This document shows positions 1 through 64,000 of a DNA stretch of 64,000 nt, piece after piece. This DNA comes from Dehalococcoidia bacterium. Its GTDB lineage: Bacteria > Chloroflexota > Dehalococcoidia > Plut-88900. The translations under genes were made by a program, and so were the position numbers. The notes below the pieces were generated by a model. It made no database searches. It saw nothing but the letters and a program-made list of their open reading frames with translations, and had not been told where the DNA came from. Each line of letters opens with the position of its first letter. Position 1 is the stretch's first letter. The stretch is taken from contig CBDBLV010000005.1 in the NCBI GenBank assembly GCA_965207225.1, forward strand, positions 736,001-800,000. Direction: 5' to 3'.

Positions 1-84
1 CTCTCAAGCCTTCATCTCCTGCTAACTACTACGCCGCCCCGTGCCCCGGAGCGGCGTAGATTGCGAAACCTCTTGATTGCGGGA

Positions 85-1254
85 TTACTGCCTCGGCAGC
101 CCCAGCCCCCGGGTCGCTATGATGTTCCGCTGGATCTCCGACGTCCCGCTCTGGATAGTGTCGGAGATGCTCTTCAGGTAGTTGTTCTCTATCCAGCCGT
201 GGGAAGGAGCATTGGCCGACGCCGGCGTAAGCTGGCCGTGCAACCCCAGGATCTGCATGCTCGCCTGCATGATCCGTTGCTCTATCTCCGTCCCGAACGC
301 CTTGCCCATAGAGGCTTCCTTGTTCGGCACCTCTCCCTTGGACTGTATGTAGGCTATCTGGTAGGAAAGCATGTAGGACAGCTCGACGTTGATCGCCATC
401 TCCGCTAGCTTGTTGCGCACCACGGGCAGGTCGATGAGGTTCTTGCCGTTGGCCTTCGTCTCACTGGCGAACCTGCGGGTCTCGTCCAGCGCCCGACGCG
501 CCACCGCCGCATACTCAACTCCCGACCTTTCGAAGTCCAGCAGCGTCATCCCGGCATACCAGCCCCGGTTCACCTCCGCCACCACGTTCCCCTTCGGCAC
601 CCTGACGTTGTCGAAGAACGTCTCGTTGAAGTGGTGTCCGCCCGTCATGTCCACAATCGGCCTCACCGAGACCCCCGGCGTCTTCATGTCCGCCAGGAAC
701 ATGGTGATGCCCCTATGCTTGGGAGCTTCCGGGTCCGTGCGGGCCAGCAGGAGGATCCAGTCGGCCACGTGCGCCTGGGATGTCCATATCTTCTGCCCGT
801 TTATCACCCACTCGTCGCCTTCCAGCACTGCCCGAGTCTGCAGTGACGCCAGGTCAGATCCCGACTCCGGCTCCGAGTAGCCCTGTGCCCACACCACTTC
901 ACCCCGTGCGATTCCGCCGATGTGCTCCTTCTTCTGTTCCTCCGTTCCGTGCACCATGATGGCCGGCCCGATGTACCCGATGCCCTCACCGTCCCGGCCG
1001 GGGGCGTGAGCGTAGGACCACTCGTCGGTGAAGATCACCTGCTGCATCACCGAGGCGTCGGAGCCGCCATATTCTTTAGGCCAGGAGAGCGCCAGCCAAC
1101 CCTTATCGGCCAGCTTCTTACGCATGCCCATTTCCACGGCATGGGCCTCTTCGCTGCCGGGGACCAGGTCCGGGTCTTCCTTCCATTCCGCCGCAAGGAA
1201 GTCCTTGACCTCCTGCCTGAATGCCTGCTCTTCCGCGGTGAATTGAAATCGCAT
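85..1254 (-). CDS. Acyl-CoA dehydrogenase family protein
   Basis: 389 aa; SEPESGSDLASL, NGQKIWTS, FNETFFDNVRVP and GTSEIQRNII motifs typical of ACADs. Confidence 0.93.
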   Translation of the reverse strand: MRFQFTAEEQAFRQEVKDFLAAEWKEDPDLVPGSEEAHAVEMGMRKKLADKGWLALSWPKEYGGSDASVMQQVIFTDEWSYAHAPGRDGEGIGYIGPAIMVHGTEEQKKEHIGGIARGEVVWAQGYSEPESGSDLASLQTRAVLEGDEWVINGQKIWTSQAHVADWILLLARTDPEAPKHRGITMFLADMKTPGVSVRPIVDMTGGHHFNETFFDNVRVPKGNVVAEVNRGWYAGMTLLDFERSGVEYAAVARRALDETRRFASETKANGKNLIDLPVVRNKLAEMAINVELSYMLSYQIAYIQSKGEVPNKEASMGKAFGTEIEQRIMQASMQILGLHGQLTPASANAPSHGWIENNYLKSISDTIQSGTSEIQRNIIATRGLGLPRQ

Positions 1255-1466
1255 CTATATCCTCCTGGCTTTGGGGAACAAGCCCAATCATAGCGGCATG
1301 GGACATACTCGACAAGCCTGGATGTAAGTAGCTTCTAATGCCCACCCCCCGACTCCCCTGTCATTCCGATACCCCGCGAGGAATCTGGGGTGGGGTCCAT
1401 CCCCCCAGTACCAAACTAGAGGCAGAGGTTGGCGCTTATGCGCCAACCTCTGCCTCTGTTTTTTCT

Positions 1467-1520
1467 CCCCCTCTCCCTTAATGGCCCTAAGGGAGAGGGG
1501 GACCAAGGGGGTGAGGGTTC
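1467..1520. repeat. REP-like palindromic element (CCCCTCTCCC...GGGAGAGGGG...GGGTGAGGG)
   Basis: Inverted repeat; related copy at ~35682-35722. Confidence 0.6.
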
Positions 1521-1566
1521 CCTTGGAGGGGCCAGGGGGATATCCCCCCAAATGTCACACTACCCC

Positions 1567-1595
1567 TTGACATACAAACATTTGAGCTTTATATT
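1567..1595 (+). promoter_or_regulatory. sigma70-type promoter of repeated ncRNA-like element, copy 1
   Basis: TTGACA (1567-1572), 17-nt spacer, TATATT (1590-1595); same arrangement in copy 2. Confidence 0.85.
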
Positions 1596-1601
1596 TGTTC
1601 T

Positions 1602-2400
1602 AAGTCTAGACCCGACACCAACCTTAAGGAGGAATCGAAAACTCAGGGGAACAACCCCGGCGCCCGGAGGACTCAACGCCCTAGCCCATCCCAATGCCTC
1701 CCCTCTCCCCGTAGGGGGCGACCGGCCAATCGCCCCCCTTACTAGGAGAGCAGGCTGCGGCACAAGCGACAGTCGCCATCTCCTCCACCCCAATCCCGAT
1801 CCATCACATTCCCCTGTCCCCCAGGCGATGGAAAGACGCCCTGGATAGAAGCCACAGCGGACCGGCCATTCCCCCGCCGAGAGATCCTCTCGGTGGCTGG
1901 TTAGCAGCGAGCTTACGCTATATCAAGCTAGGGGTGGGACGGACTGGCTATCCCCGCCCGGGACTGGCTCCCGGAGGTTGGCCCGTAGGCGAGCTTACGC
2001 CATATCAAGCAAGGGGAAAGGCGGGCCGGCTCTACCCCGCCGGGACCGGTTCCCGGGGGTCGGCCTGCCGGCGAGCTTGAGCCATATCAAGCGAGGGGTT
2101 TGCTGGACCACCCAGACCCGAGGGTGCGCGCCATGTAAAGTAACTCCCGGGGGCTACCCGCCGATCACTGGCCCCCACTGCGCCCTTAGGCGCCTGGGAG
2201 CGGGTCAAGGCTCGGATGTCTGCCCGGACAGCCCGTGCTCCCCATCAAGCATAAGGGTGCGGCCGGCTGCAAGTTCCTCCGCCTGCGTGGTGGAGCGGAC
2301 CCTCCATGGCCCCCGACAGCCGGAACACCGCAGAAGAGTGGAGGCCAACGGCTCGCCAGGTGCGTCTTCCATCGCCGCCCCAAAACCCCACCAGACAGAA
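1602..2400 (+). ncRNA. Candidate large structured ncRNA, copy 1 (family unknown)
   Basis: No credible ORF; own promoter; helix 1824-1844/2356-2376; three 82-nt modules; pairing-preserving differences versus copy at ~47.3-48.1 kb; ends approximate. Confidence 0.7.
1907..2098 (+). repeat. Three 28-nt direct repeats GCGAGCTTnnGCyATATCAAGCnAGGGG, period 82 nt
   Basis: Copies at 1907-1934, 1989-2016, 2071-2098. Confidence 0.95.
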
Positions 2401-2567
2401 CCCAAACCCGAAACCTCACAACCGAATAAAGCCTCGATGCGTCACAACCTACCAAAAGAGTTTAGCCACTCGCACGAATCGCCGACGGGGAGTATCATTC
2501 GCGTTGTACGGGACTCGCTTCTCGTGCATGTGGCCCGCTCTAGCGTGGGAAGGCGTGTGAAACAGAT

Positions 2568-3551
2568 ATGAGCGCCGTCATTATCGATGGCCGCCGGATC
2601 GCCGATAATGTCCGGCTGGGCGTTAAATATGGCGTTCAGGAGCTGAAATCCAAGACGGGGGTCGTGCCGGGCCTCGCTGTGGTCCTTGTTTCCGACGACC
2701 CCGCCTCCAGCAGGTACGTTGCTGCCAAGGAGAGGGCCGCCGAGGAGTCCGGCATCTACTCCCAGACTTTCAAACTCCCCGCCAGCACCTCCGAACCCGA
2801 CCTCCTGGACTTCATCGAACGCCTCAACCACGACGACCGGTTCCACGGCATCCTCATCCAGTTCCCCGTCCCGCACGGCATCGACATGCTCAACGTCATC
2901 AACGCCGTTGACCCCATGAAAGACATCGAGGGCCTTCACCCCCTGGATGTGGGCTGGCTCCTGGCCGGAGAGCCCAGATTCGTGCCCTGCACCCCCGCAG
3001 GCATCCATCGAATGCTGGTCTCCATTGGCCACCACCCGGACGGAAAGCACGTAGTGGTGGTCGGCGGTAGCCTCATCGTCGGCCGACCCCTCGCCGCCCT
3101 TCTTCTCCAGGAAAAGCCCTGGGCCAACGCTACCGTTACCATCTGCCATCTCGGCACCACGGACGTCCCCAGCATCACCCGCATGGCCGACATCCTCGTG
3201 GTCGCTACTGGCAACCCCCAGGGCATAACCGGGGACATGGTCAAGAAGGGCGCAGTTGTAGTGGACGTCGGGATACACGCCATCCCGGACCCGACCAGAA
3301 AGAAAGGCTACCGCATCGTCGGCGACGTGGACTACGACTCCGTGAAGGAGAAGGCCCTTGCCATAACTCCCGTGCCGGGAGGTGTGGGAGTAATGACCGT
3401 CGCTATGCTGATGGTCAACACCCTGAAGGCGGCCAGGCTTTCAGCCGAGCCCGTGCTGCCTCCCTTCAGGATCGAGGACTACATGCACATCCGCCCCAGG
3501 TACGACACCGCCCACACCTACCTGACCTACCGGGACCCTACCAGCCGATAG
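2568..3551 (+). CDS. folD: Bifunctional methylene-THF dehydrogenase/cyclohydrolase (divergent, C-terminally extended)
   Basis: IIDG start, YxxxK, GILIQFP, PCTPAG, VVVDVGI, TPVPGGVG motifs. Confidence 0.92.
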   Translation: MSAVIIDGRRIADNVRLGVKYGVQELKSKTGVVPGLAVVLVSDDPASSRYVAAKERAAEESGIYSQTFKLPASTSEPDLLDFIERLNHDDRFHGILIQFPVPHGIDMLNVINAVDPMKDIEGLHPLDVGWLLAGEPRFVPCTPAGIHRMLVSIGHHPDGKHVVVVGGSLIVGRPLAALLLQEKPWANATVTICHLGTTDVPSITRMADILVVATGNPQGITGDMVKKGAVVVDVGIHAIPDPTRKKGYRIVGDVDYDSVKEKALAITPVPGGVGVMTVAMLMVNTLKAARLSAEPVLPPFRIEDYMHIRPRYDTAHTYLTYRDPTSR

Positions 3552-5253
3552 CGTACCCGTCCCGACGAGGGTCCGCCGCCCCGAACAGCGCCCCTGTCGC
3601 CGGGTCCCGACGTATCATCACCTCGCTCCCCGACGCACCCCAGTCCCCCAGGATCTCCAGTTCGTGGCCCTTATTCTCCAGCGCCCTTCTAGCTTTCTCC
3701 GGGAACCGGCCCTCCAACTGCAGCCTGTCCCCAAACTCCCTCGGCTCCGTCGACTCCGTATTGTTCTGAAGGTGCCTCCATCTCGGGGCCTCCACCGCCT
3801 CGGACACATTCATTCCGAAGTCCAGGACGTGGGTGATAACCTGCATGTTGGTCTGGACCTGGGTGTCGGCGCCCGGGGTACCGCAGACCAGGACCAGCTC
3901 GCCGTTCGTCATCGCATTCTCCTCCCCCTCGAAAACCATCACCGGATTCATCGTATGCCTCACCCGACGCCCCGGAGTCAGGCAGTTGATGTGGTTGGGG
4001 TCAAGGTGCCAGTAGGTCATCCGGTCGTTGAGCAATATCCCCGTCCCGTCCACCACCACCCCGGACCCGAATGACGTCTGCTGGCTCTGTAGCTGGCTCA
4101 CCGCATTACCCCACCTGTCCACTACCACAAAGCACGTAGTGTCCCCTCCCCTGTCCCTCACCGTGCCTCGTTTTGCCACCTGTCTCTCCTTCGCCGGTCC
4201 GTCCTGATACTTGTACGGGTCCCCAGGAGCGACCTCCCTGTTCACCCTCCTCCGGTCTATGAGTGATGCCCGCTCCCACGCGTACATCTTGGAGAGCAGC
4301 CCTTGAATGGGTATGTCCAGGTAGTCAGGATCGGCAACGTATGCCTCCCTGTCGGCGAAGGCCAGCTTCTTTGCCTCCACCATTACGTGCACGGCCTCGG
4401 GCGTATTGCACCCGAGATCCCGGATGTCCATATGCTCGATGATGTTCAGCTCCTGCAACAGCACGTGTCCGCTGGAGTTCGGCGGCACCTCGAAGACTGT
4501 GTGCCCGTGGTAAGTGGTCGAAATAGGGTCCTGCCACTCCCCGTGAAACCGCCCCAGGTCCTCCAGTGAGAGAAGGCCACCGTTCAACCGGTTGTAGCGG
4601 ACTATGGCCTCGGCTATTTCGCCCCGGTAAAACACGTCCGCCCCGCCGGAGGCTATCAATTCGAAGGTATCAGCCAGGTCTCCCTGGTACAGGACTTCCC
4701 CAGCCTCCAGGGGTCGACCTCCCGGCGCAAATATCTCCTTCGATACCGGGTGGTTACACAGGAACGTATCATCTGCTATATCTTTTGCGAGCTTTCTGCT
4801 AACCGGAAAGCCGTCCCTTGCCAGCCCGACCGCCGGTGCAAATATCTCGGAGATCGGTAGTGACCCGTATCTCTCATGGGCCGCGAGCCAGGCGTCCAGC
4901 AACCCCGGCACCGACACCGATAGAAGCCCCTTCTCAGGGATGCCCGTGTCCGCATACCTCTCCCGAGTCGCCGCTAGGGGCGCGGGCCCCGTGCCGTTCG
5001 CGACCTCTATCTTCCCCAAGTCCCGACGGTAGACCATGATGAAGCCATCTCCCCCTATCCCCGACATCTGTGGCTCTACAACGTTCACCGCGGCGGCCAC
5101 CGCTATCGCCGCGTCAACCGCATTCCCACCCTGTTGCAGTATCGAAATACCCGCTTGTGATGCCAGCGGATGTCCCGAGGCCACCATTCCGTTCCGCCCC
5201 ATGATGTCGGGCCTGTGCGATTCAAACTGTACGCCGTGTGGAGAACTTGGCAT
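3538..5253 (-). CDS. ggt: Gamma-glutamyltransferase family protein
   Basis: GGNAVDAAIA, VPG, PPNSSG, FADR, catalytic Thr in DTTCF, DPRRDG C-terminus. Confidence 0.92.
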   Translation of the reverse strand: MPSSPHGVQFESHRPDIMGRNGMVASGHPLASQAGISILQQGGNAVDAAIAVAAAVNVVEPQMSGIGGDGFIMVYRRDLGKIEVANGTGPAPLAATRERYADTGIPEKGLLSVSVPGLLDAWLAAHERYGSLPISEIFAPAVGLARDGFPVSRKLAKDIADDTFLCNHPVSKEIFAPGGRPLEAGEVLYQGDLADTFELIASGGADVFYRGEIAEAIVRYNRLNGGLLSLEDLGRFHGEWQDPISTTYHGHTVFEVPPNSSGHVLLQELNIIEHMDIRDLGCNTPEAVHVMVEAKKLAFADREAYVADPDYLDIPIQGLLSKMYAWERASLIDRRRVNREVAPGDPYKYQDGPAKERQVAKRGTVRDRGGDTTCFVVVDRWGNAVSQLQSQQTSFGSGVVVDGTGILLNDRMTYWHLDPNHINCLTPGRRVRHTMNPVMVFEGEENAMTNGELVLVCGTPGADTQVQTNMQVITHVLDFGMNVSEAVEAPRWRHLQNNTESTEPREFGDRLQLEGRFPEKARRALENKGHELEILGDWGASGSEVMIRRDPATGALFGAADPRRDGYAIGW

Positions 5254-5515
5254 ATCCTGGCCTCCGGGAAGCTAGAGTTGGACTGGATTATAGCGGACGC
5301 TCCCTATTGCGATGCTTTGCCATTCCCTTCCTCAGCCAAGGCCTGACCGATGGATGCAACTATTCCAGTTGACTTGACTGTATCTGACAAAGGGCGCTAT
5401 TGCCCTTTTTTGATAGCCTGTTTTGCCCTCTCCATAGCGGAGTTGTATACTGAAATTATTGAGACCTATCTAAGGTCGCCTGGAGTGCCTAGTCGATGCT
5501 CGGAGGAACAGATCG

Positions 5516-7540
5516 ATGACCCTGACGAAGGGCACTGAATCCACTGCCCTAAGCTTGCCCGAGGAGCTAATCATCATGCTCCTCAATGAGGAAACCGGCT
5601 ATTTCCACCAGGTGCCGGGCTGGGACTTGAATTGTGCTATCGCCGGCGCCGTAATCGCCGAGCTTTCCCTGCGTTCCCGTATAGACACCGATATGGAGTC
5701 CCTGTACCTCCTGGACGACACCCCTACAGGGGATTCAACCCTCGACCCCATCCTCAAGGAAATTGCTGACGAGCCTGTTCGTCATAACGCCCAGTACTGG
5801 GTCGAGCGCCTGGCTCCTCGCGCCGAATCCATCATAGATCTCACCTTGGACCGCTTGACAGGGCTCAAAATCCTCGAGCACCACGATGGCGAGTTCTGGA
5901 CACTATCTCGTTCTGCCTGGAGCGGCGGGTCACTCAGTGACTCGAGGAACGGCTCCGCCACGGAGTTCGTCAGGACGCGTATTGACAGGATCATCTTCGA
6001 AAACGAACTCCCCGACCCACGCGACATCATCATTATCTGCCTCATCAACACCTGCGACGTTTTCCGCTTCATGTTCCAGCTGGACGAGGAGTCAGAAAAG
6101 CGCATCGGGTTCATATGCAATATGGACTTGATCGCCCAATCAATTGCAACCGCTGTATCCCAAAACTTCGCCGGCCCTTTGTTGAGACGGTCGGCGCTTA
6201 CCAAGGATATCCCGAGAGTATCCCTGCGCAAAATGCTCTTCAATCCGCATCTTCGCAATGGGAACATACCGGCTCTCTTTGCCGACCTCGCCAAGGAGTA
6301 TGGCCCTGTTTTTGAGGTCCGTCCCCCGTTTTCCAAGTCTATGATCTTCCTCGCCGGCCCCGAGACGAATCACTGGGTGCATCGCCGCGGCCGAATGTAC
6401 CTGAGGGCAAGGGACTATTTTGAGGGTCTCGAGAAGGTCTATGGCGCGGCCGGGGTGTTGCCTTCTCTGGACGGCGCCGACCACTTCAGGCTCCGCAAGT
6501 CCTTGTCGTCTGCCTATTCCCGAAAAAGACTGGCAGATCAGATGGACGACCTGTTCGGCCATGCTCGTATGCACATGGCCCAGTGGAAGGTTGGTGAGTC
6601 CTATCCTGCAACCGGCATGAGCCGCTCCATGATAAACGCTCAAATATCACCCCTCCTGATCGGCGTGGAATCCCAAGACCTCATCGACGACTTGCTGAAG
6701 TTCAAAGAACGGGCCCTTGCCGTTCACATCCTGAAAGTTATGCCCAAGTTCATGCTGAAAACTCCCGGCATGAGGCGTCGTGCGAAAAAAATCGAAACCT
6801 TGCTTGAACGCATCCAGCGTGTGCATACCCCGGCTCAGCGAGCCGGGCAACATCGAAACCTTGTGGACGACTATCTGAGCCTCCACGCCAGCGACCCCCA
6901 GTTCGTGCCAGAGTCCAACCTGCGGTTCAATTTCACCGTGGCGCTGGTGGCCAGTGCATACCTTGGCGACGCATTCAGCTTTGCCTTATACGCTATGGCT
7001 TCGCAGCCTGAAATGTACGCGAAAATCCAAGCCGAAGCCGACGCCCTGTTCGACAATGGAGACCCGGGTCCCGATAACTTTGATCCCTCTTCAATCGACG
7101 TCACCCACAGGTTCCTAATGGAATGCCTGCGCATGTATCCCATCGTTCCGATGTCCCTGCGGCACGTGATGAATGCGTGTGTTGTTGAAGATTACGAATT
7201 GCCCGTGGGCTCAAGGGTCGCCATTGCCCAGACGGCCTCCCATTACATGAGCGATATCTTTCCCGACCCCTTCAAGTTCGATATAGACCGCTACCTCCCG
7301 CCGAGAAATGAGCACCGCAGTCCCGGGTACGCACCCTATGGACTCGGAACTCACACCTGCCTCGGATCCCGGTGGATGGAACTGCAGCTTGCCGTTAACG
7401 TCCTCATGGTGGCGCATTACTTTACGCTAAAGGTGTCGCCTCCCAATTTCAAGTTAAGAATCAATCCCTTACCCTCGTTGAAACCCAGCAAGAAGCTGAG
7501 ATTTCTCATTGCAGAGCAGCGGCGAGATTTGAACGTTTAG
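5516..7540 (+). CDS. GPP34/GOLPH3-like domain fused to cytochrome P450
   Basis: N-terminal LSLPEELIIMLL...GAVIAELSLRSRI...TGDSTLD (GPP34-like); C-terminal ExxR (ECLR), PFKFDIDRY, heme motif YGLGTHTCLG. Confidence 0.85.
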   Translation: MTLTKGTESTALSLPEELIIMLLNEETGYFHQVPGWDLNCAIAGAVIAELSLRSRIDTDMESLYLLDDTPTGDSTLDPILKEIADEPVRHNAQYWVERLAPRAESIIDLTLDRLTGLKILEHHDGEFWTLSRSAWSGGSLSDSRNGSATEFVRTRIDRIIFENELPDPRDIIIICLINTCDVFRFMFQLDEESEKRIGFICNMDLIAQSIATAVSQNFAGPLLRRSALTKDIPRVSLRKMLFNPHLRNGNIPALFADLAKEYGPVFEVRPPFSKSMIFLAGPETNHWVHRRGRMYLRARDYFEGLEKVYGAAGVLPSLDGADHFRLRKSLSSAYSRKRLADQMDDLFGHARMHMAQWKVGESYPATGMSRSMINAQISPLLIGVESQDLIDDLLKFKERALAVHILKVMPKFMLKTPGMRRRAKKIETLLERIQRVHTPAQRAGQHRNLVDDYLSLHASDPQFVPESNLRFNFTVALVASAYLGDAFSFALYAMASQPEMYAKIQAEADALFDNGDPGPDNFDPSSIDVTHRFLMECLRMYPIVPMSLRHVMNACVVEDYELPVGSRVAIAQTASHYMSDIFPDPFKFDIDRYLPPRNEHRSPGYAPYGLGTHTCLGSRWMELQLAVNVLMVAHYFTLKVSPPNFKLRINPLPSLKPSKKLRFLIAEQRRDLNV

Positions 7541-7573
7541 GTCACTCTTGCCCGACGTGAGCGAAGGAGGGGC

Positions 7574-8611
7574 CTAAAGGGGTTTGCGGGCCAGGAAGCA
7601 GTACAGCGGTGTGAATACCCCGGCCCTTCCACCTGCGACATAAGCATTCGCGGTCCGATCAAGCAACCTCACCACTTCCGATGACCCTTTTGGGAACATC
7701 CCCAGCGTCTCGGCCACCCTGGACATGGCTATGAATAGCTTACGTCCCAGCGGAATCCTGCGCAGGGCGTTGCCCAGCGTTCCATGCCGATTGTCCATCG
7801 GTTGATACCACGACGTGATTGGACCGTTCCCTTCCACAGCCCGGTCCTTCCCCTCGATAACTTCAAATCCCACCGATTCCAGGTCCCGATTCACCTCTCC
7901 CATAGTCGCTATATCCTTGAGCGCGATGCCACGCATAAGTTCCCTTTTGATGGCCTGGTGCCGGCTGTCTTCGGGGTCGAACCTGTTCGTCATGCACATC
8001 TCCTGGCCCCAGAAGAAGGCCCCGGGCTTCAGCACGCGGTAGATTTCCGCGAATGCCCCTGCCTTGTCCGGCGCATGGCACGTAGATTCAATCGCGTAGC
8101 CCCGGTCGAACGTGTTGTCCGCAATGGCGCCCATGTCCATGAAACTGCATGCAAGGTAGTCAACCATGTGGTCGAGTCCCGCCTCTTGATTCAATGACCT
8201 GGCCTTCTCTAACTGGACTTCGCTTCTATTGATCCCCGTGATCTTCACCCCTGCCTCCCGGGCCACCCGGCGCATAGGACCCCCAATCCCACACCCGACA
8301 TCAATCACGGTCATGCCTTCACGCAGTTCAAGCTTGGCGATCATCAGCCTCTGGTGCCGAATCTTGGATTCCTCCAGGGTTTCGCCGGGAGTTAGGGGGG
8401 CAAAGTGGAGGGACTCGCCCCAACCGAACACCATGAACTCATTGCACAGGTCGTAGTATTCCCTCACGGTTTCGGTGTGGTCGTAGTCTGTCGAGTTGGC
8501 ATTCCTCCCGTCGGCTCTTTTCATCCATCCGTCGAAGTGGTCAACGCGTCGGTGCACGTCCGACCCACGGTACGCGGCCTTCAGCCCACTGGATAGTTTC
8601 CGGAGTTGCAC
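7574..8611 (-). CDS. Sterol C24-methyltransferase-like SAM-dependent methyltransferase
   Basis: YYD..FGWGESLHFA, DVGCGIGGP, AIESTCHAP, RVLKPG match SMT/ERG6 conserved regions. Confidence 0.85.
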   Translation of the reverse strand: MQLRKLSSGLKAAYRGSDVHRRVDHFDGWMKRADGRNANSTDYDHTETVREYYDLCNEFMVFGWGESLHFAPLTPGETLEESKIRHQRLMIAKLELREGMTVIDVGCGIGGPMRRVAREAGVKITGINRSEVQLEKARSLNQEAGLDHMVDYLACSFMDMGAIADNTFDRGYAIESTCHAPDKAGAFAEIYRVLKPGAFFWGQEMCMTNRFDPEDSRHQAIKRELMRGIALKDIATMGEVNRDLESVGFEVIEGKDRAVEGNGPITSWYQPMDNRHGTLGNALRRIPLGRKLFIAMSRVAETLGMFPKGSSEVVRLLDRTANAYVAGGRAGVFTPLYCFLARKPL

Positions 8612-8623
8612 TAGCCTGGTTTC

Positions 8624-11101
8624 CTATGGTGATTCCTGTTCCTGCTCATGCCGCCTGTGGATATCATCTATAGCCACGTCCAGGTCGGTCCACATCCGTT
8701 CCACCATGGAGCGCAGCCGCATGTTCTGGTATGCGCCCCAGACTGTCATGGCCGTCGGCACAACCAGGATCGATACTATCAACGAGTAGACGATGGTTAT
8801 CGCCGCCGTTATCCCGAAGTCCCGAGATGCGTCTAGCGGTGAGAATACCAGCACCCCCAACCCCAGTCCCGTGGTCAGCGCGGATCCCAGCAGCGCCGAC
8901 CCCGTTGTTGCCAGAGTCTTGATAGCCGCCTTCTCCGGGCTCCTCAGCCGTGCGAACTCTTCCCGGTACCGGTGGATTATGTGGATCGTGTAGTCCACCC
9001 CGATCCCGATGGACAGCGCCGTGATGATCGATGTAACCAGTGAGTACGGGATGTCCAGCAGTGCCATGGTGCCCAACACCCAGATCAGGACCAGCACTAT
9101 CGGGCCCACGGCGAATACCGCCAGTATCGGCTGGCGGAGCGTCACCCAGAAGAAGATTCCCAGGACAGCCAGGGCTACCCCGACCGTGGTTGTAATAGCC
9201 TCAGTCTGCCGATTCGTGATCGCATCCGTGACCGTCACGGAGACCAAGCTCAAGGAAGTCGCCGTGATGGCTTCGTCGTCACCCGACCAAAGCTCCTCGA
9301 TCTCATCCTGGAGGATCTTGTTGGCCGCCGGATCGTCGTTGAATGCCGGGAACTGGAATAGCATCGTATCTATGCCATCGGGATTGTCCACCAGCACGTG
9401 TGCCGTAGCAGGGTCCAGCTCCTCCATCCTGTCAATCAACTCTTGCATCTTTACCGGATTCAACTCGAGCCCGGCATCTGCATCCCGATAGAGAGATGCC
9501 AATGTTTCATCGAACTTGTCGCCTGGGGCCCCACTGTCGTGCGTCCAGTCCCTTACCAGCAATTCGTATGAGGAAACTATCGGCCCCGCGGCCGCCTGGG
9601 GTCGACGCCTCTCATCCTCGAAAGCGCGCTCGAGGTCTCGCATGTTCAATAGCGTGCGCGTCTCCGTCGCCTCTGCCTTGACGATCACGCTCACCATCTC
9701 TGTAGATCCCCCCACCGACGCGTCCAGCGTATCCATGTCGGTCCTCAGCTCTCCACCCCTCGGCAGGATGTCCCGAATGCTGAACTCCGACTCGATGTCC
9801 GTGGCCGCAAACCCGAGCCCCACTGTAATCGCCAGCACTACCAGCAGGAATGGAGCGGGCCGCCTAGTTACGTTCCTCCCCAACACCTCAGCCAGTCTCT
9901 CGACCCCCGGAAGCGCCTGGGCAATGGGCCGAGGTGGTTTCAGCGTTCCTCGGGCCTCTCGCCTCCTGTCTATGATCGTCCTGCCTGCCGGGACAAAGGT
10001 AAGCATTACAATCAGGCTTAGCCCCACCCCCAGCCCCCCGATGATCCCGAAGTCTCCTACTATCTCCACCGTCGAGAACAGGCTCACCAGAAGGCTCGCG
10101 ATCGTCGTCACCGCAGCCAGCACCAGCGGCAGAATCACGTTTCGCAGTCCCGTCCGTATCGCAGGCGTCACTGTCAGGCCCGCAGTGCGTTGCTCCCTGT
10201 AGTGCGAAATCATCTGGATCGCGTAGTCAACCGTAAGGCTGATCACGATGATTGGCACCATCGTTGTCAGTGAGTTCGGAGGCCCCGTTGCCCCTAGGGC
10301 ATTTGGCCCGAGCCACCCCTCCGCCCCGACTATCCAGATCAACGCTACCAGGAGGCCTACCAGCGTAAGCAGCAGGTCGGTGATGGTGCGCATGAACAGC
10401 AGGAGCAGCCCCGCAATCAGCAAAAATGCAATCCCAATAAGCGGGAGCATTCCCGTTTCCGTGGCTTCCTTGTATTCGTCTTCGATTATCACTGGGGAGA
10501 GGCTGCTTACCTCCAGGCGCCCTTCGCTCTCTACCGCCAGCTCGTGTATTCTTCGCTCCGCTTCCTCGACCCGCTCGTCCCCCGTGTCCCGAAGCCGGAT
10601 GTTGGCTATCGAGATCTGAGTGCCATCCGTGTCAGTTCCTGTCAATGCCTCCAACGCCCTCTTGATCTCCGGAGGCCCGGTCGCCGCCTCTATTCTGGCT
10701 TCGGTAACTGACTCAAAGTCCTCCACCTGCAGAAGGACCCGTACCAGGTCCGTCGGCGCAATTACTGGGTCGGTCGGCGCTAGCAGCCCCGACACCGCCG
10801 GATCCCCGACCACCTCGTTGATCAGGTCGTCCATCTGGGACAACCCGTCTGGAGTCAGGGTGTCGCCCCGGAAGATCAGCGTCACCACGCTAGTCTCTCC
10901 CGACTCTCCGAACAGTTCGTCAATCTCATTCATCGCCGCGGTTATGGGACTTCCCTTGGGCAGGGTTGCTTCGGTTTCGGGAGGAGGCGCGCGGCGATCC
11001 GCGCCCATCGCCAGCAACACTGTAATGATCAGCAGGATCAATATCGTTATGTATGGACGGGCAGTAATCACCCAGCTAAGCCAACCGAGGATTTTGTTCA
11101 T
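8624..11101 (-). CDS. MMPL/RND family transporter
   Basis: 825 aa, two TM repeats with TVDYAI and GIGVDYTIH motifs. Confidence 0.88.
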   Translation of the reverse strand: MNKILGWLSWVITARPYITILILLIITVLLAMGADRRAPPPETEATLPKGSPITAAMNEIDELFGESGETSVVTLIFRGDTLTPDGLSQMDDLINEVVGDPAVSGLLAPTDPVIAPTDLVRVLLQVEDFESVTEARIEAATGPPEIKRALEALTGTDTDGTQISIANIRLRDTGDERVEEAERRIHELAVESEGRLEVSSLSPVIIEDEYKEATETGMLPLIGIAFLLIAGLLLLFMRTITDLLLTLVGLLVALIWIVGAEGWLGPNALGATGPPNSLTTMVPIIVISLTVDYAIQMISHYREQRTAGLTVTPAIRTGLRNVILPLVLAAVTTIASLLVSLFSTVEIVGDFGIIGGLGVGLSLIVMLTFVPAGRTIIDRRREARGTLKPPRPIAQALPGVERLAEVLGRNVTRRPAPFLLVVLAITVGLGFAATDIESEFSIRDILPRGGELRTDMDTLDASVGGSTEMVSVIVKAEATETRTLLNMRDLERAFEDERRRPQAAAGPIVSSYELLVRDWTHDSGAPGDKFDETLASLYRDADAGLELNPVKMQELIDRMEELDPATAHVLVDNPDGIDTMLFQFPAFNDDPAANKILQDEIEELWSGDDEAITATSLSLVSVTVTDAITNRQTEAITTTVGVALAVLGIFFWVTLRQPILAVFAVGPIVLVLIWVLGTMALLDIPYSLVTSIITALSIGIGVDYTIHIIHRYREEFARLRSPEKAAIKTLATTGSALLGSALTTGLGLGVLVFSPLDASRDFGITAAITIVYSLIVSILVVPTAMTVWGAYQNMRLRSMVERMWTDLDVAIDDIHRRHEQEQESP

Positions 11102-11226
11102 CGTTTACCCTTCCGTATCAGGCGTCCATGGGTTTCGAAACAGCCGTCTTCCGGACCAGTTCATTTGGCCTATCCCTAACGACATCCTTCCACTGCATCT
11201 TCTCTCGAGGTCCGGTCCCAGTCCAA

Positions 11227-12333
11227 CTACGATACTCCCGAATGTACCCTCGCCACGCCTTCGGGCTCGCCTGCCATCGACCCGTTCGATTCGAAGGAGT
11301 CGGCGTAAAACTGCTTGCAGTATTGCCTGAAGGGTATGATCTCCCCATCGGAAAGACATAGGCGCGGCTGGGCCCGGTAGCGCTTACGGCTCCAGATGAC
11401 CACGTCTTGCATCACATCCCCGCGCTGAAATCCCGCAACGAATCTGTTGAATACCGGGGCCCGATATCTCACCGGCAAGAACCCCAGGCCCGCAAACCAC
11501 CGTTTCGGCTTCCTTATCTCCCTTGCCTGGGAGACCAGTGACAGGTCGATCAGCTTGCCGTCCACGGGCGTCGCCAGTATCCACAGGCGCGTATCCACCC
11601 CTATCGACTTCTCTCGGATCTCAACGTACGAATACCCGAGCCCGTATATCTGCGTATTTGCAGATACGTCCAGGGTGACCTCCCCGATCTTCGCCACCCT
11701 GCGCTTACTCCTGAAGTCAAACCGGCTCTCAAGGTAGTGTCTATCCACCAGGAGCTTTCCCACTCTCTTCACATTGCCGTATCCATGTATATAGCGGAGG
11801 TGCGCCAGGTCCACGGAGTTTTCCGTCGTATCCTGCGGATGGCCGGGAAACCGGATTGTCTGGATCTTGGTTCTGGTCCAGCCTGTCTGGTCGGGTTCCT
11901 CTTGTGGAAGGTCCCATTGCGGCCCCCGCCCCCCGATTCCCCACCACCCCAAAATCAGCCCCGCAATCTCTCGCGTCTCGAAAACCCTTAGTTTTGCTGT
12001 TTTCGGCGGCTCGGCGAAGGGGGTAGCAACGCACTGCCCGGCAGCATCAAATTCGAATCCGTGAAACGGGCATACCAGCCGACCCCCGCGCACGCACCCT
12101 CCGGCATCGCTGCCCAGGTACGATCCCAGGTGCGGGCAATACGCCTCGGCCACGCAAACCCGACCCTTATCGCCGCACCAGGCTACAATCTCCTCCCCCA
12201 TCCATGTCCCTTGGAGGAGCTTGGCCTTTTCTATAGCCTTTCGGCTCGCGATGAAATACCAACCCTCCGGGAAGGGAGAGGGGGGTTCGTCCAGCATTGG
12301 TGGCCTGTGTCGGGTCGTTGTCAACCTGCGCAC
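11227..12333 (-). CDS. Rieske [2Fe-2S] oxygenase, Neverland/KshA (sterol desaturase/hydroxylase)-like
   Basis: FPEGWY, CPHLG...CPFHG, ENSVDLAHLRYIH, D-xx-IW..K and FRQYCKQFY. Confidence 0.85.
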   Translation of the reverse strand: MRRLTTTRHRPPMLDEPPSPFPEGWYFIASRKAIEKAKLLQGTWMGEEIVAWCGDKGRVCVAEAYCPHLGSYLGSDAGGCVRGGRLVCPFHGFEFDAAGQCVATPFAEPPKTAKLRVFETREIAGLILGWWGIGGRGPQWDLPQEEPDQTGWTRTKIQTIRFPGHPQDTTENSVDLAHLRYIHGYGNVKRVGKLLVDRHYLESRFDFRSKRRVAKIGEVTLDVSANTQIYGLGYSYVEIREKSIGVDTRLWILATPVDGKLIDLSLVSQAREIRKPKRWFAGLGFLPVRYRAPVFNRFVAGFQRGDVMQDVVIWSRKRYRAQPRLCLSDGEIIPFRQYCKQFYADSFESNGSMAGEPEGVARVHSGVS

Positions 12334-12485
12334 CTTGCTTTTACGGTCGAGTTGGCCGTAGCTTTATCCGTCAAGGTTATGTCTTACCTTAGTTGTACTG
12401 TTTGGACAGCGCGAACTCTATCACGCCCAGTTTCAGGCGGGCAATCTCAGGCGCTTATTGGCGTATTCACCAGTGCAGGATCGCA

Positions 12486-13949
12486 TCATGCGAAACCGTA
12501 GGCTTCCTCCGTATCCTCAACGCGCATCAGCAGCGCCGGCAAAATGGAGAACAGCGCAAGGAAACCCGCTATCATGAACAGGTTCTGGAAGACTGTCACA
12601 CCGGCCTCTATCAGGGGTGCTTCCGTCTCCTCGAAGGTTTCACCCAGGGTCACATCCGCAGTGAGCGTGTAGAAACGCTCTATGCCCCACGCCGAAAGGG
12701 CTGCCAGCCCCAACGCCATACCGACCATCCGAGACGCTGTCACCAGCGACGCCGCCGCTCCCCAGTAGTCTCCCGGCGCCGCGCTAAGGGCGCTCACAGT
12801 GATCGGTGGGATTACCAGCCCGAACCCCAGGCCCGTGATTACCAGAGGCGCCGTAAGCCTGAGTTGCTCAACCTGTGTCTCCCAGCCACTCATGAACAGC
12901 AGGCCCGTGCCTATGAATGCCAGGCCGGTAATGCACACCGCGCGCACACCCGTCCACCGCAGGATGTAGCCTCCCACTATTGCTCCCACGGGTATTGCCG
13001 CCGTGAGCCGGAACAGGTGCAGGGCGCTCACCCAGGCCGGTTTCTCCATCACGGTAGCTGCCATCAACGGCACCGCTACCAGGGAGATTATCAGCGCCAC
13101 CCCCACCAGGAACTGGGTCGCATTGGAGGACAGGAAGGCCCGCGAGTTGTACAGAAATGAGGCCAGCAGAGGCTGGGCGGTACGCCTCTCCATCACGATC
13201 AGTATCCCCACCAAAACGACTCCCAGGGCGATCATGAAATACGGGACTATCGACTCCCCGGAAAAGATCGTCCTCTGGGAGAGCGCCAGGCTCAATGTGG
13301 TAAGAGCTCCTCCCAGGATCAGCGCCCCGAGGTAGTCCATTTTCGCCGATGGGTTGGCCCGGTTCTTCAGGATGGCCAATAATGCGATTAGAAAGAAGCT
13401 CTGCGGGATGTCCAGCCAGAATATCCACCTCCACCCGATCCACTCGATAATCCCACCACCATACAAAGGCCCCAGCACCGACCCCGCCTCCGCCGACGCC
13501 GCAACCAGCCCAAGGGCCACCCCTCTCTTCTGCGGCTCGACGGTCCCCACTGCCATCGCGAGCCCTATAGGAACCGTGGCCCCACCCCCCGCCGCCTGCA
13601 GCACCCTCGCCGTTACCACCCACGGAAAGTTCGGCGCCACCGCCACAAGCGCCGACCCTATGGAGAACAATACAAGTGCCGCCTGGAACATCCTCACCCG
13701 ACCATGAACGTCGGAAAGCCGCCCCGCTAGCGGCATTGCTACCGTATAGCTCACCAGGTATGCCGTTACAATCCAGGAGGCCGTGTCCAGGTCCGTAAGC
13801 GGGATCTCCAGGTCCACCATCACACTGGGCAGTGCGGCAACCACTACGGTCTGGTCAAGGGCGGTGGAGAATACCCCCAGGCAGAGGATCCCCAGGATGA
13901 CCGACTGCGAAGAACCAAGGGCCATCAGGCCCGACCTGGCTGACTTCAC
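12486..13949 (-). CDS. DHA2-type MFS transporter, Rv1410c/P55-like
   Basis: ALDQTVV, WIVTAYL..AMPLAGRLSD, SRMVGMALGLAALSAWG resemble mycobacterial P55. Confidence 0.82.
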   Translation of the reverse strand: MKSARSGLMALGSSQSVILGILCLGVFSTALDQTVVVAALPSVMVDLEIPLTDLDTASWIVTAYLVSYTVAMPLAGRLSDVHGRVRMFQAALVLFSIGSALVAVAPNFPWVVTARVLQAAGGGATVPIGLAMAVGTVEPQKRGVALGLVAASAEAGSVLGPLYGGGIIEWIGWRWIFWLDIPQSFFLIALLAILKNRANPSAKMDYLGALILGGALTTLSLALSQRTIFSGESIVPYFMIALGVVLVGILIVMERRTAQPLLASFLYNSRAFLSSNATQFLVGVALIISLVAVPLMAATVMEKPAWVSALHLFRLTAAIPVGAIVGGYILRWTGVRAVCITGLAFIGTGLLFMSGWETQVEQLRLTAPLVITGLGFGLVIPPITVSALSAAPGDYWGAAASLVTASRMVGMALGLAALSAWGIERFYTLTADVTLGETFEETEAPLIEAGVTVFQNLFMIAGFLALFSILPALLMRVEDTEEAYGFA

Positions 13950-14722
13950 GGCTGCGAAGCTGTCTCCGGGACCTGGATTTCCACCGGCAGGTTGATATCG
14001 CGTATCTTGATCAGGCGGCTTGTTTCGGGGGCGTCGTCCGCGAAGATTTTTCCCAGGATTTGGAATTGTGTGATCGCGTGGTCGGCCTCGCTGAACCAGA
14101 AGCCCAGCCTGAGCTCGTGTCCCGGGTCAACGGAGGTAATCAGTTCCCCCAGGTCCTCTGATAAGGCGTCTCCTTGTACCCGGATGCTCTCTACCCCGCC
14201 AATCGACTCCCTTCCAGTGATCTGCGTGTTCTCCATCGCGGGCAATACTCGGGCCAGGATGGCGCCTATCCCCCCAAAATTGAAGGGCACTTGTTCCAGC
14301 GGAAGAGGTAGCCACGGCGCATCGGCCGAGAATTTGATGAATGAGTCCTCGCCTACCGCCGTCATCTCGATCACAACGAATCCGAAACTGGGATTCTCCA
14401 CGTTCACGTACATCTTGAAGCCGTCCGGCGACTTCACCTCCCCCTCCACGCTCTTCAGGGTCATCCCGAAGAACTCCTGCCCCGACTCCTTCTCATCCAC
14501 CATCTCAAACTTCACCGTTGAAATCGCTGTCAGTTTCTCCTCAGCGCTGGAGACCAGTTCATCAAGGGTGATCTCGGGCATCGGTGTTGCTGTTGGCTCA
14601 ACAGTGGCGGGGGCCTCCGCTTCGGGCTCGGCCCCCGACCCGCACGCCGCCCCCAAAACCAGCAGACCTATCAAGAGAATAGTGACGGCAACCCTTGAAC
14701 GTACAGCCTCGGACAACTTCAT
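13946..14722 (-). CDS. Lipoprotein, LppX/LprAFG (LprG)-like
   Basis: Lipobox LGAAC, P/T/A linker, GRESIGGVES, C-terminal PVEIQVP; 4-bp overlap with the MFS gene. Confidence 0.72.
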   Translation of the reverse strand: MKLSEAVRSRVAVTILLIGLLVLGAACGSGAEPEAEAPATVEPTATPMPEITLDELVSSAEEKLTAISTVKFEMVDEKESGQEFFGMTLKSVEGEVKSPDGFKMYVNVENPSFGFVVIEMTAVGEDSFIKFSADAPWLPLPLEQVPFNFGGIGAILARVLPAMENTQITGRESIGGVESIRVQGDALSEDLGELITSVDPGHELRLGFWFSEADHAITQFQILGKIFADDAPETSRLIKIRDINLPVEIQVPETASQP

Positions 14723-15057
14723 CTGCTGGTCTCCATATAGATTAGCCTTGTAACCACACTAAGGTGCCGTTTCGTAGGTAAAAGGAGGGCGATATCTTTC
14801 AGCGGGATTCGCTGTACCTCCACCCCACCCCCGGGGACATGCCAACCCCACGGCTTTATTGCAGCTTCCACAGCCGCTAAGCGCGTTGGAGATGCCGTTG
14901 TTTGCCGCTTGTCGGTATGCAAAACAGCGTGATTCGTATTCAACGAGAAGCGCAAGCAGACCGGACCACCGCCGAAACAGTATCCAGAACCTGCTTTCTT
15001 GTCAAACTGCCCCGTCGCCTGCCTATCCTTCAGGCATCGTTTCCTGATCTTATCCTG

Positions 15058-15591
15058 CTATTGGGTTTCCTTCGTAATAGCCAAGTCTTCGTTGGATCCG
15101 AAGATGAAACCACCCAGAAAAGGCTCGAAAATACTACGGTATTCCTGGATCTGAGATTCGATGTCCAGCCCTTCTTTATCTTGCACTTCTACTTCAAGAA
15201 CCTGTCCCACGCCATCTACATCATCGAGATTGAAGATGACATTATCTTTGTGCCACAGTTCTCTACGCTTACGCACAATAGCTCGGATTCCCAACGCCGC
15301 TTTCAGAACATCAGACAGTCGAGAGTCGTTGACATTCCACATCTGAAAAGTGCTCGTTCTGGCCCCTTCTTCTTGTCGGTCACAATAGTGGATCAGATGT
15401 CGGCTCCCTTTTTCAGCGCGTAGCTTGAGACGTCGAACCCCTGCCCCATCTTCATGAACTGGTAGGTGATAGAAGTAGTCCACCTGCTCTTTAGTCTCTA
15501 TAAACAGCGCTCCGGACTCCTGGAGAATCCTTCGCACCGGTGCAAAGTCGGGACAATACGCCTTTATTTCTCGATTTGTTCTTGGGGCCAT
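15058..15591 (-). CDS. CYTH-domain protein (class IV adenylate cyclase/triphosphatase family)
   Basis: REIKA, QVDYFY, RLKLR, KRRE, LDDVDGVG..LEVEV; start set at MAPR. Confidence 0.8.
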   Translation of the reverse strand: MAPRTNREIKAYCPDFAPVRRILQESGALFIETKEQVDYFYHLPVHEDGAGVRRLKLRAEKGSRHLIHYCDRQEEGARTSTFQMWNVNDSRLSDVLKAALGIRAIVRKRRELWHKDNVIFNLDDVDGVGQVLEVEVQDKEGLDIESQIQEYRSIFEPFLGGFIFGSNEDLAITKETQ

Positions 15592-15780
15592 GACGCCTTT
15601 TAGTGGATGGTAGATTCTGTGCCATTCTACTCCACTACTTATTGCATACACCGTGTCATCCCAATGCCCCACTAAAGATCTGGGGCGAGGCCTTATCCCC
15701 TTCCCCAATTGCATATCCCCACCATCGGGACTAGACTCATTTCACCATCCAATCCTCCCACGGAAGGCGGATAATCAGCC

Positions 15781-16845
15781 ATGCAGATTCCCTTCGGAGT
15801 CATCGACGCGGACGGCCACATTATTGAAGACCAGGCCAGAATCCGGGACTATATGCCCGAGCCCTACAACGGCTTCCTCATGGACAACCTCCCCGACACC
15901 CAGGGCCGAGTGGGCCATGGCAGCGCCATCACCAACCGCGCTTTCTCCGACTCCACCCTCGGGGGCAGGATGGGCGGTCTGGGCCCAGCCGGCTACCCCT
16001 TCCCCAATGACTGGCTCGACGCCCTGGGCTGGGGCGGCATGGAAATGACCTTCCTTTTCCCCACCGTACTCCTCACTTACGGCACCATCTGGGACCCCGA
16101 CTACCTCAAGGCTCTGACCTACGCCTACAACTGCTGGGTGGCCGACGAATGGCTCAGCGTTAGCCCCAGGCTCAAGGCCGTCTCCCTCGTTCCTCTAACC
16201 GATGTCCAGGCTGGAATCAAGGAGATGCGACGCACTGTCACCGAGTCGGGCTTCTCCGGTGTTATGCTTCCGGCCGTTGGGTTCGGCGGATACGGAGAAA
16301 GCCGCCTCGATCCGTTCTACGAAGAAGCCCAGGCCCTCGGTTGCCTCCTAGCCGTCCACGGCGGCACCTCCGAGTACATGAAGTACACCAAGTTCATCCA
16401 GCGCCACACCACCGCCTTCCCCATCTCCAACATGCTCCAGACCGTCCACATGGTCTACGGTGGCGTCTTCGAAAGGTTCCCGACCCTCAAGGTCGGCTAT
16501 CTCGAAACCGGCTGCACTTGGGTCCCCTTCTTCCTCGACAGGATGGATGAGGAATGGGAAAAACGCGGCTGGCTCGAAACCCCTGACTGCAAGCGCAAAC
16601 CCAGTGAATACCTCAAGAGCGACAGGGTCTGGTACCACGCCGAGCCCAGCGAGTCCCTAGTTCCCCAGGTCGTCGACATCCTCGGCGAAGACACCCTCTT
16701 CTACGCCTCAGACTGGCCCCACTGGGACAACGAATACCCCGAAAGCGTCGAACACTTCTGGACCCGGGAAGACCTCTCAAAAGACGTCAAGCGCAAGATC
16801 CTCCGTGACAACTCCCTAGCCATGTACGGCGTAAACGGCGCCTAG
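15781..16845 (+). CDS. Amidohydrolase_2 family protein
   Basis: IDADGH, AVHGG, ERFPTLKVGYLETG, ASDWPH. Confidence 0.9.
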   Translation: MQIPFGVIDADGHIIEDQARIRDYMPEPYNGFLMDNLPDTQGRVGHGSAITNRAFSDSTLGGRMGGLGPAGYPFPNDWLDALGWGGMEMTFLFPTVLLTYGTIWDPDYLKALTYAYNCWVADEWLSVSPRLKAVSLVPLTDVQAGIKEMRRTVTESGFSGVMLPAVGFGGYGESRLDPFYEEAQALGCLLAVHGGTSEYMKYTKFIQRHTTAFPISNMLQTVHMVYGGVFERFPTLKVGYLETGCTWVPFFLDRMDEEWEKRGWLETPDCKRKPSEYLKSDRVWYHAEPSESLVPQVVDILGEDTLFYASDWPHWDNEYPESVEHFWTREDLSKDVKRKILRDNSLAMYGVNGA

Positions 16846-16865
16846 TCCATCTCAAGGGGGAGGGG

Positions 16866-16946
16866 CATTCCGCTCGCCTGCCTCTGGCGGGAGCGGGAGT
16901 CGAAGCCTGTCCTGAGGCTCTCGAAGGGGGTCTCAAGAGCGGAATG
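16866..16946. repeat. Intergenic palindromic repeat
   Basis: CATTCCGCTC...GAGCGGAATG; related to 41342-41388. Confidence 0.6.
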
Positions 16947-17044
16947 GGAGGGGTGCTGAGACACCAGGCTGGGTTAGGCAAAAGCCCCTTGCCGAGAGAA
17001 GGCTAGCCCCTACATCTGGTCTTCCAAGAGGCTGGGAGTTCCAA

Positions 17045-18145
17045 CTACCCTAACTTCTCCAGTACCCACTGGTTGAACTTGTAAGGCAGGTGTTCCTGCT
17101 CGGAGTACACCCCCTGCCTATGTGCCCGAGACCTGATCGCCGACTGCACCTGTTCGCAGATGTCGTAGTCCTGCTTCAGCACTCGGTCCAGGAACCCCAC
17201 TGTATCGCTCGGATCAAACCCCGACGCCTCCACTACTGACTCCTCGAAAAGCCAGTCCACAGTTAGCCGGCTGGTGGTCGCGGTCACGGGCCACTTGTAG
17301 AACACGAATACCTGGTCCGGCAGTAATCCAAAGAATACGTTGGGGTAAATCGTCAGGCTCCGAAACTTGGCCCTATCCTCTTCGGAGAGAGTGCTGAGCA
17401 TCGGCCGGGCCCCGAATCCCGTGTCTGAGTATGTCGTCGCCCCTTCGATGAGTGGCGCTCCGTCCCGAGCCTCTTGCCCTATGACGCCGCTCCTGAATGT
17501 GGGGTGTATCTCGCACAGCTCCGGGTGCACGCCCGGGCAGTGGTAGCACTCAACGTTGTTCTCCAGCACCAGCTTCCAGTTTGCCTGGATCTCGTAGACG
17601 TTCCTATGCCCGATTCTCAAATTTGCCAGGTTGTACTTGGGCAATTTGTCCTCCAGCACTCCCAGATCCGGTTCGAAGGGCTCGGGGTTCTCAGACATAT
17701 TCAGGAATATGAATCCCTCCCACAGCGCGATTGAAACCGGGTAAAGGGATAACGGGTCCCCGTTGAGTGATGGTGGAGCAGCCAGGTTCGGCGTGGCTGC
17801 CAGTTTGCCGTCCAGGTTGTAAGTCCAACCGTGATAGCCACACGAGAAGGCGCTCCCCCTCGCCCGACCCCCCTCATCCGAACACAACCGGTTCCCACGG
17901 TGTCGGCACACGTTATAGAACGCCTTGACCTCCCCCGACTTTGTCCTCACCACTATCACGCCCTGATCCCCGATCTCCCGGACTATGTAGTCGCTGGCAT
18001 TGGAGACCTCCTCCACCCGTCCCACACCCACCCACGAGTCGTAGAATATGCGCTCCTTTTCCTGCTCGAAGATCTCCGGGTCGTAGTAGTAGGCACTCGG
18101 GAGAGTACGGTTCAAACCCGACGTTCCAGTGAGTTCTGCCACCAT
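17045..18145 (-). CDS. Rieske ring-hydroxylating oxygenase alpha subunit (GbcA/choline-monooxygenase-like)
   Basis: NVCRHRG, CGYHGW, NWK..ENNVECYHC..VHPEL, QD...CE. Confidence 0.9.
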   Translation of the reverse strand: MVAELTGTSGLNRTLPSAYYYDPEIFEQEKERIFYDSWVGVGRVEEVSNASDYIVREIGDQGVIVVRTKSGEVKAFYNVCRHRGNRLCSDEGGRARGSAFSCGYHGWTYNLDGKLAATPNLAAPPSLNGDPLSLYPVSIALWEGFIFLNMSENPEPFEPDLGVLEDKLPKYNLANLRIGHRNVYEIQANWKLVLENNVECYHCPGVHPELCEIHPTFRSGVIGQEARDGAPLIEGATTYSDTGFGARPMLSTLSEEDRAKFRSLTIYPNVFFGLLPDQVFVFYKWPVTATTSRLTVDWLFEESVVEASGFDPSDTVGFLDRVLKQDYDICEQVQSAIRSRAHRQGVYSEQEHLPYKFNQWVLEKLG

Positions 18146-18390
18146 GGCGCTGCTCCTGTCTCCAATAGAGCCGGTGCTGCTCGGAAACCGTCCGATTTAC
18201 TCGTCTATACAGAAGCACCCAAGCATTTCAACCTGAACCTGTTCAAGGTTCTGAAAGGGGCTTGGGTGCCTCAATGCGCCTTGTTTAGCTTGCCTGCTAG
18301 TTGTACAGCTAAGATCCCTGTATTCGGGTGGTTACTCCATTGTGCAATACGAACCGACCCCAGGTTTCGGGCAGGTCTCGGGAGCCTCCC

Positions 18391-18618
18391 CTACTCACCC
18401 CAAGGGTTGGGCAAGCCTCTCAGGAGAAACGTACCGACCAGTCCAATCGCCCCGACTAGGACGAGGAAGAAAGCTAGCTCGTTACCGATGCCCGGGTTGC
18501 CAGCCAACAGATTGCCGTTGTCCGGATCGGAATCTACCAGGTATCCGCCGAATGATATAACTGCTCCGGCTATTATCATAATGGCGAACAGCCCCAAAAG
18601 CGCCTGTGAAATTGACAT
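18391..18618 (-). CDS. Small 2-TM membrane protein
   Basis: 75 aa, two hydrophobic stretches, GGGGAG RBS-like site upstream. Confidence 0.55.
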   Translation of the reverse strand: MSISQALLGLFAIMIIAGAVISFGGYLVDSDPDNGNLLAGNPGIGNELAFFLVLVGAIGLVGTFLLRGLPNPWGE

Positions 18619-18701
18619 CCCGGTTACTCCCCCTGTCTGTTGTGGGAGTTATGGTAAGGCCGACAGACACGGGTGTCAATTCCTCTACGAAAGTGCTCTT
18701 G

Positions 18702-20111
18702 CTATTTGGCAACCGCCGGCCAACGCCTGTCCATCTGGCACCCTTCCAGTGCCTTTGCAATCCTGAGCAGCATGTGCTCCTCGAAGTGTCGCGCCACAAG
18801 CTGTACACCTATCGGCATACCCTCGTTGCTCCAGCCGAATGGCACATTCATCGCCGGAGACCCCGTCAGGTCCCAGGGCACCGTCGCTCGAAGGCTGTGC
18901 CTTGCCCCCATCGTCCTCCCCCCGATCACAAACTCCTCCCGACCTGCCTCGTACGCCGGCATTGGCGCCGTCGGGCACAGGAACAGGTCATACCGCGAGA
19001 AGTATTCCCCTACCTCCCACTTGAGCGACTCCCAGTTAAAGATGGCCTCCAGGTATTCGTCCATCGTCTTGTCGGGTGAGTCGATGTAACGCTTGCGCAG
19101 CAGCGGCGTGAGTTCGCCCTCCCGCCCCCCGACTATGGACATCAAAAGTGGCTTAGCCTCAACCGGGTAGACCACCGACGAGATAACCTGCGCATCATTA
19201 TCCCCCAGCCCCGGGATCTCCACCTGCTCCACATCCAGCCCCAGCCCTGACAGCGCATCCGCCGCATCAGCTACCACCTTCTGAACTTGCTCCTCCACCG
19301 CCGTACCGCCCGTCGAGCTCCAGCCGATCCGCAGCTTGGGCAAAGGGCGATCCAGGTCTGTATAGTCGGGCACCGGTACTGGCGGTGCGTATATGTCCTC
19401 GCCGTCCGGTCCTGCCATAATGCCAAGCTCAAGGGCCACGTCTTGCACGTTTCGCGCCATAGGCCCGACGTGTATCGCTCGGAACAGCGTCTGAGGCACG
19501 ACCCGCGTATACGGCACCCGACCCAGCGTCGGCTTCAGCCCGGCTAGCCCGCAGAAGCTCGAAGGCTGCCGGATCGACCCCCCCAGGTCCGTCCCCACAC
19601 CCAGCGGCGACATACCCGTCGCCAGCGCAGCCCCCTCCCCGCCGCTCGAGCCCCCCGGCGTATACCCGATCTTCCACGGGTTATGCGTCGCCCCGAACAG
19701 CAGGTTGTTCGTCTCCCACCAGAGCGCAAATTCCGGCAGATTGGTCTTTCCAAGCAGGATGCCCCCCGCCCCCTTCAGCCTCCTGTACACCGTCGAATCC
19801 TCTGTCGATATGTTGTCCGCCAGGATCTTGGAACCTTGAGTTGTCCTCAGCCCGGCCACCTCCACGCAGTCCTTCAGCGTGAATGGCACCCCGTGAATGG
19901 CTCCCAACTCTTCTCTCCGCGCTATCGCAGCGTCGGCTTCCCTGGCCTTCTCCAGGGGGTCGGGCGCAAAGGTGACGATAGCGTTGAGTGTCGGGTTCAG
20001 CCTCTCAATACGGTCGAGGTGTGCCTGCACCACCTCCTGCGACGAGAACTTCTTGCTCCGTATTCCTTCCGCCAGCTCCGTTCCCGAAAGCCAGCAAATC
20101 TCCTGTTCCAT
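18702..20111 (-). CDS. Amidase signature family protein
   Basis: GVPFTLKD, GGSSGG, GTDLGGSIRQP; start at MEQEI. Confidence 0.92.
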   Translation of the reverse strand: MEQEICWLSGTELAEGIRSKKFSSQEVVQAHLDRIERLNPTLNAIVTFAPDPLEKAREADAAIARREELGAIHGVPFTLKDCVEVAGLRTTQGSKILADNISTEDSTVYRRLKGAGGILLGKTNLPEFALWWETNNLLFGATHNPWKIGYTPGGSSGGEGAALATGMSPLGVGTDLGGSIRQPSSFCGLAGLKPTLGRVPYTRVVPQTLFRAIHVGPMARNVQDVALELGIMAGPDGEDIYAPPVPVPDYTDLDRPLPKLRIGWSSTGGTAVEEQVQKVVADAADALSGLGLDVEQVEIPGLGDNDAQVISSVVYPVEAKPLLMSIVGGREGELTPLLRKRYIDSPDKTMDEYLEAIFNWESLKWEVGEYFSRYDLFLCPTAPMPAYEAGREEFVIGGRTMGARHSLRATVPWDLTGSPAMNVPFGWSNEGMPIGVQLVARHFEEHMLLRIAKALEGCQMDRRWPAVAK

Positions 20112-20127
20112 CTCCAAAACTCCTCTG

Positions 20128-21345
20128 CTAATGCAACGCCGCCGAAGAAGCCGCCCCCTTCTCATTCACCAGCCGACCATCCCGGAACCTGTCTAACGAG
20201 AACGGCTTGATCAAGTCAGGCGCCTCCCCCGTATCGATTAGCTCCGCCATCATCTTCCCCGATATCGGCGCTGCCTTGAACCCGTACGTCCCCCACCCAC
20301 AGTTAAGCAGGAACCCCTCCAGCCCCGACACCTTCCCCATGATCGGAGCATAGTCCGGTGTCATGTCGCATATCCCCGTCCACTGCCTCAGGATGTTTAT
20401 GTTCTTCAGGAACGGGAACAGCCTCAACGCTCCTGCTGATAGCTCCTCGATCATCGGGAACGTCGATTTGTACGAGTAGCTCGTGTAGTGGTCCACCGCC
20501 CCGCCGATCACCAGCTCCCCCCTGTCTGTCTGGTAGACATAAACATGGAAATTCGTCGATGACACCCCGATGTCCAGCAACGGCTTCAGAGGCTCCGTCA
20601 CCATCGCCTGCAGAGGGTGCGTCACCATCGGCAGGTCAAGCCCGACCATCGCCGCCACACTCGAGGCCCATGCCGCCGTGCAGTTCACCACCATATCCGT
20701 CTGAATCGTTCCCCGGTTTGTCCGTACACCCGTCACCCGACCATTGCTCCGGTTAATAGCGGTGATCTCGGTAAACGGGTGAATCTCCGCACCCTTGCGG
20801 TCGGCGCCCCGGGCGTAGGCCCAGATAACGGCGTCGTGCCGGATCACCCCGCCGGGCGGATGGAATAGACCAGCCAGTACCGGAAGGTCCTTCCCCTCCC
20901 GCATGTCTAACAGGGGAGCTAGTTCTCGAATCCCGTCCAGCCCGACAATCCTGCTGTCCACCCCTAATGCCGCATTAGCATCCGCCCGAAGCCTCAGCGC
21001 ATACACCGACGACTCCGTGTGCGCCAGCTCCAGCCGACCCATCTGGCTGAACAGCAGGTTGTACCCCAGCTCCTGCGACAGGTCTTCATACATCTTCACG
21101 CTTTCGTTGAAGAACGGAATGCCCTCGGGGGTTACGTAGTTGGCCCGGATAATCGCCGTGGACCGAGCGCTCGCCCCTCCCCCCAGGTACCCCTTATCCA
21201 GCACTGCAACGTTGGTGATCCCCTTCTGCCCCAGGTAGTAGGCAATGGCCAGCCCGTGCACCCCCGCCCCGGCTATTACGATGTCATAGCTCTTCTTGAG
21301 GGGCTCGTCCCTCCACATCCGCTCTTTCTTGAACAGCTGGAACAT
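20128..21345 (-). CDS. soxB: Sarcosine oxidase beta / N-methylglutamate dehydrogenase FAD subunit
   Basis: GAGVHGLAIAYYL, TAIIRANY, HPLQAMVTEP, GWGTYGFKA, EKGAASSAALH. Confidence 0.88.
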   Translation of the reverse strand: MFQLFKKERMWRDEPLKKSYDIVIAGAGVHGLAIAYYLGQKGITNVAVLDKGYLGGGASARSTAIIRANYVTPEGIPFFNESVKMYEDLSQELGYNLLFSQMGRLELAHTESSVYALRLRADANAALGVDSRIVGLDGIRELAPLLDMREGKDLPVLAGLFHPPGGVIRHDAVIWAYARGADRKGAEIHPFTEITAINRSNGRVTGVRTNRGTIQTDMVVNCTAAWASSVAAMVGLDLPMVTHPLQAMVTEPLKPLLDIGVSSTNFHVYVYQTDRGELVIGGAVDHYTSYSYKSTFPMIEELSAGALRLFPFLKNINILRQWTGICDMTPDYAPIMGKVSGLEGFLLNCGWGTYGFKAAPISGKMMAELIDTGEAPDLIKPFSLDRFRDGRLVNEKGAASSAALH

Positions 21346-22541
21346 TACAGTGGAACCACCCTCAGGCTCCGCTCCTGCGCCGTAAGCGACTCCCAACCCG
21401 TCTCCGTGACCAGTACCGTCTCGCTGAACCCCACCCCCCGCTGCCCCGGAACATGAATAGTCAAAGGAGTGTGAAACACCATGCCCGGCTGCAGCGGCTC
21501 GTCAACGCCCTCGGCTATGAAAATCAGGTCTTCGCCCCAGATCGACGGCACCCCAATCCCGACCGAATACCCGAAGTTCTCGATGAAGAACGCCTCCTCC
21601 GTAACCGGCCCGACCGCCTTCTTGGCCTCCATCGCCACGTCGTGGGCCGTGCGTTCAGGCTTGATGTTGGATGTCAGCACATCGAAGGTCCGAAGCATGG
21701 CGTCGGCCATCCTCTTCGTCAGGTCATCGGGCTCTCCGAAGGTCGCCGTTCGCATCATCAGGGCGTCGTAGCGCTTGTAGGAAGCCCCGAGTTCCATGTA
21801 GATGACATCACCTGGCGCAATCGGGTGCCGGGCGTGGAAAGAGTGGTGAAACCCCGACCTGTAGCCGGTCATGATGTTTTGCCACTTCGTGAAATACTCG
21901 CTGCCGGCTCGGATCATCACCTCGTGGCACGCCGCCGAAAGATCGTTGTCCGTCTTGCCCGGCCCTATCTCCGCCATCGCAGCCTCCACCCCGAGCACCG
22001 TCAGCCGACCAGCCTCCCGAATGTATTCTATCTCCGCCGCCGACTTGCTCTTCCGGACCTCGTACACCAAACGGGAAGCATCTACAAGCGAGGCATTAGG
22101 CAGCATCTCCGTCAGCCTGCGGTGCTGGTTTACGTGCAGCCCCGACACCCCGGTCTCCACGCCAATGGCCTTACTCCCCAGCCCTCTACTCTTCACGATC
22201 TCCGATAGCAGATCCATCGCCCGCGCCGCATCGTAGTAGTGGTAAAGCTCGACGTCCCTCACCCACCCAGTGGCGAACACCGCGCCCAGTTCCACGTCCG
22301 CTATGTGGATTGCCGGGTCTCCATCCATTGGAAGCACCAGGCAGGCATACCGGTTCGGAATTATTGTGTTGTATCCCGTCAGGTAGTACAGGTTAGGAAG
22401 ATGCGTGACCAGAAGGACATCGATTCCCCCATCACCCATCAGCTTGCGTACCTTGGCTATGCGCCCCTGGAACTCCTCCTCGGGAAAGGGAAGCTCAGAG
22501 GGTGTCGGGTTTTCTTGTAGGAATTTTAGTGGGTCCATCAA
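21345..22541 (-). CDS. M24 family hydrolase (creatinase/Xaa-Pro peptidase-like)
   Basis: Creatinase_N (NLYYLTGY), KSAAEI, GYSVGI, GFSETVLVTE. Confidence 0.85.
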   Translation of the reverse strand: MMDPLKFLQENPTPSELPFPEEEFQGRIAKVRKLMGDGGIDVLLVTHLPNLYYLTGYNTIIPNRYACLVLPMDGDPAIHIADVELGAVFATGWVRDVELYHYYDAARAMDLLSEIVKSRGLGSKAIGVETGVSGLHVNQHRRLTEMLPNASLVDASRLVYEVRKSKSAAEIEYIREAGRLTVLGVEAAMAEIGPGKTDNDLSAACHEVMIRAGSEYFTKWQNIMTGYRSGFHHSFHARHPIAPGDVIYMELGASYKRYDALMMRTATFGEPDDLTKRMADAMLRTFDVLTSNIKPERTAHDVAMEAKKAVGPVTEEAFFIENFGYSVGIGVPSIWGEDLIFIAEGVDEPLQPGMVFHTPLTIHVPGQRGVGFSETVLVTETGWESLTAQERSLRVVPL

Positions 22542-22550
22542 TTGGCCTCG

Positions 22551-23294
22551 CTACCAGGGTATCCCCGGGCTGTCTCCCGAGATCCGTTCAAATGCCTCGA
22601 CCCCGACCGGCCCCACCCCCACGCCCTTCCCACCATGCACCATCGCCTCCCACATGTACTCTCCGTAGTCCCGGGTCACGTACAACTGGTAACCGTACTC
22701 CCCCGACACATCACCGCGAACTATCAGCGAATGCACCTCGGCCGTCTTGACCTGAGCGCAGGCTCCATCAAGAAATCGATCGGGGTCCAGGTCCAACTCA
22801 ACTATCCTGGCGAGGGCGTCTCCCACCTTTGGCCCGACCACCCCAATCCCCGCCCACGCCGATGTCAGATCAATCATGTACGCACAACTGGCCAGTTGCT
22901 CTTCCAAAGCCTCCGCCACCGACTCCCGTGCCCCAGGAGAAGTGAACACCATTGCCTCGTCGTACGTCAGTCCCGCTACAGTCACGGACTCCCGACTGTC
23001 CTCACTGGCCGTCGGGCTTGGACACCTTACCGCCTTGCCCACGACGAGGGGTTCCGGCAATGACAGTGCTTGGGCCACTCCGGCCAGCACGTCGGCGCCC
23101 TGGAATGACAGTTTGCCTACCGGGCTGATATCGAAAATGCCCCCGCCTCCTTTCACCCTCGCAACTTCTTCATCAACAGCAGTGTACCGACCCGGGAGTT
23201 TCCATCCGTCCCTGTAGATAAACTCGGCCCCCAGGTCTCGGTGAGCGCCGTGCATGGCCGTCAGCTTTGCAATCGCCGTTGTCATCGATTTCAT
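22551..23294 (-). CDS. GcvT-like / sarcosine oxidase gamma-like subunit
   Basis: H..LGAEF..DGW, FDISPVGK, YGEYMWEAM; follows soxA. Confidence 0.75.
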   Translation of the reverse strand: MKSMTTAIAKLTAMHGAHRDLGAEFIYRDGWKLPGRYTAVDEEVARVKGGGGIFDISPVGKLSFQGADVLAGVAQALSLPEPLVVGKAVRCPSPTASEDSRESVTVAGLTYDEAMVFTSPGARESVAEALEEQLASCAYMIDLTSAWAGIGVVGPKVGDALARIVELDLDPDRFLDGACAQVKTAEVHSLIVRGDVSGEYGYQLYVTRDYGEYMWEAMVHGGKGVGVGPVGVEAFERISGDSPGIPW

Positions 23295-23304
23295 CTACCC
23301 CTGC

Positions 23305-26256
23305 CTACTCCCTCAGGTGAACGCCTTCCGGATCATAGACAGGCGCATGCCGGACGCGAGCCCAGGCCACCCCGCCCGGCGCCCGGATCTCGATAAGCTG
23401 CCCATCAGCGGCCAATCGGTCGGGCACCCATGCCAACCCGAAGCCCTTGCCAATCGAAGGGCTGAACCGGGAGCTCGTGACTTTACCCACCGGCCACCCG
23501 TGCTCCAGCACCGGAGTCCCGTCCTCCGGCACAGCCCCGTTCTCCATCACGAATCCCACCATCCGGTTCCGGTACCCCCGCTCCGACACTTGCCTTAGCG
23601 CCTCCCGCCCTATGAAGTCCCCCTTCTCAAACTTGACCGCCCACTCAAGGTCGGACTCCAGCGGGTTCGACATCACGTCGGTATCCTGGCCCGGAATCAG
23701 GTGCTTCTTCTCCAGCCTGAGCACCCGCTGCGCCTCCACACCGAACGGCGCTATCCCGAACTCCGCCCCGGCCTCCATGATCGACTCCCAAACGTGTTCA
23801 CCATATTCTGCGGGGAAGTGCAGCTCCCACCCCGCCTCCCCCACAAACCCGACTCGCAGGAACAGCGCCGGCACCCCCGCCACCTCCCCCCGGGCGCTGC
23901 GCATATACCTGAACTTGTCCTTGGAGAGGTCAACCTCAGTAAGCTTTTGCAGTGTCTCCCGCGCCTTTGGCCCCGCCACGTTCACCGCACCGAATCCAGG
24001 CGTCACGTTCGCTACGTAAGCGCACATGTCGGTGCCGACTGTCCACCACCGGAACCACTCCTCAACAAGGTCAATGTTCCCCGTACCCGTGGTGACGTAG
24101 TAATGGTCGTCCGCCAGCCGGGTCACAGTGCCGTCGTCCATGATGATCCCGCTGTCGGAGCAGATTACCCCATACCTGATCCTGCCCACCCCGAGATTCG
24201 AGAAGTAGTGCGTGTACACCCTGTCCAGCAGCGCCGGTGCATCCTTCCCCACCACGTCCAGCTTTCCCAATGTGCTCACGTCAATGATACCGACCCGGGT
24301 GCGTACCGCTTCTATCTCATCAATCGGGTCTCCGTAGGAGTGTGGCCTCTTCCACTGCCCGACCTCCGCCATCTTCCCCCCGGCCCTCACGTGAGCGTGA
24401 TGTATAGGGGTCATCCTGAACGGCATGTGGCCCGGCCCTGCAATCGCTCCCAGTGGCGTCGGGTGGAAGGGCGGTCGGGGCGTAGTCCCCCCCACCGCAT
24501 CCAACCCCAGACCCGTCGATTCTGAAATCAGGTACGTGTAGCTCTTATGGCACATCTTCCCTTGGCACGGCCCCATCGAGACTGTGCTGTACCGCTTCAG
24601 CGACTGTACGTCGGCGAATCCTTCGTCGATCGCCTGGCGTACGTCCTTCTCGGTCACGTCTTCGCACAGGCACACGAATCTCTTGGCCCGCCCGAACCTC
24701 TTGCCCACCGTGCTGCGGAACGGAGAAGAAGACATCTCTCCTCTGTGCACCGACTCAGCCAGGGTAAGTTGAGATGCCAGGTCCTCCAGGTTGTCCTCGC
24801 CACCACCCGCCCCCGACGCCGCAGCCGCCTTCAGCCCCGCTATCCTGCCCTGTAGGAGGTGCACCTCCACGTCTTGGAAGCCCGTCACGTCGCCCGCCGC
24901 ATATACGGAGTCCGACAGCTGCGAAGGGACCATGGCGCCTAGCACTTCGTCATAAGTCAACTTGGCGTCAGCTTGTGAGAGAAGCGCAGTAACCGGCTCG
25001 GGGTTGGGCGCCAGGCACAGGAAGTCACAGTCAACGCTCCTCTGGGCCCCCTCCCGCGTGCTTTCCAGCAGCACCGACTTCAACCTCTTGCCGCCTTCCG
25101 CCTTGACTACCTTCCACCCCTGGAGCAGCGTCACGTTCCGTTCCCTGAAGTCCTCTGCAAAGGGACAATTGTGACGCATCCGGGAGTCGACCACTATATG
25201 AGCACCTACTCCCGCATTCAGCAGCTGCGCCGCTGCCCTCAAACCGTCATCGCAGTTGGTGAATATCACCCCTCGGTTGCCGGGACTCACACCATACAGA
25301 TTCACCAGCCTCAGGGCTCCACTGCTGAGCATGACCCCCGGCAAATCATTATTCGGGAACACTGGCGGCGACTCCTGGGCCCCCGTCGCCACCACTACCT
25401 GGTCGGCCCTCAGCTTCACAATCCTCTCACCCTGGTGAACGGTGATCATGTTTCCCTGGTACAGGGCCATCGCCGACGCCCCCGTATACACCCGGATCCA
25501 CCCCGAAGCTTCCACCAACTCGGCAAGATACCTAGCCATCTGGTACCCGAGAGCTGCATAGTCCTCTTCTCCCCCATCCCCCTGCCCCTCCCCAAACCTC
25601 ATCAATGCATCCGGCACCGTGTGCGGCAAAGTTTCATATCTCAGGTGCCCCCCAAGCGCCTCCCCTTCATCGATTAGCGTCACCCGGGCCCCGGCGCCCG
25701 CCGCCGCAAGCGCAGTGCTCATCCCCGCAGGCCCTCCCCCGACCACCGCCACGTCAGTGTACGCATTCACGTGCTCGTACTCGGTGTCCGGCACCCGGCT
25801 CGCGTCCACAGTCCCCAGCCCCGCCACCCGACGAATTACCGGCTCGGCCAGGTGCCACGCTGCCTTGGGCCTGACAAGCGTCTTGTAGTAGAACCCGACC
25901 GGCATCAGCCGATCGAAATGCTGCAGGGCTGATAGGGCGTCGTTCTCTACCGAGGGCCACGCGTTCTGCCCCGTGACCCTTTCGGCATCCGCCGCAGCGC
26001 ACACGCACGCCCTCACATTGGGCGTGCCGTCCACGTTCATCATGCAGTTCGGGCACCGACCCGATACGCACAACAGACCCCTCGGCCTGTGGTACTTGAA
26101 GCTCCGCCCGAAGATGTCTATGCCCGACGCGTACATCGCCGAGGCAACCGTGTCCCCCTTGAAACCCGGGATCCGCCTGCCCTCATACTCGAAACTTATC
26201 GGCTTAGACCGGTCTATGATCTGGGATGGATGGGGCGGAAGCCTTCGCTCTGCCAT
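23305..26256 (-). CDS. soxA: Sarcosine oxidase alpha / N-methylglutamate dehydrogenase large subunit
   Basis: GDTVASA, RSFKYHRPRG, GGGPAG, CLCEDVT, MGPCQG, GcvT domain (DVSTLGK, LRLEK). Confidence 0.9.
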   Translation of the reverse strand: MAERRLPPHPSQIIDRSKPISFEYEGRRIPGFKGDTVASAMYASGIDIFGRSFKYHRPRGLLCVSGRCPNCMMNVDGTPNVRACVCAAADAERVTGQNAWPSVENDALSALQHFDRLMPVGFYYKTLVRPKAAWHLAEPVIRRVAGLGTVDASRVPDTEYEHVNAYTDVAVVGGGPAGMSTALAAAGAGARVTLIDEGEALGGHLRYETLPHTVPDALMRFGEGQGDGGEEDYAALGYQMARYLAELVEASGWIRVYTGASAMALYQGNMITVHQGERIVKLRADQVVVATGAQESPPVFPNNDLPGVMLSSGALRLVNLYGVSPGNRGVIFTNCDDGLRAAAQLLNAGVGAHIVVDSRMRHNCPFAEDFRERNVTLLQGWKVVKAEGGKRLKSVLLESTREGAQRSVDCDFLCLAPNPEPVTALLSQADAKLTYDEVLGAMVPSQLSDSVYAAGDVTGFQDVEVHLLQGRIAGLKAAAASGAGGGEDNLEDLASQLTLAESVHRGEMSSSPFRSTVGKRFGRAKRFVCLCEDVTEKDVRQAIDEGFADVQSLKRYSTVSMGPCQGKMCHKSYTYLISESTGLGLDAVGGTTPRPPFHPTPLGAIAGPGHMPFRMTPIHHAHVRAGGKMAEVGQWKRPHSYGDPIDEIEAVRTRVGIIDVSTLGKLDVVGKDAPALLDRVYTHYFSNLGVGRIRYGVICSDSGIIMDDGTVTRLADDHYYVTTGTGNIDLVEEWFRWWTVGTDMCAYVANVTPGFGAVNVAGPKARETLQKLTEVDLSKDKFRYMRSARGEVAGVPALFLRVGFVGEAGWELHFPAEYGEHVWESIMEAGAEFGIAPFGVEAQRVLRLEKKHLIPGQDTDVMSNPLESDLEWAVKFEKGDFIGREALRQVSERGYRNRMVGFVMENGAVPEDGTPVLEHGWPVGKVTSSRFSPSIGKGFGLAWVPDRLAADGQLIEIRAPGGVAWARVRHAPVYDPEGVHLRE

Positions 26257-26257
26257 T

Positions 26258-26542
26258 TCAGCCCCTCTCCCCTGAGGATTGCACGGGCCCCTCACCCGGC
26301 CAGAACGTCGCCGACACGCTGTTGTTCAGGGTGTTCCGCTCTGCCTGGAACCACCGTCGGCACCCGTACTTGTGGTACCACCACTCCCGCTGCAACCCAG
26401 CCACGTTCTTACGCACGTAGAAATACGCCGACCAAGTCTCCTCGGAGTCCCCCGGCGAGGGGCGAGCCGTAACCTCGCCCCCGTATCGGAAGTCGTTGAC
26501 GGAACGGGAGCCGCAGTTTGGGCAGTTCAGCAGGAAGGACAT
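26258..26542 (-). CDS. soxD: Sarcosine oxidase delta subunit
   Basis: CPNCG.R...FRYGGE, EWWYH..GCRRWF..RNT. Confidence 0.9.
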   Translation of the reverse strand: MSFLLNCPNCGSRSVNDFRYGGEVTARPSPGDSEETWSAYFYVRKNVAGLQREWWYHKYGCRRWFQAERNTLNNSVSATFWPGEGPVQSSGERG

Positions 26543-26636
26543 ATCAGCACCCGCGACTGACCACTGCCCGTGAACAGGTTGGAGGATTCGATGGGATGAA
26601 GGCGTTAAGGCTCAACAGACCGGATCGACCGGGCCC

Positions 26637-27995
26637 CTAGAACATCGTGAGGTACCGGTCCACCTCCCATTGGCTCACCTGCCGGTGGTAGTCGGCCCAC
26701 TCCGCCTCTTTCACCTTTACAAACTCGTCGTAGATAGGCCCGAGCGCCGCCTGCACGACCTCGTCGTTCTTGAGCTCGTTGAGGGCCTCGGGAAGGCTCT
26801 GGGGTAATACCCGGATCCCGCGTCTCTGAATTTCTTCCATCCCAAGGGCGTAGGTGTTCTCAAAGTTGGCCTTGCCAGGGTCTATCTCGTTCTTCACCCC
26901 GTCCATCCCCGCCGACACATATGCCGTGAAAGCCAAATACGGGTTGCACCCCGAGGACATCGTCCGGTCCTCCAGGTGCCCGGGGCCCGCTGTCCGTATC
27001 ATCTGCGTCCGGTTGTTATCTCCGTACGAAATGAACGCCGGCGTCCACGTGAACCCCGACCTCGATCCCGTCAGCGCCGACCCCATCTGTAGCCGCTTGT
27101 AGCAGTTCACAGTAGGTGAGTTGATCGCACACAGCGCCGGCGCATGCTTCAGAATCCCCCCGATGAAGTGGTAGGCCATCTTGGAGAGCCCTAGACCCTG
27201 CTCATCATCGTGGTCTATCAACACATTCTCCCCAGACTTCGCATCAGCAACGTGGAAGTGGATGTGTCCCCCGCTCCCCGTCCTGTCCGCAAACGGCTTG
27301 GGCATGTGTGTTGCAATCGCCCCGTGCTTCCGGGCCACCTGGCTCGTCATCATCTTGAAGAACGTGTAACGGTCTGCGGTGGTGAGGGCGTCGGCGTAGT
27401 CGAAGTTGATTTCGTATTGCCCGCTCCCGTCCTCGTGGTCCGACTGATAAACACCGTATCCCAGTCCGTTTAGCCCCGCGGTCATCTCCTTCAGGTATCC
27501 GAGTACCCCCGAAATCCCCTTGTAGTCGTAGCAAGGCTTCTCTAGGTTGTCCACGTTCGCCGGGTCGAAGATGCGTATCGAGCCGTCCTCATTTTTCAGT
27601 ACTAGGAAGTGCTCGGGCTCAATCCCGACATTAAACACATACCCCTGGTTCCGCAGTTCACCCAGCACCTTCTTCATGTGCTGCCGGGGGCAATACGGGT
27701 GGGGCTCTCCATCCACAAATAGATCGGAGGCAAACCGAGCAGTTTCCCCATCCCAGGGCAGTCGCGTGTAGCTGTCTAGGTCAATGCGGGCCAGCATGTC
27801 GTGATCGTTTGGCCCCTGCCCCATCCCGTGCAGCGACCCCCCCGCAAACCCCGCCCCCTCATCAATCACGTCGTCAAAACTGGACGCGGGCACCAGCTTC
27901 ACCTTCGCCGCCCCGTGAATGTCGACGAACTGCGTCAGGATGTACTTGATCCCATCCCGGGTCATCTGCTCGCGTATCTGCTCTCTGTTGGCCAT
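26637..27995 (-). CDS. gmaS: Type III glutamate-ammonia ligase / gamma-glutamylmethylamide synthetase
   Basis: FVDIHGAAKVKLVP, KPCYD, DHED..GQYEINF, YGDNNRT; adjacent to mgsABC. Confidence 0.85.
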   Translation of the reverse strand: MANREQIREQMTRDGIKYILTQFVDIHGAAKVKLVPASSFDDVIDEGAGFAGGSLHGMGQGPNDHDMLARIDLDSYTRLPWDGETARFASDLFVDGEPHPYCPRQHMKKVLGELRNQGYVFNVGIEPEHFLVLKNEDGSIRIFDPANVDNLEKPCYDYKGISGVLGYLKEMTAGLNGLGYGVYQSDHEDGSGQYEINFDYADALTTADRYTFFKMMTSQVARKHGAIATHMPKPFADRTGSGGHIHFHVADAKSGENVLIDHDDEQGLGLSKMAYHFIGGILKHAPALCAINSPTVNCYKRLQMGSALTGSRSGFTWTPAFISYGDNNRTQMIRTAGPGHLEDRTMSSGCNPYLAFTAYVSAGMDGVKNEIDPGKANFENTYALGMEEIQRRGIRVLPQSLPEALNELKNDEVVQAALGPIYDEFVKVKEAEWADYHRQVSQWEVDRYLTMF

Positions 27996-28042
27996 CCTTA
28001 GCTCCGGTTTGGGTTCTGGAAATATGCTCGTGGTGAGAAAGA

Positions 28043-29347
28043 TTAGTCGAAGCCGAACACCTTGTCCGTCCCGACCAGCGGGATCCGCGCCATCGCCGAC
28101 GCCTCGATGGTCAGCGCCGCCATGTCTTCGGGCTCCAGGCTGTGTACGTCGCTCTTGCCCAGCGACCGCGTGATCAGCGCCAGCTCCATCGTCATCGCGT
28201 TCAGGAAATTCGCCACCCGTGCCCCGGCCTCATCAGGGTCCAGCCGTTTCATCAGCTCCGTGTCCTGGGTTGCTATGCCCACCGGGCACTTGCCCGTCTG
28301 GCAGTGGTGGCACATCCCCGCCGGCACCCCGACTTCCTCTTCGAAGTTCGCCTCTGGAATGTCCCGGTTGCAGTTCAACGCTATCAGTGCCGCAATTCCG
28401 ATCGCTACCGCATCCGCCCCTAAGGCCAGCGCCTTCGCCACGTCCACCCCGCTCCTGATCCCACCCGACGCTATCAACGCCACCTTCCCGTACATCCCGA
28501 TCTCTCGCAAAGCCTCCCTGGCCAGCACAATCGCCGGCACCGTCGGAATTCCCGAGTGGTCCAGCAATATCTCCGACGACGCCCCCGTCCCTGCCAGCAT
28601 GCTGTCGATGACTATCGCATCAGCCCCGGCCTTGGCCGCCAGCTTGACGTCATCCTTCACCCGACAGGCCCCCAGCTTCACGGTGACCGGGACCCGCCAG
28701 TCGGTTGCTTCCCGCAGCTGCTCGATCTTGATCGGCAGGTCATCGGGCCCGAGCCAGTCCGGGTGCCGGGTCGGCGACCGCTGGTCGATCCCCGTGGGGA
28801 GGTCCCGCATCTCCGCGATATGGTCCAGCACCTTGACGCCCATCAGCATCCCGCCCGTGCCGGGCTTTGCACCCTGGCCCACGCATATCTCTATGCAGTC
28901 GGCCATCATGATGTGATGAGGGTTCACGCCGTACCGGCTGGGCAGTATCTGGTATATCAGCTTCTCGGAAGCTTCCCGCTCGGCCATCAGCATTCCACCG
29001 TCGCCCGTGCACGTTGCCGTCCCCACCTCCGACGCACCCTTCCCCAGCGCAATCTTGGCGTTGCGGGAAAGGGCGCCATAGCTCATGCCCGTGATGTATA
29101 TGGGAGTCTCCAGCACCAGGGGATTCTTGGCGTTGCCCTCACCGATGACTACCTGTGTGCTGCACTTCTCCTTATATCCTTCCAGCGGGATCCTGGTCAG
29201 ACCCGTGGAGAGAAACGTCAAATCATCGAAATGAGTGACTTTTTGGAAGGAAGAAAAGCCCCGTATCCGGTAGCGGCCAAGGTCAGCCTTGGCGTGGATG
29301 TCTTCCATCACCCAGGGGGAATAAATCTGGCTGCTGTTCATCACCAT
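28043..29347 (-). CDS. mgsC: N-methylglutamate synthase FMN-binding subunit
   Basis: MSYGALS, TGDGG, GQGAKPG, RHPDWLGPDDL, CHHC..G.CPVG. Confidence 0.88.
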   Translation of the reverse strand: MVMNSSQIYSPWVMEDIHAKADLGRYRIRGFSSFQKVTHFDDLTFLSTGLTRIPLEGYKEKCSTQVVIGEGNAKNPLVLETPIYITGMSYGALSRNAKIALGKGASEVGTATCTGDGGMLMAEREASEKLIYQILPSRYGVNPHHIMMADCIEICVGQGAKPGTGGMLMGVKVLDHIAEMRDLPTGIDQRSPTRHPDWLGPDDLPIKIEQLREATDWRVPVTVKLGACRVKDDVKLAAKAGADAIVIDSMLAGTGASSEILLDHSGIPTVPAIVLAREALREIGMYGKVALIASGGIRSGVDVAKALALGADAVAIGIAALIALNCNRDIPEANFEEEVGVPAGMCHHCQTGKCPVGIATQDTELMKRLDPDEAGARVANFLNAMTMELALITRSLGKSDVHSLEPEDMAALTIEASAMARIPLVGTDKVFGFD

Positions 29348-29357
29348 GGCTGTATCC

Positions 29358-30041
29358 TTAGACCACCCTCTTTTCGAAGCGCTCTAGGGCGTCGAAATGG
29401 TACAACTTCTTCGCCGAGACCACTTTCTTGAACTGGAACCGCTCCGTGATCCCGAAGCTTTCCAGAGTTTCCCACACCCGCAGAAGCTCGTCCTCGGAAG
29501 GCGTTTCTTCCTTCGCGTCGCTCCCTAATGACCCGATATTACCTGCCACGTAGATCTCTCCCTCGTACATCGAGTCCCCCACAGCATCCCCGACGTCGCC
29601 GCAGATGATTATCCGACCCTTCTGCATCATGTAGCCGGTCAGGAATCCCGAGTTGCCCCGGATTATCAGGTCCCCGCCCTTCATCGATATCCCCGCCCTC
29701 GCACCTGCATCCCCACCCACGAACAGCTCACCACCCCGCAAAGTCGCCCCCACCGATGCCCCGGCGTTCCTGGTCAGGGTGATTCGCCCGCTCATCATGT
29801 TTTCGCCCAGGGCCCAGCCCGCGTTTCCGTTGATGGTCACGTCGGGACCGTCCAGCAGGCTGGCGCACAGGTACCCCACGCTCCCGTCGACGGTTATCTT
29901 GCAGTCCTGCAGCACCCCGATTACCAGGTTGTGCCGGGCCTGCGGGTCTAGGATTCGCACTTCCTGCCCTTCCTTGACCAGCTCCTTCACCCGGGTGTTG
30001 ATCTCCCGGATCGTCATGTCTCTTGCGTTTATATCAGCCAA
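29358..30041 (-). CDS. mgsB: N-methylglutamate synthase GXGXG subunit
   Basis: ENMMSG, GISMKG, GDSMYE beta-helix repeats. Confidence 0.87.
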   Translation of the reverse strand: MADINARDMTIREINTRVKELVKEGQEVRILDPQARHNLVIGVLQDCKITVDGSVGYLCASLLDGPDVTINGNAGWALGENMMSGRITLTRNAGASVGATLRGGELFVGGDAGARAGISMKGGDLIIRGNSGFLTGYMMQKGRIIICGDVGDAVGDSMYEGEIYVAGNIGSLGSDAKEETPSEDELLRVWETLESFGITERFQFKKVVSAKKLYHFDALERFEKRVV

Positions 30042-30943
30042 GTCATTACCTCGTTCTGCTGAGGCTCGACCCGCTCTATCTCCTCATCGAACACCGACCT
30101 CAACGCCACTTCCTCAGACGCCAGCGCAACCACATCGTCCGTTTCCATCAGCACCAGAGGCTTCAGCGCCAACGGGTCCTTCGCCGACCCCATCCCCTGG
30201 TCAGTCGAAACCAGGTAGGTGAAGGAGCCGTCCAGGTCGTCCAGCGAGTCGAAGAGGGCGTCTTCCAGGCCCGCGCCCTGGGCCAGCTTCTCCGCAAGGT
30301 ACACTGCGATTAGCTCCGAGTCGTTCTCAGTCTGAAAGCGGTGTCCCCGGTCCTCGTACTGCCGCTTCATCTTGTGGTAGTTGGTCAGCTGTCCGTTGTG
30401 TACCACGGTCACGTCGGGAAACGGATATGCCCAGAAGGGGTGGGAGTGGGTGATGTCCACCCGACTCTCCGTCGCCAGCCTCACATGCCCGATCCCGTGG
30501 GTCCCCTTCATCGTCCCAATGCCGTGCTTGTCGTCCAGCTCCAGACCCGTACCCACGTCCTTCACAACTTCAGAGTTCTGGCCGATACTGTGAATTGTCA
30601 CCCCGGGAAGTTCGTAAAGCGCGGCCGCTAGGACGTTGACGTCACCTTCGTAGTTGACGTTCAGGCGCAGGAATTCTTCCGTAGACTGCCGGTTCTTCAC
30701 CACCCCGCCCTTTGCAATCACCGACTCCTCCACCGCCCTGAATCGCGCCCGGTAGTCGTCCTCGGGGTCCGACCAGATCCTGACTATCAGGTCCGACTTT
30801 GAGTCTTCCCCCGCAACCGTAATACCCGTCGAGTCAATGCCCCGGTGCTTCATCGCGTCCAGCATCCTCACCAGCTCTTCGCCTATCGGCGCCAGCCCCG
30901 AGGCTCCCGCATGCTTGTGCATTATTCCACTTATACCGCACAT
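30029..30943 (-). CDS. mgsA: N-methylglutamate synthase class II amidotransferase subunit
   Basis: N-terminal MCGI, GHVRLATES, HNGQLTN, DSE. Confidence 0.87.
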   Translation of the reverse strand: MCGISGIMHKHAGASGLAPIGEELVRMLDAMKHRGIDSTGITVAGEDSKSDLIVRIWSDPEDDYRARFRAVEESVIAKGGVVKNRQSTEEFLRLNVNYEGDVNVLAAALYELPGVTIHSIGQNSEVVKDVGTGLELDDKHGIGTMKGTHGIGHVRLATESRVDITHSHPFWAYPFPDVTVVHNGQLTNYHKMKRQYEDRGHRFQTENDSELIAVYLAEKLAQGAGLEDALFDSLDDLDGSFTYLVSTDQGMGSAKDPLALKPLVLMETDDVVALASEEVALRSVFDEEIERVEPQQNEVMTWLI

Positions 30944-31077
30944 CTCTTATCTTCTCCCGGGCGCGGTGTCGTGGGAGTTCACACCGGCGTTACATTGAAA
31001 TTCGTGCCACCCCGACAACGCGTCATTATATATGTGGGAAAATTGGCGGGCAAGGAAAAAGCGGCCCGTGCTTGGCC

Positions 31078-31599
31078 CTACACCCTCTTGGAAGGCCTCT
31101 CAAACACCCTGAACTCCACGTCAATCGAAGTAGGGTGCAGCGTCAGCATCGCCACCGACCCCGGCATCATGAAGTCCGGGTACCCGGGCCCCGGATTCAC
31201 GATAAGCGTGTTATCGACATAATGCTCGACCCGCTCGTGTGTGTGTCCGTACAGGATGATGTCCTGCCGCCCCAGCTCTTCCAGTATCCGCTCCTCGATC
31301 CCGTCCGGCTCCATCCCCCACCACGGGTGAATAACCCCTAGCGTCCACTGCCCGATCGCAAAAAACTGCTTGTCTGGCAATATCCTCCGCGTCTCGTCCT
31401 TGTCCGTATTCCCGAACACCCCTACAAACTTCGGGTGGTCGTCAATCAACTGGTGGACCAGGGTCGGACCCGTAAAATCCCCACTGTGCACAATCCAGTC
31501 GGCTTCCTTCAGAGCCTCCTGGACAACCGGATGAAGCTCGCCCTTCTCCCGAACATGAGTGTCCGAGAAATGAAGCAACTTTATTGGACTGTGCGGCAT
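31078..31599 (-). CDS. YfcE-like metallophosphoesterase
   Basis: SDTH, HSGD, GNTD, GHTH, NPG. Confidence 0.88.
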   Translation of the reverse strand: MPHSPIKLLHFSDTHVREKGELHPVVQEALKEADWIVHSGDFTGPTLVHQLIDDHPKFVGVFGNTDKDETRRILPDKQFFAIGQWTLGVIHPWWGMEPDGIEERILEELGRQDIILYGHTHERVEHYVDNTLIVNPGPGYPDFMMPGSVAMLTLHPTSIDVEFRVFERPSKRV

Positions 31600-31812
31600 A
31601 AAACTAGTATAGCCTGTCGCTTCAAGAACCAGCGGTTCCAGGCGCCAGCGCCGACGCCAAAACCCGCTCCAGAAAAGCCATCTGCGCCGGCGTAAACGGC
31701 ACCAGCCTCGGTGACGGACACGCGTCCAGCGCTTCCTTCATCGCCGTACTCACCCGAGCCTTTATCTCTTCGCTTGCGGATTCTGCACTCAACACCCGAC
31801 TCCTTGCTTAAC

Positions 31813-32334
31813 CTACCTGCAATCTTCGATTGGCACTTCAATCTGTCGATCCCGGTACATCGGGATCGCCGACACGTAGTCCTCGTCTTCTCCCGCTCTC
31901 TGCATCCCAGGCGGCAGGTCCCCGACCACCGCACCGGGCACCCCCATCACCACCTTCCTGTCTTCCACCTCCGCCTTCGGCGCTACCACCGACCCCGCTG
32001 CCACCACCACCCCCGACCCCAGCCTCACCCCATCCAGCACAACCGCATTCATTGCCACCAGCACTCCCTCCCCCAGCACCGCCCCGTGCACCACCGCTCC
32101 ATGCCCCATCCGGCAGCGAGGCCCCAGTACAGTCTCGCCATGAATAACGCAATTGTCCTGCACGTCCGACCCTTCCTCTATCCGTATGCAGTGATCGTCC
32201 CCCCGGATCGTCGCGTTTGGCCCGATCCAGCAGTTCCCCCCAATGGTCACGTCCCCGATTATCACCGCTGTGGGATGTATATAAGAGGAGGACGCTATCT
32301 TCGGCCGTTTTCCTTCGAGTTCATAAATAGGCAT
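31813..32334 (-). CDS. Gamma carbonic anhydrase family (hexapeptide) protein
   Basis: IGDVTIG, IRGD, VQDNCVIH, GHGAVVHG. Confidence 0.9.
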   Translation of the reverse strand: MPIYELEGKRPKIASSSYIHPTAVIIGDVTIGGNCWIGPNATIRGDDHCIRIEEGSDVQDNCVIHGETVLGPRCRMGHGAVVHGAVLGEGVLVAMNAVVLDGVRLGSGVVVAAGSVVAPKAEVEDRKVVMGVPGAVVGDLPPGMQRAGEDEDYVSAIPMYRDRQIEVPIEDCR

Positions 32335-32444
32335 TCGAATATCCTGTGTTCTCGAGTTGCGCTCGGGGCATTGTATAACAGGGCCCCGACCTTCGTGAGA
32401 TGTATAATGAAAACTGGAACTCTACTGGAGGGCGGGGCATAACC

Positions 32445-33683
32445 ATGAAGTGGGCATCAGCAATTTCCGAAAACGAATCCCTCAAAAACGCCATCCGGGA
32501 GGCGACCCAGAAGGTTAAGGAAGACCTTGGAGACCAGGCCCCCGACCTCCTCCTCGCCTTCGTCTCCAACGTACACCAGAGCCAGTATGGCAGAGTCCCC
32601 TCCTACATCGCCGACACCCTACCCATCGACAACCTCCTCGGCTGCTCCGGCGGAGGCGTCATCGGAGATGGCAAGGAGGTTGAGAACCGACCCGCCGTGT
32701 CAATAACCGCCGCCATCCTCCCAGACGTTCACCTGAACCTGTTTCACCTTGAAGACGGAGACCTCCCCACCCCCGACGATGGCCCCTCAGCTTGGGAGGA
32801 AATCGTCGGCGTCAAGGCCGAAGACACACCCCACTTCGTCATCCTCCCAGACCCCTTCACCATCCACGCCGACAGCCTCGTAGAAGGCCTGGACTTCGCC
32901 TTTAACCAAGGAGTGAAGATTGGCGGACTCGCCAGTGGCGGCATGCGCGCCGGCGCCAACGCTCTCTTCCTCGGCCCCGAAGTGCATCGGTCTGGCGCCG
33001 TGGGCATGGCCATGCACGGCAACCTAAAAGTCGACACCATAGTCGCTCAAGGGTGCAGGCCCATCGGAGAGTCCGGAGTGATAACCAGGTGCAATGGCAA
33101 CCTGCTCATGGAGCTGGATGGCCAGAGCCCCCTGGAATTCCTGCGCGGTGTCTTCGACCAATCGGATGACCACGACCGCCGGCTTATCAACTCGGCCCTT
33201 CACCTGGGTGTCGTCATGGACCCCCTCAAGGACCAGTTCAGGCCCGGCGATTTCCTCATCCGAAACGTCATGGGCCTCCACCAGGAGACCGGGGCCCTCG
33301 TCGTCGGCGAAATGCTCAGCGAGGGACAGGTCGTCCAGTTCCACGTCCGGGACGCCGAGACCGCCCGCCACGACCTCGAAGCCGTCATGGACCGCTATGT
33401 CGAGGACAATGAGTCCCCATCAACATCCGGCGCCCTTCTATTCTCGTGCCTGGGCCGGGGCGAACACCTCTTCGGCCGCCCCAACCACGACAGCGACATC
33501 TTCCTCGACCGCATCTCCCGGGCCCCCCTCTCCGGCTTCTTCTGCAACGGCGAGATAGGCCAGGTCGGCGGCTCCACCTTCCTCCATGGATTCACCAGCA
33601 CCTTCGCCATGTTCAGCCCCACCGCCCCCACCCCCGTAAGCGAAACCACCTCTGACACCGGCATATCGGAAAGGTCCTGCTAA
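32445..33683 (+). CDS. FIST-domain (FIST N + C) protein
   Basis: GCSGGGVIG, GGLASG, VAQGCRPIG, FSCLGRG, GFFCNGEIG. Confidence 0.9.
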   Translation: MKWASAISENESLKNAIREATQKVKEDLGDQAPDLLLAFVSNVHQSQYGRVPSYIADTLPIDNLLGCSGGGVIGDGKEVENRPAVSITAAILPDVHLNLFHLEDGDLPTPDDGPSAWEEIVGVKAEDTPHFVILPDPFTIHADSLVEGLDFAFNQGVKIGGLASGGMRAGANALFLGPEVHRSGAVGMAMHGNLKVDTIVAQGCRPIGESGVITRCNGNLLMELDGQSPLEFLRGVFDQSDDHDRRLINSALHLGVVMDPLKDQFRPGDFLIRNVMGLHQETGALVVGEMLSEGQVVQFHVRDAETARHDLEAVMDRYVEDNESPSTSGALLFSCLGRGEHLFGRPNHDSDIFLDRISRAPLSGFFCNGEIGQVGGSTFLHGFTSTFAMFSPTAPTPVSETTSDTGISERSC

Positions 33684-33696
33684 AGGAGGCGCCGTC

Positions 33697-34326
33697 ATGT
33701 CTCAAAGCCAGCCATCAGCCCCGATAGTCCTGAACGTCCAACGCCCCGAAAACCTCTCCCGCCTTCATCTCCTGCTCAAGACCTTCTTCGGCTTCATATA
33801 CGTTGGCATACCCCACGGCATCATCCTCTACCTCCTGGGTATCGCGGCGTGGGCCCTCTCCCTCGTTGCCTTCGTCGCAATCCTGATTACCGGCCGGTAC
33901 CCGAGAGTCCTCTTCGACCTCGTCGTTGCCGACAGCCGTTGGACCTTGAGGGTCGCCGCCTACGCCGGCCCCCTGCTTGGCAACTTCATGGTCGACAAGT
34001 ATCCCGCCTTCTCCCTTGAAGAGACCCCCGAGGACCAGGCCTTCCTCCGAGTCGAATACCCCGAAAGACTCTCCAGGCTCCACGCCGTGCTCAAGCTCCT
34101 TCTCGGCTGGCTCTACGTCGCCATACCCCACGGTATCATCCTTACCATCTACGGCATCATCCTGCTGATCGTCCAGTTCTTCACCTGGTTCATCATCCTG
34201 TTCACAGGCCGGTACCCGGCGCCCGTGTTCACCCTCGCCGAGGGCTATCTGCGCTGGGCCGCCCGCGTCAACTTCTACCTCTCCTTCGTCCGGGACGAAT
34301 ACCCCAAGTTCAGCCCCTCCCCCTAA
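33697..34326 (+). CDS. DUF4389 family membrane protein (internal duplication)
   Basis: Two copies of PE.LSRLH..IPH..IL.TGRYP..RW..RV..YP.FS. Confidence 0.85.
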   Translation: MSQSQPSAPIVLNVQRPENLSRLHLLLKTFFGFIYVGIPHGIILYLLGIAAWALSLVAFVAILITGRYPRVLFDLVVADSRWTLRVAAYAGPLLGNFMVDKYPAFSLEETPEDQAFLRVEYPERLSRLHAVLKLLLGWLYVAIPHGIILTIYGIILLIVQFFTWFIILFTGRYPAPVFTLAEGYLRWAARVNFYLSFVRDEYPKFSPSP

Positions 34327-34349
34327 CCCCCCCGACCTGAACAAACAAG

Positions 34350-34380
34350 AAAGCGTCGGCTCACCGAGCCGACGCTTTTT
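34350..34380. terminator. Bidirectional intrinsic terminator
   Basis: AAAGCGTCGGCTC-acc-GAGCCGACGCTTTTT between convergent genes. Confidence 0.85.
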
Positions 34381-34398
34381 CCATACTCAAGCGGAGCG

Positions 34399-35613
34399 CT
34401 AGATCACAACCCCCGCCTCCTTCAATCCGACAATCTCCTCCCACGAGTACCCGAGACCCAGCAGCACATCTTCCGTTGACCCTCCAAACTCCGGCGCCCC
34501 CGCTCTAGATGCGAAGCTCTCGTTCTCCACCTTGTAGGGCGACGCTAGCTCCCTCATCAGTCCGTGTTCAGGATGCTCCACTTCAACTATCGACCCCGTG
34601 GCCTCCAGTTGAGGATTGACCGCAACTTCATCCACACTCGATACCGGCTCCCAGGGCAAGGTCGCTTCATCTAGGCGCTTGGCCCAGTAGTCCCGGGCTT
34701 GTGTTCGGAAATGCGCTTCCAAAATGGCTGTCAGTTGGTCAGTATGCACCGCCCTTTCTTCAAGCGAACCGTACTTCGATTCCTTTGCCAGGTCGGGCCT
34801 GTTGATGGCAGCGCAGAAAGGAAGCCAGGCGCGGTCGCTCTGGAGCAAACAAAGTTGCATCCATTTGCCGTCCCCGCACTGGTAGTACTTCACCAGCGGA
34901 TTGATGTTTATGTATTCGGCAAGCGATTTCAGAGGCCTGCCCGAAATAAGCATCGACCAGATCGACTCCGCACTCCCCCAGATGCCCGCGTTGTATAGGG
35001 AGGTGTCAACAACGCTCCCCTTTCCCGTACGCTCTCTCGCATAAAGCGCCATCATTATCCCGCCGAAGAGGAAGGTGCCCGTACTGACGTCGCCCAGCGA
35101 ACAGGCCAGGTCAACCGGCGGCCCGTCCGCTGGACTGAATATCGACATAAGTCCTGAACGCGCCCAATAGCTCAGCATATCGTAGCCGGGCCGGTCTCTG
35201 TCTGGCCCCTCCACCCCATAGCCGGTAAGCCTTCCGTATACAAGCCTTGGGTTGATCGCACTCACGCTCTCGAAATCGATTCCCAGCGAAAGGGCGGTAC
35301 CGGAACGCAGGTTGGTCACCAGTATGTCCGACTCCTTCACCAGCCTTCTGAAAATCTCCTTCCCACGATCGGCCCCTAGGTCCACCGCAAGGCTGCGCTT
35401 GCCCCGATTTATGTGCTCGAACACGTAGTTGATCGAGTCGGGCGGCGGGTCGGCCTCCGGAATCCATCCCCTCGTAGGGTCCCCGCCCGTCTGTAGATGC
35501 TCCACCTTGATTACCTCTGCCCCGTAGTCACCCAGCATCACCCCGCACGTCGGCCCCGACACCCAGTTCGCGACTTCTATAACCTTCAACCCCTCAAGAG
35601 GCTTCCGACTCAA
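34399..35613 (-). CDS. CoA-transferase family III (CaiB/BaiF)
   Basis: PLEGLKV, GAEVIKVE, NRGKRS, TGYG..GP..PGYD. Confidence 0.92.
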   Translation of the reverse strand: MSRKPLEGLKVIEVANWVSGPTCGVMLGDYGAEVIKVEHLQTGGDPTRGWIPEADPPPDSINYVFEHINRGKRSLAVDLGADRGKEIFRRLVKESDILVTNLRSGTALSLGIDFESVSAINPRLVYGRLTGYGVEGPDRDRPGYDMLSYWARSGLMSIFSPADGPPVDLACSLGDVSTGTFLFGGIMMALYARERTGKGSVVDTSLYNAGIWGSAESIWSMLISGRPLKSLAEYININPLVKYYQCGDGKWMQLCLLQSDRAWLPFCAAINRPDLAKESKYGSLEERAVHTDQLTAILEAHFRTQARDYWAKRLDEATLPWEPVSSVDEVAVNPQLEATGSIVEVEHPEHGLMRELASPYKVENESFASRAGAPEFGGSTEDVLLGLGYSWEEIVGLKEAGVVI

Positions 35614-35812
35614 GTCTCAACACTCCTAACCAACATCGGATATGTAATATTCCTGGGACGGGAAGGGTGGAGGGTGTCCGGTACCCTCTCCCTCGATGGG
35701 AGAGGGCTAGGGTGAGGGTGAAACGCATGCAAGCTTCGCACTCCCCTACAATCCTACCCACCCAATCTGCCGCCCTCTTTCATCTCACCCCCCAGGGTGG
35801 CTGTCCCCAACC

Positions 35813-37159
35813 CTACAACATCCCCTTCTTCCGAACATCTTTGAACGACTCCTTCATCGCATCCACTATCTGGTCTACATCCTCGTCCGTGTGTGCCGTG
35901 GATATGAAGCCCAGGTGGATCCCCGGTACTATCACCCCCCTGTCCAGCAGGTGCAGGTAGAACTCGATCTCAGCGTCATGCAGAGAAGAGTCCACGTCCC
36001 GAGAGCTGTTAATCACCCCTCTCTGGAAGCGCAGATAGAACAAGGACTGCGCGCTCATCATCTGCGCCGGAAGTTCCTCCGCAACGCAGAACGCATTGAT
36101 CTCATCCGACAACCGAGTGCCCCGCTCCATGAGTTCGGAATACAACTCCGGGTGCTCCTTCAGATGGCTTACCGCCGCGTGCCCTGCAATCATGCTGATC
36201 GGGTTTCCGCTGAACGTCCCTCCCGAGAATATCCGCCGGGGCCCCGTTGGCCCCCCCTCGCTCGACTCCCGAGACGGTGTGAACACCTGCATGATCTCGT
36301 CCGAACCCGCCAGCGCCCCTATCGGCGTCCCGCCCCCGATGATCTTCCCGTAGGCCGCTAGGTCCGGCGTCACGTCGAAGTATTCCTGCGCCCCTCCGTA
36401 CCCCAGCCTGAACCCCGTGATCACCTCGTCGATCAGGAACAGAACGTCGCATTCCTTGCAGACCTGCTTCAGCTTCCTCAGGAAGTCTCCGTGGTTTAGC
36501 CTTGGGTTGGAGCTCTGCACCCCCTCAATCATCACCACCGCCAGCTCGTCCTTGCGCTCCCGGATAATCTCGAATGCTTCTTCCTCACGATATGGGAGCA
36601 AGATCACGTTCTCCGTGATCTCAAGAGGGATCCCCCCACCCAGCCCCCGGGCCACCGGCCGAGTCCGTGAGCTTCCCCTCCGCGCCCCGGCCAGCACCTG
36701 GTCGTGCGCCCCGTGATACCCCCCGTCGAACATCCCGATCTTGGTCTTCCCCGTGTACGACCTTGCCACCCTCACCCCGTACATCGTGGCCTCGGTCCCG
36801 GAGTTCATGAACACCACCTTGTCGGCGCACGGCGCTGCCTCCACCATCAGCGAGGCCAACGGTTCCTGGTACGGATTGTGCAGCCCGAAATGTAGTCCCC
36901 GACCCACCGCTTCCGAAACCGCATCCACTACAACCTCCGGCGCATGGCCCAGGATGTGCGGTCCGAACCCCATCGTCATGTCAAGGTACTCGTTCCCATC
37001 CACGTCCCACATCCTCGACCCCTTCGCCTTCTCGATGTACAGCGGGTACGGCATGTCCACCGTCCCCACCACCTCCTGCGCCACCACCTCCCGCGTCCGC
37101 TGGAACACCTCCTGTGACTTCCCTGTCCTGCTCTCCAACCTCTCAAGCACGCTCGCCAT
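35813..37159 (-). CDS. Class III PLP aminotransferase (GSA-aminomutase-like)
   Basis: DVDGNEYLD, NSGTEA, YHG, DEVITGFR, GKIIGGG. Confidence 0.9.
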   Translation of the reverse strand: MASVLERLESRTGKSQEVFQRTREVVAQEVVGTVDMPYPLYIEKAKGSRMWDVDGNEYLDMTMGFGPHILGHAPEVVVDAVSEAVGRGLHFGLHNPYQEPLASLMVEAAPCADKVVFMNSGTEATMYGVRVARSYTGKTKIGMFDGGYHGAHDQVLAGARRGSSRTRPVARGLGGGIPLEITENVILLPYREEEAFEIIRERKDELAVVMIEGVQSSNPRLNHGDFLRKLKQVCKECDVLFLIDEVITGFRLGYGGAQEYFDVTPDLAAYGKIIGGGTPIGALAGSDEIMQVFTPSRESSEGGPTGPRRIFSGGTFSGNPISMIAGHAAVSHLKEHPELYSELMERGTRLSDEINAFCVAEELPAQMMSAQSLFYLRFQRGVINSSRDVDSSLHDAEIEFYLHLLDRGVIVPGIHLGFISTAHTDEDVDQIVDAMKESFKDVRKKGML

Positions 37160-37266
37160 TGAATTCCTCCAGACTAACTGCCCTGCCTAACCTTGCCCCG
37201 ACATCGATTGCCCAATGGTATGGCGAGGCTCCAGCATCGTCAACGAGCAAAGCCCAAAGTAAGCCC

Positions 37267-40137
37267 TTAAGTCGAATAATCTTCATACGAAAACCGCTGC
37301 CAAAAATCCTCATCGCTAGCATCGTCTGGGTCAACCTGGATCGGCCTTTTGTAGCTGCATGAAGGATCAGCCCTATATTCAGTGCATCCCAGGAAAGGTC
37401 CATAGCGCCCCGGTATCTCAACCAAGACTCCCACACCACATCTGGGACATTTTTCAGCAAATTCCCCGATCCTCTTGATTTTGGAGTATGTCTGAAGCTC
37501 CTTAACAAAATCCGATGGATGTGTTGCGTCTGCCACTAAGTATGCGCCTATCCGTGCACGTGTCATCGCTACATAGAACAAGCGCCGCTCCTCAGCAAAT
37601 GGGTATGACTTCCCGGAAGCCGGAGGTAGCACGATATCTAACAGTGGGTCATCCTCGATCTTACAAGGGAAACCCCACCGGTCATCATCCTTTAGGTCAA
37701 GTACAACTACATAGTCGGCTTCACGGCCTTTGGCGCTGTGCACGGTTCTGGACTCTATCCGCAATGACTTGAAGGCCCTGCGGTCTTTAAGAAGCAAATT
37801 CCCGGTGCTCTTGTAGCGACCCAATACTAGGACGGATTGCTCCTTGCCTTTTGCTTTTGCTTCTATGTCTTGTAATGCCCCCCTAAAGCCTTCATCTGGA
37901 GTGTTGGTGGCAACAATGGTGATTCCCTTGTCTTCTGCATTGCTCTCGGATCGCAGGTCCCTCTGTGTCTGGTCAGTGTTCCGATGTATAAACTTAGTCG
38001 ATGGGTCAAGAATCCCATCTTTGAATCTGAAGGTTCTGGTCAGCGTTTGTTCTTGAACGTAACCCAGGTAGTCGCCACATTTGCCAATCAATCCAACATC
38101 ACTCCCCGCGAAGCGATAAATCGACTGCCAATCATCTCCTACGAGAAGGAAAGCGACATTTCGGCGGTTAAGGCTTTGAAGTAGCCTCATGCGCCCCTTG
38201 GATATGTCCTGAAACTCATCCACCAGCACGTATCGGTATGGCGGCTCCCATCCACCTTGTTGCACATGATTGGCAGCTAGGTTGATCTGATCATGAAAGT
38301 CTATCTCTTTAGCGTTTCTAAGCAGTTGTTCATAACGAATCTGTACTTGACAGAAGACGTCCAGGAAAGCCATAGCTCGTCTGCTGTCTTTCAGATAGTT
38401 GGCACGTGATCTCAACTCGCCTATGTTTAGGCTACTGGTCTTTACGTGGTTCAGGAAATTAGCCAAAAGCCCTGACAGCCATGAAATGCGTTCTTCACCC
38501 AGTTTCCCAATGATCGCTTCGACAGGTATGGGATTGAATTCAACGCCCAATTCTTCAAGCTTCTCGTGTAGCGTTCCAAGTAAAACGTCCTGCTGGTGTT
38601 GCCAACTGTAAGTCTCCAAAAGCATAGTCCCATATTTTTTATGGACTGTTCTTTTCCATTCCACCCCCTGCTTATAATCGTGCCAGTCAGTCGGAGGATT
38701 GCCTTTTTCGTCCAGAGCGAAATGCTCAATATAGATGTCATAGTTCGGAAGGAAGAAGTCGGGTTGATATTGGCGGCGCAACATGGTTGTCGTTGGAACC
38801 TTATGGGGACAATCGTGGCAGAACCTAACGCGACTCCTACCCGAACGCTTACTGTGGGAGCACGCCGGCCCTTCAAAGGTGCTCTCATAACGGAACTCAA
38901 TGCCATTCAACGTTAGGAAATTCGCTATCACAAGTTCTTCCAAGCTCTTGACCAAGTCGCCGCTCAGAGTCCGTAGCTCCATACCACCCACATATCCTTC
39001 ATATTCGGCGATCGTCTTAAAGTCGAAGGGCGAGCGCCATCGGTTCTGACGGGAAAGAATAAAATTGATGCAGGTCTGTGATTGTCGCGGGTCTCGCAGG
39101 AGCTCTCTGATAATGCCATCAATGGCTGATTTGAGCTTATATTCGTCTGCCGCAAGCTTGGAAACAGGACGTTTCTTACCTTCACATTTCCCAATTATGT
39201 CGTAGCCGAAAGCGTGAAAGTTAAATACATTAGCTTTTGAGAGATCAGTCGGAAGCCGTTCTCGTATCTCTTCGGCTGCCTTGACGTTGAATGCCAAGAC
39301 CAGTATCTCTGACGGATCTACAGTTTGGTTGCGGACCAGATGTGCAATCTTGCCAACTATCACCTTAGTCTTTCCCGTACCCGCTCCCGCAAGGACTAAT
39401 GTCACGTCTTCATCGGTGGCTATGGCCTTAGCTTGCTCATTCGTTAGATTTTTGCCCGCCGCATCTTTAACTGCTACAACGTTGCGTCTGATGTAATGTT
39501 CGTTAAGGTCTTTCCGATATTTTTCGAACACTTCAATAGGGAAGAGTTGTGCAAGCTTACCTATGCGCTCATGTGTCCTGTCATCTACGAGTTTTCTGAC
39601 GAGTTGTCCGCAATGCTGAAACGCAGTCACAAAATCCACAATTTGAGCGTGGACATCCAAAGAGTTGGAATGTCTCATGTAGCGTTTGGCGGAGAGCTGG
39701 TTGACGAGATATTGCAGACGCTTTCCCCAAGATTCCGCGATCTTGGCGGATCCCTCGAGTATGGCGTCACGGACATCTGCAGCTTCCCGTTCCGCAAGCC
39801 CTCCAATCGAGCGTTCACCCCTGTCAACCAAGCTAACCGTCAACTCTCTCCAAAAACATGAGCGTTGGAGAGTGACTTCATTTATAGAGGTAACGGGTAT
39901 TTCTCGTGCAGTGACCCCAAATTGCCCCTCAATGCGAACCGTGTCACCTGTCAACGAAATACGCCGAGGCCCTAGCCGCAAAAGACGGTATAACCATGCA
40001 CTTTCTGCGAAGATGTAATTGTGGAATTGCATGGACGTTCGGGTTTGGCCCACCTCTTTGGCAAGATTTAACCAAGAGGATATGCGGACTGTGAATGCGC
40101 CTTTGGGGTGACCTAATTGAACGTATTGGGGATGCAT
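37267..40137 (-). CDS. UvrD/helicase IV-like SF1 helicase with nuclease-like insertion and C4 zinc ribbon
   Basis: AGAGTGKT, VDEFQD, GDDWQSIYRF, HSAKGRE, EERRLFYVAMTRA; insertion YQPDF..IYIEHF; CPRC...C...C; start uncertain. Confidence 0.85.
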   Translation of the reverse strand: MHPQYVQLGHPKGAFTVRISSWLNLAKEVGQTRTSMQFHNYIFAESAWLYRLLRLGPRRISLTGDTVRIEGQFGVTAREIPVTSINEVTLQRSCFWRELTVSLVDRGERSIGGLAEREAADVRDAILEGSAKIAESWGKRLQYLVNQLSAKRYMRHSNSLDVHAQIVDFVTAFQHCGQLVRKLVDDRTHERIGKLAQLFPIEVFEKYRKDLNEHYIRRNVVAVKDAAGKNLTNEQAKAIATDEDVTLVLAGAGTGKTKVIVGKIAHLVRNQTVDPSEILVLAFNVKAAEEIRERLPTDLSKANVFNFHAFGYDIIGKCEGKKRPVSKLAADEYKLKSAIDGIIRELLRDPRQSQTCINFILSRQNRWRSPFDFKTIAEYEGYVGGMELRTLSGDLVKSLEELVIANFLTLNGIEFRYESTFEGPACSHSKRSGRSRVRFCHDCPHKVPTTTMLRRQYQPDFFLPNYDIYIEHFALDEKGNPPTDWHDYKQGVEWKRTVHKKYGTMLLETYSWQHQQDVLLGTLHEKLEELGVEFNPIPVEAIIGKLGEERISWLSGLLANFLNHVKTSSLNIGELRSRANYLKDSRRAMAFLDVFCQVQIRYEQLLRNAKEIDFHDQINLAANHVQQGGWEPPYRYVLVDEFQDISKGRMRLLQSLNRRNVAFLLVGDDWQSIYRFAGSDVGLIGKCGDYLGYVQEQTLTRTFRFKDGILDPSTKFIHRNTDQTQRDLRSESNAEDKGITIVATNTPDEGFRGALQDIEAKAKGKEQSVLVLGRYKSTGNLLLKDRRAFKSLRIESRTVHSAKGREADYVVVLDLKDDDRWGFPCKIEDDPLLDIVLPPASGKSYPFAEERRLFYVAMTRARIGAYLVADATHPSDFVKELQTYSKIKRIGEFAEKCPRCGVGVLVEIPGRYGPFLGCTEYRADPSCSYKRPIQVDPDDASDEDFWQRFSYEDYST

Positions 40138-40252
40138 CTGGCCCGACCTCCCTACCCCACCACCCTTGTATCCTAGCCAGATTGCATAGAGATGTTACCC
40201 TGAAACCGCTAGATTGGTGGTTTCAGAGCCTTCTTAGGGAGGTCGACTAGCC

Positions 40253-41311
40253 ATGTTCACCATAGTCTTGTCCTGGCCCGTCAACGATCAGGAACTCGAA
40301 AAGCTTTACTGCTACGTCTCCGACACCTGCCGGATCATTGCGCCCAGGTCCTACGACCTGGAAGACCTCCTCGCCGTCGCCCCCGACGCCGATGCCATCG
40401 TCGGCGGCTTCATCCCCGAGAAGATGATCGACAATGCTCCCAATGTCAGGCTGGTCCAGACCCTCCACTCCGGTGTAACCCACCGCTCCCTTGTCGGTGC
40501 CGACCTCGGATTCTCCTTCAACATCCTCCGCGCTAGGAACATCCAGCTGTCCAACGTGGCAGGGGCCAACGCCGTCGCCGTGGCTGAGCTGGCCTTTGCC
40601 CTGACCATAACCCTTGCCAAGCGCATCCTTCCAGCCCACCGGGCCATCGCCCAGGGCGACTGGTACCCCTACACCCGGGACACTATGGGCTGCGAACTGG
40701 CCGGCAAGACCATGGGAATCGTCGGCCTGGGCGCCATAGGCGTTGAGCTCGCCCGACGCGCCAAAGCCTTCGGCATGAAAGTCCTCGCCACCAAGCGCAC
40801 CCCCTCCCCCGACCTCGCCCAAGACCTGGCTCTCGATTTCCTCGGCGGATCCCAAGACCTCCCCCAACTCCTCCGGGGGTCCGACTTCGTAGAAATCTGC
40901 GTACCCTGGATGCCCACCACCGATAAGCTCATCGACGAGCCCGCCCTGAAGCTAATGAAGCCGACCGGCTACCTCGTAAACATTGCCCGCGCCCGCATCA
41001 TCGACGAAGTGGCCCTGCACAAAGCCTTGACCGAGAACTGGATCGCAGGCTTCGGAACCGACGTCTGGTGGGACTACGACATGATGCCCGAGCCTGGCGA
41101 CGCCGTACCCTTCATCCACTGGGGTGTGGCCAACCCCATCGTTTCCCGCATGGGCATCCACAAGCTGGACAACGTCGTCATGACCGGCGACCGCGCAGCC
41201 TTCAACCCCGAGACCCTGGAAAACTTTCTGAAAGTCGGCCTCCAAAACGTCGATGCCTTTGCCCGAGGCCTCACCCCTCCCAACCTCGTAGATCTCTCCA
41301 CCCAGGCCTGA
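40253..41311 (+). CDS. D-isomer-specific 2-hydroxyacid dehydrogenase family
   Basis: AVAE, GLGAIG, VNIAR, GTDVW. Confidence 0.88.
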   Translation: MFTIVLSWPVNDQELEKLYCYVSDTCRIIAPRSYDLEDLLAVAPDADAIVGGFIPEKMIDNAPNVRLVQTLHSGVTHRSLVGADLGFSFNILRARNIQLSNVAGANAVAVAELAFALTITLAKRILPAHRAIAQGDWYPYTRDTMGCELAGKTMGIVGLGAIGVELARRAKAFGMKVLATKRTPSPDLAQDLALDFLGGSQDLPQLLRGSDFVEICVPWMPTTDKLIDEPALKLMKPTGYLVNIARARIIDEVALHKALTENWIAGFGTDVWWDYDMMPEPGDAVPFIHWGVANPIVSRMGIHKLDNVVMTGDRAAFNPETLENFLKVGLQNVDAFARGLTPPNLVDLSTQA

Positions 41312-41341
41312 CCCCGAATCGGCATTCATCTCCAAGAGGGG

Positions 41342-41388
41342 AATTCCGTTCGCCCTGAGCGGAGTCGAAGGGTCTCAAGAACGGAATT
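41342..41388. repeat. Intergenic palindromic repeat
   Basis: AATTCCGTTC...CCTGAGCGGAGTCGAAGG...GAACGGAATT. Confidence 0.6.
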
Positions 41389-41494
41389 GGGGCGGGGGGT
41401 TCTATCCCCTCGGACAGGTCATCAGAACGGAGTTGAAACACCAGCCGACTCCTGGCGTAGGCTGCTCGCTAATAGACACTAACCATCGTCGTCG

Positions 41495-41830
41495 TTATTG
41501 TATGGCCGCCTCTTTCGACAGCGTGTCCTTTATCCAGGTATTGATGCTCACGCCACTTTGAGCGGCGGAAACGGCCACGCGTCGGTGAAGGTCCGCACCT
41601 AACCGCAGGTTCAGCTTGCCGGAAAATGGCCGATTGGGCTCGACCCCGTCTTCCTTGCACCAGGCCAGGTAATCATCTATGGATATTCGAAATTCGCGCT
41701 GAAGCTCTTCAACGCTGGACGCCTCGAAGGTAACTATAGGGTAAGGAGCAGCATTGATAACCTCTCCATGAAGCAGCCCCACCGAATCGTCATATTCGAC
41801 CGTAGCCAGGTACCCTTTGTACTCCATCAT
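41495..41830 (-). CDS. hicB: HicB family antitoxin
   Basis: MEYKGY, FSGKLNLRL..LH, SINTWI. Confidence 0.9.
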   Translation of the reverse strand: MMEYKGYLATVEYDDSVGLLHGEVINAAPYPIVTFEASSVEELQREFRISIDDYLAWCKEDGVEPNRPFSGKLNLRLGADLHRRVAVSAAQSGVSINTWIKDTLSKEAAIQ

Positions 41831-42081
41831 GGCGTGACTCCTATATCCTCGAGGAATCGTGCGATAGTTCTAACGGTAGCCCTGCCGGTTTCCGGGCCCG
41901 GGTGCGGCCTGTGAATAACAATCCGTTTCTCGTCTTTCCTCAACCCCACCCGTGAACCCGTCCTCTCCAGGACTTCCACTTCCACCGCCCGTAGCAAGCT
42001 CTCTATATCTGCCCATCTAATATCCGATGGCACGGGCTTCGCGAAGATGCGTTGCAGGGTTCGGCGATGCCTCGTCCTCAC
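41827..42081 (-). CDS. hicA: HicA family toxin
   Basis: IRWADIESL, GSRV, HRPHP; overlaps hicB. Confidence 0.88.
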   Translation of the reverse strand: MRTRHRRTLQRIFAKPVPSDIRWADIESLLRAVEVEVLERTGSRVGLRKDEKRIVIHRPHPGPETGRATVRTIARFLEDIGVTP

Positions 42082-42093
42082 AGGACGATGGTA

Positions 42094-44406
42094 CTATTCT
42101 TCGGTACTTCTATCAAGCCTACACCCCTCCCCCGACGAAAACCGCCTCAACACATTCCCTGTCACCCGAGACACCGTGTTGTCGTATTCGTTGTATGAAA
42201 GGTTCCCGCACCAGCTTATAGACCCCACCGAGAACACCCCACCCCCCTTGGGATAAGGCACGTATACCATGTCCGCCCTCACCAGTGGGTTAGTACTCCC
42301 CCCCTGCTTGGAGTCCGACTGGTCCACCTCTTCCACAACGTGCTGGTATGAATCGCTGAACTCCGACGCCGTCGCTAGGTGAATAGTGTGTGGCGGAGTC
42401 CCGAACAACGGCTCCATCCTGTCCAGCTCGAACCCCGCCGCCCCGTACTCCATCACCAGCGACGGAAAGTCCCCGATCAATTCATCATCCCCAATACCTT
42501 CAAAGACGAACGCCGCCCTCGGGTCCCGACTCCCGGCTTCCCGCTTGTAGGGCGCGTTCACATCGTTCCCCTGCGACGTAAATCCTATCCCCAGCATTCT
42601 CTGCGGCGCCCGACCCCTCTCCCTCCAGATTCCCCCCGGCTCTCCTGTAAAGCTGATGTGCGCCTCCCCTGCCTTGGCCCGCCAAGTCTGAGTCCCGCCC
42701 GTGCGCCGTATCTCTATCGCATCCCCGTTCTCCGGGTCCAATTGCGTCACCCAGTAGAAGCCATTCCCTCCCAGGTACATCAGCCTCCCGCCCTCTCGCA
42801 GATACGACTCCATCGCATCCAGCATCTCCGTCGACCAGTACTCCGGGTGCGATCCCGTCATGATCACTTTATACGACTCGAGAAGCTCGACCCCCTCCCT
42901 GTGCAAATCATGGTCCGTGATGACGTCATACGCATGCCCCTCCGACTCCAGCCAGTCCACCAAATGTAAGTCCGCGCTCAGCTGGTGCGGGCTCCCCTGC
43001 CCCCGGGCCAGCCCCACCGAGTAGTACCCCGGCCTCATGTTCACTATCGGCCTCAGCCACGACGAATAGCACACCCCCGACCCATCCGTGTGCGAGTTGT
43101 ACAGGCTCGTCAGACCGTTATCGACTATGTAGTGGTCCTCAGGCTTCACCGGATACTCGAAACCCGGCAGGAAGTAATCTCCGAAGTTGCCTGTCGTCTC
43201 GTCCGTGTTCCGGCCGTCTCCGTAGGCCATGTAGCTGAACGTCGGGGCTAGGAACGCCGCAGGAGCGGTCGGGTTTCCAGTTTCCGGCCTCACGAAGAAC
43301 GGCACGTAGTCCGTGGCGTCGCCTGCCTGCAGCCGAGCCGCGTACACCCCGCTCCTCATCCCCTCCGGCACAGTGAACTCGAAGTCCACCTCCCAGCCGG
43401 CGTCTCCCAGGTCGTCATCGTGGAAATGGATCGCCCCGTACTCCTCCGGCCGCAGCACGAAGGCATTCTCCCGACTGCTCCAGTTGTACCCCGTCATCGC
43501 CCGAGCCGGCCTGTTGACTATCCGCCCGTCCAACCCCCGCCCCGACCCATCCCTGGCCTCCATCGACACCATGTCCCGCCAGAAGTCCCATTCCCCGATC
43601 AGGCTGTCCCCCACCCCCGGGGCCCCCGCCCCCCTCTCCACCGACCCTATTTCCTCAACCCCCAATGCCGCTTTGAACAACCGGGGCCTGTCGATCTTTC
43701 CGTTGAAATGACCATCTGTCAGCAGCTTGCCCTTCTCCGTACCGTTGTAGGAGGCCGCCATGATCAAAGGAGCATCCGTAACCCCCACCCCCGACCCCAC
43801 CCTACCCGACCGCGTAACCACCTCCAGCCCATCCCCCGGCCACTCCGACACCGGCGCCTGGTAAAGCACGACCTCCCCGCTCTCTGCATCAAAGCTCACC
43901 GCCACGAAATACCACACCCATCGATGCAGCGGCACACCTGAACTCACCTCGCTGACTTCACCACCCCCACCCCCGACCCTGAAACTCAGACACCCCGACC
44001 CATCGATGAACAACCCGAATCCCTTGCCCTCCTCCCCCGACCACTTGGTCACGATCCCCTGCAATCCCTTGTCCGGTGTCGTCGGCCAGATCCATGCTGT
44101 TATCGTTACCGACTTCAAATCGTGGACCACCGGCTCATCCGGCACGACAATACACGACCCCTTCCGGATAACCTGCTCCCGACCCGCATATTCCCCGTTC
44201 ACATCCGCATGAAACTCCTCCACCCTCACCCCCGGTCCCGAGGGATTCGGGTCCCCATGAATCAACCTCACCACATCCGCCCGGTACCTCGGCGCCCGGC
44301 AGCTCACCATAAACTTAACCGTCTCCCCCACCCTCACACCCGGCTTATCCGTATACCCAACTACGTCCATTTCAACCTCCCGAATAGTACAGAACTGCGC
44401 CGCCAT
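42094..44406 (-). CDS. N,N-dimethylformamidase large subunit family (with LamG-like insert)
   Basis: YGAIHFHDDD, PTFSYMAY, HPEYWS, YLGGNGFYW, VRADM, FSVGSISW. Confidence 0.85.
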   Translation of the reverse strand: MAAQFCTIREVEMDVVGYTDKPGVRVGETVKFMVSCRAPRYRADVVRLIHGDPNPSGPGVRVEEFHADVNGEYAGREQVIRKGSCIVVPDEPVVHDLKSVTITAWIWPTTPDKGLQGIVTKWSGEEGKGFGLFIDGSGCLSFRVGGGGGEVSEVSSGVPLHRWVWYFVAVSFDAESGEVVLYQAPVSEWPGDGLEVVTRSGRVGSGVGVTDAPLIMAASYNGTEKGKLLTDGHFNGKIDRPRLFKAALGVEEIGSVERGAGAPGVGDSLIGEWDFWRDMVSMEARDGSGRGLDGRIVNRPARAMTGYNWSSRENAFVLRPEEYGAIHFHDDDLGDAGWEVDFEFTVPEGMRSGVYAARLQAGDATDYVPFFVRPETGNPTAPAAFLAPTFSYMAYGDGRNTDETTGNFGDYFLPGFEYPVKPEDHYIVDNGLTSLYNSHTDGSGVCYSSWLRPIVNMRPGYYSVGLARGQGSPHQLSADLHLVDWLESEGHAYDVITDHDLHREGVELLESYKVIMTGSHPEYWSTEMLDAMESYLREGGRLMYLGGNGFYWVTQLDPENGDAIEIRRTGGTQTWRAKAGEAHISFTGEPGGIWRERGRAPQRMLGIGFTSQGNDVNAPYKREAGSRDPRAAFVFEGIGDDELIGDFPSLVMEYGAAGFELDRMEPLFGTPPHTIHLATASEFSDSYQHVVEEVDQSDSKQGGSTNPLVRADMVYVPYPKGGGVFSVGSISWCGNLSYNEYDNTVSRVTGNVLRRFSSGEGCRLDRSTEE

Positions 44407-44572
44407 GAGGATTATATCGATATGAGACTTAGGAAGTGAGGAGGCAGCGGTGCCAAAGTTCGAATTCGGAACGTAGGGGTAGAAGAGGGTCGATTTTCCT
44501 GAGTTTCGTGCCTAGAGATCCTTTTCTAGAAAATTAGGCGCGGATCCAAAAGCCATTTTGGTCGTCAATGCT

Positions 44573-45124
44573 CTATATGAACCCGTCAACCCACAACTGC
44601 CGCCATACCAACGCCGCATCCAATGCCTTCCGGGGTATACGGACTTCTCCTCCGAACTGCACGTGATGAAGAACGCCTAATCTGGTAAGGGTTTCAACTT
44701 CTCGCTTCTCTATCCCCAGCACACGTGCTACTTCTACGAGTCTATAGGCCATGCGCTTGTCGGATAGCAGAGCCTCAACGGATGGTGTTAGGACGAGTTC
44801 CATCTCGTGTTTATCGGCTATCGATGTAGCCTTACCTTTCCGCTTGAACGGGAAGAAGTCGGAATCCGCTAGGGTGGCTAGCTCGTCGGAGTATCTGAAC
44901 CATTCGCCATGGAGGGCCTGCGATTGAAATAAGGCATGGACTTTCTGTTCCCATTCCAAAGCCTTGCTCGGGGATATCGGGCCGCAAGTCCAAAGGAGCT
45001 TTAGTTCGACGGGATTGGCGATTTGCAGGTCGGCCATTCGCCTCTCGGGATCGTCTGAGATGCCTACCTTGATCGCATCCCCTGCTTGAATTGCATAGAC
45101 TTGTTGCCAGCGTCCCTTAGGCAT
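44573..45124 (-). CDS. GIY-YIG (T5orf172/Mug113-like) nuclease fused to excisionase-like HTH
   Basis: VYAIQ..KVGIS.DPERR..LQ, E..H, GEWF; C-terminal EVARVLGI...G.L...VRIP. Confidence 0.7.
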   Translation of the reverse strand: MPKGRWQQVYAIQAGDAIKVGISDDPERRMADLQIANPVELKLLWTCGPISPSKALEWEQKVHALFQSQALHGEWFRYSDELATLADSDFFPFKRKGKATSIADKHEMELVLTPSVEALLSDKRMAYRLVEVARVLGIEKREVETLTRLGVLHHVQFGGEVRIPRKALDAALVWRQLWVDGFI

Positions 45125-45285
45125 TTCAACCTCAAAGAGTTGGCCCAGGATTCCCGAAGATGCATCTCGGGAATGGGGCCGTTGCGACTGTACCGTACAG
45201 CGCAATGATGAATCCACCACATGCTCCTGACACCCGCGAGACTAGTGTGCGTTGATGTCCGTTGTTACCGACACGTTCACACAAT

Positions 45286-45576
45286 CTAGCCCTCTGTAGT
45301 CTTGGCGATGGCTTTGGCAAAACGCTGGGCACGCACAAAATCTTCCATAGTCCATTCACGAGCGTCGGGGTCCCTAGCGATACCCGCGTTAATAGCGGTT
45401 TCTTCGCCATATTCGGCCGCGATCTGGGCAAAGGTCATGTCGCTAGCGGCAATTTCCTGGAAGGTGAGTTTGGGTTTGTTCGGGTCTCCGAATTCGGCGG
45501 CCCCCCTTTCCGCCATGACCTGCGCGTACTCTTCAAAGGGAAGGTTGTCTACGTCAGTCTCATCGTGAGCGTTCAT
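45286..45576 (-). CDS. BrnA-like antitoxin (atypical)
   Basis: Overlaps brnT; DPDAREWTMEDFVRA resembles the BrnA N-terminus. Confidence 0.6.
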   Translation of the reverse strand: MNAHDETDVDNLPFEEYAQVMAERGAAEFGDPNKPKLTFQEIAASDMTFAQIAAEYGEETAINAGIARDPDAREWTMEDFVRAQRFAKAIAKTTEG

Positions 45577-45823
45577 ACCTTTTCCTTTCTCTGGCGTTTG
45601 CCCTGCGCAGGCTGATAATCCGCCGCACGTCGCCCCGGTCCGTGTATACAACAGCGTGGAGTAGTCCATACATGGATCCATAAGCCCTCCATCGCTCTTC
45701 ACCGGAACGATAACTCTCTTCGAGTACGGCCCCCTCCCAATCGAAGTTCTCGATCTCCTCAAAATCTATCTGGTGTTTATCTAGATTTGTAATCCGTTTA
45801 GCGTCGTCCCAGTCGTATTGCAC
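45560..45823 (-). CDS. brnT: BrnT family toxin
   Basis: WDDAK..NLDKH.IDF, EER, RRIISLRRAN.RE. Confidence 0.9.
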   Translation of the reverse strand: MQYDWDDAKRITNLDKHQIDFEEIENFDWEGAVLEESYRSGEERWRAYGSMYGLLHAVVYTDRGDVRRIISLRRANARERKRYERSR

Positions 45824-45930
45824 TAGCCTATTGTACTACTTTAGGCTGATGTCCAAATCCAGAATTAACCAGAGCCCAGATCAAGTGTCACGCAACGAGC
45901 TGCTCCCTGGAACATTCAAGAAACCAACCT

Positions 45931-46017
45931 TGGTGCCGAAGCCCGGACTCGAACCGGGACAGGGTTTCCCCCAGCGGTTTTTGAGACCGCCGCGTCTGCC
46001 TATTCCGCCACTTCGGC
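45931..46017 (-). tRNA. tRNA-Leu(CAA)
   Basis: GCCGAAG acceptor stem, GCGGT-CTCAAAA-ACCGC anticodon arm, long variable arm, GTTCGAGT, CCA. Confidence 0.95.
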
Positions 46018-46043
46018 CTAACCCGCCTGCGGGCTTAAATGGA

Positions 46044-46119
<76 letters not shown>

Positions 46120-46231
46120 ATCGGCCCAATATCTTAGCACACACCCCTCCCCCATCCAATCGAATCCACCCACTCCTGTGCTATAATCCCCCCGCCTGAA
46201 ACACCGCCCTCCCTACCCCAAGGAGCACAGC

Positions 46232-47104
46232 TTGACCAAGTCCCTCAACGTTGCCTCCCTATCCCCCGGCGACGGCAAGTCCACCATAATCGCCGCCCTC
46301 GCCCGACACTTCCAGTCCCTCGGCAAGACCGTCGATTGCTCCGCCCCCGACCCCATGAAATCCCTCCTCGGCCTCTCCGACTCCCCTCCCAACCCCGACA
46401 TCCTCATCACCGATTCCTCCGACTCCCAATCCGACGCCTCCCTCCTTGTTGTCTCCTTCTCCCGTGACCTCGACCTCGACGCCGTAAAACCCGCAGCCAA
46501 TGCTCTTGGCGACGGTTTTCTCGGCGTCATCATCAACCGTGTCCCCACCTACGGCGCCCGACTCGCCGAAAACACCCTCAAGCCCTCCCTTGAAGCCGCC
46601 GGCCTCACTGTCCTCGGCCTGGTCCCTGAATCCCGGGCCCTGTACGGCATCACCGTCGACGACCTCATCAACCGCCTCGACGCCCGCTACGCCCTCCAGC
46701 TCGAAAGCGGCGACGCCCTCGTGGAGCACGTCATGGTCGGCGCCAACGTCCTCGATGCCGAGGACTTCCCCGCCGGCCCCGAGTACTACGCCCAGCGCTC
46801 CAACAAGGCCGTCATCGGCCGAGGTGACCGCCCCGACTTCCACTGGAGCGCCATCGACACCCCCACCCGCTGCGTCATCCTCACCGGCAACTTCGAACCC
46901 ATCCCCTACCTCCTCGCCAAGGCCGAGGAGCGCCAGGTCCCCGTCGCCGTCGTAGATAAAGACACCCTGGACGTCATGGACACCCTCGAAGACATCTTCA
47001 ACGGCCCCTCCCTGGACTCCGGTGCCAAGCTCACCGCCTTCACCTCCCTCATCGAAAGCTCCGTCGACACCTCTGCCCTCGACTCAGCCCTGGGCGTAAA
47101 CTAG
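46232..47104 (+). CDS. DRTGG-domain protein (phosphotransacetylase N-terminal-like)
   Basis: P-loop GDGKST, GVIINRVP, GDRPD, CVILTG. Confidence 0.82.
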   Translation: MTKSLNVASLSPGDGKSTIIAALARHFQSLGKTVDCSAPDPMKSLLGLSDSPPNPDILITDSSDSQSDASLLVVSFSRDLDLDAVKPAANALGDGFLGVIINRVPTYGARLAENTLKPSLEAAGLTVLGLVPESRALYGITVDDLINRLDARYALQLESGDALVEHVMVGANVLDAEDFPAGPEYYAQRSNKAVIGRGDRPDFHWSAIDTPTRCVILTGNFEPIPYLLAKAEERQVPVAVVDKDTLDVMDTLEDIFNGPSLDSGAKLTAFTSLIESSVDTSALDSALGVN

Positions 47105-47240
47105 CTCCCACAACAGTCTCGCTCCCATAGACCCGCCCCCCATCCCTTCTCCAACATCCAACCCCCAACCCCCTCCCCATCCATCATTCCCGACCCCGAT
47201 CGGAAATCCATCCCCCTCCCCCCCAAATGTGACATACCCC

Positions 47241-47269
47241 TTGACATGCAAACATTTGAGCCTTATATT
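47241..47269 (+). promoter_or_regulatory. sigma70-type promoter of repeated ncRNA-like element, copy 2
   Basis: TTGACA (47241-47246), 17 nt, TATATT (47264-47269). Confidence 0.85.
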
Positions 47270-47275
47270 TGTTCT

Positions 47276-48060
47276 AAGTCTAGACCCAACACTAATTTTA
47301 AGGAGGAACCAAAAACCCGGGGAAGCCCCCGAGACCCGACCCGAGGACTCAACGCCCTAGCCCATCCCAAGACCTCGCCCCTCTCTTGTAGGGGCGACCG
47401 GCCAATCGCCCCCCCTTGCGAGGAAGGAAGGTTGCGGCACAAGCGAACGTCGCCATCTCCTCATCCCACCGGGTCCCGTGCTCCTTCCCTGGTAGTCAGG
47501 CGATGGAAAGACGCCCTGGATAGAAGCCACAGCGGACCGGCCATTCCCCCGCCGAGAGACCCTCTCGGTGGCTGGTTAGCAGCGAGCTTACGCTATATCA
47601 AGCTAGGGGTGGGACGGACCGGCCATCCCCGCCCGGGACTGGCTTCCGGAGGTTGGCCCGTAGGCGAGCTTACGCCATATCAAGCAAGGGGAAATGCGGG
47701 CCGGCTCTACCCCGCCGGGACCGGTTCCCGGGGGTTGGCCCGCCGGCGAGCTTGCGCCATATCAAGCGAGGGGTTTGCTGGACCGCCCAGACCCGAGGGT
47801 GCGCGCCACGTAAAGTAACTCCCGGGGGCTACCCGCCGATCACTGGCCCCCACTGCGCCCTTAGGCGCCTGGGAGCGGGTCAAGGCCCGGCTGTCCGCCC
47901 GAACACCCGGGCACACATCGGGCAGAAGGGTGCGGCCGGCTGCAATCCGCCCCCCGGCGGACCTCCATGGCCCCCGACAGCCGAGCACCGCAAGAGAGTG
48001 GAGGCCACCGGCTCACCAGGTGCGTCTTCCATCGCCGCCCCAAAACCCACCAGACAGAAC
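47276..48060 (+). ncRNA. Candidate large structured ncRNA, copy 2 (family unknown)
   Basis: Paralog of 1602-2400; helix 47499-47519/48016-48036; ends approximate. Confidence 0.7.
47582..47773 (+). repeat. Three 28-nt direct repeats, period 82 nt
   Basis: Copies at 47582-47609, 47664-47691, 47746-47773. Confidence 0.95.
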
Positions 48061-48127
48061 GGAAACCAAAACCCACAACTGAATAGCAATCCGGTGTCTC
48101 CCCTGCTTCCCCAGCAGACACGCACAG

Positions 48128-48156
48128 TTGCCAGCCTCCGCCTTGATTTATATAAT
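48128..48156 (+). promoter_or_regulatory. sigma70-type promoter of speD-speE
   Basis: TTGCCA-17 nt-TATAAT. Confidence 0.75.
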
Positions 48157-48199
48157 GCGTCCTCTACGCGTGTGTAAATCCACTACGGGGGGCGGGTGA

Positions 48200-48574
48200 T
48201 TGAATGTCCTCGGAAACCACTTACTGCTGGAACTGAAGAACTGCGACAGCGTCCTCTTGGACGACCTGCCCTACGTTAGAGATGCCCTCATCTCCGCCGC
48301 CGAGCAGATGGGCGCCCGGGTCCTCGGCGAGTCCTTCCACAAGTTCCACCCCCAGGGCGTGACCGGCGTAGTCCCCATCTCCGAGTCTCACCTCTGCATC
48401 CACACATGGCCCGAGCACCGCTACGCCGCCGTAGACGTCTTCACCTGCAGCCAGACCTTCGACCCCCACCGCGTCGCCGAATTCCTCATCGACAAATTCG
48501 ACTGTAAGGACCCGTCCTTGATTGTCGTCAATCGGGGTATCCTCACCCCGGTCCCGGTCTCCCTCGGCTCCTAG
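48200..48574 (+). CDS. speD: S-adenosylmethionine decarboxylase proenzyme
   Basis: GVTG...SESH.CIHTWPE..YAAVDVFTC. Confidence 0.93.
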   Translation: MNVLGNHLLLELKNCDSVLLDDLPYVRDALISAAEQMGARVLGESFHKFHPQGVTGVVPISESHLCIHTWPEHRYAAVDVFTCSQTFDPHRVAEFLIDKFDCKDPSLIVVNRGILTPVPVSLGS

Positions 48575-48607
48575 CTAACTGGATTTCAAGTAGCGAAAGT
48601 TCGAGCC

Positions 48608-49522
48608 ATGACCCGGGACCCCAGCACCTGGTTCAGAGAGTCGGTATCCGAGGATCTTTACCAGGAAGCCAGGATCTCCGACATCGTCTACTCCGGCCGG
48701 AGTCCCTACCAGACAATCGAGATCATAGACACCCTCCCCTTCGGCCGCACCCTCGTCCTCGATGGCAAGACCCAGTCCTCAGAGACCGACGAGTTCATCT
48801 ACCACGAGATGCTCGTCCACCCCGCCATGATCACCCACCCCAACCCCGAGACCGTATTCATCGCAGGCGGCGGGGAGGGTGCCACCCTCCGGGACGTTCT
48901 TTGTCACAAGAGCGTCAAGCATGCCGTCATGGTAGACATCGATGAGCAGGTGGTGGAAGCTTCCCGCCGGCACCTTCCCGCCTGGCACGCTGGGGCCTTC
49001 GACGACCCCCGCACCACACTCCTCTACCAGGACGCCAGGGATTACCTCGAAAACACAGACTCTACCTTCGACGTTATCTTTATCGACCTCTCCGATCCCG
49101 TCGAAGGAAACCCCTCCGCCCTCCTCTTCACCGAGCGCTTCTTCAAAGTGGTCCGTGACCGGCTGGCCCCCGGTGGCATCATGGCCCTCCAGGCCGAGAC
49201 CGTTGACTACCTCCGCACCGCCGCCTTCACCGCCATCTGCCACACCCTCGCCCAGGTCTTCGAAAAAGTCCTCCCGTACCACATCGTTGTCCCCAGCTTC
49301 AGCGGAGACTGGGGTTTCGCCACCGCCAGCCGGACCCTTGACCCGACAACCCTCTCCGAATCCGACATAGATTCCGCCCTCGCTTCCCGCCTCACCAGAC
49401 CCTGTCGCGCCTATGACGGCAACACCCACAAGGGCCTCTTCCTCCTCCCCCGCCTCCTCCGCCAGGCCCTCGCCGCCGAGACCCACGTCCTCACCGAATC
49501 CAACCCTCTCATTGTCCCCTAA
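48608..49522 (+). CDS. speE: Polyamine aminopropyltransferase (spermidine synthase)
   Basis: LVLDG..Q..DEFIYHE, GGGEGATLR, VDID, DLSDP. Confidence 0.93.
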   Translation: MTRDPSTWFRESVSEDLYQEARISDIVYSGRSPYQTIEIIDTLPFGRTLVLDGKTQSSETDEFIYHEMLVHPAMITHPNPETVFIAGGGEGATLRDVLCHKSVKHAVMVDIDEQVVEASRRHLPAWHAGAFDDPRTTLLYQDARDYLENTDSTFDVIFIDLSDPVEGNPSALLFTERFFKVVRDRLAPGGIMALQAETVDYLRTAAFTAICHTLAQVFEKVLPYHIVVPSFSGDWGFATASRTLDPTTLSESDIDSALASRLTRPCRAYDGNTHKGLFLLPRLLRQALAAETHVLTESNPLIVP

Positions 49523-49589
49523 CCTCTCCCCCACTGACAAACGAATTGGTGGAAGCGCCGCACCGCAGCGCTTCCACCAATTCAATAAA

Positions 49590-50471
49590 CTAGGGAGGGA
49601 GGGTGGGACTCCAATTATTCCTGGGATGGTTGAGGATCTCCCATCTACACATTCTCTGCGGGAGTTGGCCGGCATCAGGCTGACTCCCCCTACTCCTCCA
49701 TCCCGAACAACCGGAGCTTTGCGCCCGGATATACCTCTCACTCAAATGGTTCAACGCCCGACGCGCCAGTGTAAAATTCTCCGACAGCGTCGCCATCACC
49801 CCCCCAAGCTCTGGTATATCCAGCTCCCTCGCCGCCAGCCCGTAGAACGCGCTCCCCTCCCGCTCGTAGTCCGCCATCGTCCGACGGTGTGCGAAACGCC
49901 TCCGCCTGGGGCTGCGAATGGCCTGGTGTGGGAACACCCCCGTCATGAACAGCGCAATGTCCGCCACCCGACGGTAGTAGTCGGGCCGCTCCTCCGGGTC
50001 CGCGTGTCGTGCCGCATAGATCATGTCGTCCATGTCCATGCTGCTGAACCGTCGCTTCCTCAGCCGACCCCTCTCCAGCGAATACACAACCGTCGAATAC
50101 GTCCTGGCAAACGACGACATCATGTCCGCCAGGTACTCCCGGGAAGGCTCCTCGTCCAGCAGGTCCGCCACCCGCGACGACTCGAACACTGGGATCACCT
50201 CCCCACGCTCCCCGATATCGTTGATGTACGGCTGGTTGTCCAGGTCCCGACGAGTCTGCTTCAGCAGTATCGTGAACAACAGCCGCGGCGAGATGTGCAC
50301 TACAGCCTCCTCGTCATCCAGCACCCGCTCCACCAGCCGCGGGTCGCCGACCATCGCGTCCAGGATATCCGGCTTGTCCCGGACCGCCTCCGCCACCCTG
50401 TCCCGCTCCCGAGGGTCCGGGGTTACCGTCTCGACAACGAATTTCAGGTCGGTGTCCGAGAGTATGAACAT
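49590..50471 (-). CDS. Hypothetical protein
   Basis: 293-aa ORF with host-like composition (YLADMMSSF, ADIALFMTGVFP); last ~40 aa look like run-on. Confidence 0.65.
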   Translation of the reverse strand: MFILSDTDLKFVVETVTPDPRERDRVAEAVRDKPDILDAMVGDPRLVERVLDDEEAVVHISPRLLFTILLKQTRRDLDNQPYINDIGERGEVIPVFESSRVADLLDEEPSREYLADMMSSFARTYSTVVYSLERGRLRKRRFSSMDMDDMIYAARHADPEERPDYYRRVADIALFMTGVFPHQAIRSPRRRRFAHRRTMADYEREGSAFYGLAARELDIPELGGVMATLSENFTLARRALNHLSERYIRAQSSGCSGWRSRGSQPDAGQLPQRMCRWEILNHPRNNWSPTLPP

Positions 50472-50482
50472 AGGGTTGGGGG

Positions 50483-50531
50483 TGGAGCGGGCGAAGGGAT
50501 TCGAACCCTCGACCTCCTGCTTGGGAAGCAG
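50483..50531 (-). repeat. att-type direct repeat: 49-bp copy of the tRNA-Gly 3' end
   Basis: Identical to 55384-55432. Confidence 0.92.
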
Positions 50532-51289
50532 TCAAGTCATTTCTGCCGCTGGTGCCGGTCTCTCAGCTACGAATTACCGACGAGGCCGCCTCCGACTCTA
50601 GACTAGGCAGGGTGTCGGATTACAGCCTCCTGTGATGCTTGCTTGTCCAACTCTACATGCTTGTCCGTCAGACATCAAGGCCATTGTCCAGGGCACAGGG
50701 GTTGATAAGGCAAAGCTACGTGGCGTGTTGATTCGTGCCACATCATCCAGTGTAGCTCCTATCCTCGGTCGTGAGCTCCGCTCCTCCCCCATTCGATCCT
50801 CTGGAGAGGATGTATCAACGGCGGCAGAAGAAGGTGTAGCCATGAAGTCCTCCGGGGTCGTGTCTGCGCAACTCGCATCACCCGGCGAGCATCAGCGTCA
50901 AATTCATCACTCCCGGCGCGGCCATTGGTTTTGTATTTCGGCATTCTCGTCTTCCGTCCTAAGGTTGGCGTTCTATCCACTGGCAGAGCAGTCGCCTTAT
51001 CGATGTGCGCCCTGAGTCCGGCGTTTCCGTTTCGGGACGGAGTGACCCTCTCCTATGCCACTTAGGGCTAGCGGTACCAGCGGTCGCCGAAGGAGTCCTG
51101 ATAGCGCGCCAGTTCCTCCTCGATCAAGCATTCCACACTACCACTGACAACCCCGTCAGTCGTAATACCCTTATGCTCATTGGCTCAGCATCCTCCTCCA
51201 TGGGATGCGTTGCCATGCTCGACTGGGAGATAGGGGATACTCTCAAGGAGACTGCCGACCAAGCGCGCCAGAGCCCACACAGCGCCCAA

Positions 51290-51517
51290 CTACCGAGCCC
51301 GCTCTGAGCAGGGGGGCCGCATGGTCGGCAGACAGTAAGGACAACCCGTTGACTGCTTGAAGTAGCGGTGCCTCGCTATAGATACGGCTGGCTCAGCCGC
51401 GATGAACATCCCTAGATAGATGGGGCTCTCGATTAGCGGGAACCATTGGCAGTCTTGCCGGTGTACCCTTCGGTGCCCATCGGCCTGCGGGTTCGGGTTG
51501 AGGTAGTAGTTCTGCAT
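51290..51517 (-). CDS. Small Cys/His putative metal-binding protein
   Basis: YYLNPNPQADGHRRVH..C...LG.F...A...GCPYC. Confidence 0.6.
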   Translation of the reverse strand: MQNYYLNPNPQADGHRRVHRQDCQWFPLIESPIYLGMFIAAEPAVSIARHRYFKQSTGCPYCLPTMRPPCSERAR

Positions 51518-51743
51518 AGTCTCAGTCCAGCGGATTACCTCGCCGGCAGTAATAGGGCTTGAGTGACCGATCTCTGCTCCAGTTGACTACCCAGTTGAGG
51601 GCAGAGGTCTTGGTTTCACAAGGATGCCGTTCACCTTCACTTAACGCATTGGATGATGGTTACCGTCAGGGCAGCCGTCTCTGTGGACCGCTACGAAACC
51701 CCCGAGAATATCGATAACGAATGTGTATTGGTGCCTCCGATGC

Positions 51744-52160
51744 TCAGTTGTCAGAGCCCCACCAGATGAATTCATTTACCAAGTCGATGTAGCCCTGCTT
51801 CACGCCGACCATCACCGTCCACTGGTCATCGACCTCCCATAGGAAGGTGGTAACAGCCTTCGCCTCCAGGGCTTTGGCATATGCGATATTAGTCTCTACA
51901 ATATTCGCGTGGGTTGCCCTTCGACACATTCGGTGATCCTGTCGACATCAAGATCCATCCGTTAGGCAGTGTTGTAGATGCCTTTGTCTTTGAGCGAACT
52001 GTGCGGGTAGACCAGCTTTATCCTACCCTTGCTGAAATCGGTGTCTCGCATGTCCATCCCGAGAGTTGTCGCCCACTGCTTGCACGCTGGGCATTGGAAA
52101 CCCCCGAACTTCACTAGGGTGGCTGGCGCATCCGGATTGCCTAGAATGTTCCAGCCGCGG
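51744..52160 (-). pseudogene. DsbA/thioredoxin-fold pseudogene fragments
   Basis: LGNPDAPATLVKF..FQCPAC fragment, frame then breaks. Confidence 0.5.
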
Positions 52161-52768
52161 TGAACAGGTACGAGTGGTAACAGCGGCGAGGGAGTTGGAG
52201 AAGGCCTCCGGGACTTTGGAACCGTGCGAAAGAGTTCCACCCGGCAACGGCGGAAGCGCCTGGGGATGTCCCGAAGGCCCTCATGTGTCTGATGTGTCCT
52301 CTAAACTCTTGTTGTACAGCGAGCCCTTCGACTTGAAGTCATTTGACCGAGTGAGCTGCTGGAAGGCTCTCTTCGACTCCCGTCTTCACGCGAATGTCAT
52401 GGAAGCAAGTTAACCAAAATCTACCGAAATGAAATTCAATGTATCCTCCTGCTAGCTCATAATGTTCATACCATCCTTGATTGTGGGATTGTCTTCAGAG
52501 GACTGTTACTCCGAAGGCAGTCACTTAGCATAGGACCCGTGACATCCCTCGTCTTATCCTCCGTGTGGGCCGGTTCGTGCCCGGTCCACTCGCCAGAAGA
52601 CCATACACATCCCTCATTTGAACAGACTCGTAAGTAATGGTACCAGCACGAGCATTTCTGTAGCATTACTATTCTCAGGATTTTATGTAACTTGTTGTAA
52701 CTCAGACCCAATTACCACATAATTGCCTCGACCGAGTTTCACAACGGCAGGCTATTAGGAGTGACGAG

Positions 52769-55132
52769 TTGAACCAACCGGACGAGCGAGCCCGACGGAT
52801 ACGTGAGCTGGAGGAACGCCTTTCCCGCTTGAGCGAGGCCAGCCTCCGCATCAACGAGAGCCTGGACTTCGACACGGTGTTGCAGGAGGTGGTGGACAGC
52901 GCCCGGGCGCTGACGTCCTCGCGCTACGGAGCGATCACTATCCCGGGCGAAGTGTTTCGGCGCCCCACATTCATCGCCTCTGGACTCACTAGGGAGGAAC
53001 ACCAGGGGTTTTGGGACATGCCCGAGGGATTGGGATTCTTCGAGTATCTCAGCGGCCTTGAGGAACCCCTGCGGGTCTCAGACATAGCGAGCCATCTTAA
53101 GGCACTAAACATGCCGGATTTCCTGCCCTCGGTACAAGTGGATTCCGTGCTGGTGGCCCCAATTCGTCACCTGGGGGTCGGAGTCGGCACCATCTACCTC
53201 GCCCATGAGCCGGGTGGCGGGAGGTTCACCCAGGAGGATGAGGAGACGCTGGTGATGTTCGCATCCCAGGCGGCATTGGTCATCGTCAATGCCCGGAGGC
53301 ACCGCGAGGAACGGCGGGCCAGGGCCGACCTTGAGACGCTCATGGACACCTCTCCCGTCGGCGTCGCAGTCTTCGACGCCGCGACAGGAGAGCCAAAGTC
53401 ATTCAACCGTGAGGCCGGCAGGATCGTCGACACCCTGCGCAATCCCGATCAGACGCCGGAGGACCTGTTGGAGCTGATGACCTTCAAGCGTGCAGACGGG
53501 AGGGAGATATCCCTGCGTGAGTTTCCGATGACCGAGCTCCTTAGCATCGGCGAGACGTTGCGGGCCGAGGAGATCGTCATGCGGGTCCCTGACGGGCGGA
53601 GCGTCACGGTGCTGCTCAACGCGACGCCCATTCTCTCCGAGGAGGGTGTAGTGGAGTCGATGATCGTCACCCTCCAGGACATGGCTGCAGTGCAGGAGAT
53701 GGAGCGAATGCGGGCGGAGTTCCTGGGCATGGTAAGCCACGAACTGCGGACTCCCCTGACCTCTATCAAGGGCTCTGCCTCTGCCATCATGGATGCCGGT
53801 CCGGATCTCGACCCCGCCGTGGTCCGCCAGTTTGTACGCATAATCGGAGACCAGGCGGAGCACATGCATGCCCTGGTCACCGATCTTCTGGACGTGGCCC
53901 GCATTGAGACAGGCACGCTGCCGGTAAGTCCCGAACCTGCCGACATGGCCGTACTGCTGGACCGTGCGAGAAATAGCTTCACCAATGCGGGAGGAAAAAC
54001 CAAGCTGGCCATCGAGGTGGAGCCGGGTCTGCCACTGGTAATGGCTGACAGGCGACGCATCGTCCAGGTACTCGCCAACCTATTGTCCAACGCGGCCCGC
54101 AACTCCCCGCAATCGTCCGTCATCAGGGTGGGCGCGGTGCGGGATGGCGTTCATGTCGCGGTCTCGGTGGCAGACGAAGGGCGCGGGATTCCTGCTGAGA
54201 GGCTACCCGAGCTGTTTCGGAAGTTCTCTAGGGCGCAGTCTGAGGAGCAGGCAGGGGACACGGGGTTGGGCCTCTCCATCTGCAAGGGCATAGTGGAAGC
54301 ACACGGTGGCCGCATCTGGGCCGAGAGCGACGGCCCTGGCACGGGGGCTTGTTTCACCTTCACGCTTCCATCGATCGAGGACTCCAAGGGCGGTGCGGTA
54401 AGCCGATTTCCTTCGATATCGACGCCCGAGGTGGGAGAGATGGAGAGTCGGGTGCGGGTTCTCGCGGTGGATGACGACCCCAATGATCTTCGCTACGTTC
54501 GGGACACTCTCGCCAGGTCGGGCTTCGACCCGGTCGTGACCGGGGAGCCGGAGGAGGTGGTTCGCCTCGTGGAAGACGAGAGGCCGGAACTCGTGCTGCT
54601 GGACCTGATGCTCCCCGGGGCGGACGGAATCGAGCTGATGAAGGACATCCTCGACGTGGCCGACGTGCCGGTTATCTTCCTGTCCGCCTACGGGCGGGAG
54701 GAGCAGATCGCCAGGGCCTTCGACGCAGGGGCCGACGACTACGTAGTAAAACCATTTTCGGCGACGGAGCTTTCGGCCAGGATCAGGGCGGCCCTGCGCC
54801 GTAGGGCGGTCTCAGAGCCGTCGGAGCCCTACGTTTTGGGCGCCCTGACCGTCGACTACGCCAGGCGCAGAGTGGTCCTGGCTGGCCGTCCTCTACATCT
54901 CACCCCGATCGAGTACCGAGTGCTGGCCGAGCTTTCAGCCAACGCTGGGAGGGTGCTGACCTACGAGCGTCTTTTGGGCCGGGTGTGGGATGGGAAGGGC
55001 GATGACGATGTGCGGCCCATGCGCACCATCGTCAGCAAGCTCCGCCGCAAACTCGGTGATGCCGCAGACAACCCCACTTACATATTCACCGAACCCCGTG
55101 TCGGCTTCCGGATGCTGGAGGGGGAGGCGTAG
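52769..55132 (+). CDS. Hybrid GAF-PAS-histidine kinase-receiver-OmpR wHTH protein
   Basis: SHELRTPL, NLLSNA, DEGRG, GLGL, VDDD, LDLMLPG, KPF, LTPIEYR, LRRKLG..YIFTEPRVG. Confidence 0.92.
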   Translation: MNQPDERARRIRELEERLSRLSEASLRINESLDFDTVLQEVVDSARALTSSRYGAITIPGEVFRRPTFIASGLTREEHQGFWDMPEGLGFFEYLSGLEEPLRVSDIASHLKALNMPDFLPSVQVDSVLVAPIRHLGVGVGTIYLAHEPGGGRFTQEDEETLVMFASQAALVIVNARRHREERRARADLETLMDTSPVGVAVFDAATGEPKSFNREAGRIVDTLRNPDQTPEDLLELMTFKRADGREISLREFPMTELLSIGETLRAEEIVMRVPDGRSVTVLLNATPILSEEGVVESMIVTLQDMAAVQEMERMRAEFLGMVSHELRTPLTSIKGSASAIMDAGPDLDPAVVRQFVRIIGDQAEHMHALVTDLLDVARIETGTLPVSPEPADMAVLLDRARNSFTNAGGKTKLAIEVEPGLPLVMADRRRIVQVLANLLSNAARNSPQSSVIRVGAVRDGVHVAVSVADEGRGIPAERLPELFRKFSRAQSEEQAGDTGLGLSICKGIVEAHGGRIWAESDGPGTGACFTFTLPSIEDSKGGAVSRFPSISTPEVGEMESRVRVLAVDDDPNDLRYVRDTLARSGFDPVVTGEPEEVVRLVEDERPELVLLDLMLPGADGIELMKDILDVADVPVIFLSAYGREEQIARAFDAGADDYVVKPFSATELSARIRAALRRRAVSEPSEPYVLGALTVDYARRRVVLAGRPLHLTPIEYRVLAELSANAGRVLTYERLLGRVWDGKGDDDVRPMRTIVSKLRRKLGDAADNPTYIFTEPRVGFRMLEGEA

Positions 55133-55383
55133 GCCTTGTTGGAATTACTTAGAGGTAGAAATAGTTGATGTCCATGCCGGGTCCCGGGGAATGACGAGTC
55201 TGCAAAAAGACGCGACGGCAAAAGCAGGGAGAAATCTGTTACATGACCGCGCGGTAGAGCCAGTCTCGGATTATACGCGGGTCCCACACACTGCAAAGGT
55301 CGGCGTACGGATGAGGAGGCAGGGGAAAAGGAGCGATCGTCAAGACGGTCTCTTTCGCTTAGTAGCTACGAAAAAGGCACGTT

Positions 55384-55458
55384 TGGAGCGGGCGAAGGGA
55401 TTCGAACCCTCGACCTCCTGCTTGGGAAGCAGACACTCTACCGCTGAGTTACGCCCGC
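55384..55458 (-). tRNA. tRNA-Gly(CCC)
   Basis: GCGGGCG acceptor, CTGCT-TCCCA-AGCAG anticodon arm, GTTCGAAT, CCA. Confidence 0.95.
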
Positions 55459-55506
55459 ACTTGCCGCTACTTTACGACCCTCGGGTCTAGGGCGTCAAAT
55501 CCTCAG

Positions 55507-56013
55507 TTACCTCAACCTCCCCACCGCATAGAAAACCCCCACCGCCAGGAACAGCAGCAGATATATGTCCACCGACAACACATACGCCCCAAACCCCTGC
55601 CCCGACAAATCATAGAAAAACGCCGCTTGGATAGCCTTTCCCGCAAATGCGCTGGCAATGACGCTCACCGCTGCAATCACCTGCAGCCCCACCCCCCGCT
55701 TCCGGTTCGCCACCCTCGATATTCCCTCCCCAATCGCCACCCCCACTATGATCGACGTGATGATCGAAGCGAACGGTATCCCCCGCAGCAGCGCCCACAC
55801 CACCCCTCCACCCAGCGCCAACCCGAGCCCTGCGCCCGCAGCCTTCAGGTAGTAGACCTTGCCTACATCATAGATAGGCGAACGCCGTACATTCGCACAC
55901 TGCTTGCACCTCGCCCCGACGGGCGTATGAATAAGACACTTCGGGCAGATCGCCTTGTCGCATTTGCTGCAGCTGAGGTAAGTCTCGACGTTTGGATGCG
56001 TTGCACACTGCAT
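55507..56013 (-). CDS. B-box-like zinc-finger membrane protein
   Basis: CATHP..C..C..IC.C...VG..C..C then 3-4 TM helices. Confidence 0.8.
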   Translation of the reverse strand: MQCATHPNVETYLSCSKCDKAICPKCLIHTPVGARCKQCANVRRSPIYDVGKVYYLKAAGAGLGLALGGGVVWALLRGIPFASIITSIIVGVAIGEGISRVANRKRGVGLQVIAAVSVIASAFAGKAIQAAFFYDLSGQGFGAYVLSVDIYLLLFLAVGVFYAVGRLR

Positions 56014-56046
56014 AGGATCGAGGTTTAAGATCGAGTAGTAGGCGAA

Positions 56047-56490
56047 CTAGGCCAGATCGCCCAGGGCGAACGTAAGCTCCCCCGACGCCACCGTCTTCCC
56101 GCCCACCTTCGCTTCTGCTTTCGCCTTCCCTACCGTTCCCCTCATCCTCTCCAGCGACACCTCCATCACCAGCGCGTCCCCCGGCCTCACCGGCCTGCGG
56201 AACCGGAACGAATCTATCCCCGCAAAATACCCCACCTTCCCCCGGTTCTGCTCCAGGCTCAGCAGCGCCACCGACCCCACCTGCGCCAAAGCCTCCACGA
56301 TAAGCACCCCCGGCATGATCGGATAGCCGGGAAAGTGCCCCTGGAAGAAGGGCTCGTTGATGCTCACGTTCTTCAGCCCCACCGCCCGTGCCCCGGGCTC
56401 CAGCTCCGTTATCCGGTCCACCATAAGGAACGGATACCTGTGAGGCAGCAGGTCCTGGATCTCCTGCGCCGAAAGTTCCGTCCCGCTCAC
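56047..56490 (-). CDS. fabZ: 3-hydroxyacyl-ACP dehydratase
   Basis: [29 protein letters not shown]. Confidence 0.95.
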
Positions 56491-56491
56491 C

Positions 56492-57325
56492 CTATCCGCC
56501 TTTCGAGTTCCCGATTTCCAACAACCTGTGCACCGACGACTCCGGCACGTCCACGTCTCCCAGGTCGATGTCGGGCCCCAGCCCCGGGCCGTGATAGTCG
56601 CTCCCTCCGCAGGGGATCAGTTCGTATTTGTCTGCCAGCCGTTTCATCCGTGAAATCATCTCCGGAGTGTACCTTGCGTAGTACACTTCCATGCCCGCAA
56701 GCCCTTCCGCCTTCATGCTAGGAACAAGCGACTCGACGTTCCGCGTAAAGCTCGGGTGCGCCAGCACCGCCTTCCCCCCGACCGACTGTATCAGCCGTAT
56801 CGCATCCCCTGGCTTCAGCTTCTCCCGACCCACGTATGCAGGTCTTCCGTTACCTAGGTACAGGTCAAACGCCTCCTGCACCGACCCCACGTGACCCCTC
56901 TCCTCAAGAGCCTGCGCTACGTGCGGCCTCCCCACCGCCCCGTCCCCCGCTATCTCCTTCACCCTCTCCCAGTCCACTTCCACCCCCAGCTTCGCCAGCT
57001 TCTCCACCATCTCCCGCGCCCGACCCACCCGGCCATCCCTGAACTTCTTCATCTCCTCCTGGAAACCCGAGTCTTCATAAGTGTCCAGGTATCCGAGAAT
57101 GTGTACCTCGCTGCCCTTCACGTCGGCGCTAAGCTCGACGCCCGGAATGACGGTCAAGGAAGGATACCGCCCTGAGCGGCCCACGGCCCGCTCCAGACCG
57201 TCCGTAGAGTCGTGGTCCGTGATTGCAAGGAAATGGAGCCCCTTGCGGGCCGCATGATCGACCAGCTCTTCCGGGGTCAGCACCCCGTCCGAAACTGTCG
57301 TGTGGCTGTGCAGGTCGACGTGCAA
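56492..57325 (-). CDS. PHP-domain protein (TrpH/YciV-like)
   Basis: DLHSH..SDG, TDHD, GVE, HILG, LAHP, GGSDYHG. Confidence 0.9.
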
Positions 57326-57328
57326 GGC

Positions 57329-58096
57329 TCAGGCTATCCTTCGGTCGATTCGTTCAATGGCCGTGGCCTTCCCCGTAGTCCCGTCGATGTCTATCAACAC
57401 CGAACTGAAACGCACCGGGCCCTTGGCCACGCTCATCCGCTGGTTCATCTGCGTAAGAAACCGCTCAATGATCGGCGGTGGGTCATCCCCTATGATCGAC
57501 TCCGAAGGCCCGACCATCCCCAGGTCCGTCACGTACGCCGTCCCCTCCGGCAGGATCATCGTATCCACAGTCCCCACGTGCGTATGAGTCCCCACCACCG
57601 CGCTCACCCGACCGTTCAGGTACCACCCCATCGCTCCCTTCTCGGACGTCGCCTCCCCGTGAAAGTCCACCAGCGTCACCTTAGGCAGCTCCCGAGACCC
57701 GTTCAGCAGCCCGTCCATCGCCCTGAACGGGCAGTCGTAGTCCCTCATAAACACCCGGCCAATCAGGTTTACCACCAGCACGTCCTGCACAATCAGGCAC
57801 CCGCGCCCCGGCAAGTCCGGCGGGAAATTCAGCGGCCTGAGTATCGGCGCATCAGTGTCCAGGTATTCGATGATCTCCTGCTGGTCCCAGATGTGGTTCC
57901 CGGTCGTAATCACGTCCACCCCGGCCGAGAGAAGCTGCTCTGCGGTCTGGGGCGTGATCCCGAACCCCCCCGCCGCATTCTCCCCGTTCGCCACCACGAA
58001 GTCGACACCGTACTCGTTCTTGATTCCCGGCAACAGTGTACTGACGGCGCGCCTTCCCGGCTTCCCGACTATGTCTCCGATCATCAGGACGCGCAT
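57329..58096 (-). CDS. ymdB: YmdB-like metallophosphoesterase
   Basis: GDIVG.PG, NGEN, GNH, DFHGEATSEK, GTHTH; follows rny. Confidence 0.92.
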   Translation of the reverse strand: MRVLMIGDIVGKPGRRAVSTLLPGIKNEYGVDFVVANGENAAGGFGITPQTAEQLLSAGVDVITTGNHIWDQQEIIEYLDTDAPILRPLNFPPDLPGRGCLIVQDVLVVNLIGRVFMRDYDCPFRAMDGLLNGSRELPKVTLVDFHGEATSEKGAMGWYLNGRVSAVVGTHTHVGTVDTMILPEGTAYVTDLGMVGPSESIIGDDPPPIIERFLTQMNQRMSVAKGPVRFSSVLIDIDGTTGKATAIERIDRRIA

Positions 58097-58184
58097 CTAT
58101 ATCTCTCTGTTTCCAAGCTGTATGCGCGCCTCACCGTTGCGCTCATAGTCCTGCTGTGAAGTGGACGGGGACGCCGCCGAATTA

Positions 58185-59711
58185 TCAGCGTGCGGTCCCC
58201 AGCGCCCGAGTCTCCCGCACTACCGTTACCTTGATCTCGCCCGGGTAGACCAGTTCGTCCTCGATCTTCTTGACCACTTCCCTGGCCAGCCGTGACGCCC
58301 CGATGTCGTCCACCTTGTCCGGTTGGACCATGATCCGGATCTCGCGGCCCGCCTGGATGGCGAAGGACTTCTGCACACCGTCGAAACTGTCGGCGACATC
58401 CTCCAGGGCGCGTAGCCGCTTGATGTAGTTCTCCACGCTGTCCCGCCGGGCCCCGGGCCTCGCTCCGCTTATCGCATCAGCCGCAGCCACGATGAACGCT
58501 TCCACGTTCACCCGGTCTTCTTCGTGGTGCTCCTCTACAGCCTTAACTACCTCCGCGCGGATGTGGTACTTCCGGGCAATGTCCGCCCCGATCTCGGCGT
58601 GACCGCCCTGCACCTCGTGCGTCAGCGCCTTCCCGATGTCGTGCAGCAGACCCGCCTTCTTGGCAATGTCCACGTTAGCGCCGATCTCGGCCGCTATCAT
58701 CCCGGCCAAGTGCGCCACTTCCACCGAGTGTTTGAGGATGTTGTGCCCGTAGCTGTACCGGAATTTGAGTTGGCCTACCAGCCTCACCAGGTCTGGGTGA
58801 AAGCCCGTGATGCCGAGCTCGTACAGCGCCTCCTGCCCCGACGTCTTCATCCCCTCCTCCACCTCCACCTGCGTCTTCTGTACCACGTCCTCGATGCGCG
58901 CCGGGTGTATCCTCCCGTCGCTCACCAGCTTGGCAACGGCGACCTTCGCTACTTCACGGCGTACGGGGTCGAAAGTCGAAAGGGTAACGGCCTCCGGGGT
59001 GTCGTCTATGATCAGGTCCACCCCCGTGGCCCGCTCTAGGGCCCGGATGTTCCGCCCCTCCCGACCTATCAGCCTCCCCTTCATGTCGTCGCTCGGGAGC
59101 GGAACGACCGCCGAGGTAGTCTCGGACACCACGTCCGAGGTCAACCGCTGAATCGCAAGGGCGATCGCCTTGCGGGCCTTCATGTCGGCCTCTTCTTTCA
59201 TCCGGAGCTCTAGCTCGTAGGCCCGGCGGTCGATCTCGCCCTGCGCTATCTCTTCAGCTTCCCGGATAACCCTCTCCGTCGCCTCATCTACGGTGAGGCT
59301 GGAGATGGTTTCCAGCTTTTGTAGCTGCAGTTCTTTCAGTTCGTCTGCTTCCGCTGCTTTGCGGTCTAACGACTCCTCTTTCTCGCTAAGGGTCTGAAGC
59401 TTCCTGTCTGCGGAATCCACCTTGCGGTCCAGGGCTTCTTCTTTTTGGGTTATGCGTTTTTCCTGCCGTCTCAGCTCATTTCTTCGTTCGCGGTATTCGT
59501 TCTCTGCCGATTTCCGCATCTGGTGCGCCTCTTCCCTGGCTTCCAGGAGTAGCGCCTTCTGTTTGCCTTCCGCTTCCGTTAAGAGGGCCGACGCCTGCGC
59601 CTCGGCCTTCCTCCTTTTGCTGGCTTGCACCAAATAGCGTGCGAAGAAACCTATTAACCCACCTAGAAGAATGCCCCCAACGGCGCACAAGATGGCTACT
59701 AATATAGCCAT
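58185..59711 (-). CDS. rny: Ribonuclease Y
   Basis: N-terminal TM, coiled coil, KH (KGRLIGREGRNIR), HD (LLHDIGK). Confidence 0.96.
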   Translation of the reverse strand: MAILVAILCAVGGILLGGLIGFFARYLVQASKRRKAEAQASALLTEAEGKQKALLLEAREEAHQMRKSAENEYRERRNELRRQEKRITQKEEALDRKVDSADRKLQTLSEKEESLDRKAAEADELKELQLQKLETISSLTVDEATERVIREAEEIAQGEIDRRAYELELRMKEEADMKARKAIALAIQRLTSDVVSETTSAVVPLPSDDMKGRLIGREGRNIRALERATGVDLIIDDTPEAVTLSTFDPVRREVAKVAVAKLVSDGRIHPARIEDVVQKTQVEVEEGMKTSGQEALYELGITGFHPDLVRLVGQLKFRYSYGHNILKHSVEVAHLAGMIAAEIGANVDIAKKAGLLHDIGKALTHEVQGGHAEIGADIARKYHIRAEVVKAVEEHHEEDRVNVEAFIVAAADAISGARPGARRDSVENYIKRLRALEDVADSFDGVQKSFAIQAGREIRIMVQPDKVDDIGASRLAREVVKKIEDELVYPGEIKVTVVRETRALGTAR

Positions 59712-59899
59712 CCTTTCCTCTCTTTCTATGTGCTTATGTGTTGTATGCCATCAGGGTACAGTGGGGCCATTTAACTCAGTATCTTAGGGGTAAGCCCCAA
59801 TAGTGTCAAGCAAAACCGCTAGCGGACGAGGGCGCCCAGCCTTGGTGACAGCCCATTCTTGGGACCTCTCGGCTCCCCCACCCCACCCGAGCCCCTCCC

Positions 59900-61144
59900 C
59901 TACCCGCACACCTCCAGCGCCGTCGCCGCCAGCACCTTGACACACGTCTCCATCTCGCTAATCGACGTCCAGAAGTTGTCCTCCCCCTCCACCGACGACA
60001 CGAACCCACCCCCCGGCCCGTATTCCAGACACGGTATCCCTGCCTTCCACAACCACGTCACGTCCCCAGCCGAGTACGAGAACGGGTAGATAGCCCCCAC
60101 CGCCCGGGGCTTGGTCCCCGTCACTGCCTCGTGGCTCCGCTTCACTATCTCCACTATCTCCTGCCCCTCCGGCAGGTCGAACGGCTCCATCACCAGCCGA
60201 CGTCTCCCCTCAAACGATGCCGGAGGCGGCACCTCTATCTCATACTTCAACTCCGGGTCCTCTATGGTCAATGGGTCCAGCGCGCTGCGTATGTCGGCGA
60301 TTATCGTGTCCAGCGTCTGCCCCGGCACGAAGTGCACGTCAATCAGAATCGTGCAGTAGTCGGGAATGTATGGCGGCTCGATCAGCACATAGCTCTCCCC
60401 CCTCCCCCCGATAATGCTCCCCACGTTCACCCGAGGCATCGCCGGCAGCTTGTGGCTTGGCGTGTGGGTCAGCTTCATCGACTCTAGCGCATTGATGACT
60501 TTAGTCATCTTGCTCACCGCGTTTATCGTATGCTCCTGCACGCTGATGTGCCCCGTGACCCCGTATGTGTGAATAGCCAGGTGCGCTATTCCCGCGTGTA
60601 CCGTCGCTATGTTCCCCACACCCGTCGGCTCCGGCGACACCGCCATATCCGTCCTCAGCCCGCTCTCAGTCAAGAAATAAGTGCCCTCTCCGCCCTGCGT
60701 CTCCCCCACAACGCACGCCAGCACCAGGTCGCCCTTCAACCCCACCCTCGAGAGCCTTATCGCCTCCGCCGCCGTGATCATGCTCGCCACCCCGCCCTTC
60801 ATGTTCTCCACCCCCTGCCCGTACAGCCTGTCCCCTTCGATAGTCGGCACCGTCGGGTCCCGCTGCGCCCCCCGACGCAGCGAGTTGATGTCCGTATGCC
60901 CGTTCAGCATCAGGCTCCTCCCACCGCCCGTGCCCCTCAACGTTGCTATCGCCTGCAGCCTCCCCGGCTCCACCTCCTGCTGCTCGACCTCGTACCCCCT
61001 CTCCCGGAAATACCCGTCCAGGAAGTGCGCCACCGGCGTCTCGTTGGGCTTGAAGCTGGGGATGCTGATAAGCTGCTTCGCCAGGTCCAGCATCGCCTCA
61101 CGGTCTACGTGCGCAAGGACTTGTTCTTGCTGAGCGTCGTCCAC
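59900..61144 (-). CDS. M20 family metallopeptidase/deacylase (ArgE/DapE-like)
   Basis: LNGHTD, YGQG..NMKGG, VVGE. Confidence 0.85.
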   Translation of the reverse strand: MDDAQQEQVLAHVDREAMLDLAKQLISIPSFKPNETPVAHFLDGYFRERGYEVEQQEVEPGRLQAIATLRGTGGGRSLMLNGHTDINSLRRGAQRDPTVPTIEGDRLYGQGVENMKGGVASMITAAEAIRLSRVGLKGDLVLACVVGETQGGEGTYFLTESGLRTDMAVSPEPTGVGNIATVHAGIAHLAIHTYGVTGHISVQEHTINAVSKMTKVINALESMKLTHTPSHKLPAMPRVNVGSIIGGRGESYVLIEPPYIPDYCTILIDVHFVPGQTLDTIIADIRSALDPLTIEDPELKYEIEVPPPASFEGRRRLVMEPFDLPEGQEIVEIVKRSHEAVTGTKPRAVGAIYPFSYSAGDVTWLWKAGIPCLEYGPGGGFVSSVEGEDNFWTSISEMETCVKVLAATALEVCG

Positions 61145-61164
61145 TGAAGGTCTCCCGTTGCAGT

Positions 61165-61836
61165 CTACGGCCCGGTTAGATGGGGCGCGGCGACATCCGG
61201 CCTTATAGCCCTGTCCATGAAGTCGTTCATCTGGGGTTCATATATGTCCCACAGCCGCCTCAGCTCCGAGATCGGTGCATCGTGCCAGTCCACCCTCAGA
61301 TCGATGATCGGGAACGGATACCGGTCATGCACCACCAGCGCCGCCGAGTGCTCGTTCTTCCCCACCTCCCCGCCCGCCGCCTTTCCGGCCTCCAGCCCCC
61401 TCACCAGCCGCTCCGCCAGGTGCAGGTCCGGGTCAGCCTCGAACCCCTGCCCAATCGCCACCGCCACCTGCTCCGAAAATAGCAGGTTCCCCACCGCAAC
61501 CACGTCATCCCCCAGGTACTCGTTGTTCTCCTTGTAGACCAGGCTCCCAGTATGCGCCGCCGTCCCCCCGACCCTGTCTACCACACCAATCTGTCGGTAC
61601 TCGGGGTAGGCGCCGGCCTTCACCAGTTCGTCTACCACCGCCTTCGCCGAATATCCCCGGCGCAGCAGGTCCAGCCCCAGCTTCCCCAGCCGCGGGTCGG
61701 TCAGGTTCTGCGATGCCACCGCCCCGACACCCGTCTCCACCCACACGCACCTCGCCCCGACGCAAATGCTGCTCGTCGATACTGCCATCCCCACCATCCC
61801 CGTCCGGCTGCAGTGTCCTACCAATGAGAATGTCAT
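61165..61836 (-). CDS. DUF1028 family (Ntn-hydrolase-like) protein
   Basis: MTFSLV, GVGAVASQ, RQ, AAHTG, GNLL, SAAL, DLRVD. Confidence 0.88.
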   Translation of the reverse strand: MTFSLVGHCSRTGMVGMAVSTSSICVGARCVWVETGVGAVASQNLTDPRLGKLGLDLLRRGYSAKAVVDELVKAGAYPEYRQIGVVDRVGGTAAHTGSLVYKENNEYLGDDVVAVGNLLFSEQVAVAIGQGFEADPDLHLAERLVRGLEAGKAAGGEVGKNEHSAALVVHDRYPFPIIDLRVDWHDAPISELRRLWDIYEPQMNDFMDRAIRPDVAAPHLTGP

Positions 61837-61870
61837 AGTCTTCTCCCTCTAATGTGGATAGGCGCGAGTC

Positions 61871-63319
61871 CTACCGTTCCTTCATCACCTCTACGGAGAG
61901 GTCCGCGGCCTTCCTGACCAGCCGCTTCATCGGGGTGGGATCGAAGTTGAAGTACAGGGCCAGCATGTTGGCGTAGGGCGGGCTCTGCGCAAACAGCTGG
62001 AAAGCCAGCTTGTGTCCCGCCATCGACGAGTCCACCAGGTCCCGGGTGAAATGGAGTAGCTTGATCCTGTCCTCCATCCCCCAGTCCCGGACCGCGTAGT
62101 ACTTCTCCAGGTACTTCCGCACCTCCGGGTTCTTCCATGCCGCAGTGTCTGGGGTGAGCTCCAGCTGACCCCCCGCCAGCTCCCTCACAATCCCGACCAT
62201 CGCCGGCAGATTGCTGGAACCATAGATGCGACCCGCGTAGATGATCGCCTGGTTCGGCATCATCAAGCCCCCGGGGCTCGGCTCCGCACAGTGCACCGCT
62301 GCGTGCAGGTGCGCGTTGATCGTCTCTCGGTAGCACATCAGCTGCGTCAGCTTCTCCCGTACCTGCGGCACGTTCTGCAACCCCGTCTGCTCGATATTCA
62401 AAAACGCCGTCCCAAGCAGGTAGTCGGCCCTGAACAGCGTCCTCAGCACGAAGGGAAACACCACGTACCTGTGCAGCGTTCCCCTGATGTACCCCGCCGC
62501 CTTCGGCTCCCGACAGAACAGCACGTTCTCCCACGGCACCAGCACGTTGTCGAAAATCAGTAGAGTGTCAATCTCGTCGAACTTCGTAGCTATCGGGTAG
62601 TCCTTCGGGTCCTTCCCCACCCCCAGCCCCGTGCGGCATATCAGCTTCAACCCCGGGGCATTCATGTCCGTAATGAACCCGATGGCATAGTCCCTCAGCG
62701 CATCGTCCCACTGGGCAATCGTCGGCTTCACGAAACCCTGGTTCGCATAGCAGGCCGCCGTCTCGTACTTCGCCCCCCGCACTATGATGCCCTTGTCGTT
62801 CTCATCCACAACGTGCAGCAGCATGTCGGGGTCCTGCTCCTGAGGTGGCCGGCTCCTGTCTCCCTTGGGGTCCGTGTTCCCGCTCACGTGGAACAGGTCC
62901 TGCTCCTGCAGCCGGTTCACGTGCCGTTCAACGTTCTCCGCGAACATCGGGTTGAACGTCCGCAACGTCTCCCGGGCGTCGTACATCGACCACAGCTCGC
63001 CCGCCGTGTCATCCCCCACCCTCTCCACAATCCCCCCGACCTCCGTCAGCACCGTCTCCACGTACCGCCTTTGGGCCATCAGGTCTTCTGCAGAAACGGG
63101 AGGCTTTAGTGATCGGGCCGCCGGTTCACCGTTGAAATCGAAGGTCGTAATGTCCTGGAACTCCGCCTCGTTCTGCATGTCGTACATGCGAGACCGGACC
63201 TTGATGATAGGTTTGAACGCCGGGTGCTCGGTGATGTCTTTCACCAGCTCCCCGTCGTAGTACACCTCCCGACCGTCCCTCAAAGATTCCCGATATTCCT
63301 CGCCTGTTCGTAGTCCCAT
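61871..63319 (-). CDS. 4-hydroxyphenylacetate 3-hydroxylase (HpaB/PvcC) family flavin monooxygenase
   Basis: RTGEEY.ESLRDGR, HPAF, DPKGDRS, VRGAK, FDEID..FDNV.VPWE. Confidence 0.9.
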   Translation of the reverse strand: MGLRTGEEYRESLRDGREVYYDGELVKDITEHPAFKPIIKVRSRMYDMQNEAEFQDITTFDFNGEPAARSLKPPVSAEDLMAQRRYVETVLTEVGGIVERVGDDTAGELWSMYDARETLRTFNPMFAENVERHVNRLQEQDLFHVSGNTDPKGDRSRPPQEQDPDMLLHVVDENDKGIIVRGAKYETAACYANQGFVKPTIAQWDDALRDYAIGFITDMNAPGLKLICRTGLGVGKDPKDYPIATKFDEIDTLLIFDNVLVPWENVLFCREPKAAGYIRGTLHRYVVFPFVLRTLFRADYLLGTAFLNIEQTGLQNVPQVREKLTQLMCYRETINAHLHAAVHCAEPSPGGLMMPNQAIIYAGRIYGSSNLPAMVGIVRELAGGQLELTPDTAAWKNPEVRKYLEKYYAVRDWGMEDRIKLLHFTRDLVDSSMAGHKLAFQLFAQSPPYANMLALYFNFDPTPMKRLVRKAADLSVEVMKER

Positions 63320-63467
63320 TCTTTACCTCGAAAATGTAGGCGCCTATACGTGCCTGGGAATGCGCTTCGGAGTCAGACTGCATGAACGATGGCTGCCCCT
63401 CCCCCCAAAGGCGACGATTATCGTAACGTAGCCCTTTCCCCTTTGGCAACACGTCGAAGCGACCCCC

Positions 63468-64000
63468 TTAGCACCCGTACCTCCCCTCAATCGACCCCCC
63501 AAACACCACCCCGTCCCCCACCCCCAACCCCATCTCCTCCGCCTCGCCCGCGTTAATCTCCACTACGAACTGCATCTCCCCCGAGGGCCTCACCCTTGCG
63601 ATCTCCGAGTCTTCAGCATCGGTAGGTGGTGCCGGAATGTCCCGCGATATCTCCCCCACCGTGCAGTCTTCCCCTATCCACACAAAGTCCAGCGGAAACT
63701 GCATCCGCACCATCCAGAACTGCAGCGGCCTCGCCGACTCATAAACGAACAGCATCCCCGCCCCCGACTCCAAAGACTCCCTGTCCGACAACCCCTGCCT
63801 GCGTTGCTCCGGCGTCACCGCCACCTCTACCGGAAACACCACCTCCCCAATGATCACCGTAGGCCCCGTGTAGACCGGTGTCGCAGTCGGAGCCACTGTG
63901 GGCGTTGGCTCAGGCGGGGCGGTTGGGCTCGCGGCCGGCAATGGTGTTTCTGTTCTGACTGAAGTAGCCGTCGGATTGGGAGTGACTGCCGGGGCAGGGG
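63468..64000 (-). CDS. DUF192-domain protein with Pro/Thr-rich linker (5' end outside the window)
   Basis: VEVA.T...GL..R, GMLF, FWM..M.FPLD, VVEINAG. Confidence 0.85.
   Translation of the reverse strand, partial: PAPAVTPNPTATSVRTETPLPAASPTAPPEPTPTVAPTATPVYTGPTVIIGEVVFPVEVAVTPEQRRQGLSDRESLESGAGMLFVYESARPLQFWMVRMQFPLDFVWIGEDCTVGEISRDIPAPPTDAEDSEIARVRPSGEMQFVVEINAGEAEEMGLGVGDGVVFGGSIEGRYGC

Follow-up and report, generated by a model that had tools for sequence, protein, structure and literature searches.

IS200/IS605 elements and their derivatives (PATEs, REP/RAYT) have no inverted terminal repeats and produce no target duplication; they carry hairpins near their ends and are oriented by replication strand, and the active strand of IS608 is on the lagging-strand template. 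BOX elements are built on the plan boxA-boxB(n)-boxC. According to the abstract on those of Streptococcus pneumoniae (PMC3049150), they are modular interspersed repeats with extensive RNA structure that are transcribed, occur in one species group, turn over slowly, have no known transposase and are thought to affect co-transcribed genes. Putative mobile promoters, as outlined by Matus-Garcia, Nijveen and van Passel (2012; commentary PMC3575422), are highly similar promoter sequences that a single genome carries upstream of genes unrelated to one another. The same outline gives their mobilization mechanism as unknown and describes 50-100-nt windows, some with RNA motifs, that occur mostly in pairs (PMC3575422).

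The locus analyzed here lies in a 64-kb stretch of DNA (the window) from the 4.03-Mb genome of a sponge-associated Dehalococcoidia bacterium, which is 92% complete and assembled in five contigs with 8.3% contamination. A preliminary description of the window had reported that positions 1545-2430 recur at 47220-48085, and had read the two copies as a stand-alone large RNA comparable to OLE, GOLLD and ROOL. The repeat is borne out, with 88% BLAST identity over 884/886 nt and a mean column identity of 90% between copies 1 and 2, but the count of two is not. Searches with nhmmer returned 49 matches to the 5' module and 36 to the 3' module, which resolve into 41 elements of the same architecture, copies 1 and 2 being two of these. 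Throughout the pairs the 5' and 3' modules stand in constant order and on the same strand. The only long 5'-3' module pair, element E02/E03, is split by an IS21 insertion (IstB, E 7e-58) and is not an autonomous relative.

Among genomes from nine species of one genus, sequence model R1 detected 23-69 copies per genome in 9/9 species, a further departure from a two-copy RNA gene. The same model had no match in any of three sister-genus genomes, and blastn found no cassette in 32 other genomes from the same family and class. An exact 18-mer scan of genome contigs returned at least 80 loci. Among the matches listed, 68/80 were in 'Dehalococcoidia bacterium' MAG records, all 68 with the 5' module, and the 12 in other taxa contained none (0/12). 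Two exact cassette 28/29-mers had no match in JGI metagenome contigs. Judged by these searches, the family is confined to one genus. That it consists of genus-specific, ORF-less, promoter-carrying mosaic cassettes in sponge-associated Dehalococcoidia is largely shown. The family is absent from the literature found on mobile promoters, sponge and Chloroflexi symbiont repeats and large noncoding RNAs, a body of work that excludes the 2012 mobile-promoter lists. The cassette-bearing genomes are apparently far newer than that survey.

All copies follow one plan, in which a sigma-70 promoter is succeeded by AAGGAGGAA, a modular leader, a clamp helix with its core, and a tail, over a length of 0.4-0.9 kb and with no ORF. 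The cassettes are mosaics: three promoter types, at least nine core classes and two tail variants recombine freely. In copy 1, positions 1545-1595 (+ strand) comprise the left edge of the similarity shared by the family (CCCCCCAAATG...) and a sigma-70-type promoter. The promoter reads TTGACA-17-TATATT, as previously described, at 1567-1595 in copy 1 and 47241-47269 in copy 2; that of copy 1 matches 11/12 consensus positions, and shuffles contain 0.4 ± 0.6 sites per region. Across the 41 copies all three promoter types, divergent in sequence, keep a TTGAC -35, a 17-nt spacer and a TAnnnT -10. Approximately 25-30 nt past the inferred start is AAGGAGGAA (1626-1634, + strand), a perfect Shine-Dalgarno-like motif with no start codon behind it. 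This motif is near-invariant among 87 distinct leaders in nine genomes, and a conserved reading frame after it is excluded because 1-2-nt indels occur downstream. The leader (1626-1823, + strand) consists of a conserved 70-nt block, near-invariant across ~420 copies, and then optional hairpin modules that are gained or lost whole between copies.

The two strands of the clamp helix, GGCGATGGAAAGACGCCCTGG at 1824-1844 and CCAGGTGCGTCTTCCATCGCC at 2356-2376 (both + strand), pair with one another and are complementary as written in the preliminary description. The invariant helix, GGCGATGGA/TCCATCGCC, encloses one of at least nine interchangeable structured cores. Its base, GCGATGGA/TCCATCGC, is kept in 41/41 copies; the extension varies with core class but retains its pairing, and the 9-bp base is near-invariant across ~420 copies. 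The core of copy 1 (1845-2355, + strand) belongs to class core3 and contains entry hairpins, an 82-nt module, and a 3' multi-helix domain with a junction sub-domain at 2115-2208 (+ strand). Three 82-nt modules had been proposed. The tandem repeat is present (TRF; period 82, 1907-2099, 80% matches), but at 2.4 copies its third unit is partial; the 21 homologous cores in nine genomes each have two or three module starts.

Repeat modules with no assigned strand, which either arrived with copy 1 or are nested beside it, occupy 1324-1544; six species whose folD site is empty lack this stretch. The modules include a small hairpin repeat (~1362-1390), a terminator-like hairpin with a T-run (1413-1468), a perfect 15-bp palindrome (1466-1502) and, at 1503-1544, a G-rich repeat. 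By blastn, positions 1500-1545 match at a depth of 36-58 genomic places, and in DNA runs the depth of the 1324-1544 repeats is 10-50 times that of the element.

The absence of a credible ORF, noted earlier, holds on closer comparison. The ORFs that overlap copy 1 (1429-1848 and 1978-2571) and copy 2 (47653-48177) have no Pfam family, and the frame is not kept between copies: outside stretches with ~95% DNA identity the "protein" sequences no longer agree, and register is lost by 1-, 2- and 12-nt indels. A coding element was rejected on these grounds.

The element is structured on the promoter strand only. On the + strand the core has an MFE of -281.7 kcal/mol compared to -259.5 ± 6.2 kcal/mol for shuffles (z -3.58; 0/100 as good), and on the - strand z is -0.08 with 39/100 shuffles as good. 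Every helix previously named in the 3' domain is found in the sequence, and the pairing of helices Pb (CTCCC/GGGAG) and Pd (GCGCC/GGCGC) survives two-sided changes in relatives. Within the sub-domain at 2115-2208, 90.9% of cells pair versus 40-59% with a slid partner, 4/22 pairs change on both sides, and the covariation score is reached by 0/500 shuffles. Compensatory changes were observed in 7/109 pairs of the class C core (RNAalifold, 21 cores) and in 2/76 pairs of the class A core. An automatic covarying-helix search on a MAFFT alignment, in which helices shift register between clades, recovered one 4-bp helix with three covarying pairs; MFE folds of the sub-domain shared a common topology in about half of 21 sequences. 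Covariation, suggested earlier as a check on the RNA, is thus present as compensatory changes, but as it mainly separates two clades the independent events are few. Within the cores, blocks of 20-30 nt stay unchanged among species that diverge by 14-17% in their FolD proteins, which argues for sequence-specific RNA function and not selfish spread alone.

In agreement with the earlier impression that no known family applies, Rfam 15 has no match to the element. At the gathering score the whole window yielded three tRNAs only. The 39 matches to 1400-2600 at E≤10 were all far below gathering and mostly to miRNA models, and 13 loci with other core classes returned only flanking 5S rRNA and tRNA at E≤0.01. 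A known RNA family was ruled out, as neither of the two copies nor any other core class matches Rfam. A group II intron or ribozyme was likewise rejected (no model match, and the element has its own promoter), as was an omega-RNA of the TnpB/IscB kind (the genome yielded no TnpB domain, and HEARO is not matched).

The element shows signs of transcription. RNA-library (metatranscriptome) contigs cover 1663-1851, 1937-2096 and 2114-2322; they are short, are ~88% identical and so derive from relatives, and none reaches the tail or folD. No RNA contig lies over 1300-1662, 2323-2600 or folD, a kind of data that cannot show absence and so has no bearing on read-through. Neighbouring repeats at 1357-1527 are missing from the RNA contigs, though they are 10-50 times deeper in DNA runs.

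These observations bear on whether the family could be an interspersed repeat at the level of DNA only, like REP/BIME, with hairpins that act as DNA or as incidental RNA and promoter hexamers that are accidental or silent. REP/BIME repeats are mostly at the 3' ends of genes, and we know of no co-orientation with genes among their features. Such an origin would suit a genome full of other small palindromic repeats, interleaved with the element, and would suit the mosaic organization and the gain and loss of copies between species. It does not account for the retention of TTGAC-17-TAnnnT by three different promoter sequences, for strict co-orientation with genes, or for an RNA library that holds the element and not the far more abundant neighbouring repeats. 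Fold stability on the + strand only also implies G-U pairs, so RNA and not duplex-symmetric DNA. We regard a DNA-level repeat as very improbable.

STAB-SD is a stabilizer against RNase J at the 5' end of a transcript, and a rut site is an unstructured, untranslated RNA of ~60-80 nt with much more C than G. The genome contains an RNase J gene and a Rho gene (Rho_RNA_bind domain in a 453-aa frame). The tail of copy 1 (2377-2430, + strand), which ends ...CACAACCGAATA, is C/A-rich, G-poor and structure-free. Thirty-six tails of 60 nt contain A 43%, C 40%, G 12% and T 6%, with a mean MFE of -1.4 kcal/mol versus -15.5 for genome 60-mers; by composition only, with Rho present, they have the properties of a rut site. 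A post-tail spacer (2431-2467, + strand) lies within the inserted block and is absent from empty folD sites, and other copies have a semi-conserved ~44-nt spacer after the tail. Terminator-like hairpins were found within 300 nt of 10/36 copies, compared to 41/400 random windows. A very strong intrinsic terminator module is located 74-135 nt behind four copies, which fits a stand-alone RNA better. As the RNA contigs are short, come from relatives and stop before the tail and folD, both read-through and Rho termination are steps that we infer.

Comparison with empty sites defined what had been inserted. The gene folD (2568-3551, + strand) has a native upstream region (2468-2567, + strand) that is conserved in all nine species; the element is present there in 3/9 species, and at empty sites similarity resumes at ~2468. 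At speD the whole inserted block is 1011 nt long (47112-48122, + strand) and includes copy 2 proper (47220-48085, + strand) with its promoter, clamp and core, and tail. The block is absent in species G001 and G006, where the speD promoter is directly behind the stop codon of the upstream gene. The native speD promoter, TTGCCA-17-TATAAT (48128-48156, + strand), begins 5 nt past the right end of the insertion, and the empty sites of G001 and G006 carry TTGTCA-17-TATAAT. Species G005 and G007 have at speD an element with a different core. At nusA, where the element occurs in 4/9 species, the right insertion edge is at the native -35. The native promoter is intact right behind the insertion at both speD and nusA, and together with the conserved native region at folD this indicates that these loci do not depend on the cassette for a promoter. 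At recA (3/9 species) the TTGACA-17-TATACT promoter of the empty G005 site is gone, replaced by the insertion. Copies are therefore gained and lost between species.

No terminal inverted repeats join the ends of either inserted block (folD or speD), and the speD junctions could share at most a 3-4-nt CAC(A), in a comparison limited by the divergence of the empty-site species. The preliminary description had raised a MITE as a contrary outcome. The cassettes do behave as a non-autonomous mobile repeat, but they have neither the terminal inverted repeats nor a convincing target duplication. Within the 92%-complete genome there were no matches to the Y1 (HUH) transposase (PF01797) or to TnpB (PF07282), and no autonomous transposase-bearing relative of the cassette was found.

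The products encoded downstream include RpoB, NusA, RecA, GyrB, UvrA, LeuRS, Glu/Gln-RS, S15, FolD, SpeD, RibF and RNase HII, along with Lgt, MoaA, a peroxidase, amidohydrolases and peptidases. A Pfam family was assigned to 31/40 downstream ORFs, and these are unrelated to one another. Highly similar promoter-bearing stretches thus precede non-homologous genes, the property by which putative mobile promoters are recognized, taken here without their authors' -150 to -50 window. Copies were found only in 5' intergenic regions. With gene calls from a crude ORF and GC3 filter, 33/41 copies share the orientation of the gene downstream, and since seven of the eight exceptions are low-GC3 ORFs ahead of a same-strand high-GC3 gene, the corrected figure is ~40/41. 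The upstream neighbour is co-oriented in only 20/42 cases. Eight other MAG assemblies gave 45/53 for co-orientation.

The sense strand of the cassette is also the C-rich strand of local GC skew in 34/41 elements, and in 27/28 of those where |skew| exceeds 0.05. As controls, 711/1380 genes (51%) and 17/35 tRNAs are on the C-rich strand; in a larger set, 22/49 tRNAs are on this strand and 1975 genes have no bias. The rule was replicated in other genomes (60/66 elements). GC skew serves here as a proxy for the replication strand; dnaA does not coincide with a skew switch, and the single 16S gene lies on the C-rich strand. By this proxy, the orientation bias expected of IS200/IS605 derivatives is present. 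Selection for the direction of replication, of the kind that acts on highly expressed genes, is not supported, as genes and tRNAs are unbiased. The absence of the rule from genes and tRNAs points to replication- or ssDNA-coupled insertion, or to very strong orientation-specific selection.

Co-orientation with the downstream gene, and the replacement of the native recA promoter by the cassette, might instead reflect host-selected regulatory leaders of riboswitch or attenuator type. The cores would sense a signal or bind a factor across a ~40-operon regulon, and the clamp would be a switch of P1 type, controlling access to the rut-like tail and so setting Rho-dependent read-through. A P1-like clamp with variable cores and then a rut-like tail does resemble an aptamer with an expression platform, and Rho is present. 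Core class is, however, unlinked to gene function, core1 preceding nusA, leuS, moaA, rpoB and amidohydrolases, and the same gene can be with or without the element depending on the species, or have another core (speD, G005 and G007). The native promoters that follow the tail at the speD and nusA loci also speak against it, and the GC-skew rule is not expected of a regulatory leader. No riboswitch-type link to one pathway was found across species, where the genes are unrelated and presence is variable at folD, recA, nusA and speD; presence and absence at these four loci also rule out a conserved leader of particular genes. A regulatory origin seems to us doubtful.

A different reading keeps the cassettes as stand-alone, trans-acting large structured RNAs with ~40 paralogues, the clamp, core and tail forming a machine or scaffold in which the cores set specificity. 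Position would matter only so that leaky termination avoids antisense into neighbours. Each copy does have its own conserved promoter, folding is strand-specific, long blocks inside the cores are invariant across species, and ~420 copies show hardly any variation in the 9-bp clamp base or the 70-nt leader block. The strong terminator module behind four copies, the native promoters retained behind the cassette at speD and nusA, and RNA contigs over the element body only all agree with such a gene. Yet a well-terminated RNA gene would not need to be co-oriented in ~40/41 cases and restricted to 5' intergenic regions, and 26/36 copies have no terminator-like hairpin. Turnover of copy positions between species, free shuffling of modules and limitation to one genus also speak against it. 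What survives of the original proposal is a promoter-driven unit with no conserved ORF, with structure on the promoter strand, with signs of transcription and with no counterpart in Rfam 15; a two-copy stand-alone gene does not, being countered as well by the mosaic make-up, co-orientation with unrelated genes, gain and loss, and GC-skew-bound orientation. We consider trans-acting RNAs unlikely, although this reading deserves some weight.

The reading we favor, with confidence evenly divided for and against it, is a mobile promoter/structured-RNA cassette of selfish origin that rewires or buffers ~40 operons per genome in cis. As a pattern it is shown that ~1-kb blocks are copied into intergenic regions, between the upstream gene and the promoter of the downstream gene; the cassette's own promoter would fire there. 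Binding of 30S subunits to the 5' SD-like motif could shield the RNA from RNase J in the manner of STAB-SD, and the clamp would keep the core compactly folded. The tail, C-rich and untranslated, may then act as a Rho-loading (rut-like) site that stops most transcripts before the host gene's own promoter. Transcripts that escape termination would enter the host gene, and we propose that this read-through is why only co-oriented insertions are tolerated. At recA, with the native promoter displaced, the cassette would now provide the gene's promoter and a long structured leader.

A bolder and, in our view, unlikely extension is that the cassettes represent an unrecognized kind of mobile element. 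This would be a protein-less RNA-gene cassette with one-way docking at or near the host -35 (two loci) and replication-strand-specific insertion. Insertion of such an element might proceed via ssDNA, or via cDNA of the cassette transcript made by a genomic reverse transcriptase; the genome has four RT-domain genes. The element would deliver a large RNA composed of a clamp plus an exchangeable core. Its conserved cores would be functional RNA modules that together spread a layer of RNA throughout the genus across ~40 housekeeping operons, among them rpoB, nusA, recA and gyrB.

If the favored cassette reading is true, ~1% of these symbiont genomes would be self-propagating transcription units ahead of core genes (RNA polymerase, NusA, RecA, gyrase and tRNA synthetases), a natural case in which a mobile RNA cassette rewires promoters and leaders on a large scale. 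The strand rule provides a handle on a putative replication-coupled insertion mechanism. The clamp with its swappable core may be a natural scaffold for large RNA domains, with at least nine new conserved folds, none in Rfam. The 5' SD-like motif and 3' rut-like tail suggest a compact route to stable, self-terminating non-coding transcripts. Caution is warranted, as the family may be mostly selfish DNA whose RNA has no host function.

HEARO, like the cassettes, is multi-copy and linked to mobile DNA. With OLE, GOLLD, ROOL, HEARO and raiA the cassettes share a size of 0.5-0.9 kb, many helices and no ORF. They differ in that no Rfam model matches any of the nine core classes, no associated protein gene such as IscB or TnpB was found, and their mosaic family occurs in a single genus at specific positions. 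The likeness to STAB-SD, a perfect 5' SD without a start codon in a genome with RNase J, is a resemblance of sequence only. The same is true of rut sites, which the tails resemble in being untranslated, free of structure, 60 nt or longer and much richer in C than in G, in a genome with Rho. The lack of inverted ends, hairpins near the ends and the strand-bound orientation are common to the cassettes and IS200/IS605 derivatives, but no Y1 transposase gene was detected in the cassette genome and the cassettes are far larger and promoter-bearing. The cassette sense strand is on the C-rich strand, compared to the lagging-strand template for the active strand of IS608. BOX elements, as far as their abstract describes them, share conserved end modules, a variable number of internal modules, extensive RNA structure, transcription, confinement to one group, slow turnover, the lack of a known transposase and a proposed effect on co-transcribed genes. 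They are much smaller and lack a conserved promoter at a fixed end, and the clamp with interchangeable core, rut-like tail and GC-skew rule, which do not appear in that abstract, belong to the cassette. With putative mobile promoters, as outlined in the 2012 survey, the cassettes share a similar promoter-bearing sequence before unrelated genes of one genome; relative to that outline they are distinguished by a length of 0.4-0.9 kb, 23-69 copies, a long structured transcript, a modular plan and the strand rule.

An intergenic stretch (copy 1, 1545-2430, upstream of folD) had been described as recurring at 47220-48085 (copy 2, upstream of speD), and this observation was confirmed. BLAST aligns the two copies at 88% identity over 884 of 886 nt, with a mean column identity of 90%. 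Both are headed by TTGACA-17-TATATT (1567-1595 and 47241-47269), which scores 11/12 for copy 1 in a consensus scan; the shuffled region gives 0.4 +/- 0.6 promoter-like sites. The long-range helix that encloses the core, here called the clamp, pairs 1824-1844 with 2356-2376 exactly as reported, and Tandem Repeats Finder recovers the 82-nt modules (period 82, 2.4 copies, 1907-2099). The stretch was said to lack a credible ORF; its overlapping ORFs have no Pfam family, and the frame is broken between the copies by indels of 1, 2 and 12 nt. The copy 1 region, for which no known family had been recognized, matches none in Rfam, and neither do the remaining core classes. The count of two copies did not hold. 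Iterated nhmmer searches of the 4.03-Mb genome returned 49 matches for the 5' part (1555-1835) and 36 for the 3' part (2356-2432). The two parts share order and strand throughout, and the matches resolve into 41 elements of 0.4-0.9 kb each.

The elements share one plan. The promoter is of one of three types that diverge in sequence but all retain TTGAC, a 17-nt spacer and TAnnnT; approximately 35 nt after it comes a Shine-Dalgarno (SD)-like motif, AAGGAGGAA, with no start codon behind it. Next come a leader of hairpin modules whose presence varies by copy, the clamp, the core, and a C/A-rich tail. The base of the clamp, GCGATGGA/TCCATCGC, is kept in 41/41 copies, and its extension is class-specific yet pairs. 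BLAST separates nine core classes with 14, 10, 6, 2, 2, 2, 2, 2 and 1 members, the core of copy 1 belonging to the class of six (class C), and promoter types combine in many ways with core classes and with two variants of the tail. One element, E02/E03, is split by a 2.6-kb insertion encoding an IstB_IS21 protein. This IS21-family insertion lies in the leader (contig C1, 67078-69661; loci L249, L014 and L028) and carries ORFs of 264 aa (IstB_IS21, E 7e-58) and 526 aa; weak Bac_DnaA matches point to some 13 IstB-like copies genome-wide.

The 60 nt past the clamp consist of 43% A, 40% C, 12% G and 6% T and are nearly free of structure (mean MFE -1.4 vs -15.5 kcal/mol for genome 60-mers), a composition that we take to be that of a Rho-loading site. 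Rho is encoded in the genome and would load on the tail. A terminator-like hairpin is found within 300 nt in only 10/36 copies, compared with 41/400 random windows, and in four of these ten the hairpin belongs to a repeated, very strong terminator module. The SD-like motif would be bound by 30S subunits. SD-like sequences that stabilize RNA 5' ends are known from the STAB-SD work in Bacillus, and such a role is plausible here because the genome encodes RNase J.

The family is restricted to one genus. It was detected by blastn in 8/8 other species of the genus; three more genera in the family and 29 additional genomes from the class had no match. When the 70-nt leader block was used as a sequence model, it found 44, 39, 42, 69, 41, 57, 52, 23 and 54 copies in the nine genus genomes, and no copies in three sister-genus genomes (94, 94 and 80% complete). 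Among the listed matches of an exact 18-mer scan across 185,579 species genomes, 80 loci were examined; 68 are "MAG: Dehalococcoidia bacterium" records, all 68 with the 5' module, which occurs at 0/12 loci in other taxa. Public runs containing the copy 1 stretch are mostly labelled as sponge or marine metagenomes. JGI metagenome contigs contained no exact match to either of two motifs (28 and 29 nt).

The copies keep to rules of position and orientation. By crude calls based on ORFs and a GC3 filter, the downstream neighbor is co-oriented in 33/41 cases and the upstream neighbor in 20/42; across eight further MAG assemblies, 45 of the 53 elements with a callable neighbor point the same way as their downstream gene. 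In seven of the eight exceptions the called neighbor is a low-GC3 ORF lacking any Pfam family and located before a same-strand high-GC3 gene, and only E36 faces a real convergent gene (NurA domain). The downstream genes, 31/40 of which have a Pfam family, are unrelated and include RpoB, NusA, RecA, GyrB, UvrA, LeuRS, Glu/Gln-tRNA synthetase, S15, FolD, SpeD, RibF, RNase HII, Lgt, MoaA, peroxidase, PrpD, amidohydrolases, peptidases and transporters. The co-orientation would be explained if transcription partly reads through into the host gene. Element E20 lies approximately 420 nt upstream of a co-oriented 5S rRNA gene (L012:234-351; contig C4, ~597450-597567, minus strand), and E18 precedes a PrpD-like gene and then the single 16S rRNA gene (C4, 510741-512337). 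Three tRNA genes are on the minus strand (45934-46119 and 55387-55458); two of them, which ARAGORN calls as Leu and Phe, precede copy 2 by about 1.1 kb and have the opposite orientation.

Comparison of the nine species (G000, the genome holding the window, and G001-G008) revealed filled and empty sites. The folD site is filled in G000, G008 and G005 and empty in G007, G001, G006, G004, G003 and G002, whose intergenic regions measure approximately 200 nt. The inserted block spans ~1324-2467, other small repeats included, and the native upstream region, 2468-2567, is conserved across all species. A partial palindrome in this region, ACTCGCACGAA ... TATCATTCGCG (2468-2510 and the empty sites L084-L089; all nine species), may be an operator or leader hairpin. 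Every genome of the genus also has a second FolD homologue, 56-59% identical; the three of these loci examined (L090-L092, from G000, G005 and G008) have no element. Upstream of speD in G001 and G006, 9 nt separate the preceding gene's stop codon from TTGTCA-17-TATAAT. The corresponding interval in G000 contains a 1011-nt block (47112-48122), placed between the upstream gene and the native promoter, TTGCCA-17-TATAAT (48128-48156), which starts 5 nt past the block; in G005 and G007 the element found here has a different core. The nusA site is filled in 4/9 species, and the G000 insertion ends exactly at the native TTGCAA-17-TATAAT. At speD and nusA the cassette is an additional upstream unit. 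The recA site is filled in 3/9 species; here the block took the place of 134 nt that include TTGACA-17-TATACT in the empty site of G005. The native promoter has therefore been lost, and the cassette now appears to be the promoter and leader of recA. Just upstream of recA, a tandem array of five 9-11-nt units (...TTCAATCAA...; L229 in G000, L232 in G005), conserved between the two species, may be a regulator binding-site array. In 7/36 G000 copies a TTGnnn-17/18-TAnnnT promoter follows 43-45 nt past the tail, behind a semi-conserved spacer. The elements show neither terminal inverted repeats nor a convincing target duplication, and no Y1 transposase or TnpB was found in the genome. Four frames have an RT domain, two identical at 586 aa and two of 641-652 aa (C2:158087-158773; C5:1548409-1549095, 1553608-1554405 and 1671488-1672288).

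Three small repeats accompany the elements. The first (1466-1545), in which a perfect 15-bp palindrome (TCCCCCTCTCCCTTA / TAAGGGAGAGGGGGA) precedes a G-rich block (GGACCAAGGGGGTGAGGGTTCCC...), also lies upstream of about 25 other elements; its blastn depth is 36-58 genome places, and it reaches 10-50 times the depth of the large element in three DNA runs. The second (1413-1468, plus strand) is a strong terminator-like hairpin of 19 pairs with a T-run, in a divergent intergenic region with no plus-strand gene to terminate. It recurs behind the tails of E00, E01, E27 and E40, and it resembles a mobile terminator module. The third, CATTCC(C)GA...TCGG(G)AATC (~1362-1390 and 47180-47212), is interleaved with the large elements and also follows the tails of E08, E19, E21, E24, E29 and E36.

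The elements also obey a strand rule. GC-skew domains in G000 are strong (up to +/-0.2 per 50 kb) and change sign several times per contig (C1-C5), and there is no gene-strand bias (about 50%). With skew measured in 20-kb windows after removal of the element, the sense strand is the C-rich strand in 34/41 elements, and in 27/28 at |skew| > 0.05. Genes lie on the C-rich strand in 50.7% of cases (711/1380 where skew is strong), which gives the elements a binomial p of 3e-5; of the tRNA genes, 22/49 lie there (17/35 where skew is strong). Among 66 distinct elements in other MAG records the rule holds for 60/66 (53/58), the skew being taken from the rest of the 8-kb locus without a gene control. 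Since genes and tRNAs ignore the skew, the rule seems to reflect the way in which elements insert or survive, with GC skew as a proxy; insertion might be coupled to replication. dnaA (C5, 122.6 kb) is away from any skew switch and the assembly is fragmented, so the rule is given in terms of the C-rich strand, not of a leading strand. Possible reasons for strong skew domains without gene bias are rearrangements, joins in the assembly or an unusual arrangement of replication.

Whether the conserved entity is RNA or DNA was addressed by folding, covariation and transcription. The 562-nt core folds at -281.7 kcal/mol, compared with -259.5 +/- 6.2 for shuffles (z -3.58; 0/100 as good), and its reverse strand gives z -0.08 (39/100 as good). 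This strand-specific stability, together with a promoter consensus kept in three unrelated backgrounds, favors RNA, and a strand-specific fold of the cassette RNA is likely. RNAalifold predicts 76 pairs for the class A core (25 sequences from seven genomes, 83% identity), only two of them changed on both sides, and 109 pairs for class C (21 sequences, 74% identity), seven of them compensatory. In the junction sub-domain 2115-2208, with four helices defined by hand, 90.9% of cells are paired, compared with 40-59% when the 3' partners are slid; 4/22 pairs change on both sides (33 cells), a covariation score reached by 0/500 shuffles. Compensatory changes exist, but they represent few independent events because they mostly divide two clades, and structural conservation is likely, not proven. 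A 46-Mb metatranscriptome from another sponge sample contains contigs at 1663-1851, 1937-2096 and 2114-2322 (~88% identity) and none over the neighboring repeats at 1357-1527, which three DNA runs cover 10-50 times more deeply than the element. The absence of the deeper repeats hints at transcription rather than carried-over DNA. Such contigs cannot show ends; transcription from the cassette's own promoter is likely.

The feature is real and absent from Rfam and from the searchable literature, where we found no report of the family. Its genomic behavior is more unusual than first seen, and the classical stand-alone large RNA of the preliminary description is less likely. The description that fits best is a mobile, ORF-less cassette of promoter plus structured RNA. 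The main rival, a family of trans-acting RNAs, is kept alive by the long invariant blocks within cores and leader and by the copies with their own strong terminator. What characterizes the cassette is a combination: a fixed promoter, a clamp with exchangeable cores, a rut-like tail, docking before host promoters and the GC-skew rule. None of the systems compared here is known to show that combination. OLE, GOLLD, ROOL and HEARO are known to have only size class in common with it. IS200/IS605-type elements likewise lack inverted ends and show strand bias, but their transposase is missing from this genome. The closest modular, structured and transcribed repeat is the pneumococcal BOX element (PMC3049150), and the closest concept is that of putative mobile promoters (PMC3575422).

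What the first reader, a model, noticed from the sequence alone, without database searches (positions are those of the whole stretch)
1855..2100. Three tandem 82-nt pseudoknot-capable modules with a conserved GCyAUAUC loop
Seen: the 28-nt motif GCGAGCTTnnGCyATATCAAGCnAGGGG starts at 1907, 1989 and 2071 (47582, 47664, 47746 in copy 2), always 82 nt apart. The 54-nt intervals differ in sequence yet fold alike: an outer helix, a bulged CCCCG, and an inner 6-7-bp hairpin (CCGAGAG/CTCTCGG; CCGGGA/TCCCGG twice). The motif forms a GCUU/AAGC hairpin and ends in AGGGG, complementary to the bulged CCCC. Inference: each unit is a pseudoknot whose strand order (P1-P2-P3-P1'-P4-CNA-P2') loosely recalls HDV-like ribozymes but lacks L3/P1.1. 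It may be a triple aptamer, a multivalent protein-binding array or an RNA-RNA assembly unit.
Basis: partly seen in the sequence, partly recalled or inferred. Interest (0 to 1): 0.88.

Follow-up and report, generated by a model that had tools for sequence, protein, structure and literature searches.

The report
Repeat modules inside a multicopy RNA
The three 82-base repeats are real folding units, but they are one swappable inner part of an 830-base non-coding RNA gene that exists in about 47 versions per genome in one group of uncultured bacteria and matches no described RNA family.

Summary
The 28-nt motif occurs six times with 0 mismatches (0 expected), 82 nt apart. In 63 modules from 8 species the outer and inner helices are kept through compensatory and G-U changes. 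The CCCC/GGGG pseudoknot never varies, so it cannot be tested. The motif's own hairpin has no covariation.

The modules are not free-standing. They lie in the inner domain of an ~830-nt non-coding unit (window ~1602-2430, copy at ~47276-48090) with a near-consensus promoter. This genome has 41 such units plus 6 variants. All share an AAGGAGGA start, a 5' domain, a 15-25-bp closing helix and a C/A-rich tail. The enclosed domain is one of ten types.

The third module is a recent duplication (9 of 27 loci). Inner domains differ between species at the same locus. The family was found only in this genus (0 of 145 other class genomes) and has no Rfam match.

Function is inferred only: a stable structured RNA platform whose modules are repeated docking sites. 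A BOX-like selfish repeat is the main rival. The HDV-like and riboswitch readings are not supported.

The parts
1567..1595 (+). Promoter of copy 1: TTGACA, 17-nt spacer, TATATT. The start site, inferred only, is near 1602.
   Evidence: Consensus scan gives 11 of 12 matches; it is the only promoter-like site in 1300-2700. The same hexamers are kept in copy 2 and in the paralogs of this promoter class.
1626..1633 (+). AAGGAGGA, a Shine-Dalgarno-like sequence with no start codon behind it. It opens the part of the RNA that all members share.
   Evidence: Coordinates. It is present at the start of the 5' domain in the members listed, with three single-base variants. It is complementary to CCTCCTT at the 3' end of this genome's 16S rRNA. 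That no ATG/GTG/TTG follows at a usable distance was read from the sequence.
1626..1820 (+). The 5' domain (195 nt here; 70-308 nt across the family). Long-range helices: CAGGGGAA 1644-1651 with TTCCCCTG 1809-1816, and GGAGGA with TCCTCC.
   Evidence: Profile hits. Nested size series of 95 to 333 nt. The helix 1644-1651/1809-1816 has partners that change together between members, read from the rows (coordinates).
1821..1844 (+). 5' strand of the closing helix, CCAGGCGATGGAAAGACGCCCTGG.
   Evidence: It pairs with 2356-2376. All 40 members tested form a 15-25-bp duplex of -30.6 to -47.1 kcal/mol, and the distal half differs by inner-domain type while staying complementary.
1853..1934 (+). Module 1: outer helix, CCCCC bulge, inner hairpin CCGAGAG/CTCTCGG, and the 28-nt motif at 1907-1934.
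1935..2016 (+). Module 2, with the 28-nt motif at 1989-2016.
2017..2098 (+). Module 3, with the 28-nt motif at 2071-2098. This is the extra copy, 76% identical to module 2, and is absent from 18 of 27 related loci.
2099..2355 (+). Remainder of the type-A inner domain, with several further hairpins.
   Evidence: Aligned in 27 loci; 7 of 50 predicted pairs keep pairing through changes on both sides, for example columns 97-111 and 194-222. A singleton paralog shares this half without the modules, as read from the representative printed.
2356..2376 (+). 3' strand of the closing helix, CCAGGTGCGTCTTCCATCGCC.
2377..2429 (+). C/A-rich, G-poor tail ending in CACAACCGAATAA. The true 3' end of the RNA is not known.
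   Evidence: Kept in 42 profile hits in this genome and listed. No intrinsic terminator is predicted on the + strand behind it.
47241..47269 (+). Promoter of copy 2: TTGACA, 17-nt spacer, TATATT.
   Evidence: 11 of 12 matches.
47300..48086 (+). Copy 2 of the RNA. AAGGAGGA at 47300-47307; closing helix 47496-47519 with 48016-48036; three modules with motifs at 47582, 47664 and 47746; tail to 48086.
   Evidence: 88% identity to copy 1 over 1544-2428. Coordinates.

Best explanation
The three 82-nt modules are copy-number-variable structural repeats. They sit in the exchangeable inner domain of a large non-coding RNA gene (window ~1602-2430, + strand; second copy ~47276-48090).

This gene belongs to a genus-restricted family of about 47 separately promoted units per genome. 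Each unit has:
- a strong sigma-70-type promoter;
- a short leader;
- an invariant AAGGAGGA with no start codon;
- a 70-308-nt 5' domain;
- a 15-25-bp closing helix;
- a C/A-rich tail.

The closing helix encloses one of about ten unrelated or distantly related structured domains of 182-537 nt.

Shown here: the architecture, the RNA-level and strand-specific conservation of pairing, the restriction to one genus, the position upstream of co-oriented genes, and replacement of inner domains between species at the same locus.

Inferred, not shown:
- The constant parts act as an expression and stability platform.
- The 5' AAGGAGGA binds the 30S subunit and blocks RNase J, as a STAB-SD does.
- The long helix is an RNase III-type processing or clamping stem.
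- The G-poor tail is a protein-binding or Rho-loading site.
- The inner domain is the working part. In type A, each module presents one invariant 28-nt sequence on a rigid bulged hairpin, giving two or three equivalent docking sites for one partner, either a protein or another RNA.
For: Identity and structure:
- Motif count and spacing.
- The outer helix is paired in 94.2% of cells, with 4 of 11 pairs changed on both sides. The inner hairpin is paired in 86.2%, and its pair 31-44 is AU in 33 rows and GC in 22. Slid controls give 30-48% paired.
- 158 of 616 outer-helix cells are G-U, against 36 non-standard cells. These G-U cells would be mismatches on the other strand, so the + strand RNA is what is conserved.

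Gene character:
- Promoters score 11 of 12 in both copies.
- The two copies differ by indels of 1, 2 and 12 nt, which argues against coding.

Family:
- 54 profile hits to the 5' domain and 42 to the 3' end in this genome.
- 41 loci carry both helix strands.
- The inner domains fall into ten clusters.
- The closing helix forms in 40 of 40 members, and its distal half covaries with domain type.
- Six further loci have another 5' part but the same helix.

Distribution:
- Found by BLAST in 8 of 8 congeners and in 0 of 32 other genera.
- A covariance model hit this genome plus 5 of 5 congeners and 0 of 145 other genomes of the class.
- The module model gave 12 modules here and hits in the genus only; two 25-26-bit matches elsewhere are weak.
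- No Rfam match.

Exchange of inner domains:
- The folD locus has flanks 93-96% identical in G008 but a two-module variant 76% identical.
- One orthologous locus carries type B here and type F in G008.
- The nusA locus carries type B in three species, another domain in G005, and is empty in G002 and G006.

Platform ideas:
- RNase J scores 561.7 bits and RNase III 234.2 bits, both above their cut-offs.
- The 16S 3' end is GGATCACCTCCTTTCT.
- The STAB-SD mechanism is described in passages of PMC4113751.

RNA libraries: contigs of two metatranscriptome libraries from two studies match the RNA body. X23 gave 23 contigs, 4 of them at 99% identity or more; X22 gave 5.
Against: - No function has been tested, and no partner is known.
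- Folding energy of the module stretch is not better than shuffles (z -0.81).
- The 28-nt motif shows no supported internal pairing, and no complementary target was found in the genome. 'Docking site' therefore rests on sequence invariance alone.
- Restriction to one genus, high copy number, mosaic evolution and presence/absence at orthologous sites are also what a selfish repeat would show.
- The RNA-library contigs do not prove transcription, because DNA can be present in such libraries (tool warning).
- The 3' end is undefined, and read-through into the downstream gene is not excluded.
- Paralogs and close species are not independent samples, so the shuffle controls overstate significance.
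Confidence: 0.6

Rival explanations
1. It is a selfish composite interspersed repeat, like BOX or Correia elements. In that case the constant ends and the closing helix are the mobile unit's inverted repeats, and the modules are boxB-like internal subunits that expand and contract by slippage. The RNA folds would then be by-products, or serve only the element's spread, with at most side effects on neighbouring genes.
For: - About 47 copies, all intergenic.
- Modular build with 2 or 3 internal tandem units.
- The closing helix is an inverted repeat of 15-25 bp.
- Found in one genus only.
- The site upstream of nusA is filled in four species and empty in two.
- The units cluster with other repeat families.
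- One copy is itself split by an insertion.
- BOX elements have the boxA-boxB(n)-boxC build, with their inverted repeats paired in the RNA form (passages of PMC3049150).
Against: - The inverted repeat is internal: the conserved 5' domain and tail lie outside it.
- No target-site duplication is seen at the filled and empty nusA site.
- Each unit carries a near-consensus promoter.
- Pairing is kept through strand-specific G-U pairs and compensatory changes, which points to selection on the RNA.
- BOX, RUP and IS elements are over-represented between convergent genes (PMC3049150). Here only 1 of 37 loci with both neighbours called lies between convergent genes, and 36 of 39 face the same way as the next gene.
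- No transposase or reverse transcriptase gene lies beside a member. There are four RT genes elsewhere in the genome and no TnpB-type hit.
- The units are 3-6 times longer than BOX elements.
Confidence: 0.25
2. It is a cis-acting leader of the downstream gene. The unit would then be a giant 5' UTR or upstream transcription unit that controls folD, speD and the other genes behind it. Control could work by attenuation, processing or promoter interference. The modules might be ligand- or protein-sensing aptamers.
For: - 36 of 39 members face the same way as the next gene, at a median distance of roughly 140 nt.
- No intrinsic terminator is predicted behind either window copy.
- At the nusA locus the unit ends directly at the -35 box of the gene's promoter.
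- The 5' strand of the closing helix can also pair locally in some types (CGATGGA/TCCATCG, read rows). That would allow alternative folds.
Against: - The same domain type precedes unrelated genes. Type A precedes FolD, SpeD/SpeE, an MFS transporter, RibF and peptidase S58.
- The same gene has different domain types, or no unit at all, in sister species.
- Downstream genes have their own promoters, for example 48128-48156 at 11 of 12 matches.
- About a dozen members are followed by a strong terminator hairpin (read).
- No riboswitch model matches.
Confidence: 0.08
3. One reading: each 82-nt unit is a self-contained pseudoknot that acts as an aptamer or a small self-cleaving ribozyme of HDV-like topology.
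For: CCCC in the bulge and GGGG behind the motif are complementary and nearly invariant. The linker is long enough to allow the pairing (inference).
Against: - No HDV-like, other ribozyme or riboswitch family matches 1400-2600 even at E up to 10.
- The module number varies between 2 and 3.
- The modules never occur outside type-A units: all 12 module hits in this genome lie in the 5 type-A loci.
- Covariation is uninformative for the pseudoknot.
Confidence: 0.05

Closest known systems
BOX elements of Streptococcus pneumoniae and S. suis, composite interspersed repeats (passages of PMC3049150 read)
   Same: Multicopy and intergenic. Modular, with constant ends and a variable number of internal tandem subunits. 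The terminal inverted repeats pair in the RNA form, and the internal unit folds largely on its own so its number can vary. They are confined to close relatives and are transcribed.
   Different: BOX elements are under about 300 nt, carry no promoter of their own and are enriched between convergent genes. The units here are 0.5-0.95 kb and each has a near-consensus promoter. They have conserved sequence outside the inverted repeat, sit upstream of co-oriented genes (36 of 39), and carry ten different inner domains.
Correia elements of Neisseria (known to me only from the background passage of PMC3049150, and from recall)
   Same: Interspersed repeats whose paired inverted repeats are cut by RNase III when transcribed, and which can supply promoters to neighbouring genes.
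   Different: Correia elements are about 100-150 bp and lack a structured inner domain. RNase III cleavage of the closing helix here is only an inference.
Large structured bacterial RNAs of unknown or recently found function: OLE, GOLLD, ROOL, raiA, HEARO (recalled; represented in Rfam)
   Same: Size of 0.5-0.9 kb, many helices kept by covariation, no coding capacity, narrow taxonomic range.
   Different: No Rfam model matches. Most of those RNAs are single-copy; HEARO is multicopy but tied to a nuclease gene. None, to my knowledge, has a constant handle combined with interchangeable large inner domains.
STAB-SD of Bacillus thuringiensis cry3A mRNA (passage of PMC4113751)
   Same: A Shine-Dalgarno-like sequence near the 5' end that starts no translation and is complementary to the 16S 3' end. 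This genome also encodes RNase J.
   Different: STAB-SD stabilises an mRNA; here it would protect a non-coding RNA. Binding and stabilisation have not been tested.
Processing stems that flank 16S and 23S rRNA in precursor transcripts (recalled)
   Same: A long helix formed by sequences on both sides of a large structured RNA, transcribed from a strong promoter.
   Different: No sequence similarity was looked for beyond a reading of the 16S flanks. Cleavage is not shown.
HDV-like ribozymes
   Same: Only a loose similarity in strand order.
   Different: No model match, no P1.1 or L3, and no supported pseudoknot.

Membership tests
HDV-like ribozyme | Match to an HDV-type covariance model (nested double pseudoknot P1, P1.1, P2, P3, P4) | tested here: not met
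   cmscan of 1400-2600 on both strands at E up to 10 lists 39 weak matches, none to an HDV-type family.
HDV-like ribozyme | Self-cleavage | not testable with these tools
   Needs a Mg-dependent cleavage assay.
Riboswitch (THF, SAM, polyamine and others) | Match to a known aptamer model | tested here: not met
   No Rfam hit at gathering score in the window, none in 1400-2600 at E up to 10, and none in 13 family representatives at E up to 0.05.
Riboswitch (THF, SAM, polyamine and others) | Consistent association with genes of one pathway | tested here: not met
   The five type-A loci precede FolD, SpeD+SpeE, an MFS transporter, RibF and peptidase S58.
CRISPR array | Near-identical repeats separated by unrelated spacers | tested here: not met
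   The 54-nt intervals are homologous to each other; whole units give 81-83% BLAST identity and share a conserved fold. There are only 2-3 units per locus.
Rfam large RNAs (OLE, GOLLD, ROOL, HEARO, raiA, group II intron) | Covariance-model match | tested here: not met
BOX-type or MITE-type interspersed repeat | Many dispersed intergenic copies in one lineage | tested here: met
   41 + 6 loci in this genome. Found in the genus only.
BOX-type or MITE-type interspersed repeat | Variable number of internal tandem subunits between constant ends | tested here: met
   2 modules in 18 of 27 type-A loci and 3 modules in 9.
BOX-type or MITE-type interspersed repeat | Terminal inverted repeats at the element's ends, flanked by a target-site duplication | tested here: not met
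   The inverted repeat (the closing helix) is internal; the conserved 5' domain and tail lie outside it. No duplication is seen at the filled versus empty nusA site. Only one site was compared, and the insert there is composite.
BOX-type or MITE-type interspersed repeat | Neutral or parasitic placement (enriched between convergent genes, as reported for BOX, RUP and IS) | tested here: not met
   1 of 37 loci lies between convergent genes; 36 of 39 face the same way as the next gene. Gene calls came from a simple ORF and GC3 filter.
STAB-SD-type 5' stabiliser | SD-like sequence near the 5' end, complementary to the 16S 3' end, with no start codon | tested here: met
   AAGGAGGA at 1626-1633, about 25 nt from the inferred start. 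The 16S 3' end is ...CACCTCCTTTCT. No start codon follows (read).
STAB-SD-type 5' stabiliser | A 5'-to-3' exonuclease (RNase J) in the organism | tested here: met
   TIGR00649 match at 561.7 bits against a cut-off of 400.
STAB-SD-type 5' stabiliser | 30S binding and longer RNA half-life | not testable with these tools
   Needs toeprinting and decay assays.
RNase III processing stem | Regular helix of about 20 bp | tested here: met
   Duplexes of 15-25 bp in 40 of 40 members. RNase III is present at 234.2 bits against a cut-off of 166.
RNase III processing stem | Staggered cleavage in the helix | not testable with these tools
   Needs end mapping or an in vitro cleavage assay.

The most novel reading that the evidence does not exclude
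The genus runs an RNA 'cassette' system. About 47 strongly promoted transcription units per genome share one handle: a ribosome-binding 5' AAGGAGGA, a 5' domain, a clamping helix and a C/A tail. The handle gives stability, processing and a common partner. Each unit displays one of about ten large structured domains, and these are exchanged between loci by recombination. The 82-nt modules would be copy-number-tunable multivalent docking units, an RNA counterpart of repeat proteins. That would be a new organising principle for bacterial non-coding RNA. In a bacterium that probably lives in sponges it could concern dealings with the host.
Probability: 0.25. Interest if true: 0.88.

Novelty: new variant of a known kind. 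Interest (0 to 1): 0.77.

Why it matters
If these are working RNAs, this is a new class of large bacterial non-coding RNA with an unusual design: one constant handle and many swappable structured bodies, at a copy number otherwise seen only for mobile elements. Roughly 25-30 kb of a 4-Mb genome is given over to it.

It offers a natural test of how large RNA folds tolerate domain swapping and module duplication. It gives RNA structural biology about ten new candidate folds with built-in covariation data. It also raises the question of what an uncultured Dehalococcoidia lineage does with them.

If they prove to be selfish repeats, they are still the largest and most elaborate promoter-carrying structured repeats I know of. 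Their placement just upstream of housekeeping-gene promoters would then matter for gene expression in these genomes.

Tried and rejected
Thermodynamics. The minimum free energy of 1857-2098 is -116.8 kcal/mol against -112.3 +/- 5.6 for shuffles (z -0.81). The other strand gives z -0.73. There is no signal in this G+C-rich sequence, so the case rests on covariation.

RNAalifold. On the type-A domain and on its 3' half taken out of context it gave partly spurious long-range pairs. I use only the local helices that show compensatory changes.

Rfam. Three searches found nothing beyond three tRNAs.

Public collections:
- The 16-mer scan of genome contigs returned 114 rows, mostly chance matches in unrelated phyla. 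It was useful only because the records hit more than once were titled 'MAG: Dehalococcoidia bacterium ... chromosome'.
- Two patterns found nothing in the JGI metagenome contigs.

Trans targets. No extended complement of the 28-nt motif was found anywhere in the genome. Counts of 10-mers from the conserved blocks, taken over both strands, showed no obvious excess beyond what the family's own copies would give; I did not subtract those copies.

Mobility machinery. There are four RT genes and no TnpB-type hit, and none lies beside a member. No target-site duplication was found at the nusA site.

Coding. ORFs overlap the unit. However, the two copies differ by indels of 1, 2 and 12 nt, and type-B domains are 291-295 nt long.

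CRISPR reading. Rejected, because the 'spacers' are homologous to each other.

Read laying:
- The two RNA-library runs gave no cover over 1300-1628 and 2428-2700, while the two other runs covered them.
- Loose ends are listed at 1661-1667 and 2322, and the flanks differ between strains. I therefore draw nothing from the uncovered parts.
- Both long X23 contigs span 1818-2330. I read that as assembly breaks at sequence shared by paralogs, not as RNA ends.

Literature. Searches (listings and abstract starts only) found no description of such a family. Supplements were not consulted.

Other limits:
- Of the 30 loci fetched, 27 gave a type-A domain with my anchors. L144, L156 and L161 were dropped because the anchor patterns failed.
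- G004 had no type-A match at E <= 1e-20.
Full report
**1. The observation**

The 28-nt pattern occurs six times in the window, at 1907, 1989, 2071, 47582, 47664 and 47746. All six are on the + strand with no mismatch, and 100 shuffles gave none. Tandem Repeats Finder reports period 82 and 2.4 copies at both places.

The three units of copy 1 are 57-76% identical to each other without gaps. They are 95-99% identical to their counterparts in copy 2.

**2. Do the modules fold as claimed?**

I collected the related loci of the genus. From 27 of the 30 fetched loci I cut out 63 modules; three loci failed my anchor patterns. I aligned the modules and counted pairs.

- Outer helix, 11 bp: paired in 94.2% of cells. 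Four pairs change on both sides, and many alternate between G-C and G-U.
- Inner hairpin, 7 bp: paired in 86.2% of cells. Pair 31-44 is A-U in 33 rows and G-C in 22.
- Controls: sliding the 3' partners by 1-3 columns drops pairing to 30-48%.
- Strand: 158 of the 616 outer-helix cells are G-U and only 36 are non-standard. G-U becomes a mismatch on the opposite strand, so the conserved object is the + strand RNA.
- Pseudoknot: the CCCC/GGGG pairing is possible in almost every module but never varies informatively.
- The motif's own hairpin (AGCUU/AAGCU): paired in 74.1% of cells, with no compensatory change. In 9 distinct modules its G-C pair is replaced by a non-standard pair.
- The alternative GCG/CGC stem is invariant.

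The 28-nt motif is therefore conserved as sequence, not as a proven fold. Folding energy gives no signal (z -0.81 and -0.73).

**3. What the modules sit in**

The region 1544-2428 is duplicated at 47219-48085 with 88% identity. Each copy starts with a TTGACA-17-TATATT promoter that scores 11 of 12.

No Rfam family matches. The two copies differ by indels of 1, 2 and 12 nt, so this is a non-coding unit of about 830 nt.

**4. The family in this genome**

BLAST against the window's own genome (4.03 Mb, 5 contigs) gave 52 matches. The first ~245 nt and last ~60 nt recur at many places, with different middles. Profiles built from the first set found 54 hits to the 5' domain and 42 to the 3' end.

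Forty-one loci have both strands of one long helix. One of these is split by an insertion of about 2.6 kb. Six more loci have a different 5' part but the same helix and related inner domains.

The common plan, in order:
- one of three promoter classes;
- a leader of 30-40 nt;
- AAGGAGGA;
- a 5' domain that comes in nested sizes from 95 to 333 nt;
- the closing helix;
- an inner domain of 182-537 nt;
- the return strand of the helix;
- a C/A-rich tail ending in ...CCCCACAACYGAAYAA.

The helix forms in 40 of 40 members tested, at -30.6 to -47.1 kcal/mol. Its first ten pairs are constant. Its distal part differs by domain type yet stays complementary.

The inner domains fall into ten clusters: 14, 10 and 5 loci, five pairs and two singletons. 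The modules belong to the cluster of five, which I call type A. All 12 module hits in this genome lie in those five loci.

Thirteen representatives covering the ten clusters have no Rfam match at E up to 0.05.

**5. Module number**

Eighteen of the 27 type-A loci have two modules. Nine have three, spread over four species. Module 3 is most like module 2, at 76% identity. The third module is thus a lineage-specific tandem duplication and not a defining feature.

**6. Distribution**

- BLAST with the whole unit hit all 8 other species of the genus. It hit none of 3 other genera of the family and none of 29 other families of the class.
- A covariance model of the 5' core hit this genome and 5 of 5 sampled congeners. 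It hit none of the 145 other genomes of the class that were searched, under Infernal's stricter filters.
- The module model behaved the same way. Its only other hits were two matches of 25-26 bits, which I regard as chance.
- The only record titles hit more than once in a crude 16-mer scan read 'MAG: Dehalococcoidia bacterium'.
- Most holders of near-identical sequence with an uncoded name are sponge metagenomes.
- JGI metagenome contigs held neither of two patterns.

**7. Genomic setting**

With a simple ORF and GC3 filter, the next gene downstream faces the same way in 35 of 39 loci. The upstream gene faces the same way in only 16 of 39. One of the four exceptions is a miscall: the co-oriented ORF is a peptidase S58 and the antisense ORF has no family. 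That makes it 36 of 39. Only one locus lies between convergent genes.

The downstream genes are ordinary and unrelated. For type A they are FolD, SpeD with SpeE, an MFS transporter, RibF and peptidase S58. Copy 2 is followed by a separate promoter at 48128-48156, ahead of speD.

**8. Dynamics**

- folD locus: the flanks of window copy 1 are 93-96% identical in G008, but the unit there is a two-module variant only 76% identical.
- A second orthologous locus carries a type-B domain here. In G008 it carries a type-F domain that is 96-98% identical to type-F domains at other places in this genome.
- nusA locus: the unit carries type B in three species and a different ~390-nt domain in G005. It is absent from G002 and G006, where 34 nt stand in place of about 1 kb. 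The insert ends directly at the -35 box of the nusA promoter, and no target duplication is seen.

Units are thus gained or lost, and their inner domains are replaced between loci.

**9. Expression**

Contigs assembled from two metatranscriptome libraries of two studies match the RNA body at 80-99% identity. X23 gave 23 contigs, including one of 515 nt at depth 24; X22 gave 5. The tool warns that DNA can be present in such libraries. This is a hint and not proof.

**10. How it may work (inferred)**

This genome's 16S rRNA ends in ...CACCTCCTTTCT, and the genome encodes RNase J and RNase III.

- An SD-like sequence near a 5' end that starts no translation is what the STAB-SD of cry3A is. There, 30S binding blocks RNase J (passage of PMC4113751).
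- A regular helix of about 20 bp is the usual RNase III substrate. Correia repeats are cut this way when transcribed (background passage of PMC3049150).
- The G-poor tail could load Rho or bind a protein.

I therefore read the constant parts as a shared platform for expression, stability and processing. I read the inner domain as the working part, and the modules as two or three equivalent presentations of one invariant 28-nt sequence to a partner.

No complementary RNA target was found, so a protein or a tertiary contact is more likely. None of this has been tested.

**11. Rivals**

- The main rival is a BOX-like selfish repeat. The copy number, modular build, narrow range and presence/absence at orthologous sites all fit it. 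Against it stand the promoters, the conserved sequence outside the inverted repeat, the strand-specific conservation of pairing, and placement opposite to that reported for BOX, RUP and IS elements.
- A cis-regulatory leader fits the orientation bias. It does not fit the unrelated downstream genes or the domain swaps.
- The HDV-like and aptamer reading has no support beyond the CCCC/GGGG complementarity.

**12. Novelty**

No Rfam family matches. Three literature searches (listings and abstract starts only) found no description. The closest known kinds are composite interspersed repeats and large structured RNAs of unknown function, and this family combines features of both in a way I have not seen described. 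I file it as a new variant of a known kind. It would be categorically new if the cassette reading holds.

Noticed in passing
G000:C2:179517, C3:167698, C3:256171, C5:1005062, C5:1331091, C5:1737100 (none in the window): Six loci form a second subfamily. They have the same closing helix and related inner domains (about 340-450 nt). Their 5' part is different: it holds AAGGAG-TTT-ATG and an open frame, and they lack the C/A tail. Whether the short frame is translated was not tested.
   Followed up: partly
window 1407-1530: A 19-bp hairpin followed by a T-run (1417-1458, + strand) and G/C-rich palindromes (about 1466-1502) lie just upstream of the promoter. The same repeat types recur next to many family members across the genome and often supply a terminator behind the tail.
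   Followed up: partly
window 50483-50531 and 55384-55432: An exact 49-bp repeat. One arm lies in the tRNA-Gly(CCC) gene at 55384-55458. The ~4.9 kb between the arms holds a hybrid histidine kinase/response regulator gene (52769-55132). No integrase turned up in a quick look, so an integrated element is only a guess.
   Followed up: partly
G000:C1:67051-69660: One family member is split by an insertion of about 2.6 kb. By eye it encodes an IstB-like ATPase on the other strand. No family search was run on it.
   Followed up: no
L171, L185, L183, L200, L204 (40-70 nt behind the tail); compare window 2430-2500: Several members share a further block (...CCGAACGAGTACACC...) that can form a hairpin with upstream sequence. 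This block ends directly at the -35 box (TTGAAC, TTGACC or TTGCAA) of the downstream gene's promoter. It may be a weak terminator, or a shared operator or UP-like site.
   Followed up: no
L184, L174, L175, L172, L202 and other 5' domains: A mini-hairpin CCCCGAGA(A/C)GTCGGGG appears as an optional insertion at two different places in the 5' domain. It also occurs inside other intergenic repeats of the genome, as if it were a tiny mobile hairpin.
   Followed up: no
L187 (G000:C4:597931-598893): In this member the central part of the 5' domain (GGACTCAACG...GCGGCACAAGCGA...CCATCTCC) is tandemly duplicated, giving a 5' domain of 308 nt. Duplication of sub-domains is therefore not confined to the 82-nt modules.
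   Followed up: no
window 45931-46119: tRNA-Leu(CAA) and tRNA-Phe(GAA) genes lie on the - strand about 1.1 kb upstream of copy 2. At the nusA locus a tRNA gene also lies just upstream of the unit.
   Followed up: no

Follow-up and report, generated by a model that had tools for sequence, protein, structure and literature searches.

The element at positions 47105-48127 of the window (the whole stretch of 64,000 nt that was analyzed) is very probably a member of a family, restricted to one genus, of self-contained predicted transcription units that have spread as DNA and whose RNA fold is selected. With identity and mechanism taken together, we give the reading of these units as a genus-specific, DNA-propagated cassette of promoter plus structured RNA a probability of about 0.5. 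Their mode of action, as portable promoter-plus-leader cassettes that work mostly in cis, is proposed tentatively, with the odds somewhat against it. The start, end and abundance of the RNA are throughout predictions from the sequence.

The coordinates of the features are listed in Table 1. The second copy reported in a preliminary description of this DNA does exist: 47215-48085 aligned with 1545-2428, with a BLAST identity of 88% over 866 nt (47220-48085), and every base difference named in that description was found where it had been placed. With gaps counted, 171 of the 958 alignment columns were unlike between the copies. Copy 1 lies upstream of folD (FolD named by Pfam), and copy 2 lies upstream of an AdoMet decarboxylase gene. 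The + strand promoters, with which the preliminary description had found the strand of the G-U-tolerant changes to agree, were confirmed in both copies.

Table 1. Features of the two copies and their surroundings, with differences between the copies (window positions)
Feature	Positions	Strand	Description
Upstream part of inserted block	47105..47240	+	spacer with short C-rich repeats
Class A promoter	47241..47269	+	TTGACA, 17-nt spacer, TATATT; 11/12 matches
Invariant core	47300..47317	+	AAGGAGGAACCAAAAACC; perfect Shine-Dalgarno complement, no start codon behind
P1 domain	47318..47494	+	outer stem GGGGAAG/CTTCCCT with nested optional hairpins
P2 closing helix, 5' strand	47499..47519	+	10-nt perfect inverted repeat with 48027-48036
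Three tandem 82-nt modules	47582..47827	+	long-type cargo; direct-repeat family D1
Cargo 3' domain	47775..47967	+	hairpin H4, three-way junction, hairpins H6 and H7; covariance model R1, alignment A4
P2 closing helix, 3' strand	48016..48036	+	
C/A-rich, G-poor tail	48037..48085	+	ends ...CACAACTGAATA; conserved in 41 nhmmer hits
3' hairpin extension	48086..48127	+	GGTGTCT...AGACAC; last part of inserted block
Neighbor gene's own promoter	48128..48156	+	TTGCCA, 17-nt spacer, TATAAT; 11/12 matches; outside element
AdoMet decarboxylase gene	48200..48574	+	Pfam PF02675, E=9e-38; downstream neighbor of copy 2
Copy 1	1567..2428	+	class A promoter 1567-1595 (11/12 matches), core 1626-1643, tail up to 2428
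Copy 1 P2 strands	1824-1844 and 2356-2376	+	
Difference, copy 1 vs copy 2	1941-1949 vs 47616-47624		GGACTGGCT vs GGACCGGCC
Difference, copy 1 vs copy 2	47645		TCCCGG vs TTCCGG
Difference, copy 1 vs copy 2	47736, 47741		GGGTCGGCCTGC vs GGGTTGGCCCGC
Difference, copy 1 vs copy 2	47785		CACCC vs CGCCC
Difference, copy 1 vs copy 2	2277-2295 vs 47946-47961		one hairpin vs another

Distribution and build of the units

Genome-wide, 40 complete units (362-841 nt) were counted, and an insertion sequence interrupts one more. The view of two paralogs therefore gave way to one of 41 members, of which the window copies are two. None of the 41 overlapped a called gene, except for one heuristic artifact. Within the genus, every one of the nine genomes had the 18-nt core, in 14-43 copies each (about 277 core variants summed over them), and it was absent from three sister genera; the reversed pattern used as a control gave 0-2 matches. 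Likewise, BLAST found the element in 8/8 congeners and in 0/3 other genera of the family; weak matches in two other families (G033 and G038) were fragments of 25-44 nt and not elements. The units make up about 0.6% of the genome (40 units of about 600 nt in 4.03 Mb), which is also rich in other interspersed modules.

All units follow one order: a dedicated near-consensus sigma-70 promoter, of which there are three classes, then a short leader, the core, P1, P2 around a variable cargo, and the C/A-rich tail. The 5' and 3' modules were common to all copies, and the inner parts varied. At least seven interchangeable cargo domain types were found. P1 ranged from 66 to 308 nt in 77 elements and varied by insertion of whole hairpins. 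Among 26 aligned sequences of the long cargo type, the tandem 82-nt modules numbered three in 9 and two in 17, and a conserved loop motif was repeated two or three times; in copy 2, the second and third modules were 77% and 62% identical to the first.

The -35 and -10 boxes were found upstream of 40/40 units, always on the unit's + strand. The three promoter classes had 11, 18 and 11 sites in the genome, all of them with elements and none elsewhere (class A accounted for 11, every one with an element). The region around copy 2 had two promoter sites, compared with 0.2±0.4 in shuffled sequences. All 40 promoters were intact although the copies diverge by 6-20%. The core, with at most 2 mismatches in 38/40 elements, was nearly invariant over nine species and is complementary to the 16S 3' end of the organism itself (...CACCTCCTT). 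In the copies inspected, AAGGAGG was followed by AACCAAAAACC and then by CAG or CGG, with no start codon. The mean unpaired probability predicted for the core was 0.36, compared with 0.45 for the whole RNA, and it exceeded 0.5 in only 3/40 units; the Shine-Dalgarno-like motif is thus not predicted to be single-stranded. Genes for Rho and RNase J are both present in the genome.

At the gathering score, Rfam 15 matched tRNAs alone in the 64-kb window and in 16 further loci (95.7 kb). With E allowed up to 10, the best matches in 47150-48200 were eukaryotic families at E of 4.8 or more. A group II intron or other retroelement RNA was judged unlikely, as no Rfam intron model matched in the window or in these loci. 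A limited search of titles on Dehalococcoidia and sponge Chloroflexi found no such element, and we know of no published description of one. Among the 23 runs listed with matching sequence, none was an RNA data set, and some were labeled sponge or coral metagenome. In run X8 (share 0.29), the contig pieces were related to the element and not identical to it.

Folding of the + strand RNA

The preliminary description had argued from the differences between the two copies that base pairing is preserved by selection on RNA. Only 10 substitutions fell within the central tract 47500-47880. Six of them lay in stems and kept the pair through a + strand G-U; another, at 47755, disrupts a 4-bp GGCG/CGCC stem in copy 1, and three lay in loops or linkers. 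Taken alone, 6/7 pair-keeping changes between two copies are only suggestive of selection on RNA, since about half of all random transitions at Watson-Crick pairs would leave the pairing intact. The supposed stepwise compensation between the copies was not borne out, since the copies are mosaics with 97.4% identity in 47500-47880 and 45-80% in the flanking blocks. The hairpin replacement, inside the cargo 3' domain, is a real difference but amounts to an exchange of two alleles that recur across the family. The register proposed for the modules, in which the 5' arm X of each module pairs with its own 3' arm X', had the weaker support: it produced A-C mismatches in 5 and in 11 of the 26 sequences, whereas none arose in 208 cells when X' was paired with the X of the following module.

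At the level of the family, changes at pairs compared with shuffles, and G-U compared with A-C, bore out selection for folding of the + strand RNA. Covariation was counted in 39 distinct cargo 3' domain sequences from the genus, aligned with the covariance model. Both sides were altered in 29/44 pairs, compared with 15.6±2.0 in shuffles (0/500 reached 29) and at most 15 with slid partners, although the pair counts are somewhat inflated by fitting the alignment to the model's own structure. The covariation score, 0.324, was above that of the shuffles, 0.148, and above that with slid partners, which never exceeded 0.106. In the helices of this domain, G-U outnumbered A-C by 158 to 27, and in the module helices the ratios were 40:5, 79:0 and 79:11. 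C-to-U variation was only about 1.5-1.7 times as common as G-to-A, so mutational bias does not explain the G-U excess. The G-U excess therefore indicates that folding of the + strand RNA is under selection, a conclusion that we regard as well supported by these comparisons.

Single-sequence folds gave a common three-way junction topology from differing sequences, and variants of the P1 stem had matching forms on its two strands, as in CAGGGGAA/TTCCCCTG and TAGGGAAG/CTTCCCTA. The P2 extension had two matched forms, GGTCC/GGACC in 51 and GACGC/GCGTC in 25, with 0 mixed in 76; these forms travel with the cargo and count as few events. When partners of the P1 outer stem were swapped, the stem had 7.4 bp compared with 7.6 bp for its own partner and was too conserved to be informative. 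Single-sequence MFE z-scores, -1.7 on the + strand and +0.7 on the - strand, were weak. RNAalifold, which the preliminary description had proposed for both strands, separated them little: canonical pairs made up 94.9% on the + strand and 92.7% on the - strand (alignment A2), because the G+C-rich quasi-palindromes allow either strand to fold. The RNAalifold consensus on the MAFFT alignment had double changes at just 9/103 pairs, because MAFFT moves several helices by 1-2 columns; a covariance model was therefore built.

Insertion sites, neighboring genes and mode of action

The unit is an insertion, and the two window copies are recombination mosaics. In G001, G002 and G006, the spacer upstream of the AdoMet decarboxylase gene was empty and measured 79 nt; the occupied spacer was 1095 nt long in G000 and 1292 nt long in G007, and it exceeded 1500 nt in both G008 and G005. 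The inserted block at copy 2 is 47105-48127. Its upstream part, from the stop codon of a DRTGG/CbiA-domain gene (Pfam) to the element promoter, and the 3' hairpin extension were both missing from the empty sites, where a homologue of the neighbor's own promoter still stands. Hairpins related to the 3' extension also come after other ...GAATA-type elements. That the repeated unit includes its promoter, together with about 100 nt of the sequence before it, argues for copying as DNA. Across genomes, the units at this site carried three cargo types; the promoter was of class A in G000 and class C in G008, with P1 and cargo alike. Upstream of folD, there were three modules in G000 and two in G008. 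The best paralog identity was at most 93.7%, and recent movement is therefore not visible.

Compared with the G008 ortholog, identity was 89.8% in P1, 88.6% in the cargo, 95.6% in the tail (43/45 positions) and 95.2% in the 3' hairpin (40/42), and third codon positions of the neighboring gene were 82.3% identical. The constraint relative to third codon positions was modest (62/543 vs 22/124 differences). A MITE was rejected for block 47105-48127: no inverted pair links its ends, and the only candidate for a target-site duplication was a CAC of at most 3 nt common to both junctions, too short to count.

The units are mostly found in front of housekeeping genes. Of 39 units, 36 were co-oriented with the next gene and 3, by Pfam, were convergent. 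Of the co-oriented calls, 27 came from a GC3 rule and 8 had confirmation from Pfam; the last one, MnmA, where the rule gave no gene, came from Pfam. The genes behind the units are unrelated and include those for RpoB, peptide deformylase, MnmA, peptidases and a radical-SAM enzyme. Co-orientation could merely mirror selection against head-on transcription. A conserved terminator with a 14-bp stem followed 12/40 units. About half of the units had no recognizable terminator, and in about half a hairpin directly abuts the neighbor's own promoter; behind units without the terminator module, the next gene begins about 40-180 nt on, with its own promoter. Given these terminators and the neighbors' own promoters, read-through is not required for expression of the neighbor, and both features fit a free-standing RNA equally well.

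It is well supported that the units are copied and rearranged at the DNA level, by insertion beside promoters and exchange of modules among copies. Under the cassette reading that we favor, the strong promoter of a unit would fire toward the next gene, and the compact fold might make the predicted transcript long-lived and inert. In the 12/40 units with the terminator module, a free-standing RNA would result; in the half or so where a hairpin stands against the neighbor's promoter, read-through may add to or modulate expression of the neighbor. The Shine-Dalgarno-like core could protect the 5' end against RNase J by binding 30S subunits, or it could pair inside the RNA itself.

A trans-acting or structural noncoding RNA gene family, in which the RNA is the product (a decoy for 30S or a protein, or a scaffold for partners of the cargo) and gene adjacency is incidental, is somewhat unlikely. 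It would account for promoters found nowhere else in the genome, strong terminators of their own in 12/40 units, the promoters retained by downstream genes, the near invariance of the core across nine species and the independence of cargo type from the neighboring gene, with three types at one orthologous site. It would also suit the loop motif repeated 2-3 times in the long cargo, as protein-binding RNAs often carry repeated loop motifs. However, co-orientation is needless for a pure trans gene, about half of the units have no recognizable terminator, accessibility of the core is not predicted, and no precedent is known for forty near-redundant genes serving one trans function. A bolder form of this idea, which we think unlikely, is a new class of abundant bacterial long noncoding RNA genes with a common scaffold and swappable cargo, binding 30S or a dedicated protein. 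Such a class would have about 15-45 genes per genome and a scaffold of core, P1 and P2 clamp. Its members might be decoy, hibernation or organizing RNAs that diversify by module shuffling, as protein domains do.

A selfish mosaic repeat of the BOX/BIME/MITE type with no use to the host, its hairpins kept by spread or homogenization and its promoter a passenger, is quite unlikely. Confinement to one genus, presence or absence at an orthologous site, module reassortment, small hairpins inserted at varying positions and the abundance of other interspersed modules in the genome would all suit it, and the pneumococcal repeat study concluded that BOX, RUP and SPRITE are selfish mosaic repeats (PMC3049150). 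Against this, G-U exceeded A-C at least 6-fold on the promoter strand, which the symmetry of double-stranded DNA does not predict. All 40 promoters have stayed intact despite the divergence, terminal inverted repeats were not found in block 47105-48127, co-orientation with the next gene is strong, and the tail and 3' hairpin are conserved beyond synonymous sites.

The two-copy view suggested a gene-specific cis-regulator (riboswitch or attenuator) of folD and the AdoMet decarboxylase gene, as both copies are upstream of metabolic genes and co-oriented with them; this is very improbable given 41 copies before unrelated genes, an AdoMet decarboxylase site empty in three congeners, cargo and promoter class that vary between species at one site, and no Rfam match. 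A protein-coding gene (a 174-aa frame at 47653..48177 and a 197-aa frame at 1978..2571) has in its favor that copies 1 and 2 share the open frame, but there is hardly any chance of it: the homologous frame was open to the cargo end in only 6/26 family members, the G008 ortholog stops at codon 54, 5/6 substitutions within the frame alter the residue, 4/4 frames tried had no Pfam match, the family alignment has many single-base indels, and DNA of 68% G+C contains long open frames by chance. An assembly artifact duplicating one locus is scarcely credible: short-read contigs of four runs on 46900-48400 do break at the repeat, with none spanning it and with a higher depth over shared modules (expected, because the element is multicopy), but the copies differ in 171 alignment columns and in their flanks, the same architecture recurs in eight further genomes, of which six are single contigs, and difference-free contig pieces from X1 and X3, two runs of one study (the best of which may be the window's source sample), tile much of the region.

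If the cassette reading is true, the unit would be a natural insulated module (terminator, promoter, 5' core, scaffold, and terminator or hairpin), with promoter reuse on a large scale and a repeat shaping core gene expression in an uncultured lineage. If the RNA is the product, no larger paralogous family of long structured RNAs is known from a bacterium. In either case, hundreds of diverged natural sequences should allow covariation to resolve the fold and should reveal how RNA modules are exchanged, and for annotators about 0.6% of these genomes would be an unannotated RNA family.

Comparison with known systems

In BOX elements, conserved boxes at the 5' and 3' ends enclose middle boxes that vary in number, a layout that resembles the modular build of the units. 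BOX/BIME-type repeats are short (about 0.1-0.3 kb) and have no promoter of their own, and the units differ on both counts. Unlike BOX, each unit brings a complete sigma-70 promoter, measures 0.36-0.84 kb, tends to share the orientation of the next gene (36/39), and encloses swappable cargo in a closing helix that follows a fixed 5' core. The study of BOX, RUP and SPRITE in Streptococcus pneumoniae describes similar features: dozens of intergenic copies in a narrow clade, extensive secondary structure, and slow turnover with insertion sites differing between strains; it also reports coexpression with neighboring genes (PMC3049150).

The units also resemble mobile promoters (Correia, ERIC and REPIN), in which a promoter is reused before many unrelated genes by means of a repeat (PMC3575422). 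They differ in that no terminal inverted repeats were detected, the unit promoter is predicted to drive a long conserved structured RNA and not a gene directly, and the genes beside the units keep their own promoters.

The 5' stabilizer STAB-SD was reportedly described by Agaisse and Lereclus in 1996. As in STAB-SD and in the blocking of RNase J1 by ribosomes (PMC5737220), a strong Shine-Dalgarno complement stands near the predicted 5' end without a start codon. The unit core matches the organism's own 16S 3' end, and an RNase J gene is present; unlike STAB-SD, however, the core is not predicted to be single-stranded (0.36, compared with the RNA mean of 0.45), and the known cases are single mRNA leaders, whereas here there is a 40-copy family.

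Finally, OLE, GOLLD, ROOL, HEARO and raiA are large structured bacterial noncoding RNAs in Rfam that occur once or a few times per genome. The units share with them a length of several hundred nucleotides, a multidomain fold and support from covariation. They differ from these RNAs in matching no Rfam covariance model at the gathering score and in forming an interspersed, recombining family.

A multicopy promoter and RNA unit restricted to one genus

The preliminary description had treated the element as a pair of paralogs. When all 4.03 Mb of the genome (5 contigs) were searched by BLAST and iterated nhmmer, 40 complete units of 362 to 841 nt and one split unit were found, rather than two copies. 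The second copy reported in the window was present and repeated the first with 88% identity over 866 nt (BLAST); 171 of the 958 alignment columns differed, gaps counted, and every difference that had been listed between the two was found at its coordinate. The plus-strand promoter was found as described, TTGACA-17-TATATT in both copies, with 11 of 12 matches (0.2±0.4 such sites expected in shuffles). The best identity between paralogs within this genome was 93.7%; therefore, no recent copying was visible. In the split unit (C1:66886-70083), the nested hairpin domain (P1) was interrupted by a 2.6-kb insertion with frames of 526 and 264 aa, which, judged by eye, we take to be putative IS21 IstA and IstB. 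The insertion has repeated TGGCTCAATGTT-like ends.

The units share six parts. The first is a promoter close to consensus, which belongs to one of three classes (11, 18, and 11 sites); nowhere in the genome were these classes found away from an element. A leader of about 25 to 30 nt, specific to the promoter class, is followed by the invariant 18-nt Shine-Dalgarno-like core, AAGGAGGAACCAAAAACC, after which no start codon stands. Next comes the P1 domain, in which optional hairpins nested within the outer stem GGGAAG/CTTCCC amount to 0 to about 240 nt. The closing helix P2, GGCGATGGA...TCCATCGCC, has a matched extension (GGTCC/GGACC in 51 and GACGC/GCGTC in 25, mixed in 0 of 76) and encloses a variable cargo of at least seven kinds. 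The last part is a C/A-rich, G-poor tail, for which two alleles were seen, GACCCAAAACCC... and GACCCCCTCCAAAAC... The three tandem 82-nt modules of copy 2 belong to one cargo kind, carried by 5 units in this genome and found in 8 of the 9 genomes of the genus (E ≤ 1e-20); among 26 aligned sequences, 17 had two modules and 9 had three. A 16-nt hairpin, CCCCGAGA(C/A)(G/A)TCGGGG, is found in the P1 domains of many elements, at positions on either side of P1 that vary across copies (e.g., C5_1314838 and C1_175765, named by contig and position), as if inserted independently. On the minus strand, the core region has a 7-bp G+C hairpin with TTTTTGG after it, which could stop antisense transcription; this one terminator-like site was no excess over chance (1.6±1.3 in shuffles).

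The family is confined to the genus. With at most 1 mismatch, the core was found 34 times in this genome, 14 to 43 times in each of 8 congeners, and not at all in three sister genera of the same family; the reversed pattern, used as a control, gave 0 to 2. BLAST with the 5' domain was positive in 8/8 congeners and in 0/3 other genera of the family, and 29 genomes of other families gave two weak matches only, fragments of 25 to 44 nt. An exact-pattern scan of a species collection returned 92 stretches, and all records listed were MAG: Dehalococcoidia bacterium. No Rfam family matched, and no description of such an element was found in the literature covered. A protein-coding reading was rejected: a frame is open in both copies and in only 6 of 26 relatives, and none of the 4 frames tried matched Pfam.

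Features located in the window
Feature	Position	Strand	Remark
Copy 1	1545-2428	+	upstream of folD
Copy 2	47215-48085	+	upstream of AdoMet-decarboxylase gene
Inserted block at copy 2	47105-48127		after DRTGG/CbiA-domain gene
Left junction of the block	47095-47114		…CTCCCACAAC
Similar stretch within the 3' tail of copy 2	48060-48079		…ACCCACAAC
Conserved block	47500-47880		97.4% identity between copies
Disruptive substitution	47755		GGCG/CGCC stem of copy 1
Terminator-like hairpin	47333-47316	-	core region
Intrinsic-terminator module	1417-1458		148 sites genome-wide
GGAATC hairpin repeat	1361-1386		about 210 sites genome-wide
tRNA genes (three)	45934-46119 and 55387-55458	-	two adjacent, just upstream of DRTGG/CbiA-domain gene

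Selection on the fold of the plus-strand RNA

The two copies are mosaics. The conserved block holds only 10 substitutions, and the flanking blocks are 45 to 80% identical. Six of the 10 lie in stems and retain every pair via G-U on the plus strand, three lie in loops or linkers, and one disrupts a small stem; taken alone, this count is only suggestive of RNA selection.

Since MAFFT displaced several helices by 1 to 2 columns, a covariance model with a hand-checked structure was built for the cargo 3' domain, and its 50 matches (39 distinct) were realigned. Pairing was observed in 89.7% of the cells, compared with 77.9±0.5% after shuffling and 38 to 53% when partners were slid. Both sides had changed in 29 of the 44 pairs (shuffled, 15.6±2.0, with 29 reached by 0/500; slid, at most 15), and the covariation score was 0.324 (shuffled, 0.148; slid, at most 0.106). 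These figures, for one cargo domain only, lean somewhat towards structure because the alignment was fitted to the model. Independent single-sequence folds gave a common three-way junction out of differing sequences, such as CUCCC/GGGAG versus UCUGA/UCAGA and GCGCC/GGCGC versus AUGCC/GGCAU.

Neither RNAalifold on both strands nor MFE z-scores alone decided the strand. G-U outnumbered A-C by 158 to 27 in the helices of the cargo 3' domain and by 40:5, 79:0, and 79:11 in the module helices; C-to-U was only about 1.5 to 1.7 times commoner than G-to-A, in paired and unpaired columns alike; and the promoter was oriented with the plus strand in 40/40 units. Therefore, the plus-strand RNA is the object under selection, as had been proposed from the two copies, and the double changes, the G-U excess, and the 40 promoters aligned with the strand bear this out.

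The module helices had been drawn by pairing the 5' arm (X) with the 3' arm (X') of the same module. With this candidate fold, 5 and 11 of 26 sequences are left with A-C mismatches, whereas X' of one module paired with X of the next has none in 208 cells and includes one covarying pair (UA 11, UG 9, CG 5). The observation that changes from copy 1 to copy 2 fit the pairing still stands, because both registers accept them.

Insertion and shuffling at the DNA level

The units have spread and been shuffled as DNA. The spacer upstream of the AdoMet-decarboxylase gene (named by Pfam) differs in length among genomes: three congeners (G001, G002, and G006) have an empty 79-nt site that keeps the gene's own promoter, and the occupied spacer measures 1095 nt in the genome of the window (G000), and 1292 nt in G007; in G008 and G005 it exceeds 1500 nt. 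Three cargo kinds were found among the elements at occupied sites. At this site, the promoter is class A in G000 and class C in G008, with P1 and cargo alike; upstream of folD, there are three modules in G000 and two in G008. Compared with the G008 ortholog, identity was 89.8% in P1, 88.6% in the cargo, 95.6% in the tail, and 95.2% in the 3' hairpin; in the neighbouring gene, third codon positions were 82.3% identical. No terminal inverted repeats were found at the block inserted with copy 2. Its left junction resembles the element's 3' tail, perhaps because an older copy left a trace there or because insertion made use of microhomology.

Neighbouring genes and a proposed role

Units are co-oriented with the next gene in 36 of 39 cases (27 by a heuristic GC3 rule, 8 confirmed by Pfam, and 1, MnmA, found by Pfam where the rule called no gene); 3 were convergent by Pfam, and one further unit lies at a contig end. 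The next genes are unrelated and include, by Pfam, RpoB, peptide deformylase, MnmA, FolD, two peptidases, a radical-SAM enzyme, an amidohydrolase, and a 2-hydroxyacid dehydrogenase, and presumably, as named by eye, NusA, LeuRS, GlnRS, GyrB, S15, and RecA. A conserved terminator module with a 14-bp stem follows 12 of 40 units at 31 to 182 nt, and those units end in ...GAACA. In about half of the units, the end is ...GAATA with a further hairpin (about 45 nt) adjoining the -35 box of the next gene's own promoter. Between the element C5_67664 and its next gene stand two tandem copies of a promoter-like block, TTGTACACCCCCGACCCTCGGGGTAGA.

We propose that the unit would serve as a portable cassette of promoter plus leader, with a compact RNA that would be stable and inert, and that this RNA either terminates or reaches and possibly crosses the neighbour's promoter. 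The C-rich tail might serve Rho, whose gene is present in the genome. In STAB-SD, a Shine-Dalgarno-like motif protects the 5' end against RNase J; by analogy, the core, complementary to the 3' end of the 16S rRNA, might do so here, and an RNase J gene is present. The case for such shielding is weakened because the core is predicted to be poorly accessible (unpaired probability of 0.36 versus an RNA mean of 0.45) and because CCTCC, found in 11 of 40 tails as the GACCCCCTCCAAAAC allele, could pair with the 5' AAGGAGG of the core, which would join the two ends of the RNA. The main rivals to the cassette are a family of RNAs acting in trans and a purely selfish repeat.

Other repeats were seen in the genome. 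Tandem TTCAATCAA repeats (2 to 6 units about 11 nt apart, after a conserved GGCGTCATTCAATCAAAACAGCTACGAG block; 31 loci, e.g., downstream of C5:315870 and C3:141919) stand just upstream of many genes and form an interspersed module of their own, possibly a protein-binding array. The intrinsic-terminator module (14- to 19-bp stem, then a T run) also forms a repeat family, with stem variants matched on both arms (GAGGTTGGCGC/GCGCCAACCTC versus AAGCGCCTGCGCC/GGCGCAGGCGCTT). Small REP-like GTCATTCC...GGAATC hairpins are intergenic, often several in succession.

The closest known parallels are interspersed mosaic repeats, of which BOX (PMC3049150) is an example, and promoter-carrying repeats (PMC3575422). 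Like both, the units are restricted to a clade, modular, structured, and polymorphic for insertion. They differ in having a complete dedicated promoter per copy, a length of 0.36 to 0.84 kb, a scaffold that stays fixed while the cargo is swapped, and a near-uniform orientation, and in lacking terminal inverted repeats.
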